Part shown: in pieces, positions 1-32,000 of the stretch
Numbering within the stretch: the first letter of the stretch is position 1
Layout: each line of letters begins with the position of its first letter
Assembly (NCBI GenBank): GCA_964354495.1
Contig: CAYHAA010000001.1
Span: forward strand, 364,827 to 396,826
Source: an uncultured archaeon
GTDB taxonomy: Archaea > Asgardarchaeota > Thorarchaeia > Thorarchaeales > Thorarchaeaceae
Reading direction: 5' to 3'
Length of the DNA stretch: 32,000 nucleotides
Made by a program: the position numbers and the translations under genes
Notes under the pieces: model-generated
Told to the model about the DNA's origin: nothing
Database searches by the model: none
Seen by the model: only the letters and a program-made list of their open reading frames with translations

Positions 1-1907
1 CACTGGAAAACGTAGAGCTAGATGATACGAACTTGCGCGCCATAGCGATGGCTTGTGATGCACTAGAAGTCGATGGTGTTCGGCCGGATATCGTGATTAG
101 CAAGACAGCAATTACACACGCTGCATTTCAAGGCCGCACAAAGGTCACTCTTGAAGACATGAAGCTTGCTTCGCAACTTGCTCTAAGTCATAGAACCCGT
201 AGAGGCGGTCTCTTGGAGCCGCCCTCTTCTGGCGATATTGATCGAGCAATAACAAAAGCAGTGGACGTTGCAAAGAAAAACGACCGCAGGAAATCGCCAA
301 CTGAAATTCCCAAGGAGGACGAAGAGACCGCTGAGCAGGGAGAGCGACGAAGCGGAGGTCGCTTTGGCAGGCAATCAGGTTTTGCTCAATTTGGAAGACA
401 GGAGGGCAAAAAAAAAACTCCCGGTAAAATAAGAAGGCCAGAGGGCAATCCCATCAAGGGCACAATATGTGCAGTGATGATGGTTGTTAGTTTTAGCTAT
501 TTTCTCTGGATCTATGCAAGCCCTGTGAATTGGCTGTTTGGTTCCTGGATTCTTGAGTTTCCTCCTCTCCATGTCATCATTATTGACACTATCATCTATA
601 TCCCTCTTATCTGGCGACTCGTTAGGAAATGGCTTGAAGTCATGACTCGGCGAAAGAGCGGACCAACAGCCGGAATCGACACAGTGGAACCAGGTCGCGC
701 CATGCCTGAATCTGGTGATGAGTGGGGACTAGCGACAAGACCCTATGTTCCAGAAAAGCCAAGCATAATTACAGGGCCAAAATCCGACATTAGAGAATCT
801 CCTTTTGGACTGGACGATAGTTTCTTTGTCAAGATGCCTGATATCGACACAGGAGAAGAGATCTTCGATGGTGAAAAGCTCCGGATGAGGGCCATGATTC
901 GCTCTCGCGTCACAACTGGGAACTGGATAAACAAACGAGTGAGCTCACGAGCATTCGGGTCTCTGAAGTCTACTGGTGCAGTGAAACATGGAAGACCTAT
1001 CCGATCCCGAATGCCTGCCCGCGAAATCGAGAGCATACATGTGCCTTCAACGGTAATGGCAGCAATTGTCAGGACCGGTCATGCACAGCATTTGCCGATT
1101 AGAATCACGCGTGATGACCTTCGTGAGAACATGTTTGCTGGCAAGAGCCCTCTTACGATAATTCTTGTCATCGATGTAAGTCTATCAATGAAGGGCAGCA
1201 TGGAGGAAGTCAGGCAACTACTCGAACGCATTGAGGGCGAAACCCGTGGTTCCAAGGATCGAACTGGGATAATAGCGTTCAAGGATAGTGGAGCCGTGGA
1301 AGTTCAGGCTCCTACAACCAATTGGAATAAGATCTACAGAGTTCTAGGCCGTCTAAGGATATCTGGTCTGACACCGCTTGCAGATGCTCTCCGAAAGGCG
1401 TTTGAAACCATTCAGAGAGAGCGAATGAGGAATCCTGACATTGAGCCTTTTGTCATAGTTATTTCAGACTTCTCTCCGAACATCCCGCTAGCTCAGTCCG
1501 TTGGGCCCGGTGACAGTCAATATACCCCCGTGCAAGACCTCATCAGGACTTCTCGAATGTTGCGAAAGGCGAAGATTCGAATGGCCGCTATCAATGTTGA
1601 CCCAGAACAGAGCAAATGGCCAAGATTCCTTGAACGTCCCTATCATGAAGCGCTCGAACTAGCAGCGATGCTTAGAGCTAGGAAAGACGGTCTTGATGAT
1701 CCGATTGAAGCAGTTCTTTCAGTAGACGAGTTTAGGAGATCTTTTGGCGCTTATCTTGTAGCTAAGGCCGGGGGCGGTCGAGCACACCTTTCGCGAGACC
1801 TCATGAAGGAGAAATCCATACTTCGGACACTCTTGCTTACTGGTAGAACTAGGTCGCGATTTCGTGAGGAAGACTTGAGAGAGATTGAAGCGTATCTTCC
1901 AAAATGA
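1..1907 (+). CDS. ChlD/ChlI-like chelatase-family AAA+ protein with internal transmembrane hairpin and C-terminal vWA domain (5'-partial, frame open off the left edge)
   Basis: The frame is open from position 3 (LENVELDDTNLRAIAM...). The segment ALEVDGVRPDIVISKTAITHAAFQGRTKVTLEDMKLASQLALSHRTRR resembles the ChlI/ChlD AAA+ lid. The vWA domain has the MIDAS motif DVSLS plus GLTPL and ISD, preceded by a ChlD-like HGRPIR...DDLRE segment. Two hydrophobic helices at about 465-623. Confidence 0.8.
   Translation, partial: LENVELDDTNLRAIAMACDALEVDGVRPDIVISKTAITHAAFQGRTKVTLEDMKLASQLALSHRTRRGGLLEPPSSGDIDRAITKAVDVAKKNDRRKSPTEIPKEDEETAEQGERRSGGRFGRQSGFAQFGRQEGKKKTPGKIRRPEGNPIKGTICAVMMVVSFSYFLWIYASPVNWLFGSWILEFPPLHVIIIDTIIYIPLIWRLVRKWLEVMTRRKSGPTAGIDTVEPGRAMPESGDEWGLATRPYVPEKPSIITGPKSDIRESPFGLDDSFFVKMPDIDTGEEIFDGEKLRMRAMIRSRVTTGNWINKRVSSRAFGSLKSTGAVKHGRPIRSRMPAREIESIHVPSTVMAAIVRTGHAQHLPIRITRDDLRENMFAGKSPLTIILVIDVSLSMKGSMEEVRQLLERIEGETRGSKDRTGIIAFKDSGAVEVQAPTTNWNKIYRVLGRLRISGLTPLADALRKAFETIQRERMRNPDIEPFVIVISDFSPNIPLAQSVGPGDSQYTPVQDLIRTSRMLRKAKIRMAAINVDPEQSKWPRFLERPYHEALELAAMLRARKDGLDDPIEAVLSVDEFRRSFGAYLVAKAGGGRAHLSRDLMKEKSILRTLLLTGRTRSRFREEDLREIEAYLPK
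408..417 (+). repeat. A10 homopolymer in the linker of the ChlD-like gene (candidate slippage/frameshift site)
   Basis: GGC AAAAAAAAAA CTC at 405-420. TAA occurs at 425-427 in the -1 frame and at 430-432 in the +1 frame. Confidence 0.9.
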
Positions 1908-2090
1908 TTCCTCGGTTTTGCACTCGCAATTAGATTATTAACAGGGGCAGTGTCCTTGACATACGCGCATGGCTGATAGATGTCTTCTGTCATAGTGAGC
2001 GAGGAGAGCCCCGAATGGGTTTCTATGAATTTGCTTTTCATGCACCAGACACAAGTCGTGCGCACCTTTCAAAAAAGAGGAGTTCAATAA

Positions 2091-3101
2091 ATGCTTCCAG
2101 GCAAAGTCCCACCAGATATTCTCAAGAAGATAGTATTCTCTCACCTTGGTGTCCTGGATCCTAGAGTTCTACTTGGACCGCGTCTTGGAGAGGATGCATC
2201 CCTCATTCAGATTGGAGACAAGGTAATTGTTGTTTCAACTGATCCTATCACTGGGTCCGTAGAGGATATTGGATGGCTTGTGGTCCACGTCAACGCGAAT
2301 GATATTGCCACCTTTGGCGTTGCTCCGAGATGGTTGTTGGTCTCAATCATGCTGCCCAGCGGTTATAGACCGCTAGCACTGGCAAAAATAATGAAGCAAA
2401 TAGATGAGGCCTCGAGAGAGCTGGGTATTGCAGTCGTGGGTGGTCACTCAGAAATAACAGAGCGACTAGATCAACCAATCATCGTTGGTTTCATGATGGG
2501 TGTCACTGAGAAGGATCATTATGTCACAGCTAGTGGTGCGCGAACTGGGGATGCAATACTCATGACCAAGACTGTGGCCATTGAAGGTACTGCTATTCTT
2601 GCAACTGAAGGATATGCAACACTCTCTAAGAGCATCGGTGTTGATGTCATAAGAAAAGGTCGCAAACTGAGAGGGCAGATCAGTGTGGTTAAAGATGGCG
2701 TTGTTGCTTTTGCGACCGGGCATGTTCATGCAATGCACGATCCCACTGAGGGCGGCCTCGCAGGCGGAATTCATGAACTGTGTGATGCCAGCCAGGTTGG
2801 TTTCGAGATCAGAAGCGATGACATTCCCATCAGCAGTCCAACGAAACGAATCTGTGAGACCCTCGGAATCAATCCGCTTGAGTTGATATGTAGTGGGTCC
2901 ATGATCATGAGCTGTTCTGCTGAGAATGCGAATGAAGTGATCCATGCGCTTGAATCGGAAGGGATAGCAGCGACACGTATAGGAACAATAGTTAGCGACC
3001 TAGATCATCGCAAGATTCATACTGGTGGTTCATTAGCTGACCTGCCTCGACCCAAGAGCGATGCGCTATGGAATGCTCTCAAGAAAGTCAATCCTTCATG
3101 A
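2091..3101 (+). CDS. AIR synthase-related protein (HypE/ThiL-like PurM-fold)
   Basis: Motifs GEDA, VSTDPIT, VNANDIATFG, GGHSE and MHDPTEGGL are typical of the PurM/HypE/ThiL superfamily. GAGGAG ribosome-binding motif upstream. Confidence 0.8.
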   Translation: MLPGKVPPDILKKIVFSHLGVLDPRVLLGPRLGEDASLIQIGDKVIVVSTDPITGSVEDIGWLVVHVNANDIATFGVAPRWLLVSIMLPSGYRPLALAKIMKQIDEASRELGIAVVGGHSEITERLDQPIIVGFMMGVTEKDHYVTASGARTGDAILMTKTVAIEGTAILATEGYATLSKSIGVDVIRKGRKLRGQISVVKDGVVAFATGHVHAMHDPTEGGLAGGIHELCDASQVGFEIRSDDIPISSPTKRICETLGINPLELICSGSMIMSCSAENANEVIHALESEGIAATRIGTIVSDLDHRKIHTGGSLADLPRPKSDALWNALKKVNPS

Positions 3102-3867
3102 ATCTCTTCAATCGGTCGATTTCCTCATCATGGATGAATTCGATTTTCACTGGCGAAAGAGCGATATTGTTGTTGACCGAAACTTCGTAGGCATCAGTTC
3201 CCCTAGGTGCCTCTTGTTCAATGCCTAGATACCAATAATACGGCCGGCCATTTGGATCAAGCCTGCGCTCCACTTCATTATGCATCCGAACCTTTGTCGG
3301 CTTTGTGATTACCAACTTGCTCTTATCTGACAATTCAGCGGGAAAGTTCAGATTAAGAAGATCAACACCTTCAGGCATTCCTCTGTCCAACACTCTCATC
3401 ACAAGGTCCCGTGTGATTTTGCAGATTTTGCTGCAGTCCTGTGTGGTGCCTGTTGAGTCGAACCACTCTTCGGGCGTTGCCTGGCGTGATACTGCAATGG
3501 CTGGAATTCCACGCAATGCTGCCTCGAAGGCGGCTCCCACTGTTCCACTCGTTAGCATACTCTGATACCCGACATTCGCGCCTGTGTTTGGACCTGATAC
3601 AAGTAGACCTATGTCTTCGTAGAATGACTCCGCAAGTATGATAGAGTCTGCAGGGGTTCCATCATGAGTTACAAAACTGTATCCATTTATGGTATGCTGC
3701 TCGGTGATTCGAATCGGCCTTGTCAATGTGAGCGCTTTTCCAGAGGCACTCTTCTGGACATCGGGAACCATGACGAAAAGCTCGACCTCTCTGCTCAGCA
3801 CTTCAGCGAGTTTCAGTAGTCCTTCACTGCGGGGTCCATCATCGTTTGTTAGGCACACTCTTGGCAA
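3088..3867 (-). CDS. surE: 5'/3'-nucleotidase SurE
   Basis: N-terminal LTNDDG, then QKSASG, DGTPAD, SGPNTGAN...SGTVGAAFEA and PAIAVS. TTG start. Confidence 0.93.
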   Translation of the reverse strand: MPRVCLTNDDGPRSEGLLKLAEVLSREVELFVMVPDVQKSASGKALTLTRPIRITEQHTINGYSFVTHDGTPADSIILAESFYEDIGLLVSGPNTGANVGYQSMLTSGTVGAAFEAALRGIPAIAVSRQATPEEWFDSTGTTQDCSKICKITRDLVMRVLDRGMPEGVDLLNLNFPAELSDKSKLVITKPTKVRMHNEVERRLDPNGRPYYWYLGIEQEAPRGTDAYEVSVNNNIALSPVKIEFIHDEEIDRLKRFMKD

Positions 3868-3992
3868 TCAGCATTACTCCAGTTTTGGAATCAACTGATT
3901 GTACTATGCCCTATTGATAAGAATAATGATATGAAAAAGAGAGGGCTGTGAGAGCACAACTGCTCTCACTCCCGGCACCAGAGAGTTTCTCT

Positions 3993-4163
3993 CTACAAGT
4001 CGTAGGGCTTGAGCGTCTTGCGCTTGTTCTCACTTGTTCTGACAGCGGCGGCACCAAGGATCTCACCGATTTTTTTATCGAGAGCCTCGTAGAAATCACC
4101 GCTCACTTGAAGATTCTTTTTCTTAGCATAGTCTTGAATTGCTTTCTTAACGACAAAACTCAT
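3993..4163 (-). CDS. Short histone-fold protein, 56 aa (face-to-face / truncated-alpha3 type histone)
   Basis: MSFVVKKAIQDYAKKKNLQVSGDFYEALDKKIGEILGAAAVRTSENKRKTLKPYDL has the histone-fold pattern VS..F...L and RKT..P.DL, ending right after L2. Start moved from 4280 to the ATG at 4163, which is preceded by GGAGG (4175-4179). Confidence 0.8.
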   Translation of the reverse strand: MSFVVKKAIQDYAKKKNLQVSGDFYEALDKKIGEILGAAAVRTSENKRKTLKPYDL

Positions 4164-4208
4164 TTTGTATGTTTCCTCCGTAGAGTGCCCTAAATGGCCC
4201 CTAAGTCG

Positions 4209-4216
4209 TATATAAG
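4209..4216 (-). promoter_or_regulatory. Putative archaeal TATA box of the histone gene
   Basis: CTTATATA on the minus strand about 45 nt upstream of the ATG, with a purine-rich AAAG just upstream of it. Confidence 0.55.
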
Positions 4217-4513
4217 GCTTTACAGAGAAGGCAATTATTGGGCGCCTTTTGGCTGTTTTGACGGATTTGCGCATCTTCAACAGTCAGTGCAATTAGTGTG
4301 CAACAAACAGATTCCGATATCTCTCATTCGGTTCCCGAAACAACGATAGTATCCGACTGATTTCTCCTTCAACAGCCTCTTTTGAAGACCGTTGAAATAC
4401 CGCCGCTTGACCTATCTCTCCTTTGTGATTCTGATAATAGGTTTCTCAAAACATCTAAAAGACACAGTCGTCAAATCAACTCTAGAGCTTTAGTGTCAAG
4501 GTGAGATTGAAGC

Positions 4514-5296
4514 ATGAGGTATTCACATGGAATCATCTTTGGTGCGATAATTCCGGGCATCATTTTCTTGGGGGCCGCTGTTATCAAAATCGCTGGCATT
4601 GGTGCAGACGCAGCCATAATAGAAGCTCTTTGGAATGTCTATGTAGTATGGTTCCTCATAAGCATCATTTTTCCGATTAGTTTCCTGATTATGATACGCT
4701 TTGCAAGAAAGGATCTCTTCACGGAGGTCCTGATTTTCATGGCGGGGGGCTTCTTCTTCTTCTCCCCACTCTGGCTGTTCTTTGCAACAGAGATTTCAGG
4801 TGACTCTTGGACGGATCTCTTGCTGAAGGGAATCACTTCCGGACTGATAGGTTTCGGGCCAAGTAGCACGATTGTCGGGATTGGTATTAGCAATGTGTTT
4901 CTAGTGCCGTTTCTCATTCTGTCCGTGATTCTTGGAGTTGTCTTTCTTAACCCCTCCTTTGTAGCAAAACACACCGGTCCTGTGGAACTGCCAGAACTTA
5001 CTGCACTGAAAGAAACAGCCGTGGGATTGGAAGAGGACTCGATTGAAGCCGAGATGCCAGATGTAACTCCCCCAACGACCACTGCCGATAGCGTAGCAGC
5101 CCTCAGAGAAGTCTTGATCGAGTTGGGCACAACGGACCCCGTGATCAATCTCATTCTCAATTCGGGAATTGGAACCATTACTGACCTTGCTGCTACAGGC
5201 CATGACCAACTCTCAAACCTCTCTGGACTTGACAGACACGCAGCCGAGAACCTTCTGATATCGGTACAGAAGCGGCTCTGGTTCAGTGATATTTAG
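4514..5296 (+). CDS. Multi-pass membrane protein with acidic linker and C-terminal helix-hairpin-helix (RadA N-terminal-like) domain
   Basis: About 4-5 hydrophobic segments in aa 1-150. The C-terminus LNSGIGTITDLAATGHDQLSNLSGLDRHAAENLL resembles the HhH_5/RadA-N pattern. Confidence 0.6.
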   Translation: MRYSHGIIFGAIIPGIIFLGAAVIKIAGIGADAAIIEALWNVYVVWFLISIIFPISFLIMIRFARKDLFTEVLIFMAGGFFFFSPLWLFFATEISGDSWTDLLLKGITSGLIGFGPSSTIVGIGISNVFLVPFLILSVILGVVFLNPSFVAKHTGPVELPELTALKETAVGLEEDSIEAEMPDVTPPTTTADSVAALREVLIELGTTDPVINLILNSGIGTITDLAATGHDQLSNLSGLDRHAAENLLISVQKRLWFSDI

Positions 5297-6045
5297 ATAC
5301 GTGATGGCTCCAGAGATACCAACGCATCAAGAGCAACTGTCACAAGATTATCGATGGAAGGTTTTCCTACGATTAACGCTTCCTTTGCAACATTCTCGCC
5401 AATCACAACACAAGCACAGCCTACTCTGACTCCCCGAAGATGACCAATCACAAAGAGCGCAGCTGACTCCATCTCCGTCGCCAATACTCCCACCTTTCTT
5501 AATGTGGCCCATCTCTGACGCATCTTATCATCCTCTGCGACGAAAGATGGATGCTCACTGTAGAAAGCATCCTTGCTATGTCCAATACCGACGTGATATT
5601 TCACTTCTCTCTTCTTGGCTGCATTTTCGAGCGCTCTCACTACTTCTGGATGCGCAATTGCAGGGAATTCAATAGGTGCATATTGACGCGAGGTTCCGTC
5701 ATCCCGAACAGAGCCAGTGAAGATCACTATGTCTCCTGACATGACCTCATTGCTAATTGCTCCAGATGTACCAACTCGAATGAAAGTCTTGCAGCCGACT
5801 CTGACTAGCTCTTCAAGTGCTATGGCCGCAGAGGGGCAACCTATGCCGGTTGAACAGACGCCAACCGGAATGCCTTTCCATGTTCCCCTAGAGCTCCAGT
5901 ATTCACGTCGCTTAGCAATCTGAGATGGATTATCAAAGAACTCCTCGGCTATCTTTTTTGCACGATCAGGGTCTCCAGGTAGCAGGACTAGTTCTGGAAT
6001 CTCTCCTCGGGCAATCCCAATGTGATACTCCTTCTCAGATTCCAT
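5293..6045 (-). CDS. udp: Uridine/nucleoside phosphorylase (PNP_UDP family)
   Basis: YHIG, VLLPGDPDRA, STGIGCPSAAIALEEL, FIRVGTSG, RDDGTS..Y, DAFYSE and TEMESAALF motifs. Confidence 0.88.
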   Translation of the reverse strand: MESEKEYHIGIARGEIPELVLLPGDPDRAKKIAEEFFDNPSQIAKRREYWSSRGTWKGIPVGVCSTGIGCPSAAIALEELVRVGCKTFIRVGTSGAISNEVMSGDIVIFTGSVRDDGTSRQYAPIEFPAIAHPEVVRALENAAKKREVKYHVGIGHSKDAFYSEHPSFVAEDDKMRQRWATLRKVGVLATEMESAALFVIGHLRGVRVGCACVVIGENVAKEALIVGKPSIDNLVTVALDALVSLEPSRI

Positions 6046-6162
6046 GACAAGACCATAAGCGAGGGATACTGGGTGTGAGAAAAGGGTTTCGTAATATACT
6101 CCAAATGTCTGGCCCGTACAAAGGATCGCTTCAACAATTCCTGACCATATTGATGGGTAACA

Positions 6163-7161
6163 TCACATTGATTGCACAAGTGTATCCACGATGTTGTAGC
6201 AGAGATTTGGATGCTCCTTGGAGAAGACCTCGGTGAATACGGTGTTAGATGCCACGATCTTTCCATTGCACATCTCAATCAGCCTCTCAAGAAGCTCTTC
6301 TCCCCTCTCCATGAGTGGAAGCACATGAGCGACTGCCAAGACAACTTCCTTTGCGCCTTGGTCAAGTAGGCGGTCTCTGGCTTTCAGAAGCGTGCTGCCG
6401 CTTTTTGTGAGATCATCTATAACAACGACGTTCAGACCCTTGACGTCAAGGTCTCCGTGCAATTCGACTCTGAAGGAATTCGTTCTACTCTTCCCATAGC
6501 CGTCGATTTTGTATCGTTCTTGTGCTCCTTCATCGGGTGCGACAACAACGCATTTTCCAAGTTTGAACACCTTCTTTGCGAATTCGACAAGATCCGGTAC
6601 TACATCGATTATTCTGTAGAGTCCCTTCTCCTTGAGACTCCGGACCCAGTCCAGACTGTCTGGTGCATGAGGGCTCACGACATGAACCTTATTGCATGCC
6701 TTCGCAATCGTTTCTATAGCCCATCTTGCCGAGGAGACCTCGCCTGTTTCAAAGCACTTGTCCTGCAGCGCAAAGGGCTGGAAAGTGAGCACGACTTCAA
6801 CGGTCTTCGCGGGTTCAACTGGTGTACAGAGATACTGCTTGTGGCCGCTCTTCTCCACTTCAAGAGGCCTTGAGAGCATCTCTAGCAATAGGAGAACTTC
6901 AACGACGCGGTCTGATGTACTATATTGTTCATTCTCAGCTGGACCTGAGCCGGTACAGCTCTGAATCACGATAACCCTCCTCCCGGAGAGTTGAGCTATT
7001 TTTCCTATCTTGACGTAGATGTCTGCATTTGGAAACATACGTTTGCTATCGTAATTGAGGTCCAATGTATAGACTCGGTATCCCAGCTCTTCAAATCGGT
7101 TTCGAAGGTGCTCAGCTCCACTTGCTAGGACAACATCATAGCCTTTCATACTATGGACCAC
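6163..7161 (-). CDS. prs: Divergent ribose-phosphate pyrophosphokinase (PRPP synthetase-like, PRTase fold); start may be the ATG at 7149
   Basis: FPNADIYVKI, VIVIQS, QPFALQDK..GE, VAPDEGA, KSR loop and the PRPP-binding motif VVIDDLTKSGSTL. Confidence 0.7.
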   Translation of the reverse strand: MVHSMKGYDVVLASGAEHLRNRFEELGYRVYTLDLNYDSKRMFPNADIYVKIGKIAQLSGRRVIVIQSCTGSGPAENEQYSTSDRVVEVLLLLEMLSRPLEVEKSGHKQYLCTPVEPAKTVEVVLTFQPFALQDKCFETGEVSSARWAIETIAKACNKVHVVSPHAPDSLDWVRSLKEKGLYRIIDVVPDLVEFAKKVFKLGKCVVVAPDEGAQERYKIDGYGKSRTNSFRVELHGDLDVKGLNVVVIDDLTKSGSTLLKARDRLLDQGAKEVVLAVAHVLPLMERGEELLERLIEMCNGKIVASNTVFTEVFSKEHPNLCYNIVDTLVQSM

Positions 7162-7328
7162 CGAATGTGGCCGAAGTCCACGTCCTAAAGAGGTTTGTCC
7201 CTTAGAGGGATACGAGCGATTGGGCAGCTTGTACCTGTTTCACCCGAATCTGTTTCGCGCGCGATGAAGGAATAACCTAAAATGATGGTCATGTAGAATT
7301 ACTTTGTCACCATAGGTCCGTGCTTTGA

Positions 7329-8033
7329 TTGAGTCTGACTGCGAGAGAACTCCTACAGAGGCTTGCAAATGATACGAGTCTCCCCTATGATACCATAGCA
7401 AAACGCGTCAATCGCAGGATGGAGAAATGCATGGGTTTCCTCGAGGCTGTTCAAGAGATTGCAGAAGAAAACAGACTCAATCTTGCGAAGTACAGCATCG
7501 ATCCTGTGAAGATAGTCGCTGAGGTTGAGAAGATACTCCGTGAGGACTATACTCAGACCCTGATGATTTCTGCTGTTCTTGGGCAAATGGTTGAGGCCCG
7601 AGGAAAGAAGCGCTTTCCTCCTCCTGCATTCTTTGCCTTCATTGAGATACTGTCGACGGTAGCCGATGCACCACATGATACATGCTCTGAATCGTCAACA
7701 GAGATTGAAGAACGTGCAACCCGCATAATCGAACTGATGACAACTCTCGTATCCTTGCTCTGTGAGTGGTCTGAACAGGGGATTATTGGAATCTCTGATG
7801 GGTGTCCTGAGGCACTTCGAGAGATCGCTCGTGCAGTCTTCAGAAAGACAAAACTCCTCCAAGGTGGACTATGGACATGCATCTCATGTGGCAATATTGT
7901 TGAGGCAAGAGAGACCCACGCTCTTATGTGTCTAGAATGCGACAAGAAGATATCCTCCGCCCATAGTATCGAGGAGCGGTTTGGAAAACTGGGAGAGAGA
8001 GATCGCAATGGATACGGATTCACAGCTGAGTAG
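7329..8033 (+). CDS. Hypothetical helical protein with C-terminal Zn-ribbon
   Basis: 234-aa ORF (TTG start) with WTCISCG...MCLEC near the C-terminus. No family recognised. Confidence 0.6.
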   Translation: MSLTARELLQRLANDTSLPYDTIAKRVNRRMEKCMGFLEAVQEIAEENRLNLAKYSIDPVKIVAEVEKILREDYTQTLMISAVLGQMVEARGKKRFPPPAFFAFIEILSTVADAPHDTCSESSTEIEERATRIIELMTTLVSLLCEWSEQGIIGISDGCPEALREIARAVFRKTKLLQGGLWTCISCGNIVEARETHALMCLECDKKISSAHSIEERFGKLGERDRNGYGFTAE

Positions 8034-8043
8034 TGTTTCCGTA

Positions 8044-8763
8044 TTAGACAGATAGATTCAGATTGAGACCTCTCAAAAGAAGCTCGAGGGCGACGTCAAT
8101 CTCAGATTGGAATACAGATATGTCATCTACTTGGAGTACCAGCTCTTGGTCACTCGACTCCTCCAAGAACAAAACGACCGGATCAAGACCTGCGACAGTA
8201 CCTGCGCTAATCAGTGGTGCTGTGATTCCGTCATAGAAATCAGCTCGCCCGAGAGGAACATCCATTCTCTTCAGCAACCGGTTTCCCTTAGAAGAGAGCA
8301 CCTGTCCGCATGTGGGCCCATCATGAGTCATCATCGAAACGACAAACCGTGTTGGAACATTTCCTCTAAGGTAGAAGAGCACATCCGTCATCCAATCGTA
8401 CTCCTTGAACATGACATCTCCAAAAACAATCATCAAGTCATCAGCTGCCATTGCATGGACGGGTACGACCGGAGCCTTGACATCCACGGGGTATCGATTC
8501 CAAGGAGAGAACGCTGGGGAATTGAAGATCAAGAGAGTTTCAAAGTCATTCTTCTCGTACAGCTGCCTACACAATGCTTGTCCCATCGGATTAAGACCCA
8601 GGATGACAGAGTACGTTTCAGTTATCTTCTGCTTCTTGTATACCTCAAGGACTGGTGAAATCCATTCCTGTTCAAACGTTGGCATAGCGCTTGCACCATA
8701 TCCTTGAATGACGAGCCCTTTAATGACTGTTCGTGTTACAGACTCGCTTCTCTCGTAGCACAC
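8044..8763 (-). CDS. Hypothetical protein, possibly a divergent PAC2/PbaA proteasome-assembly-chaperone-like fold; start may be the ATG at 8685
   Basis: Motif order GLNPMGQALCRQL / IFNSPAFSP / PVHAM..DDLMIVFGD / FYDGITAPLI / VVLFLE / ALELL..LNLNLSV parallels the PAC2 family. Matched by eye only. Confidence 0.45.
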   Translation of the reverse strand: MCYERSESVTRTVIKGLVIQGYGASAMPTFEQEWISPVLEVYKKQKITETYSVILGLNPMGQALCRQLYEKNDFETLLIFNSPAFSPWNRYPVDVKAPVVPVHAMAADDLMIVFGDVMFKEYDWMTDVLFYLRGNVPTRFVVSMMTHDGPTCGQVLSSKGNRLLKRMDVPLGRADFYDGITAPLISAGTVAGLDPVVLFLEESSDQELVLQVDDISVFQSEIDVALELLLRGLNLNLSV

Positions 8764-8975
8764 TCTGGAATCGCTAAGAGGTTGATGACAAGGTGCATCA
8801 GATCAAGGGAACATTCACGCAGGTGCAAATGGCATCTATGCCATGGGAACAGACACTGCTGGTTTCTCTGAAGTAGCTGATACATCATTTGATGAGGCAC
8901 AGTAAGCTAAGACGATGACTCCGTGCAGAACTCGGCCAAAGTCCGATGCCTTCTATTCTTCAGAGAAAACGAAGT

Positions 8976-9581
8976 TCAACTCCGTATGATTTCAAGTAGC
9001 TCTGCCAGTCTTCGTTTTATGTCAGATTCTACAGTGCGCAACTCCGCAAGCTGCCGAATCTGGTCAATTCTTCCCCTTCTGTATTCTGCCTCAGAGACCT
9101 TTCTGTTTCTTCTCTCGCGTTCCATTCTATCCGATTCTGCGTTTATCTCATTTCTTCTAGCTTCAGTCAACTCAAAACCTTGTTTCAGGCTCATCCATTC
9201 AATCATCGCATGGCTCCTTTCTTCTTCCATTCTCTCCCGGCGCTGCCTTTCAATCTCCATCTGTTTGAGTTGGTTGTTTGCAGCTCTGATCTCCTTCTGA
9301 ATCTCGTAGAGTCGAGCTTCTACTTCTCTCTTCACCTGAATCATCTGAGTAGACATCGCCCACTTCTCGCGGTACTGCACGATATGTTCTGATTCCGTTA
9401 TCCTTCCTGCCTTGAGCTTCATGTCCAACTCGCTCAGTTCTCTCTGAACATTGGTGAGTTGTTGCTGCAGCTCGTCGTAGGATTTCTTGAGGGAAACCCA
9501 TTCGACACTGTACTGGCTCAAGACCTCTTTTGGATTCATGAAAACTGAATCTTCAAGTGATGCGCCTTCACGATGACTCAT
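8976..9581 (-). CDS. Coiled-coil protein with two internal repeats, possibly CdvA coiled-coil-like; start may be the ATG at 9539
   Basis: EW.SLK, (G/K)(I/V).E.E(H/Y) and RL.E(I/L) recur at an exact 101-aa offset. Highly charged heptad pattern. Confidence 0.6.
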   Translation of the reverse strand: MSHREGASLEDSVFMNPKEVLSQYSVEWVSLKKSYDELQQQLTNVQRELSELDMKLKAGRITESEHIVQYREKWAMSTQMIQVKREVEARLYEIQKEIRAANNQLKQMEIERQRRERMEEERSHAMIEWMSLKQGFELTEARRNEINAESDRMERERRNRKVSEAEYRRGRIDQIRQLAELRTVESDIKRRLAELLEIIRS

Positions 9582-9732
9582 GTTGGAACTGACTCCATTC
9601 CTTCGTTAGCGTTCCATGAGCAAGTACTCATTTAAGGCATTTCCTTGAACCTCTTTCTACAGGTTTTTTCCTAAGAATGGGAGTGCCGTCAACCCGTCAT
9701 CTTAAGAGGCGGCGCTGTCCATTGAATCTACT

Positions 9733-10812
9733 GTGAGCGGAATGAAGATTGAGATGGATCTTGCCCCCTCCGAAGAGCTGAAAGAAAAACCATCTGATGT
9801 TCTAAAAGTGCCTTTTGGAACCGTGTTTACGGACCATATGTTTTCCATGCGATTCTCAGCGAGGAAGTGGCATGATGCTCGAATCCATCGTTACGCTCCA
9901 CTATCACTTAGCCCAGCAGCACTCTGTCTGCACTATGGGCAGGGCGTTTTCGAAGGCATGAAAGCACACAGACGTGGGCAACGCATACTCCTCTTTCGTC
10001 CAGAGAAGAACTTCGCGCGACTGAATCAGTCTGCGATTCGAATGGTGATGCCAGAGGTGAATGTTGATTTCGCCCTCGAAGCACTCAACGAGCTGCTACA
10101 CGTTGAACGTTGTTGGATACCTGAGGTTGCAGGAAGCTCTCTCTATATTCGCCCAACAATGATAGGCACTCAGGAGAAGCTTGGTGTGAAACCCTCTGAT
10201 GAGTACCTCTTCTATATCATATTGAGTCCGGTCGGGCCGTACTTCAAAGAAGGATTCAGTCCGGTCCACATCTATCTGAGCACTGATTATGTGCGTGCTG
10301 CTCGTGGCGGGACTGGTGCCGCCAAGACCATGGCCAACTATGCTGCTAGTCTGCTAGCGGGAACAAAGGCTGCGGAACTAGGTTATTCTCAGGTCCTATG
10401 GCTGGATGCGCTAGAGCGGAAGTACCTCGAGGAAGTAGGCACGATGAACATCTTTGTCAAATTCGATGACGAACTTGTCACCCCTCCTCTAACGGGCTCG
10501 ATTCTTGCAGGAATAACTCGTGATTCCGTTCTAACCCTCACAAAGGATATGGGGCTGAAAGTCAGTGAGCGTCAGATTTCTATCGACGAGGTGATAGATG
10601 GAATCACCTCAGGAAAAGTGATCGAGATGTTTGGTTGTGGCACAGCAGCAATCATAGCTCCGGTCGGATCTCTCTGGTACAAGGGTAGATCGTACACAAT
10701 AGCTGATGGCAAGACTGGAAGGTTGACGCGCGACCTCTTTGATGAGCTGACTGGAATCCAGTCTGGGGAACGAGAGGACCCCTATGGCTGGGTCGTTGAA
10801 CTAGAACAGTAG
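9733..10812 (+). CDS. ilvE: Branched-chain amino acid aminotransferase (PLP fold type IV)
   Basis: FGTVFTDHM, LHYGQGVFEGMKA, LYIRP, AKTMANYAASL (PLP-binding Lys), EEVGTMNIF, ILAGITRDS and FGCGTAA. Confidence 0.93.
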   Translation: MSGMKIEMDLAPSEELKEKPSDVLKVPFGTVFTDHMFSMRFSARKWHDARIHRYAPLSLSPAALCLHYGQGVFEGMKAHRRGQRILLFRPEKNFARLNQSAIRMVMPEVNVDFALEALNELLHVERCWIPEVAGSSLYIRPTMIGTQEKLGVKPSDEYLFYIILSPVGPYFKEGFSPVHIYLSTDYVRAARGGTGAAKTMANYAASLLAGTKAAELGYSQVLWLDALERKYLEEVGTMNIFVKFDDELVTPPLTGSILAGITRDSVLTLTKDMGLKVSERQISIDEVIDGITSGKVIEMFGCGTAAIIAPVGSLWYKGRSYTIADGKTGRLTRDLFDELTGIQSGEREDPYGWVVELEQ

Positions 10813-10822
10813 TTGTCTACAT

Positions 10823-11176
10823 CTATAGTTTTTCTCGCTCAGCATCTGAAACGTCTGGCTCTTCTGAATCAAGTTTGTCCCAGTCTGGAGGAGGCTCCAA
10901 TGAAGTATCCACATCGTCCGTGGGTATTTCGTTCTGCTCTACGATTTCGGGGGACTGTTCCACTTCTTCCTCTTCGCCCACTTCCTCCTCGGGCTCGGCC
11001 AGCCTGAACTCTTTGACGAGTTTGCCTTCTTCGATTCTCTCGAGGAGCAATCGAAACAGTTTCTCCACAACCAGACTACGCCCTTTGGCTTCGAACTCGA
11101 TATTTCCTATTCCAAATTCGACTTCAGCGTAGTCCGATTTCTTGCCTTTCTTGTCCTTTGAATCGTCCTCCGACAT
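10823..11176 (-). CDS. Hypothetical protein with acidic low-complexity C-terminus
   Basis: 117-aa ORF filling the gap between ilvE and the ferredoxin gene. A small beta/alpha N-domain is followed by an E/D/P-rich tail. Confidence 0.6.
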   Translation of the reverse strand: MSEDDSKDKKGKKSDYAEVEFGIGNIEFEAKGRSLVVEKLFRLLLERIEEGKLVKEFRLAEPEEEVGEEEEVEQSPEIVEQNEIPTDDVDTSLEPPPDWDKLDSEEPDVSDAEREKL

Positions 11177-11292
11177 CTTTTCGACCCGAAATGCGTTATA
11201 CCTTCAGCCTTAATAAATCGTGTAGGCATACTCGGAATATTGGACTTGCCGAAGCATTTTAGAGAGATTGACGTTCATCACCTGCTCTCGAG

Positions 11293-11808
11293 GTGGTTCA
11301 TCTGCCATCGCAACTGGTCGTTGATATGAATCGATGCACTGGGTGCCGTCTATGTGAGCTTGCTTGCTCTGCGAAGCATGAGGGCAAATTCCAGCCTGGT
11401 CTTGCTCGACTGAAGATTGTGCGTTATGACGATTTGGGTCTAGATATTCCTAATGTCTGTGGTCCCTGTGAGACTGCGCCTTGCGTCGACATCTGTCCAG
11501 TGTATGCGATGCGGCGAGACCCTATCACCAAGATGACCTTTCTTGACGAAGACAAATGTATTCTCTGTAAGTCCTGTGTCGGTGCTTGTGTGAATGGGGT
11601 TATCCTGCTTGATACTGTCAGAATGAGAATCATCAAGTGCAACCACTGTGATGGCGTGCCTGAGTGTGCGAGAATCTGTCCAACTGGTGCTATAACCTAC
11701 AGCACTGCGACATCTCTAGCTCCTGCTGATCGCCATGGGAAGATCGTGAGGTACTTGAAAGAGATTGATCGCGTGAGTGCGACCCAAGAAACGCGTGGAG
11801 CTGATTGA
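11293..11808 (+). CDS. 4Fe-4S dicluster (DmsB-like) electron-transfer subunit of the aldehyde oxidoreductase
   Basis: Four Cys clusters: CTGCRLCELAC, CGPCETAPCVDICP, CILCKSCVGAC and CNHCDGVPECARICP. Overlaps the start of the AOR gene. Confidence 0.9.
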   Translation: MVHLPSQLVVDMNRCTGCRLCELACSAKHEGKFQPGLARLKIVRYDDLGLDIPNVCGPCETAPCVDICPVYAMRRDPITKMTFLDEDKCILCKSCVGACVNGVILLDTVRMRIIKCNHCDGVPECARICPTGAITYSTATSLAPADRHGKIVRYLKEIDRVSATQETRGAD

Positions 11809-13700
11809 CAATGGCAAGCGGCCATATGGGTAAGATACTGCGTGTCAATCTGACAGAAGGAGAGTTCACCACAGATCCCTTACCCAAGCGCTGGAAGAAG
11901 GAGTTCATCGGAGGAGATGGTTTCGGGGCGAAGATACTCTTCGAAGAAGTGCCCGCACGAATCGATCCGTTGAGTGAGAAGAACAAGTTGATTATCGCTA
12001 CAGGCCCCATCACAGGGACTCTGTGGCCGATGAGCGGTAGAACTGTATTCATCTCGAAGGCACCACTGACGGGAATCTGGGGTGAAAGTCATGTGGGAGG
12101 ATTCCTAGGTCCTGAGCTTAAGTATGCGGGCTATGATGTGCTTGTCATAGAGGGGATGTCTGAGAAACCTGTCTACATCAGTATTGAGGACTCAGACCTG
12201 CAAATCAGGAATGCACAACAGCTCTGGGGACTGACGACCGACACACTTACCAGTGCTATCAAAAAGGCGCACCATGATCCTGACATTCAAGTTGCAGCAA
12301 TAGGTCCTGCAGGGGAGCGACTTGTCCGATATGCCTCAGTGCTAGTCAATCATGCACGAGCTGCGGGCAGAACAGGCATGGGCGCTGTCCTCGGTAGCAA
12401 GAAGGTCAAGGCGATCGCAATCAGGGGGCATGGCGCTGTTGAGGTACACGACCATGAAGCCTTTGTGGACCTAGCCAAAGAAGCTCACTCCAGAGTACGC
12501 AGCAATCCTCAGGCTAAAGAAATGGGTAAGTATGGAACTTGGATACTGACTGCGGTGAAACAAGAGATTGGTGAGTTGCCAACCTATAACCATCAGACTG
12601 GAGTCTTTGATGGCTGGGAGAAGTTGAGCGGTGACTACATACGCCCAAAGTACACAGTCAGAGACAGAGCCTGCTTCGGCTGCAGTCTTGGCTGCAAGAA
12701 GCTCAACTATATCCGCGACGGCCCTTTTGCAGGTACTCTCGAGGAGGGTCCTGAATATGAGGGACTCATGGCATTTGGAAGTTCTCTGGGCATTGATGAC
12801 TACGCCACAGCCCTGAAAGCTAATCAGATTTGCAATAGATATGGACTGGACATAATCTCTGCAGGCGCTACAATAGGCTTCGCGATAGAGTCCTTTGTCA
12901 AGGGTGCAATCACAGAAAAAGACACAGGTGGTCTTAGGCTTCAATGGGGTGACAGGGAACAGATAATCAAACTGCTTCAGATGATTGCCAACAGAGATGG
13001 CTTTGGAGACCTCCTTGCGGAAGGAAGTAAGAGGGCTGCAGAAACCATCGGTCGTGGTACGAGCAAGTATGCTATTCATGTCAAAGGTATGGAAGTGTCC
13101 GGGCAAGACGGGCGTACCCATAGGAGTATCGCCCTAGGACATGCAACAGGTGCCCGTGGTGCCGATCATCTAAGAAGTCTGGTTGTGGTTGATCAATTGG
13201 GCTACAAAGACGTAGCAGCAAGAAGATGGGGCGCCGATAAGCTTCCAGAGATCATCGATCCCTACAATGAGAAGTACAAAGCCAATGCTGTATTCGAATC
13301 TGAGAATGCTTATTGCATTCGTGACGCCTTGATTGTATGCTGGTACTCAGTTTCATGGCCTCCAATTTTCTGGATGGAGGACTTTGCTAAGATGCTGCCT
13401 TTGGCTACTGGTGAGCAGTACTTTGGTCAAGTGAAAAACCTGACAACGATTGCGGAACGTCAAGTCACCCTTAAGCGCCTGTTCAATGCCAGAGAAGGAA
13501 TCACAAGAAAGGATGACCAACTCCCGGATAGGTTCACAAAGGAACCTATGCCAGAAGGGCCTGGGAAGGGACAAACAGTCAATCTTGAACCGATGCTCAA
13601 TGACTACTACACTCTCAGAGGATGGGATGTTGAAACAGGTCTACCAACGGATGAGACGATAGAACGACTATCACTGGAGTGGACGAGAGCCCACTCCTAG
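11805..13700 (+). CDS. aor: Tungsten aldehyde:ferredoxin oxidoreductase family protein (start TTG 11805 or ATG 11811)
   Basis: GKILRVNLT, KAPLTG..GESHVGG, AAGRTGMGAVLGSKKVKAI, CFGCSLGC, CNRYGLDIISAG, HVKGME..G.D.R and YY..RGWD..TG.PT. Confidence 0.92.
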   Translation: MTMASGHMGKILRVNLTEGEFTTDPLPKRWKKEFIGGDGFGAKILFEEVPARIDPLSEKNKLIIATGPITGTLWPMSGRTVFISKAPLTGIWGESHVGGFLGPELKYAGYDVLVIEGMSEKPVYISIEDSDLQIRNAQQLWGLTTDTLTSAIKKAHHDPDIQVAAIGPAGERLVRYASVLVNHARAAGRTGMGAVLGSKKVKAIAIRGHGAVEVHDHEAFVDLAKEAHSRVRSNPQAKEMGKYGTWILTAVKQEIGELPTYNHQTGVFDGWEKLSGDYIRPKYTVRDRACFGCSLGCKKLNYIRDGPFAGTLEEGPEYEGLMAFGSSLGIDDYATALKANQICNRYGLDIISAGATIGFAIESFVKGAITEKDTGGLRLQWGDREQIIKLLQMIANRDGFGDLLAEGSKRAAETIGRGTSKYAIHVKGMEVSGQDGRTHRSIALGHATGARGADHLRSLVVVDQLGYKDVAARRWGADKLPEIIDPYNEKYKANAVFESENAYCIRDALIVCWYSVSWPPIFWMEDFAKMLPLATGEQYFGQVKNLTTIAERQVTLKRLFNAREGITRKDDQLPDRFTKEPMPEGPGKGQTVNLEPMLNDYYTLRGWDVETGLPTDETIERLSLEWTRAHS

Positions 13701-13713
13701 TTGGTCGCGATGG

Positions 13714-14673
13714 TCACATTCTGATGTAATCCACTCTATGTGTTGCTCCACAGGATGGACATGCGTATTGATCTGGTCCGGTCCAACTAATCTTTTCCCA
13801 AGACATCGGAGCGTTGCAGTTCGTACAGTTGTCTTTGATTACGGGCCTAACAAAGACTGTACCAGCTCCTGCACTACTCGAGCTCGCTTCCATTTCCTGA
13901 GTCGTTTCAGTCGCTGTATAAGTCGGCCTGACACTGGCGGAGTCACTTGTTTCATACTGACTGAGTGGATGATGGGGCACTATGTAGCTGAAGGGTCTAA
14001 TCAACCAGTCAAGCCACTCTGCTGGAGTGCCGCTCCATGCACGAGTCTGCCAGACTCTTACCATATGGTCTTGTCTTGGCACACGCCCTCTTAATTCGAA
14101 CTTGCCATTTGTGGCCTTTATCTTGATCTTGTCTCCTCTCGACTCAAAGGTTTCAACCATGTGGAGTGGGAAGATGAACAACTTCTTGGTCTTTGCATCA
14201 CTCTGATAGAGCCTGTAAGTCGTGAGAATGAAGCCGCCTGGATAGTATGTGAATACCTCTTCACCCTTCAGCCAAGCAAAGGTCTGGTAGAAATGCATCG
14301 AGAATGGCTCATGATATCCAACGGATATCCACCGATTGTACGGATGATCGGGATGCACGAAGGGCACACCACTTACTTCGCATAGCTTCCTCTGACCTCC
14401 CACATTGAGCCGTTCAAACTCCCTTAGACCAAGGGCAGCCCGCATTTCCTCTTTCTTTGGCAGAGCTCCAACAAGGTTCACAATTCCATTGGTTACCTTG
14501 AACATGGCTGAGTTTGGAGTGAGCTTGTACTCTTTGATAATATGAAGAGGAAGAGTGACGCATGTCTTTGATCCACGACAGAACTGGATTAGTCTATAGT
14601 TCGTTACGATATACTCCTGATGTTGAGCAAGAACTCGTTCATTCTCAATTGGGATGTAGGTCACAAGTGACAT
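13714..14673 (-). CDS. Hypothetical protein with two tandem PH-like repeats and a C-terminal Zn-ribbon
   Basis: T(N/T)YRL, PLH and TNG recur at a 127-aa offset. C-terminal CTNC...CPSC. Confidence 0.6.
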   Translation of the reverse strand: MSLVTYIPIENERVLAQHQEYIVTNYRLIQFCRGSKTCVTLPLHIIKEYKLTPNSAMFKVTNGIVNLVGALPKKEEMRAALGLREFERLNVGGQRKLCEVSGVPFVHPDHPYNRWISVGYHEPFSMHFYQTFAWLKGEEVFTYYPGGFILTTYRLYQSDAKTKKLFIFPLHMVETFESRGDKIKIKATNGKFELRGRVPRQDHMVRVWQTRAWSGTPAEWLDWLIRPFSYIVPHHPLSQYETSDSASVRPTYTATETTQEMEASSSSAGAGTVFVRPVIKDNCTNCNAPMSWEKISWTGPDQYACPSCGATHRVDYIRM

Positions 14674-14766
14674 TGTAGATTACACCTACTACATTGAACT
14701 GACTATGAAGGCAACTCATCAGAATTAAAACCTTGGCTGTACGTGGCTAGAATGTTCAAGGATAGT

Positions 14767-14988
14767 CTATTGCTGTAACTCCCTAGGTATCGATATGTAC
14801 AAGACGTCTTCGAAGCCTAGAATTCCATGCCCGCTTGGGTTTACAAGTCTGACGTAGTCATCATGTACATCCTCGACTCTTACATTTGGGATTTTTGCCA
14901 GTGTATCCTTCTGCATATATCTCAGATAGACAGTGAAAGTCTGTCCAGTCGTCTTCAGATCCTGGAAAATGTTGCGCCAATCAGGCAA
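14767..14988 (-). CDS. Small protein, 73 aa, possible Sm/Hfq-like beta-barrel
   Basis: TTG start with GGAGG upstream. An N-terminal helix is followed by a beta pattern (FTVYL...VRVEDVHDDYVRL...ILGFEDVLYISIP). Confidence 0.55.
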   Translation of the reverse strand: MPDWRNIFQDLKTTGQTFTVYLRYMQKDTLAKIPNVRVEDVHDDYVRLVNPSGHGILGFEDVLYISIPRELQQ

Positions 14989-15044
14989 GCTTGGATTTCC
15001 TCCTAATCTGGAATAACATAGTCTTTGACATTTAATACTTGCTG

Positions 15045-15518
15045 CTAAAGACGCCGCAGTGGAATTGTGCCATCGTATGTGATTCTAGGTTCGAATCCAA
15101 GGTCCCCTAGTACCTTCATCAGCGCTTCTTGAGGCTTCTCCATACTCAAGCAGCGAAAAACATGGGAGATGCAGCGGTGTGTGCAGTCCGTTGAGCCAAA
15201 GCCCTTTGGGCCTGGAATGCACTCCTTGTCCTTTTCGAGAGCCTCTGCAATCTTGCACTCTGCCGGACTTGAGCTTTCAACGATGATGGCAGCCTGCAAA
15301 GATGCTTTTTCAGATAGTAGGTAATCGATGTGCCAGTGGATGTTCTTTCGCGATTGAAAGTGTCTTCTCACTCTCTTCTCGAGGCTTGTTGATCCGTTAC
15401 CCATTGCTGAACCCACGTAGAGCCATGTCCCCTTTGCGAATACATGAGTTCCTAGTGATCCTATAGTGATTGACGAATCAAGCGGGAGTCGTAGTATCAG
15501 AACATATGCTCCCTTCAT
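15045..15518 (-). CDS. GIY-YIG (Uri superfamily, DUF123-type) endonuclease
   Basis: KGAYVL...LYVGSA...L..RV.RH...K..HWHIDYL, EC, GFGSTDC...C.SH. Start moved to the ATG at 15518, which overlaps the upstream stop (ATGA). Confidence 0.85.
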   Translation of the reverse strand: MKGAYVLILRLPLDSSITIGSLGTHVFAKGTWLYVGSAMGNGSTSLEKRVRRHFQSRKNIHWHIDYLLSEKASLQAAIIVESSSPAECKIAEALEKDKECIPGPKGFGSTDCTHRCISHVFRCLSMEKPQEALMKVLGDLGFEPRITYDGTIPLRRL

Positions 15519-16561
15519 TCTTCCTCGCCACTCCCCACATCTGGACTGCGCTTGACAATGCTCTTGATATACTCCAGCGCTTGACCGTCCGTCAGAATCC
15601 CTGCCTGCAATTCTCTGAGAACCCTGTTGATTGACGGACCAACATTCTTCCATCCTTTCACATGAGTGTCAGCAACAAGGCGACATCCAAACAGCTTCCG
15701 AGAGATACTTCTTCCGTAGACCTTCGAAATATGTTCTGTTCTGTGCTTTGTCAGTGACAGTGCTGCAGGAAGATGAATGGTCAATATTTCGCCATTCTCA
15801 ATGATGGCCTGCCTTCCTCCGGGTAGCAGTTCTCCCGTGACGAGGACTGAGTGATTGTTTTCTGTTGCGTATCTTTGAAGGCTCGCAAGAATCAAAGCAT
15901 GACATTCTCCGCAGGGGTGAATCTTACCTTCTCTTGCTCGTCGAACCACTTCCGAAGTGCGTTCGTCTTGGGGAATGCGTGTGAGCTTGACCTCTAGATG
16001 AGAACACCATTCAACCATCTCAGCCATCTCGTTTTGGTCGAGGAATACATGCCGAAGATCAACAACAATGGCCTCCGGCTCAAAACCACATTCTTTGAGA
16101 ATGACGAGTGCTGCACTACTGTCGATTCCGCCCGAGAATGCCACTGCCACCCTCGCTCCACGACCTATCGACTTGTCGAAGGCAATGTTCTCCTCTGGGA
16201 ACTTGAGTTCTTGAGCAATCAGCTTCTGGAGTCCCTGCAAAACAGACCAGTGTGTTTCTGCACTAGTTGAAGATGTCAGCTCATTGATATGACTGAGAGT
16301 CAATTGGAGTCTGTGCTTCCTTAGAAGAAGATCATCTTCTCCATAGATTGTGACAGGTTGCATCACACGTTTGGCTAGCTCGGCTGACACCCTTCCTCCA
16401 GGACCGAGCAGAAGACTCTTTTCTGACCTATCTGACGTGACAATATGGAGACTGCCATCAGGATGAGCAAACACCTGCCTGATTATTGGACTCACTCCGC
16501 GGTCCAATCCAAGCTCATTTCTGATGTCTTGAACGAGGGACGAAATCAGTTCTGGTTTCAT
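15515..16561 (-). CDS. KH-domain plus PP-loop ATPase (COG1365-like; possible RNA-modifying sulfur insertase)
   Basis: KH-type GPGG loop (LLLGPGGRV), PP-loop VAFSGGIDSS, HPCGECH and FGCRL. The ATG at 16561 is preferred over 16597 because the latter overlaps the divergent gene's longer start. Confidence 0.78.
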   Translation of the reverse strand: MKPELISSLVQDIRNELGLDRGVSPIIRQVFAHPDGSLHIVTSDRSEKSLLLGPGGRVSAELAKRVMQPVTIYGEDDLLLRKHRLQLTLSHINELTSSTSAETHWSVLQGLQKLIAQELKFPEENIAFDKSIGRGARVAVAFSGGIDSSAALVILKECGFEPEAIVVDLRHVFLDQNEMAEMVEWCSHLEVKLTRIPQDERTSEVVRRAREGKIHPCGECHALILASLQRYATENNHSVLVTGELLPGGRQAIIENGEILTIHLPAALSLTKHRTEHISKVYGRSISRKLFGCRLVADTHVKGWKNVGPSINRVLRELQAGILTDGQALEYIKSIVKRSPDVGSGEEE

Positions 16562-16646
16562 TGATTCACTCTTTGATATGTCCCTCATAAGTATCACCCA
16601 TTGTCGATATGGTCATAAGGGCAAGAATGTTCAGTCATGTGGGACT

Positions 16647-17594
16647 ATGACTGCCACAGAGATTATCCCTGGTGTTTATGCTATTCGAGGCAAGTTCGCG
16701 GGAGAGTTCGGATTCATCGCTAGTTATCTCGTAATTGATGAAGGGGAAGCCCTCCTCATTGATCCAGGCACAGCCGGAGACCCGGGCGAACGAATAGAGA
16801 AGGCGCTGAAATCATTCAGTCTGAATTACAGAAGTGACCTTATCGGCATTGTCTGCACGCATGGGCATCCTGACCATGTTGGTGGTGCTAATAGACTGAG
16901 AAGAGCCACTGGTGCACCAATCATGATTCATGAGAAGGATGCTGAGTTGCTTAGAAATCCCCAAACCTTCTTCGAAGAGCGTTTGCTCATGGATCGTGCA
17001 ACACGCCTCTCGATGAAGCTCGACAAGAGCCCTCTTCGTGTCAATTATCGAGGGTGCGAACCTGACAGTCTACTCACTGATGGTCAAAATATACAGATAG
17101 GGAGCACATCATTCCAAGTCATTCTAACTGGAGGCCACTCAGCTGGACACTGTGTTTTGTATGATGGCATCAGAAAACTCCTCTTTGCAGGAGATGAGGT
17201 GAACAACTTCCCTAATGACCCACGAAAATTCTACGTCGACCTAACTGGAAGTCTCGTTTCCAGAATAGCTGCTCTTGAGAAACTGTCAAAGATGGGCATA
17301 GAGCATCTTCTTCCCTCGCATGATGTCCCGTATTTGTTCGGCGAAGCTCGTCTGCAATTCGAAGCTGCCAAAGACGGCATTATGCATCTTCAGGATACAG
17401 TCTTAACGCACCTCGGAGCCAGGGGTGAGGCTGACGTTGAGCAACTTGTTTTTGATCTGAAGCAGTCTAGAAGTGTGCCTATTCCAGAGAGCCTTGATTC
17501 ACTAATACAGACAACGATTCAAGTGACTCTCCAAGGGCTCGCGGAGGCTGGACTGGTCAAGCCTCTTGGCAAGGGCGTTTGGACCAAGGTATAG
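16647..17594 (+). CDS. Metallo-beta-lactamase-fold hydrolase with probable C-terminal winged-helix domain
   Basis: LLIDPG, THGHPDHVGG (HxHxDH), GGHSAGH, LFAGD and LLPSH. ATG at 16647 preferred. Confidence 0.88.
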   Translation: MTATEIIPGVYAIRGKFAGEFGFIASYLVIDEGEALLIDPGTAGDPGERIEKALKSFSLNYRSDLIGIVCTHGHPDHVGGANRLRRATGAPIMIHEKDAELLRNPQTFFEERLLMDRATRLSMKLDKSPLRVNYRGCEPDSLLTDGQNIQIGSTSFQVILTGGHSAGHCVLYDGIRKLLFAGDEVNNFPNDPRKFYVDLTGSLVSRIAALEKLSKMGIEHLLPSHDVPYLFGEARLQFEAAKDGIMHLQDTVLTHLGARGEADVEQLVFDLKQSRSVPIPESLDSLIQTTIQVTLQGLAEAGLVKPLGKGVWTKV

Positions 17595-17693
17595 CCAAGG
17601 AGCTACGCGCAAGCTAGATTCAAATGAAGGAACACAGGTTCTCATACGACGTCTAGTCCTCAAGATTGTCAATGCCTTGGCAGTATTCGGGAG

Positions 17694-20336
17694 ATGGCAA
17701 ATGTGAGCAGGAAGAACAGAAAAGATGTACAAGCGCAGAGTACTGTTGAAGCCATAAGAATGGCCTCTGCTTCAGTGTTGAGCACGACAACTGGCTTAGG
17801 CTATCCAGTTGGAAGTGCTAGAGGCGCTGGAAGCATGCTTGAGCAACATTCCGAAACAGTCTCCATGAGTATTGCACCTCTCATCTTCAACGTACGGGAT
17901 ACCTTGAACTCCTCTGAGGGATTGGAATTGCTCTCTATTGAGTGGAATCTGGAGAGAACTCCGGGACCCGGAGTCTTGCCTGAACAGCTAGTCGTTGTAG
18001 GCGGATCTGAAGGTGGCGTCGGGTCTCATGTCTGTGTCCTCTGCTGGGAGAAGGGTGTCGTAGACCCGTTCAGGATAGATCAGTATGTGAAGGTCATCGC
18101 CAAGAAACTTGGCGATATAGAGGCCGCTGTCATCAGCAATGATCTCAACTACGACCTGGATGGTCTATCTGTCATCCGACGTTTTGCTGACCGCCTAAAC
18201 AGCGTCTTGTTCGTAGACATGCTTGACAGGCGTTTTCAGGGCACATGGGATTCACTTCAAGTCAAAGATGAACACATGGCTATCGAAGCTATCGCAAAAA
18301 TGTCAACGTATGATGATTTTACGCTTGTTCCCCCAGGCCTGAGGATTGCTCGGCGTAATAGCCTTGAATTCAGGCTGCCAACATCGTCTAAGGAAGATTT
18401 CTTGGACCACTTTCAGCATCGGGTATTGACTCCCAGCGCAATAGAGATGCTGACAAAGACAGTCCCTGAACTAGGACAGGCCATACTTAGCGAGCTGAAT
18501 ACCTATGCATATGCGAGGGAGGAGGCTGATGTCGCTGAGGGGACAGTCTCAGTGTTGAAGGAGTATCTCAAGAGAGACACCGTAAAGATCTCAGACCTCC
18601 AGTCCATCAAGAAAGCAACAGGTGAGTTTGTCGGTCATCTCAATGATACCGTCGACTCGCTTGAGTCCATTGTTGATCAACACTCGAACTCTGGGAAGGC
18701 TCTGAGTATTACGGGGCATAGAAACGCTCTTCTTGCAGATATTGATGCAAACCACGAACGATTCGATGGTATCAATCGCACACTTGCTCACATGCTAGTT
18801 GTTCAAATCATGAAGTCCTTAGAGCGCGAATCATTTGGAGTGGAGGATATTCGTGCATGGCAACTACGAAGCGCTCTAAGCTATGCCATTGCATATGCGA
18901 AGAGAGTTGCACAGTACTTCGCCGAGGAACTCGATCACTATCTGATTGCTTCTGCCGCACGAAAGGCATTCTTTACCGCGCTTCGTGATTTTCGCCAAGA
19001 AACCGTGCAAGTTGGAATGGATCCAACTGACCTGATGCTCTTCGAGAAATTCTATGCTGAGGTTCAATCTCAGCTCAATGCATCCTTCTCAAGAAAATCA
19101 TACCAAGGTGTGCAGTATCATGATTTCATTCAGTTGATGGATACAATAACGCGGGAAATAATCGAGACCTTCAGGCATATCGATGTATGGAACCTGATTG
19201 ATTTCTCCGATGTTGCGGACATTGCTCGGTCTGAGATACAAAAGGAACATACAGATCGGTCAGGTGACGGAGCTCTTACCTCGGACGGCAATGCGCTCAT
19301 GAGCCTATTGAACGTGTTTCAGAACACTGTATCTGATATTATCCCGGATGTGGCCGACACTATTCTATCAAAACCTCTTATTCGAAAGATGATTGAGAAG
19401 ATTAGGTCCGATGGCACAGGTCTAGGTAATGAATTGGCAGTAGCAATTGAAAGTGTTGGTGAGAAGTCTGAGGAGTGGAAGAGAGAGGCTGTAGCGTGGG
19501 TTGAAGGCTTTCGAGATAGTGTGGACCCCACACAATCCACGCCTGTGAGTTTGCTTGCGCTACTACAGTATATCCATGAGCTGTTGGACCAAGTTGCATC
19601 ACCGAGTGCAATGGCCGATCGAGTGAAGGCAGAAGCTGATGCGAAAGAAGATCTCTACCAAGCCAGAGTCAATGAGTGGCAAACCGTCTGCAAAGAAATC
19701 GAACATGAGAACGAGTCAATTCAACAACGAAACAACAGACGTGAGGAGCTCATCGCAGAAGCCACCAGACAGTTCGAAACAGAGATGTCTGCATTTGAGC
19801 GACAAGTCCGCGAATATCAAGAAAAGGCAGAACAGAGAAACGCTTTGGCAGCAAGTGCAGCTGGAGCAGATATTTCACTGCCAGCACTTCCTACGGAACC
19901 AGTTCGTCCTTCTCCTCTAGAATCACGAGTTGACAAAATAAGAAGAAACAATCCAATTGAGCTTGAGAAGTCCCTCCCACCTGAACCGCAACCTGAACCA
20001 ACACTCCATTACTACACCGAGTTGCGAGACCTTCTATATGACAAACTGACTGAAATGAAAGAACGTGAAAAGAGCATGGAGGAAACATTTGCTCGGAGAG
20101 TCTTGCGGCTCCAGGCAGAGGGCATGGGAGCCATCGGAGAGATTGACATCAATATTGGTGATGATTTTCTGCAGCATCTGATGGACTCAGGGATTCGTAC
20201 TCTGGGCAAGCTACTTCCTCGTATCTCTCGCGTTCTCTTGAGGAACCCGAAGATACCTGGCCTCCTCTATCTTGTATCATACGAGTACTATGGCGACGGT
20301 TTGACTGTGTCAATTGGGAGCACGTTTTTGAGGTGA
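17694..20336 (+). CDS. Large hypothetical protein (880 aa), mostly helical with a coiled-coil and Pro-rich segments
   Basis: Long uninterrupted ORF. Coiled-coil at about aa 640-720, flanked by LPALPTEPVRPSP and LPPEPQPEP. No family recognised. Confidence 0.75.
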   Translation: MANVSRKNRKDVQAQSTVEAIRMASASVLSTTTGLGYPVGSARGAGSMLEQHSETVSMSIAPLIFNVRDTLNSSEGLELLSIEWNLERTPGPGVLPEQLVVVGGSEGGVGSHVCVLCWEKGVVDPFRIDQYVKVIAKKLGDIEAAVISNDLNYDLDGLSVIRRFADRLNSVLFVDMLDRRFQGTWDSLQVKDEHMAIEAIAKMSTYDDFTLVPPGLRIARRNSLEFRLPTSSKEDFLDHFQHRVLTPSAIEMLTKTVPELGQAILSELNTYAYAREEADVAEGTVSVLKEYLKRDTVKISDLQSIKKATGEFVGHLNDTVDSLESIVDQHSNSGKALSITGHRNALLADIDANHERFDGINRTLAHMLVVQIMKSLERESFGVEDIRAWQLRSALSYAIAYAKRVAQYFAEELDHYLIASAARKAFFTALRDFRQETVQVGMDPTDLMLFEKFYAEVQSQLNASFSRKSYQGVQYHDFIQLMDTITREIIETFRHIDVWNLIDFSDVADIARSEIQKEHTDRSGDGALTSDGNALMSLLNVFQNTVSDIIPDVADTILSKPLIRKMIEKIRSDGTGLGNELAVAIESVGEKSEEWKREAVAWVEGFRDSVDPTQSTPVSLLALLQYIHELLDQVASPSAMADRVKAEADAKEDLYQARVNEWQTVCKEIEHENESIQQRNNRREELIAEATRQFETEMSAFERQVREYQEKAEQRNALAASAAGADISLPALPTEPVRPSPLESRVDKIRRNNPIELEKSLPPEPQPEPTLHYYTELRDLLYDKLTEMKEREKSMEETFARRVLRLQAEGMGAIGEIDINIGDDFLQHLMDSGIRTLGKLLPRISRVLLRNPKIPGLLYLVSYEYYGDGLTVSIGSTFLR

Positions 20337-20337
20337 T

Positions 20338-22785
20338 TTGATGGCAAGTTCTTGGGTACTTAAGACACGACAGGCAAGTGAGGCTGGCAAAGAGATACTG
20401 TTACGGGAGGCTCTTGTCGCTCATATGCGAAGTACGAGAGACAGACAGCTCTTCACCGAGACACTGACTGAGTTTCGGCCGCTGAAGGATGTGTTTTCGT
20501 TCTTTGCCTCTTTCTATCTACATAGCTATCAGGGAATAAGATTAGTAAAGGCATCAGAATCTCCTGAACTTACTGCTGATGGTAAAGATGACCTTGCTCA
20601 AGAGGAACGCCATCAATTGGAACTTGAAGTGCGTCAGCTCTTTGGCGATAAACAGCGTGAGGAGATTCACACAGCGCGTATTATGAGTGAACTTGCGATA
20701 CGTTTCTGTGATGAATTAGGAGGCAAGGTGTCTTCCTCTCCAGATCTGCGTGAGAAGGTGCTTTCTCTCCTAAATGAGTATCTTCAGAGAATTCCATCAG
20801 AGTACTCTCCTAATCACGACATTGACTTCGTTGTTGAAGTCACGGGCTGGGGTACGCAATGGCGTGACGAGCTCTACACGAAAGCGTCAGGATTGAAAGA
20901 GAGTGCACTGTCGCTGAGGGAGGAGTTGTTGAGAGACCATCCTTCCGAAGTGCCTGAAACAACCGTCCTAAGAATGGGACTTGAACACATCCATGGTCGA
21001 GTTGAGTTTGCAAGGGGGCGTTTATCTGATGCCCTGATTCCTGCTCGTAATTGGGATGGTATTGCAGATGCCATTATTGAGCGTTTCTGCAGGAGTGGGG
21101 ATAAACTCAAGTGTGTGAAGCAAGCACACGAGATTAGACTTGCCCTGCTTGAGGCAATTGAGGAAAAGTACGATGCTCCTACTACCATCGAGGACTATGA
21201 GCAAAGGCTAGGATCTGTAGTCGCGGGTCCAATTGCTGATATCCTGTCCTCTGATTCTTCTCTGGTATTAGGCACATTGTCCAATCTTCTCACTATTGAT
21301 TCAGATGATATGAAGGCACAACTTCGCCGCAAGGGTATTGACGATATGTCAGTCATCGGAGAAGGGCTAAGAGCGCTCGCTGATGTTGTTGAAGATGCCC
21401 CATCAGGTCCGCAGATCAGCAAGCAAGAGATGGAGCTGTTAGAGCGTTCTCTGAAAACTCTGGAGAAACTTGAGCACACTCTCGAACACCCTGTGAAAGG
21501 GCTGTTGAAGGCTCGAGGCATTCGAGCTTCAGAACTTGACAAGATCTCCGTGGATCTCCTTGTCAAGGATCGGAAGAGCTTGGTGGGGATTGAGGTTGAG
21601 GTTCTTGACGAGTTGGCTAAGAAGATGCGAGTTCCACCTCCGGAAGAGGTCAAGAGGCTTGTTGATATACGGAGCCAAGTAAAAAGCGGAGCCCTGAGTA
21701 CGCTCGGCATATCTTCAGCCCGTGATTTTAGCAAACAACGCGTCGAGGAAGAGACAGTCAGGTCAATCAAGCTTGACATCGTCTGGCACTTCACCACTAG
21801 CATCTTAACAAACCTCACTAGGATAGTTGAGTCTTATATTCGGTCGAAGCAAGATTTGCTTCGTATCAAGGCACTATTGAAGAGTATATACGAAGACACT
21901 GATACAAGTCTGCAGTTTCTAAGAGAAGAGATTCTGGTCGATTTGGCTGCGATTCGTATCCATGAGTTTAAGGTAGTTCACCCTGAATTTGATGCAGCAA
22001 GCATCTGCACGTGGATGCATGCGCGTCTTTCGAGTAAAGATATGGTTGCTGCACGAAAGGACCTAGATGCTACTCCAAGTCCTGCCTTCGAGGGTATAGC
22101 CGACAAGCCACTTGAGATGAGTGGACTCGAGTATGACAACTATGCTATTGCTTTTGACATAATGCAGCGTTTCTTGAAACAGGAACGGCTCGAAAAGCTT
22201 GCCAAGGAGGAATACGCTTTCGAAACTAAGCAGAAAGAGCAAATCTTCCTCGAGTCAAAGCGGGAATCTATCGATGTTCTGACGTACTTGCATAATAAGG
22301 CTCAGACTGTATTTCGTGCCATAGGTCGTGTCGGAACCAAAGGTCTGGAATGGTCCCAGAGCGATACCTCGAAGTGTTCTAACCTATTGGCGTACTACAT
22401 CAAGACTGGTCGTGGAAGACTCATCTGTTCTGCATGTGGCACTGTTTCAAGGGAGAATAAATGCCCGCAGCACGGCACATCCTTCATGAAGAGGGCAAAT
22501 GATATGGATAATCTAGCGATATTCATGATGAGAGCAAACTATGAGATTAAGGATGGTCTTATTGGGAGGAGTGCCGAACAGATGCCTTGGGACAAGGCAA
22601 AATCAAGCATCGAGCGCGAAATTGGCATCCTGAAGCGAAATGGCAAGTTGACCTCAAAGACCAATCTTAAGGAGCTTCTCCCTGGAGAGATCAATTATGT
22701 GATCGGTCCTGCAATTTGTGAAATCATTGGCAAGTACTTCAACGAGTCTCTTGTCTATGCAGCCCGTCGAGCAGATGTCGCCTAA
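20338..22785 (+). CDS. Large hypothetical protein (815 aa), helical with a C-terminal Zn-finger; one base after the upstream stop
   Basis: Starts 1 nt after the previous stop, with a GAGGTGA motif spanning that stop. CSACG...KCPQHG motif near the C-terminus. Confidence 0.75.
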   Translation: MMASSWVLKTRQASEAGKEILLREALVAHMRSTRDRQLFTETLTEFRPLKDVFSFFASFYLHSYQGIRLVKASESPELTADGKDDLAQEERHQLELEVRQLFGDKQREEIHTARIMSELAIRFCDELGGKVSSSPDLREKVLSLLNEYLQRIPSEYSPNHDIDFVVEVTGWGTQWRDELYTKASGLKESALSLREELLRDHPSEVPETTVLRMGLEHIHGRVEFARGRLSDALIPARNWDGIADAIIERFCRSGDKLKCVKQAHEIRLALLEAIEEKYDAPTTIEDYEQRLGSVVAGPIADILSSDSSLVLGTLSNLLTIDSDDMKAQLRRKGIDDMSVIGEGLRALADVVEDAPSGPQISKQEMELLERSLKTLEKLEHTLEHPVKGLLKARGIRASELDKISVDLLVKDRKSLVGIEVEVLDELAKKMRVPPPEEVKRLVDIRSQVKSGALSTLGISSARDFSKQRVEEETVRSIKLDIVWHFTTSILTNLTRIVESYIRSKQDLLRIKALLKSIYEDTDTSLQFLREEILVDLAAIRIHEFKVVHPEFDAASICTWMHARLSSKDMVAARKDLDATPSPAFEGIADKPLEMSGLEYDNYAIAFDIMQRFLKQERLEKLAKEEYAFETKQKEQIFLESKRESIDVLTYLHNKAQTVFRAIGRVGTKGLEWSQSDTSKCSNLLAYYIKTGRGRLICSACGTVSRENKCPQHGTSFMKRANDMDNLAIFMMRANYEIKDGLIGRSAEQMPWDKAKSSIEREIGILKRNGKLTSKTNLKELLPGEINYVIGPAICEIIGKYFNESLVYAARRADVA

Positions 22786-22853
22786 TTCTTGGTTTTGTGC
22801 CTGAATTCTGAGTGCACAAAGTCCCATGTGAATTAGTCCGCTAACGAAGCCCA

Positions 22854-22860
22854 TTTATAT
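22854..22860 (+). promoter_or_regulatory. Putative TATA box of the DapA-Fae operon
   Basis: TTTATAT about 30 nt upstream of the ATG at 22891, preceded by purine-rich AACGAAG. Confidence 0.45.
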
Positions 22861-22890
22861 CGACCTGCTCGGACAGGCATCGGTGATTTC

Positions 22891-24288
22891 ATGACTAAGT
22901 TTGTGCCGAAAGGAGTTATGCCAGCGCTCGTAACACCATTCACCAGAGATGGTGACATCAATGAAGAAGGCTTCAAACAGGTAATTGACTACACTATCAG
23001 TAAAGGTGCAACTGGAGTTGTACCAGCTGGAACGACTGGAGAATTCTCTTATATGCGTACGGAGGAGCGTAAGAAACTCCTGAAGCTCACGGTAGAGTAC
23101 GTTGACGGCCGTGTTCCAATTATCGCCGGCACTGGCCAGAATAGCACAAGAGCGACCGTGCTCTTGACCAAATACGCTGCAGACATCGGATGTGATGCAG
23201 CTATCGTGATTTCACCCTACTATCTCAGACCTGATGACAAGGGATACTATGAGCACTATGCAACAGTGGCACGTCAAGGTGACCTGCCACTGGTTCTGTA
23301 CAATCTCCCCCAATGCACCCTTGGAGTTCTCAATTCCAATGTAGTAGAAGATCTCGCTGAGATAGACAATGTTGTGGGCATAAAGGACAGCAGCGGTAAT
23401 ATGCCATATCTCCTGGAATTGCTCCAGAAAGTAAATGGAAGAATAGAAGTCATAGTTGGAGCTGATGAGTGCTTCCTTTCTGCAGTGGCTGCTGGAGTCA
23501 AGGCGGCGATTCTTGCTACAGCGAATCTCATTCCGCATATTTGGCTTGAGATCATGCATAAAGTCCAGAAGGGAAAGATCGAAGAGGCTGCGAAGCTGCA
23601 GAACTCGGCGCAGACATTAGCACGTCTTATCCTGAAGAATGGTGCAGCACCGCCTATTAAGGCAGGTCTACGAATGATGGGCATCAATGCAGGCAAGAGT
23701 AGGATGCCACTTGATACTGGAGGGACCATGACTCCTGAAACCAAAGAAGAAATCCGTATTGAGCTTGAGAAACTTGGAGTCTTAGAAGAACTCGAGCATG
23801 CTTCAATCCAGCGAAACATCCAGATATTTGATGCGCTGCTGCAGCAAGGATTCAGTATCAGTGACTTGTCGAATGTCAAACAGAGCTCCGCTTCAAATGA
23901 TACTGTGTCTGTGGGCATTGCCACAGGGAGCAAGAATAGCCCTATGGGCGAAACCTTCGTCAAGCTTCTCACAATGCCAAAAATCGGTCACGAAGCCCTC
24001 ACGGTCATTCTCGAGCCGAACTTGGCGGTTCGCCCCAGTAGCCTCATGTTTCCAATCAGGAAAATCGAATCGATGCGACAGGCATCCCTATTCTATGGCC
24101 CAGTTCAATCTGGAGCTGCGCGAGCCATGGCTTCCTATCTTGAGAAAGGCAAGATTCCAAACAAATCAATAGAAGATGATGTGATGATCATGGCATTGGA
24201 TGTTGACCTGAATTCCAAGGACCGCCGACAGGTCGTTTCAGCAACACAAGAGGCTGTTGAAAAAGCCCTCGCTGGCATATGGAGGTAA
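22891..24288 (+). CDS. DapA/NAL-family class I aldolase fused to a degenerate formaldehyde-activating-enzyme (Fae)-like domain (subunit 1)
   Basis: GVMPALVTPF, GTTGEF, SPYY, YNLP and IKDSSG (Schiff-base Lys). The C-terminal GHEAL.VILEPNLAVRP...FYGPVQSGAARA...G.IP resembles the middle part of Fae. Confidence 0.85.
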   Translation: MTKFVPKGVMPALVTPFTRDGDINEEGFKQVIDYTISKGATGVVPAGTTGEFSYMRTEERKKLLKLTVEYVDGRVPIIAGTGQNSTRATVLLTKYAADIGCDAAIVISPYYLRPDDKGYYEHYATVARQGDLPLVLYNLPQCTLGVLNSNVVEDLAEIDNVVGIKDSSGNMPYLLELLQKVNGRIEVIVGADECFLSAVAAGVKAAILATANLIPHIWLEIMHKVQKGKIEEAAKLQNSAQTLARLILKNGAAPPIKAGLRMMGINAGKSRMPLDTGGTMTPETKEEIRIELEKLGVLEELEHASIQRNIQIFDALLQQGFSISDLSNVKQSSASNDTVSVGIATGSKNSPMGETFVKLLTMPKIGHEALTVILEPNLAVRPSSLMFPIRKIESMRQASLFYGPVQSGAARAMASYLEKGKIPNKSIEDDVMIMALDVDLNSKDRRQVVSATQEAVEKALAGIWR

Positions 24289-24294
24289 TCATTC

Positions 24295-25773
24295 GTGTAC
24301 AATGGTAGCTATCGTTTTCAAGGCGTCTATCCAGCATTGGTCACACCCTTTGACGAGAACGGTGTGAATGAGAAGCAGTACAGAGGTCTCATTGATTATA
24401 CGATTAAAGCCGGAGCCACAGGTATTGTTCCCTGCGGAACAACCGGTGAATTTACCAGCATGAGGTTCGATGAAAAAGTTGAAGCTATCAGAATTGCCTG
24501 TGAAGCGGCAAAGGGCAGAGTTCCCGTTCTTGCAGGGACTGGCGCTGCATACACTGGCGATGCTATCAAGCTGACGCGACGAGCTGCCGAGCTCGGAGCT
24601 TCAGCGGCTCTGGTGGTCTCTCCATACTTCCTGAAACCTTCACACAAAGAGATATTCGAGCATTTTGAGAAGATTGCGAATAATAGCGACATTCCCATCT
24701 TCATCTACAATATTCCTCAGGTAACTGGTGTTCCCATCCACTGGACTCTTGTTGATGGTCTAAGGGAGATTGATGGAATTGCAGGAATGAAGGATTCAAG
24801 CGGTGACCTGGTCAATCTGACAACAATCCTTGTTCGCAGACCCGAGAGTTTCCAAGTGGTTATCGGTCATGATGAGGTAGCACTTCCTGGACTCGCCTCG
24901 GGTTGTGATGGGGCAATACTTGCAAGTGCCAACATTTTTCCTGACAGGTACATCAAGATGCAGACTGCTTTGGCTAGTGGCTACCTCAAGGAAGCCATGA
25001 TCATCCAACGAAGCATCCAGAACACAGTTCGCATCTTAGTAAACCGTGGTGGAGGAATGGCTGTAAAGGCTGCCCTGAATATGATGGGTATCCCTGTCGG
25101 AAAGGCTAGACCGCCTCTCCAGATTGGTGACTCTCTCAGCTATGCTGATCTCGATGAACTGAGGGCTTGCCTTGAGGATCTGCAAATGATTCCCAGAGGG
25201 CCGGTCACATTCAAGATGAGAGGCCAGTCAATAGTTGCAGAGAACTACCCCAAGGCTGTGGGGCAAGTACCTGATACTGTTCAGGATTTGACTCTCCTTC
25301 ATGGAGAGTCGTTATTCGGTTCAAACACTGAAGTGGCTCATGTCGACCTCATCCTTGGAATTAGAGACGGCCCAATGAAGGAGGCTCTTGCCGATGCAGG
25401 AAAGATGGCTGATGATCGGCATCCAGCCAATGTGATAAAGGATCTTGAGCTCACAACTGTGTTTGCTCCGACAGTGACTATCACATCTGAGAAGCACAAG
25501 AAGCTCGTCTACGATGTCGCCCAGAAGGCGGTCAAAGATGCTGTCAAGCGTACCATTACGGATATGATCATCCCAGAAGAGCTGATTCCTGACCTTGTGA
25601 TTGCTGTGAATGTCTTTGTTCACCCGAGCGCTGTGAATCCAAGGCGAGTTCACATCAATAACTTCATTGCTGTTCGTCATGCCATCCGACGTGCAATTGA
25701 AGGCCGTCAGAGTGTTGATGAGATAATCGCGCGTAAGGATTCTGCTAGGCATCCATTTGCCTATAACCCATAG
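24295..25773 (+). CDS. DapA/NAL-family class I aldolase fused to a Fae domain (subunit 2)
   Basis: GTG start with GGAGGT upstream. GVYPALVTPF, GTTGEF, YNIP and MKDSSG. The C-terminal GESLFG..EVAHVDLILG..DGP...AQKAV...IIP...VFVHP...AIRRAIEG...ARHPF resembles Fae. Confidence 0.88.
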   Translation: MYNGSYRFQGVYPALVTPFDENGVNEKQYRGLIDYTIKAGATGIVPCGTTGEFTSMRFDEKVEAIRIACEAAKGRVPVLAGTGAAYTGDAIKLTRRAAELGASAALVVSPYFLKPSHKEIFEHFEKIANNSDIPIFIYNIPQVTGVPIHWTLVDGLREIDGIAGMKDSSGDLVNLTTILVRRPESFQVVIGHDEVALPGLASGCDGAILASANIFPDRYIKMQTALASGYLKEAMIIQRSIQNTVRILVNRGGGMAVKAALNMMGIPVGKARPPLQIGDSLSYADLDELRACLEDLQMIPRGPVTFKMRGQSIVAENYPKAVGQVPDTVQDLTLLHGESLFGSNTEVAHVDLILGIRDGPMKEALADAGKMADDRHPANVIKDLELTTVFAPTVTITSEKHKKLVYDVAQKAVKDAVKRTITDMIIPEELIPDLVIAVNVFVHPSAVNPRRVHINNFIAVRHAIRRAIEGRQSVDEIIARKDSARHPFAYNP

Positions 25774-25989
25774 GTCCGCTCTCAATGAAGTGTGACATGG
25801 TCATACGCTTGACAGTGGCCTCCGTCTATCCTAAAGCATCATTGGCCATTTGTTAAGTCTGCAAAAACTGACATTACACTAATCAGGACTCCTACATACA
25901 TCCTTGGAGTTCCAAAACGGGTGCTCCCCCAGAATTGCCTCTGCACCTCCTTTGAGAGCGTTCTATGGCACCATTCTGTTTGAATCCTC

Positions 25990-25997
25990 TATATATA
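25990..25997. promoter_or_regulatory. Palindromic TATA-like element
   Basis: TATATATA in a long intergenic region, about 80 nt upstream of the small ORF at 26079. Confidence 0.35.
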
Positions 25998-26078
25998 CTT
26001 CAGCGTTGTATGTTGTACAAGTCTTGCATCCCTCTTAGACTGTCGCGTCATCACCACATCCGTCGGAGTAAAACAGGA

Positions 26079-26249
26079 ATGGTTGAGAACTACATCATTC
26101 GCATTGGCGATATTCCCTCTCGGAAAATTCGCAAGAGTGTTCGCGGGTTCTTGGAGGATGAAGATGTCGCTGTTGTAGTCAATGATGGACAGATATTCGA
26201 CGTAGTGCTCGAAAAGAATCAGCTTGTCATGAAGTCTGACGAACTCTGA
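26079..26249 (+). CDS. Small hypothetical protein (56 aa)
   Basis: MVENYIIRIGDIPSRKIRKSVRGFLEDEDVAVVVNDGQIFDVVLEKNQLVMKSDEL has a protein-like composition, whereas the upstream 38 codons of the tracked ORF do not. GGAG/AGGA motifs upstream. Confidence 0.5.
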   Translation: MVENYIIRIGDIPSRKIRKSVRGFLEDEDVAVVVNDGQIFDVVLEKNQLVMKSDEL

Positions 26250-26529
26250 TCAGTCCAGAAATAGTCGCGATTTGCTCTCGAATCTCTCCCCTAAATATCT
26301 GTCCAGTCGTTGAAATGTGGGTCTCAGCCTAATTCCTTCCCTCTCTTTTCAAAGAAAAAGTGGCAAATCTCAGCCTGCTCTTGGCTCGTCATCGCTAATG
26401 CTCGGACAGGGGTAACTGCCTCATCGATTGCCATCTTTACTAGCAACATCCAGCCTTATGAAAGTGTTCAAAGATGAATCAGAATCTTCTTAGCGATGAA
26501 GTTACTCTGCCCATCTTGGTGTTGAATCC

Positions 26530-27657
26530 GTGCTAGAGTTTCGAGTGCTCTCACTTCTGAAGGATTTGGTGGCGACAAGCTCAGAAAACCCTCCTGGCCG
26601 TGAGGACAAAGTCGCCAAGGTGCTGCGTGACCATATGGAATCGCATGGAATAGGTTGTGTGTCAGTGGGTCCGAGCAGGCGCCCAAATCTGATATTCTCG
26701 AGTCATGATGGTTGCCGCGGCAACTTGGTCATGCATGGCCATATGGATACTGTGCCTATTGGCAAACCAGAGGCTTGGTCTCACGATCCCTTTGGATCGG
26801 AGATTGTTGATGGCCTTCTCTACGGAAGAGGAGCTTGTGATATGAAGGGTCCAGTCGCGGCACTAGCAGAGACCCTCATCATCTATGCTCAAGAACATCA
26901 TAATCAGCCTCTTCTTGTGCTCAACACATCAGATGAGGAGATAGGCTTTTCAGGTGCAGAAAAGGTAGTCAAGAGCGGGGAACTCGCTGGGGTAAGATAC
27001 GGAGTCTGTGCAGAACCCACTAATTTGCAGGTCCTTGCTGGGGAGAAGGGCCTGTTCTGGTCAAGGGTGGTGGCGACTGGAAAATCCGCTCATGGTTCGC
27101 GCCCAGAGGAGGGAGTAAATGCGATCAACGCATGCATTGAAGCAATTGATGTCCTGCTTTCTGATGAATACCCCTATGAAAAAGATCGACTGCTAGGTAA
27201 ACCCACTATTAACCTCGGACTAATCCGTGGTGGTATCATGGCCAATATTGTTCCGGATAGCTGCGAAGCACATCTGGACTTTCGGACTGTTAAGGGGCAG
27301 ACTCCTGAATCTCTCTTGAAGTTGATGAACGAGCGACTTCACTCTGCAGGTCTATCTGATCTAGTAAAAGTGGAATACATGCATGGAAAACCAGCAGTCA
27401 TGACACCTCATGACTCGGTTATTGTACAGGTTGCGGTTGAGGAGGTAGAGAGAGTGACCGGAGTTCGTCCCACCCTGGGAGCAGCTACATATGGCACTGA
27501 CTGCTCCGTCCTGCAATCGAAGTCTGGAATCCTCAACATCATTTGTGGACCTGGGTCGATAGAGCAGGCACACCAGCCTAATGAGTATATCAGTCTGAAT
27601 CAGCTGTACAAGGCTGTTGATGCCTATCTAGGAATAGCTCGAAGATTTGACCATTGA
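26530..27657 (+). CDS. M20 family metallopeptidase/deacylase (ArgE/DapE-like)
   Basis: HGHMDTVP, YGRGACDMKG, DEEIG, AEPT, SAHGS.PE.GVNAI, GPGSIEQAHQPNE. Confidence 0.9.
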   Translation: MLEFRVLSLLKDLVATSSENPPGREDKVAKVLRDHMESHGIGCVSVGPSRRPNLIFSSHDGCRGNLVMHGHMDTVPIGKPEAWSHDPFGSEIVDGLLYGRGACDMKGPVAALAETLIIYAQEHHNQPLLVLNTSDEEIGFSGAEKVVKSGELAGVRYGVCAEPTNLQVLAGEKGLFWSRVVATGKSAHGSRPEEGVNAINACIEAIDVLLSDEYPYEKDRLLGKPTINLGLIRGGIMANIVPDSCEAHLDFRTVKGQTPESLLKLMNERLHSAGLSDLVKVEYMHGKPAVMTPHDSVIVQVAVEEVERVTGVRPTLGAATYGTDCSVLQSKSGILNIICGPGSIEQAHQPNEYISLNQLYKAVDAYLGIARRFDH

Positions 27658-27942
27658 ATTGATTCTCCATGTAATCGATCCTGACGCTCAGCTGATATTC
27701 GATGTAGCTCCTAGTCTACAAATAACATTCACGACATCAGGATTCTCTGAAGAAGATGAAAGCATGGATGATGTGCTATTCCTCAACTTCATCTGATGAC
27801 ATCTGCGCTCGACCCGTATCCTTTAGTGGTTCTCTCATATCGATCAAGAAACGTCCTAACTATGAAACCGCAGTCTCCATCAGGGGAAGCTTTAAAGTTG
27901 GCGTTGTGTTGAATGAGCCTGCTGCGTTGTTGCAACTGAGCA

Positions 27943-28509
27943 GTGGGGCAATCTTTGATGCAAATCACCGTACTCTTCACACACCCGCTATTCCTGATTG
28001 TTATAGTTTGGATACTCGCAGCTGTTGCTGCAGCAATCTGGGTGCGCCGACCAAGAGCCAAAGTTGCCGAGGTACCCAAAGTGGCCAAGGTGACCAAAGT
28101 GGCCAAAGTCAAAGGGCCTCTGATGAAACAGATTGGCAAAATGATGGGTGAAACAGAGAAGGGCAAAAAACTCACTGTGCCCGCTGTGAGAACGAGGCAA
28201 GAGATAATCACACAAATGTTTGAATCAAAGATGGATGCAATCGGTATGGAACCATCCAAGGATGGCGGCTATATTCCTGTATCCTCTACACCTCTAGCAA
28301 GATTCCTGAAGGAACGCGGTGTGCCGGACGATACTATCAATGCAATTCTCGCAGGTCTCATGGAAGAGGAGCAGGAAATCGAAGTGCGAGCCATCATTGA
28401 CGCCGCAGCCGATTCGCCAGAGATTAATCTCGTTGGTAATGAATTAGACAAGGCGAAGGATCTCGCGGTGGAAGAATGGAAGAATCTTCGTGCGTCTGGG
28501 AAAGCCTAG
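27943..28509 (+). CDS. Hypothetical single-pass membrane protein with (A/P/T)KV repeats; start may be the ATG at 27958
   Basis: N-terminal hydrophobic helix (LFLIVIVWILAAVAAAIWV) followed by RRPR (positive-inside), KV repeats and an acidic helical C-terminal domain. Confidence 0.65.
   Translation: MGQSLMQITVLFTHPLFLIVIVWILAAVAAAIWVRRPRAKVAEVPKVAKVTKVAKVKGPLMKQIGKMMGETEKGKKLTVPAVRTRQEIITQMFESKMDAIGMEPSKDGGYIPVSSTPLARFLKERGVPDDTINAILAGLMEEEQEIEVRAIIDAAADSPEINLVGNELDKAKDLAVEEWKNLRASGKA
28057..28110 (+). repeat. Six degenerate 9-bp tandem repeats encoding AKV-AEV-PKV-AKV-TKV-AKV
   Basis: gccaaagtt gccgaggta cccaaagtg gccaaggtg accaaagtg gccaaagtc. Confidence 0.85.
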
Positions 28510-28524
28510 GAGGGCAATCGCAGA

Positions 28525-29250
28525 TTGACTGAGCTCTTGCACATGAGAGACAACTATCAAAGATCATTTGATGCTAGAGTTGTCTCATCCGGCGACGACT
28601 ATGTCATTCTTAATCGTACTGCATTCTATCCCGACGGTGGCGGTCAGTCCAGCGATGTTGGTGAGCTCTCAGATGGTACGCGTACTGTTCACGTAAAGGA
28701 AGTACGAAAAGTTGAGGGAGAAGTCGTTCATAGAATAGATGGACCTCCCTTTGCAAGAGACACATCCGTGCATGGCGAAATCGACTGGAACACTCGATAC
28801 ATGTGTATGCGTTTTCACACTGCTCAACATATTCTCTCTCGTTATCTTCAATTGAATTATGGAGTTGAAACGGTTGGTAACAGTATCTCGCCTAACGAGA
28901 GTAGAGCCGACTATTCGCCCCTAGATTCATTTGAAGACGAGATGAAGAGAAACGTTGAAGCTGGTGTGAACGGCCTCATTCGACGGAACTTGGATGTTGA
29001 GGTTAGGTTCATGCCACGCGATGAAGCTATCTCCTACCTGGAGCAGAGAGGATATCAAGCCCGATATCTGGAAATGGTACCCAAGTCCGTGAAAGAGTTT
29101 CGTGTGTTGCTCATCGGGGACTACGACGCCGCATCGTGTGCTGGAACTCATGTTGCCAACACAAAAGAGATTGGCGGAATCCAAATTGCCAAGTCCAAGA
29201 ATGTAGGAGCGGGCAAGCGACGCATATATTTTCAGATGCTTTCTCCCTAA
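28525..29250 (+). CDS. alaX: Alanyl-tRNA editing protein AlaX (AlaXM type)
   Basis: TAFYPDGGGQ.SD.G, HTAQH (HxxxH) and CAGTH (CxxxH) zinc motifs. TTG start with GGAGG upstream. Confidence 0.92.
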   Translation: MTELLHMRDNYQRSFDARVVSSGDDYVILNRTAFYPDGGGQSSDVGELSDGTRTVHVKEVRKVEGEVVHRIDGPPFARDTSVHGEIDWNTRYMCMRFHTAQHILSRYLQLNYGVETVGNSISPNESRADYSPLDSFEDEMKRNVEAGVNGLIRRNLDVEVRFMPRDEAISYLEQRGYQARYLEMVPKSVKEFRVLLIGDYDAASCAGTHVANTKEIGGIQIAKSKNVGAGKRRIYFQMLSP

Positions 29251-29320
29251 TTGGTACAATTTCACTACAGGACTAACAGTTTTATGCATAAATAGAGTGA
29301 GCAAAGGTAGTGTGAGCATA

Positions 29321-30616
29321 ATGAAGGCACTCGTGCTTACTGCCGGAGAAGGGCAACGGTTGAGACCCCTAACATCCAACCGTTCAAAATCGATGTTGAT
29401 GATCGCAGGAAGACCGGTCCTGCAATACATCATTGACAGTCTGGTCGCAAATGATATCCATGATATTGTCATGGTCGTTGGACATGGACGTGAGGAATTA
29501 GTCGATCATTTCCAAATGGGTGGCGATGAAGATGTCAAAATCTCATACGTCATTCAGCATAAACAGGAAGGTGCTGAGAACGCCATTCTAACTGCAAAGG
29601 AAGAGCTCAAGTCCGAAGAGGAATTCTTGCTGATAAATGGTGATGTTCTAGTTGAGCCCGAGATGGTGACCAGAACCCTCACTAATCACGAAACGACTGG
29701 CTCTAATGTGACAATGTTGGTCACACTAGTATCCAATCCTGAGCAATTCGGGACAGTCAAGATAGGCTCCAATGGTATCGTTCAGAAATTGGTTGAGAAG
29801 GGAGGTCCAGATCGCTATCTTAGCAATTACGCAGTAGCAGGAGTATCTGTCTTTAGTAAAGAAACTCTCAAGCTTCTAGAGAAACATGGCAAGATGGAAA
29901 CGGCCTTTGAAGAATTGATTGGCAAGGGGGAACAGGTCTCTGCTGCTGTGTGGGAAAAGGAATGGGCTGAATTCACGTGGCCTTGGGACATATTGAATGC
30001 AAATAGAATCGTGATGGACCGGCAGATTCGAGGGAAGGGGAGCTTCATCGCAGAGTCTGCAGAGATTCATCCGAGCGTTGTGATTGAAGGTTCAATCTTC
30101 ATTGATGAGGGTGTCATCGTCAGACCTAACACAACTCTGGTTGGTCCAATCTATTTGGGAAAGAGAGTCTATATTGGAAACAACTCACTGATTCGCGACT
30201 ATTGTAGCCTCTGTGATGGCGTACGAATCGGCTATGCCGTCGAGGTGCGGAATAGTATGGTCTTTGAGCGTGTGAATGTTGGCCGCATGACCTATCTTGC
30301 AGATTCAATAGTCGGTGCTGACACCTGCATTGAGGCTGGAGCGCAACTCTGGAATTGGAGACCAGGAGGCGAACCGCTCTTTCTAGAGAGCGGAGATGAG
30401 CGTGTCCAAGTGCCTTCTAGGAAGTTCGGAGCGATTATTGGGGATAACGTCGTTATCGGAGTAAATGCATCCGTATATCCTGCCACTCGAATTGGCGAAA
30501 ATAGCATTATCTCGGCCGGATGCGTAATCGAAGATGATATTCCTCCCAACAGTGAAGTCACAATGCAACAAAAGTTGAAAATCTCAAGCCGTAAGAATAT
30601 TAAAAGGTGTGATTAG
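29321..30616 (+). CDS. glmU: Archaeal GlmU-like bifunctional sugar-1-phosphate nucleotidylyltransferase/acetyltransferase
   Basis: KALVLTAGEGQRLRPLT.NRSK.M, LINGD and VEK, followed by hexapeptide (left-handed beta-helix) repeats and KFGAIIGD. ATG at 29321 preferred over GTG 29297. Confidence 0.82.
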   Translation: MKALVLTAGEGQRLRPLTSNRSKSMLMIAGRPVLQYIIDSLVANDIHDIVMVVGHGREELVDHFQMGGDEDVKISYVIQHKQEGAENAILTAKEELKSEEEFLLINGDVLVEPEMVTRTLTNHETTGSNVTMLVTLVSNPEQFGTVKIGSNGIVQKLVEKGGPDRYLSNYAVAGVSVFSKETLKLLEKHGKMETAFEELIGKGEQVSAAVWEKEWAEFTWPWDILNANRIVMDRQIRGKGSFIAESAEIHPSVVIEGSIFIDEGVIVRPNTTLVGPIYLGKRVYIGNNSLIRDYCSLCDGVRIGYAVEVRNSMVFERVNVGRMTYLADSIVGADTCIEAGAQLWNWRPGGEPLFLESGDERVQVPSRKFGAIIGDNVVIGVNASVYPATRIGENSIISAGCVIEDDIPPNSEVTMQQKLKISSRKNIKRCD

Positions 30617-31275
30617 GTCTTCGAGTTGCCATAGCTTCCGATTTCCCGACCATCCACGTAAACACAGGTGATTCCTTCTCGAACAATCAGCTCTATCTTG
30701 GGATCTTTGGTATCACCAATCACAGTGAACATGTTTCCATCGATAGAAATGTCAGTCTGTTTCTTTGAATGGTGAATGGTCAAGTCATGATTCGGCAGTT
30801 CACCCCGCGCTTTCCTGCTAGGGACAAGTCGCATCTCACGCAGGAGTGCATCCGACTGGGTTAATTCAAGTCCAAGGAGATGTCCCCGGATCGTTCTATA
30901 GCCTAGATACCTGTCTTTTCCTCGATTGATTATGTAGTCCTCGTATTTCCCAGTAGTCGCACGTTCAGCAGCAAGGTAAAGTCCTAGACCTCGTTCAATG
31001 ACATCCATATCTGTGCTTCTCTCTGTAGTGGAATGGTTGCTCTGAGCTGGATGGCTAAGTTCATGAGAAAGCAATCCTAGAAGAGCTGCTTCGTGCCACT
31101 TCCTCGTCTGAGTATTGCATACGATTCTGATAGTTCCCGGAAGCGAAATCCAGCTCACTGTGCCGAAGAATGATGTTCTTCTCCATCGGACATCAATATC
31201 ACTACCTCTTAGTTCAGGGTATGCTTCCTCTACAAGCAGGCGGATTAGCTCTTGCAGATCTCGATGTCTGTCCAT
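30613..31275 (-). CDS. Putative zincin-like metallopeptidase (HEXXH)
   Basis: ALLGLLSHELSH after a SprT-like beta region. Downstream E.STD.DVI.RG.G. Small C-terminal beta domain. Confidence 0.6.
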   Translation of the reverse strand: MDRHRDLQELIRLLVEEAYPELRGSDIDVRWRRTSFFGTVSWISLPGTIRIVCNTQTRKWHEAALLGLLSHELSHPAQSNHSTTERSTDMDVIERGLGLYLAAERATTGKYEDYIINRGKDRYLGYRTIRGHLLGLELTQSDALLREMRLVPSRKARGELPNHDLTIHHSKKQTDISIDGNMFTVIGDTKDPKIELIVREGITCVYVDGREIGSYGNSKT

Positions 31276-31317
31276 ATCTTCGTCATTCTGACGCTGAAAG
31301 ACTGACTAATGAGCATA

Positions 31318-31324
31318 TTTAAAA
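31318..31324 (+). promoter_or_regulatory. Putative TATA box of the eS25 gene
   Basis: TTTAAAA about 60 nt upstream of the coding region, followed by GGAGAG at 31368-31373. Confidence 0.5.
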
Positions 31325-31381
31325 GTGAAACTCCGGTTTTTCGCGCCGACCTAGTCAGCGCTATCTAGGAGAGTAATTATC

Positions 31382-32000
31382 ATTAGCAGAAAGAAGTGGG
31401 GCAAATCAACAGTCAAGACCGAGAAGACAATACGTGACGCAATTCCTAGGCCCGAGGCTCTAACGGGAATCAACGAGTATTTGGCCAAGGCTAGGTCTGT
31501 CACCCCCTACGATCTTGCCAATCGTTTCAACATCAGGATGAGTGTCGCTCGGCGAATCCTTAGAGAGAAGGAAGCTAAGGGCGAAGTCATTCCTTATGTG
31601 CGGGAGAGTGGTTTTGTTGTTTACACGACGCCAGCAGAAATCCAGAAGAGAGCGGGCGGCGTCCCGATTATGATTTCTGACGCACTTGCAGAAGTTGCAT
31701 CTTCGGTGACTGCAGAACCAGTGATCACTGAGGAAATGGAACTGGCTTTCTTGGCTGCAGGTACTCCTGGAGCTGTCAAGCCTAGTATGCTTGCCAGAAA
31801 AAGAAGAGAGGCTGGCGAGAAGAAAGTTCGCAAAGACACCAGGCCTGAAGTGATTGTGGAACCTCTTGACATTGCTCTTGTGCGCGGTCCTGAACATGTA
31901 ATCGAGCCCACCAAGAGTATTGCAGCAAGCGAAACAGCTCCCGTAGAAGTTCCAAAGAAGGCAGCTGCAAAGAAGGAAGAGCAGCCCAAGAAGGAAGTTC
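31382..32000 (+). CDS. rps25e: Ribosomal protein eS25 (S25e) with long C-terminal extension (3'-partial; probable non-canonical ATT start)
   Basis: Not in the ORF track because it runs off the window. Manual translation gives (I)SRKKWGK...VTPYDLANRFNIRMSVARRILREKEAKGEV...VVYT, the eS25 winged-helix pattern. The frame is open to the window end, and the nearest upstream in-frame stop is TAG at 31352-31354. Confidence 0.8.
   Translation, partial: MSRKKWGKSTVKTEKTIRDAIPRPEALTGINEYLAKARSVTPYDLANRFNIRMSVARRILREKEAKGEVIPYVRESGFVVYTTPAEIQKRAGGVPIMISDALAEVASSVTAEPVITEEMELAFLAAGTPGAVKPSMLARKRREAGEKKVRKDTRPEVIVEPLDIALVRGPEHVIEPTKSIAASETAPVEVPKKAAAKKEEQPKKEV

Follow-up and report, generated by a model that had tools for sequence, protein, structure and literature searches.

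A conserved poly-A run in a chlD-like gene of Thorarchaeota: a probable recoding site for soluble and membrane-anchored products

The chlD-like gene and its poly-A run

The window – the whole 32,000-nt stretch of Thorarchaeaceae DNA analyzed here – begins inside a chlD-like gene on the forward strand, which is also the strand of every feature below unless stated otherwise. The gene starts at a TTG codon 768 nt to the left of the window (G000:C1:364058; L001:9232), its 3' part occupies positions 1–1907, and it encodes 891 aa in frame up to a TGA at 1905–1907. In order, the protein comprises a ChlI-like AAA+ module, a linker, a two-helix membrane hairpin and a vWA domain. The N-terminal 340 residues form a ChlI-clade AAA+ module whose Walker A and Walker B motifs, both intact, lie together with a Cys-rich insert left of the window; a domain match to the AAA+ lid (PF17863) spans 42–233. 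Next comes a charged Gly/Arg-rich linker (234–407), variable in orthologues, that leads to a run of ten As. Beyond the run lies a two-helix hydrophobic hairpin (450–650), predicted to be a membrane anchor from hydropathy over the orthologues and an AlphaFold2 model (helices 15–37 and 54–81, pLDDT ~80). Net positive charge follows the hairpin, and a low-confidence spacer separates it from the vWA domain (PF13519; 1158–1472), which has an intact MIDAS (DxSxS at 1173–1187, with the later Thr and Asp conserved).

Against PDB structures the N-terminal half matches ChlI (6l8d, E 4e-99). The vWA domain matches BchD weakly (E 2e-4), and a fold search with it returned generic vWA matches only, the vWA of NorD being among them and not specifically so. 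The 891-aa protein scores below all curated ChlI, ChlD and cobaltochelatase cut-offs in NCBIfam: 568.8 bits for TIGR02442 (cut-off 779), 385 for TIGR02030 (467) and 301 for TIGR02031 (500). Its named relatives are Thorarchaeota. A protein search with the hairpin region returned four proteins (493–534 aa) and missed known in-frame orthologues; the search therefore carries no evidence on distribution. Within its own genome (97.7% complete) the gene is the sole ChlI/ChlD-like gene found, with one strong match, and the separate chlI-like gene that the original prediction had set as a check was not found there.

The A10 run (408–417), TAA stops in both shifted frames and ATGs at 477 and 480, all described in the original prediction, are confirmed by the sequence. 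Read in frame the run gives G-K-K-K-T and the frame stays open to the terminal TGA. With one A added (an A11 message), or after a –1 ribosomal shift, reading passes into the –1 frame and ends at TAA 425–427, giving a 398-aa product with the tail GKKKNSR; with one A removed (an A9 message) it passes into the +1 frame and ends at TAA 430–432, giving a 399-aa product with the tail GKKKLPVK. Off-frame stops close by are, taken alone, weak evidence for recoding. The run itself is beyond chance: there are only four A/T runs of ten in the whole 3.3-Mb genome, and among 162 Lys-Lys-Lys triplets in long ORFs just one is written AAA-AAA-AAA, where about six are expected from an AAA usage of 33%.

The other long runs include an A10 (G000:C10:13264) and a T10 (G000:C2:4710). 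The latter stands between two frames that are open for 118 and 186 codons and offset by one base; it is possibly a second slip site, or an assembly error.

Conservation of the run in orthologous genes

If the run is used for recoding, then a poly-A run flanked by off-frame stops is expected at the same place in orthologues. The run is indeed conserved: at least nine As occur there in 66 of 68 orthologous junctions (from 67 related genomes in 15 genera, so that junctions do not count as independent events). Elsewhere in the orthologous genes the longest A run is seven, and 41% of the Lys codons are AAA. The phase of the gene around the run is another matter. In 59 junctions the gene is split, such that one extra A is needed to enter the long frame, and in only six is it in frame as in the window, where the run is A10 as against the A9 of most relatives and of two same-species contigs (X1 and X5). 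Three junctions that look like +1 cases were disregarded: a scaffold gap interrupts one (G046), another lacks the G just before the run (G042) and the third has an A8 (G024).

In most split orthologues plain reading stops 9–13 nt after the run, for a product of ~400 aa, and an extra A leads into the hairpin–vWA frame. The expectation of conserved flanking stops was thus borne out for one side: a stop matching 430–432, which closes the short ATPase ORF where the gene is split, is present in most, whereas the position of 425–427 is not conserved. Likewise, the proposal of recoding at A10 keeps its core, a conserved site at the boundary between the AAA+ module and the TM/vWA part, but the in-frame state from which it started is the minority allele and has reversed polarity.

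The best overall explanation of these sequences, with high probability, is that the chlD-like gene is of the frameshift type and its A-run a programmed recoding site. That one gene gives two products, one a short soluble ATPase and the other long and membrane-anchored, appears slightly firmer still; this part of the original prediction remains the best reading, given the conserved run and the lack of a separate chlI-like gene. Both proteins would share the same active AAA+ N-terminus, the soluble ATPase having ~399 aa and the longer form (~891 aa) adding the membrane hairpin and a vWA adaptor. For the A9 of most Thorarchaeota, plain reading would yield the short form, and the long form would need one extra A. 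In the genome studied here a one-base expansion to A10 at the DNA level would turn this around: plain reading would lead to the long form and a slip in either direction to the short one. The A10 allele may be tolerated because both products stay reachable.

One gene or two, and the status of A10

A further prediction concerns the 20 codons that separate the first ATG from the run (417–476). If the vWA part were a separate gene starting at that ATG, these codons would not be translated in split alleles. The last 15, however, are protein-conserved in the long frame: upstream of the first conserved ATG, pN is 0.145 and pS 0.79 in that frame, with the other frames reversed, and entropy by codon position is 0.54, 0.30 and 1.52, so it is third positions that vary. 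Purifying selection acts in the long frame only, and the 15 codons are therefore translated; since in split alleles they can be reached only by a slip, two separate genes are rejected as the main reading.

The original prediction had named as its alternative an assembly error that fused a ChlI-like ATPase gene to a TM-vWA gene starting at ATG 477/480. It is easy to see where such a view would come from. In split relatives the tandem ATG (477–482) is where annotation begins the 'second gene', NCBI annotates the gene of OWC2 as two (RDE15777.1, RDE15778.1), and a Met stands at or adjoining 477/480 in all 68 junctions. Yet the ATG lies inside the first predicted membrane helix, which a start there would cut, nothing would explain why the A-run is retained, and other Asgard families have the orthologue as one ORF of ~740–890 aa. 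Together with selection on the 15 codons before the ATG, this makes an accidental fusion of two genes highly improbable. Nor does an A9 run imply two genes, as had been supposed: A9 relatives are still best read as carrying one recoded gene. An additional internal start at 477/480 may still give a third product. Almost as improbable is phase variation at the DNA level, in which slipped-strand mispairing would toggle the run between A9, giving the short ATPase alone, and A10, giving the fusion alone, and no recoding would take place within any one cell. The run is polymorphic within the species, and one bin (G081) holds both forms on two contigs (L029 on C195 and L043 on C247, A10 in frame and A9 split). 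These two copies, however, are ~6% apart in DNA and differ at many further sites; they represent different strains, or else a mixed or contaminated bin. Moreover, A9-type split alleles dominate in 15 genera and the long-frame segment is nevertheless under strong selection, the spread of lengths is narrow (one step), and ChlI/ChlD-type systems require both subunits in one cell.

More weight is due to the possibility that A9 was miscalled as A10 in sequencing or assembly, and that the gene is an ordinary split form. The same-species contigs X1 (depth 37) and X5 (depth 12), from two other studies, are short by one A; the short ORF of relatives in the 90% cluster ends in KKKLPVK or KKKLPEK; and the remaining in-frame alleles, too, are one base longer than their sisters. 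Against this, X1 and X5 are other strains, because 3–4 SNPs separate them from the window, and the run is the only indel relative to OWC2 (the nearest species) over the first 6.4 kb. A second assembly (Logan, ERR3804373) reproduces A10 and shows no difference from the window's genome across 4173 nt; it probably derives from the sample behind that genome and is therefore not independent biology. The in-frame state appears, furthermore, to be inherited. In-frame alleles have about five origins on the tree, and sister genomes G056 and G070 (support 97/100) are both in frame. The first A of the run in G056 is a G in G070, a difference that a homopolymer miscall would not create and that indicates inheritance. 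In-frame A10 or A11 runs also occur in three of seven loci of another Asgard family (the other four being split), one of them in a single-contig genome. A miscall is on this evidence unlikely, and A10 is probably a real minority allele with reversed polarity and no fusion of two genes. The conclusion of recoding does not depend on the choice between A10 and A9; only the polarity in this one genome does.

Polymerase or ribosome

The slip could be made during transcription or during translation. We lean towards slippage by RNA polymerase over ribosomal shifting or sliding, and both may act. This preference draws on the length and phase of the runs. Split alleles include 40 A9 runs in phase 0, seven A9 in phase 2, six A10 in phase 1 and three A11; that is, at least nine As are kept in all three codon phases, with one A7 exception (G027). 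In bacteria, runs of nine A or T are an established substrate for polymerase slippage (PMC5009743); our literature search found no documentation of slippage by archaeal RNA polymerase. Poly-A chelatase cassettes shift 10–63% in E. coli reporters, in which longer runs raised shifting and the mechanism was left unresolved (PMC3711429). Both Lys tRNAs (anticodons CUU and UUU) are present in the genome, with introns of 23 and 17 nt (tRNA scan); in Thermus dnaX a pair of Lys tRNAs has been tentatively tied to polymerase slippage (PMC5009743, review).

The same two products would arise from –1 frameshifting or sliding of the ribosome on AAA codons, a compatible variant that we consider a real, if lesser, possibility. 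Every split allele holds a correctly phased A_AAA_AAR heptamer (A_AAA_AAA or A_AAA_AAG), published chlD cases have been read as ribosomal (PMC9227772), and another Asgard family has, at the same boundary, a phased T_TTT_TTY with a –1 stop three codons on. The heptamer, however, requires just 6–7 As, and runs are longer than this in 58 of 59 split alleles. A conserved downstream RNA structure was not found (mean z –0.3 to –0.5, near control, with an empty consensus fold; a hairpin ~30–65 nt downstream in single folds is absent from the consensus), and no fixed Shine-Dalgarno-like motif was found upstream, where there are only purine-rich Gln/Glu/Gly codons. The exceptional allele is the best natural test case between the two mechanisms: in G027 (L060) a G interrupts the A9, and directly before the stop there is an A7; its sister G026 has both runs. 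The retention of A7 alone seems to fit ribosomal –1 shifting better.

Possible function of the two products

The original prediction took the two products for chelatase subunits. This seems doubtful: CobN/ChlH (PF02514) was found in none of 87 genomes of the class, the control being positive in five of 14, and because no large subunit was found the two products are probably not subunits of a chelatase. CbiX was likewise not found in the genome itself, and the neighboring genes suggest no chelatase partner or target. The syntenic neighbors are a divergent PALP (threonine-synthase-like) gene, a downstream AIR-synthase-related gene, and surE.

From its motifs the short form would be a soluble, active ATPase, and the long form would carry ATPase and vWA on one side of the membrane. 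The two forms may assemble into one ChlI/ChlD-like ring tethered to the membrane. Such an AAA+/vWA remodeller would grip a membrane-associated target by its MIDAS while the ring pulls; by analogy with the ChlI/ChlD and MoxR/vWA pairs, ring assembly and pulling on a MIDAS-held target are probable.

Relation to known systems

Frameshifted chlD genes with poly-A sites are published, including archaeal cases and genomes free of the large subunit (PMC3711429, PMC9227772, PMC5009743, PMC8211752). The original prediction was right that such genes with A-rich linker sites have been described; they appear as a 'magnesium chelatase' frameshift cluster in Antonov et al. 2013 (PMC3711429) and as fs-chlD in Kuznetsov et al. 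2022 (PMC9227772, citing Antonov 2020). The Thorarchaeota genes resemble fs-chlD in having a ChlI-like AAA+ module and then a vWA domain in one gene, a poly-A or A_AAA_AAR site in the linker with –1 polarity in most relatives, and no separate chlI. Orphan fs-chlD genomes are similarly without a large subunit; they are termed 'stage 1', with function unknown, and what ChlI/ChlD-type pairs lacking the large subunit do is stated to be unstudied (PMC9227772). Archaeal examples are Methanocaldococcus and Methanococcus. In contrast, the genes described here belong to an Asgard lineage and carry a membrane hairpin between the halves, so that recoding would switch the product from soluble to anchored. 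They also differ in that the usual (not universal) 3' stimulatory RNA structure was not found, and in that in-frame alleles keep the run: the halves lie in different frames in X1, X5 and 59 relatives, but in one frame in the window.

The in-frame allele is closer to dnaX of Thermus thermophilus, in which an AAA+ protein is likewise encoded by an in-frame long ORF with a run of nine A/T and nearby stops in both other frames, and one gene gives a short and a long subunit. Further likenesses are both polarities across species, the presence of two Lys tRNAs and a run of at least nine kept regardless of codon phase (here with the one A7 exception). The gene, however, is unrelated (a clamp loader) and the polymerase bacterial (PMC5009743, PMC3711429), and the mechanism is experimental in T. 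thermophilus while for the Thorarchaeota gene we infer it.

Two groups of AAA+/vWA machines offer comparisons at the protein level. ChlD has a largely degenerate AAA+ module, whereas the Thorarchaeota long form keeps intact Walker motifs. In ChlI/ChlD and CobS/CobT of class I chelatases the likeness lies in the N-terminal half, which matches ChlI structures, and in the intact ATPase motifs and MIDAS; scores below the NCBIfam cut-offs, the membrane anchor and the lack of a detected CobN/ChlH set the Thorarchaeota protein apart. MoxR-type pairs such as NorQ/NorD, RavA/ViaA and CbbQ/CbbO are remodelling systems that also combine an AAA+ ring with a MIDAS-bearing vWA adaptor acting on another protein. 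Here, by contrast, sequence places the ATPase in the ChlI clade (from the best family and PDB matches), and both parts come from one recoded gene.

We found no paper on frameshifting or TM-bearing ChlD in Asgard archaea or Thorarchaeota, in a search that was short on subscription literature. Since the device itself is already published, no new mechanism is gained; what is new is the lineage, the architecture and the test system. What the window adds is an A9/A10 polymorphism within a species together with evidence of heritable reversed polarity. Proven cases of recoding in archaea are few, and a cassette that is conserved across a class and whose natural alleles show either polarity offers a way to tell polymerase slippage from ribosomal shifting. 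There is also a practical consequence: in database annotation of Thorarchaeota one gene is split into two, and the membrane-anchored fusion is missed.

Other Asgard families and gene neighborhood

Candidate cassettes of other kinds occupy the same linker in a sample of 40 loci from other Asgard families (source names, used inconsistently, include Hodarchaeota/Promethearchaeota, Heimdallarchaeota, Baldrarchaeia and Freyarchaeum, among others). A10 or A11 runs occur in orthologues that lack the hairpin, either in frame (L119, L121, L129) or split with –1 polarity (L124, L126, L127, L128, L137), the run being shifted ~30 codons downstream in L127 and L128. The TM-bearing genes of one family (f12; L098–L114) are in frame and have a phased T_TTT_TTY in 12 of 16, ~140 nt after the AAA+ module; in 13 of 16 a –1 stop follows three codons on, formed where AR comes after a CCT Pro codon, and a similar hairpin begins just beyond it. 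From sequence this T_TTT_TTY is a candidate –1 site of dnaX polarity. Elsewhere TTT-TTT-CG stands shortly after the AAA+ module, both in split genes that continue from it in the +1 frame (L123, L134, L135) and in genes that are in frame (L118, L120, L125, L131), and is a candidate +1 recoding signal.

These cassettes suggest a broader and decidedly speculative reading, which we think doubtful as a whole: an orphan ChlI/ChlD-type motor of Asgard archaea would have repeatedly evolved different recoding cassettes in its linker, with flipping polarity, and in Thorarchaeota a slip by the archaeal RNA polymerase would set the ratio of soluble to anchored forms of a previously undescribed membrane-protein remodeller that is not a chelatase. 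Two families would use A9–A11, a third a T-heptamer followed by a –1 stop, and others TTT-TTT-CG with +1 polarity, and polarity would flip both between and within species. If this is true, the natural A9 and A10 alleles already provide the material to test for programmed transcriptional slippage in archaea.

Three further ORFs were noted around the gene. About 2 kb upstream of it (L001:6397–7107, +) an ORF resembles, by eye, an ESCRT-III coiled-coil protein (Snf7/Vps2/24-type), and within the window a small basic ORF (3993–4280, – strand) resembles, again by eye, a histone-fold protein. The third (4514–5296, +) is syntenic in 17 of 25 Thorarchaeota loci and encodes a conserved membrane protein that has an acidic linker and, at its C-terminus, weakly matches a helix-hairpin-helix domain (E 0.001).

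Follow-up and report, generated by a model that had tools for sequence, protein, structure and literature searches.

Fae domains fused to an aldolase that has formaldehyde as a reaction partner are known from the archaeal Fae-Hps proteins (5,6,7,8-tetrahydromethanopterin hydro-lyase/3-hexulose-6-phosphate synthase), in which formaldehyde is presumed to pass between a C-C lyase and a pterin. The proteins described here share this general plan. In Fae-Hps the partner is HPS, an enzyme of the OMP-decarboxylase fold, whereas here a DHDPS-family barrel of class I (Schiff-base) takes its place; Fae is N-terminal there and C-terminal here; and in our case the Fae site appears to be split over two paralogous subunits, in a source genome where H4MPT biosynthesis was not found. 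Fae-Hps occurs in many other Asgard families (as frames of 400-460 aa) and was not found in the source genome. The Fae-Hps profile NF009833 scores 73 and 89.5 bits on our two proteins against a cut-off of 274, matching the Fae part only.

The reaction that we consider for these proteins has been exploited in the synthetic homoserine cycle, in which the E. coli HOB aldolase RhmA/YfaU joins pyruvate and formaldehyde to give 4-hydroxy-2-oxobutanoate (HOB), which is aminated to homoserine and taken on to threonine; the review describing the cycle terms HOB a non-native metabolite (PMC8879981). RhmA/YfaU is a promiscuous class II metal aldolase that uses free formaldehyde, whereas the enzyme proposed here would be a dedicated, pterin-coupled class I aldolase. 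PanB (ketopantoate hydroxymethyltransferase) and serine hydroxymethyltransferase likewise exchange C1 units of the formaldehyde level between carbon nucleophiles and reduced pterins, and PanB is the known precedent for aldol chemistry between methylene-folate and a 2-oxoacid. These two enzymes differ from ours in lacking homology and in relying on a metal and on PLP, respectively.

A tandem pair of aldolase-Fae fusion genes

The window, a stretch of 32,000 nucleotides from a Thorarchaeaceae genome, contains two adjacent genes on the forward strand that we call A and B. Gene A (22891..24288; 465 aa, ATG start, 119 orthologues) is followed after a gap of 6 nt (24289-24294) by gene B (24295..25773; 492 aa, GTG start, 112 orthologues). 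A Shine-Dalgarno-like GGAGGT (24281..24286, forward strand) lies 8 nt ahead of the GTG of gene B, across the final two sense codons of gene A and the initial T of its TAA stop codon. An earlier note on this DNA had described this arrangement, which the reading-frame coordinates and the sequence bear out, and had read both products as a DapA/NAL barrel with a Schiff-base lysine and a C-terminal Fae domain. Pfam agrees with the latter assignment. The DHDPS family matches A at aa 7-276 (22909..23718; 5.9e-79) and B at aa 8-276 (24316..25122; 1.7e-70), and the Fae family (PF08714) matches A at aa 339-461 (23905..24273; 8e-27, 94.6 bits) and B at aa 337-488 (25303..25758; 8.5e-29, 101 bits), with a cut-off of 27 bits. 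The lysine is found in both barrels, as K165 in A (nt 23383-23385) and K166 in B (nt 24790-24792). An M20 deacylase of the ArgE/DapE family lies 0.75 kb downstream of the pair, and a branched-chain aminotransferase 12 kb upstream.

The two proteins are 33% identical over their full length. Their two-domain architecture is shared by more than 110 clusters at 90% identity for each gene and is therefore far beyond chance. Gene A lies directly upstream of gene B in Thorarchaeota, in a Korarchaeota/Thermoproteota MAG, in Anaerolineae and in one further lineage, and outside the source lineage, too, the two genes stand 5-10 nt apart or overlap. In the family tree, the B-types form one clade (100/99), the A-types another (100/99), and single-copy forms a third group. 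Comparison of these sequences indicates that an undivided aldolase-Fae fusion was duplicated once, long ago, and that the resulting pair has since been passed on as a unit. Such undivided fusions are widespread in Bathyarchaeia and in other Asgard lineages (Atabeyarchaeia, Lokiarchaeia-type). They belong to the same family as A and B but carry the complete canonical Fae motif set in one chain (Pfam E 1e-57 to 1e-60), presumably act as homo-oligomers, and often adjoin a barrel protein of unknown function. Gene neighborhoods of the pair in Thorarchaeota and of the fusion in Bathyarchaeia consist mostly of housekeeping synteny, including a tRNA methyltransferase, M24 and M20 peptidases, and an AlaX-like protein. 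No published description of the aldolase-Fae fusion family was found in the literature searched; the proposed A/B enzyme and its single-copy relatives are uncharacterized so far.

Aldolase barrels and the lysine pathway

Databases label both genes as DapA and thereby assign them to lysine biosynthesis. Several observations agree with that label: both proteins pass the TIGR00674 dapA profile (A 220.2 and B 226.6 bits; cut-off 206.15), their closest PDB sequence matches are DHDPS enzymes, and the deacylase downstream belongs to a family that includes DapE. They also share with DHDPS the fold and the catalytic set. Lys161, Tyr133 and Thr44/45 of DapA correspond to K165, Y137 and T48/T49 in A and to K166, Y138 and a TT pair in B, and the Schiff-base lysine is kept in 119/119 A orthologues and in 108/112 B orthologues. 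The substrate pocket is different. Arg138 of E. coli DHDPS binds the carboxylate of aspartate semialdehyde. Its position is occupied by Cys142 in A (nt 23314-23316), a cysteine in all 119 A orthologues, and by Val143 in B (nt 24721-24723), a valine in 103 of the 112 B orthologues. Single-copy fusions have cysteine or valine there as well, and none of 73 has arginine; the residue is replaced in every member of the family. In each of four A/B pairs examined, exactly one subunit carries the cysteine.

The remainder of the pathway was sought in the source genome, a 97.7%-complete MAG. No match for dapB or asd (asd_EA profile) was obtained, while positive controls were detected; lysA stayed below its cut-off (84.6 bits vs 297.9), and homoserine dehydrogenase (Hom) was not found. 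Because Arg138 is replaced and dapB, lysA, asd and Hom were not found, A and B are not DapA or ordinary DHDPS. The genome would offer a true DapA (4-hydroxy-tetrahydrodipicolinate synthase) neither its substrate nor its next step, and the lysine pathway has no use for a fused Fae domain. We consider the database label very improbable, despite the profile and sequence matches listed above.

Aldolase function may be unequally divided between the subunits. Since Cys142, Tyr111 and Lys165 are kept in all or most A orthologues, the main aldolase site probably resides on A, and the B barrel would be drifting, as it has the valine and a phenylalanine and, in certain lineages, lacks the lysine. The phenylalanine stands at the position of Tyr107, where B reads PYF in place of PYY (Phe107 in 109/112 B orthologues). 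This substitution was also considered as a sign of a heterodimer built through the DHDPS tight-dimer interface. The outcome was ambiguous: the Korarchaeota B reads YY, another B reads FY, and the Anaerolineae A reads FF.

Complementary Fae domains and the pterin carrier

Neither Fae domain is a complete one. A retains the middle motifs (LEPNL..RP, YGPVQ) and is without AHxD and the C-terminal RHPF tail; B retains the N-terminal GE..EVAHVDL..G..GP, FVHP and the C-terminal RHPFAY, and is without the PNL loop and GPxQ. Among 40 near-invariant Fae columns, B keeps 27 and A, the more degenerate of the two, keeps 15, while their union covers 36; neither chain alone carries the full set of family-invariant residues. 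The B domain aligns end to end with the solved Fae 1Y5Y. For the A domain, an AF2 model with a pLDDT of 92.9 gives 1Y60/1Y5Y as its sole significant PDB matches (E 1e-13, TM 0.71-0.81), and this model confirms the Fae fold. In the solved Fae structures (1Y5Y/1Y60), the active site lies between neighboring subunits. Because A and B retain complementary subsets of residues, the comparison suggests that their Fae domains form one composite site. They would pack side by side and rebuild a single site for pterin and formaldehyde at their interface, and the A/B pair is likely a heteromer. If this reading is true, the split site is a clean natural case of interface active-site subfunctionalization after duplication. 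The parent families differ in oligomeric state, with Fae forming pentamers and DHDPS dimers or tetramers, which counts against a simple A/B geometry.

Alternatively, the Fae-like domains might be non-catalytic, serving in oligomerization or regulation, while the barrels act as an ordinary pyruvate aldolase for a larger aldehyde, such as in the 2-keto-3-deoxy sugar acid chemistry of KDG or YagE/YjhH-type aldolases. In line with this, both domains fall below the cut-off of the NCBIfam Fae equivalog-domain model TIGR03126 (A 87.3 and B 113.4 bits vs 118), many conserved residues are missing from each domain alone, searches of the source genome detected neither H4MPT biosynthesis nor Ftr/Mtd, and in one Atabeyarchaeia genome a glycerate kinase and a phosphoglycerate mutase adjoin the fusion. 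Yet the losses are complementary rather than random and recur in four distant lineages, the retained segments are as conserved as the barrels (0.82 for the middle of A, 0.75-0.78 for the C-terminal segments of B), and the single-copy relatives possess a complete canonical Fae. We regard a non-catalytic role as unlikely.

The earlier note had proposed that formaldehyde is captured on H4MPT and had suggested a survey of co-occurrence with mch, mtd and ftr. Mch is present in the source genome, together with FTHFS and PanB; no match was obtained for Ftr, Mtd or beta-RFAP synthase, although absence from a 97.7%-complete MAG is not proof. H4MPT capture is thus not supported here, and a lack of H4MPT metabolism, which the note itself had said would refute its reading, is largely what we see. 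RFAP synthase shows the same trend at the family level, being detected in 2/57 genomes of the Thorarchaeota family f1 versus 101/106 of the Loki-type family f9. The pterin in the source genome is probably tetrahydrofolate or another analog rather than H4MPT. We also considered whether the split A/B form is an adaptation to the loss of H4MPT. This idea fits within Asgard archaea and fails outside them: Ftr occurs in a Korarchaeota-labeled genome that carries the A/B pair, and also in two Bathyarchaeia chromosomes that carry the single-copy form and gave no match for RFAP synthase.

A candidate link between C1 units and homoserine

We propose that A and B together make up a single two-subunit class I aldolase-Fae enzyme that moves a formaldehyde-level C1 unit between a pterin and pyruvate/HOB, a reading drawn from sequence comparison to which we give slightly less than an even chance. 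The pyruvate enamine and the C1 unit would interconvert with HOB, the keto acid of homoserine, and formaldehyde would be handed directly between the aldolase site and the reduced pterin at the Fae site. In the aldehyde pocket, formaldehyde may be held as a hemithioacetal by the conserved cysteine. The enzyme could supply HOB for homoserine and threonine from pyruvate and C1 in a genome without detected Asd and Hom, or it could dispose of homoserine-derived HOB; we rate the two directions about equally.

The same chemistry could be directed at another acceptor, such as 2-oxoisovalerate or 2-oxobutanoate, which would make the pair a class I analog of PanB. The cysteine or valine at the Arg138 position leaves a small residue and an undefined pocket that would be compatible with this, the branched-chain aminotransferase lies upstream, the fusion is conserved in a housekeeping-like manner, and PanB itself provides the chemical precedent. 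Against it, pyruvate is the characteristic substrate of DHDPS-family enzymes, and the neighborhood network indicates homoserine rather than pantoate. Moreover, PanB is present in the source genome and in 37/39 genomes of its family, and many Loki-type genomes have both proteins, leaving no gap to fill; a role of the fusion as a substitute for PanB is ruled out by these counts, and we find a different acceptor in general quite improbable.

Support for HOB as the substrate of the proposed A/B enzyme is indirect and comes from the neighborhoods of the barrel protein mentioned above. This protein is conserved (mean column identity 78%) and has no match in Pfam, NCBIfam or the ESM Atlas, with only weak TIM-barrel fold matches. 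It is translationally coupled or adjacent to the fusion at 57/78 Bathyarchaeia loci and in at least 16 Loki-type genomes, adjoins threonine synthase in at least 14 Thorarchaeota genomes, and, in two Asgard families without Fae, forms part of an SDR-barrel-aminotransferase-Hom-AOR operon (at least 23 genomes). In the source genome it is encoded on a separate contig (C17), away from the A/B pair. A strict partnership between the barrel protein and the fusion is ruled out, since the barrel protein occurs without Fae in families f5 and f22, and the fusion occurs without the barrel protein in f12 (0/19) and f13 (0/3). Hom is rare in Fae-bearing families (3/76 genomes in f1, 0/19 in f12, 0/3 in f13 and 0/11 in f27), compared to 20/28, 17/21 and 7/11 genomes in three families without Fae; the Loki-type family f9, however, includes several genomes that carry Hom alongside the fusion. 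The suggestion of the earlier note that a homoserine-derived 4-hydroxy-2-oxoacid is the substrate thus gains some ground from gene neighborhoods and from the missing Asd and Hom, in a way that its H4MPT component did not.

To our knowledge, HOB aldolase chemistry has so far been described solely as a side reaction of promiscuous enzymes, one that was put to use in synthetic methylotrophy. It is possible, though on balance doubtful, that the pair and the undivided fusions of hundreds of Bathyarchaeia and Asgard species constitute a natural, dedicated HOB aldolase that couples pyruvate directly to pterin-bound C1, opening a route to or from homoserine and threonine without the need for aspartate kinase, Asd and Hom, with the Thorarchaeota Fae site operating on tetrahydrofolate and the barrel protein acting as a further missing enzyme of the pathway. 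If true, these Wood-Ljungdahl organisms would possess a natural equivalent of the engineered homoserine cycle, and the composite site of Thorarchaeota would represent the first formaldehyde-activating site specific for folate. Archaea that are very abundant in sediments (Bathyarchaeia, Asgard) would own a so far unrecognized connection, forming or cleaving a C-C bond, between pyruvate and the C1 pool, and a pterin-coupled version that shields formaldehyde would be directly useful to pathway engineers. Metabolic reconstructions of Asgard archaea would also change, given that these genes are now counted as DapA in a genome where no other lysine step was found.

The step from homoserine to threonine was followed in the same genome. 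A profile search gave no homoserine kinase over cut-off, and ThrC equivalogs are present. The phosphoglycerate-mutase-like gene beside the Atabeyarchaeia fusion, considered as a member of a proposed homoserine kinase family, turned out to be apgM instead.

Architecture and annotation of the gene pair

Genes A (22891-24288, 465 aa) and B (24295-25773, 492 aa, GTG start) are adjacent, co-oriented open reading frames separated in the window sequence by a gap of 6 nt, and a GGAGGT motif (24281-24286) overlaps the end of A, 8 nt upstream of the start of B. The earlier note had described them as tandem aldolase-Fae fusions, and Pfam bore this out: each protein matched DHDPS (PF00701; E 5.9e-79 in A and 1.7e-70 in B) followed by Fae (PF08714; E 8e-27 and 8.5e-29, respectively). 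Since A and B are 33% identical over their full length, they are old paralogues. More than 110 orthologue clusters were recovered for A, and likewise for B, with identical architecture and Thorarchaeota in the majority. Nearly all of these orthologues carry the database name 4-hydroxy-tetrahydrodipicolinate synthase (DapA), because both proteins score above the NCBIfam dapA cut-off. We conclude that the pair is genuine and conserved, that it has been mis-annotated, and that it probably makes up one aldolase-Fae enzyme of two subunits, whose function is predicted.

An ordinary DapA role was also considered. In an alignment to a solved DHDPS, Arg138 of the E. coli enzyme, which we take to be the residue that binds aspartate semialdehyde, is replaced ('lynlpqct' versus 'lynvpgrt'). 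Cys occupies this position in 119/119 A orthologues and Val in 103/112 B orthologues; A and B orthologues alike retain Tyr133, the TT motif and the lysine that forms the Schiff base. The window's own genome (3.3 Mb, 97.7% complete) gave no match to dapB and only a sub-threshold lysA-like match, and neither Asd (archaeal-type or any) nor homoserine dehydrogenase (Hom) was found in it, with control genomes positive. Its third DHDPS-family gene is KdgD-like. The replacement of Arg138 and the pathway genes not found in this genome together make an ordinary DapA role for A and B very unlikely. An ArgE/DapE-family M20 deacylase (26530-27657), barely at the DapE-ArgE subfamily cut-off, occupies a constant position in Thor genomes, 0.75-1.8 kb beyond the pair on its downstream side, a context that may help explain the DapA label.

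Complementary Fae domains and a common origin

Compared with Methylobacterium extorquens Fae (1Y5Y), the Fae domain of B retains the N-terminal GE..EVAHVDL..G..GP block, FVHP and the C-terminal RHPF, and that of A retains the middle LEPNL..RP..LMF and YGPVQSG blocks and stops about 25 residues early. We aligned both with canonical stand-alone Fae, Fae-Hps and the single-copy fusions, which are undivided DHDPS-Fae chains from Bathyarchaeia and from Asgard lineages other than Thor. Of the 40 columns that were at least 85% invariant, B kept 27 and A 15, and the two together kept 36. Mean pairwise identity agreed with this division: among A orthologues it was 0.57 in the N segment, 0.82 in the middle and 0.61 in the C segment; the corresponding values for B were 0.69, 0.64 and 0.75, with 0.78 in the tail. 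The more degenerate A domain was modeled with a pLDDT of 92.9, and its sole significant PDB matches were 1Y60 and 1Y5Y (TM 0.71-0.81), which indicates that, as modeled, it is still Fae-folded. Solved Fae structures place the pterin site between adjacent subunits. Given this arrangement and the complementary motifs, the simplest reading is that the Fae halves of A and B would form a single composite site at the A/B interface.

The pair's two Fae domains are the only ones detected in the window's genome. In a phylum survey that sampled 301 genomes, 71/76 members of the window's family (f1) had Fae matches, nearly always exactly two weak ones corresponding to the pair. Other Asgard families encode canonical Fae in frames of 400-460 aa (Fae-Hps), and many also have a second Fae match in frames of 495-520 aa, which are single-copy fusions whose Fae domain is complete (Pfam E 1e-57 to 1e-60). 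Scanning species-representative genomes gave 480 stretches that encode relatives; the 80 best came from three Asgard genomes (including Atabeyarchaeia), 76 labelled Bathyarchaeia and one labelled Thermoproteota only. Among these best 80, aldolase and Fae lay within one open reading frame in 72/78 loci, and 69 of the fusions had Cys at the Arg138 position, with Val in 4 more. B-type genes also occur in a Korarchaeota/Thermoproteota MAG, in Anaerolineae bacteria and in one further lineage, and in each non-Thor case an A-type gene lies directly upstream. In a maximum-likelihood tree, B-types and A-types each formed one clade (both 100/99) and the single-copy forms a third group, a topology that indicates one ancient duplication followed by co-inheritance of A and B.

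Exactly one subunit kept the Cys in all four pairs examined, and the catalytic Lys is lost in a few B-types, suggesting that each pair needs just one of its two aldolase sites. The B-types P0109 and P0255 lack the Schiff-base lysine (GLSDASG and GILDATG), and P0255 also lacks Tyr133; judged from these residues, the B barrel is a pseudo-aldolase in these lineages.

C1 carrier and proposed reaction

The proposal that formaldehyde is captured on H4MPT found no support in this organism. Of the genes named for checking, mch is present in the window's genome, along with formate-tetrahydrofolate ligase and PanB; in this 97.7% complete assembly, ftr, mtd and beta-RFAP synthase gave no match. RFAP synthase was found in 2/57 f1 genomes versus 101/106 in f9 (Loki-type), 7/7 in f12 and 3/3 in f13, families with the single-copy form. 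As the H4MPT genes were mostly not found, H4MPT capture is unsupported and folate or another pterin is the more likely carrier. We rejected the split A/B form as a general mark of H4MPT loss, since one genome labelled Korarchaeota carries both an A/B pair and Ftr.

Formaldehyde is the aldehyde suggested by the combination of DHDPS-family chemistry and a Fae domain. Its condensation with a pyruvate enamine would yield the homoserine keto acid 4-hydroxy-2-oxobutanoate (HOB), in line with the proposal in the earlier note. A PanB role for the enzyme was rejected; PanB itself is present in the genome. Among known systems, Fae-Hps comes nearest in its logic, and DHDPS and Fae come nearest by sequence. 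In the proposed reaction, the closest are PanB and the HOB aldolase reaction that RhmA catalyses promiscuously, which serves a synthetic homoserine cycle in which HOB is termed a non-native metabolite (PMC8879981). A paper on Asgard metabolism mentions Fae-Hps alone (PMC11291895), and our literature search for a DHDPS-Fae fusion found no paper. The enzyme varies the aldolase-Fae theme in a new way, and its predicted function is now concretely testable.

Homoserine network and neighbouring genes

The suggestion that HOB is the substrate gains indirect support from a homoserine network comprising threonine synthase, Hom and a barrel protein. The genes that flank the pair itself in Thor genomes are syntenic housekeeping genes. 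Hom is rare in families with the fusion or pair (f1 3/76, f12 0/19, f13 0/3, f27 0/11) and frequent in families without Fae (f5 20/28, f22 17/21, f14 7/11), in counts that represent related genomes and not independent samples. Hom and the fusion are not mutually exclusive, as several f9 genomes carry both. The window's genome has two threonine synthase equivalogs and no ThrB over the cut-off, in addition to the missing Asd and Hom. This gene set fits an enzyme that builds the four-carbon skeleton of homoserine out of pyruvate and C1, and it also fits one that disposes of homoserine-derived HOB. One of the equivalogs (C1:362770-363936, equivalent to L130:1770-2936; 482 bits versus a cut-off of 303) lies about 1 kb before the window start.

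The barrel protein (~430 aa) had no Pfam, NCBIfam or Atlas match, and its model has a TIM-barrel-like fold with no convincing relative among solved structures. It is very strongly conserved, being 69% identical between Bathyarchaeia and Asgard (78% mean column identity) and 65-69% identical among Thor, Loki-type and Bathyarchaeia. Its gene is upstream of and translationally coupled to the fusion in Loki-type genomes, and divergent from and adjacent to it in 57/78 Bathyarchaeia loci; in at least 14 Thor genomes its neighbour is a bona fide threonine synthase. Two Asgard families that lack Fae carry it, in no fewer than 23 genomes, within an operon encoding SDR, barrel protein, class I/II aminotransferase, Hom and aldehyde:ferredoxin oxidoreductase (L132:3166-9759, L131:2419-7798). 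This operon could oxidise aspartate semialdehyde to aspartate or, run reductively, could provide a homoserine route that needs neither aspartate kinase nor Asd. Barrel protein and fusion each occur without the other, and in the window's genome the barrel gene lies on another contig than the pair (C17:40838-42106; L122:6836-8113, minus strand); further examples are L023:1752-3056 and L071:3713-5050. The barrel protein is a candidate for a missing enzyme of homoserine metabolism, and the network running through it supports, indirectly, homoserine as the metabolic link of the fusion.

In one Thor genus, a threonine synthase equivalog with a C-terminal PadR-like winged-helix domain (L125:1156-2649) is divergently adjacent to the barrel gene, and similar frames of ~500 aa occur in at least 14 genomes. 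The window also encodes an aldehyde:ferredoxin oxidoreductase (11805-13700), 9-13 kb upstream of the pair and 37% identical to that of the Hom operon, alongside a branched-chain aminotransferase (IlvE equivalog, 9733-10812). Directly upstream of the pair are genes for two large proteins of 880 and 815 aa (17694-20336 and 20338-22785) with no Pfam match; they also precede the pair in the Thor genomes L033 and L035, where an intervening CutA1 gene is present that the window lacks at this place. Two other Thor genomes have ~70-aa frames downstream of B that are 32% identical to each other (E 5e-10), and the small open reading frame at the corresponding position in the window (25965-26249) resembles them only faintly.
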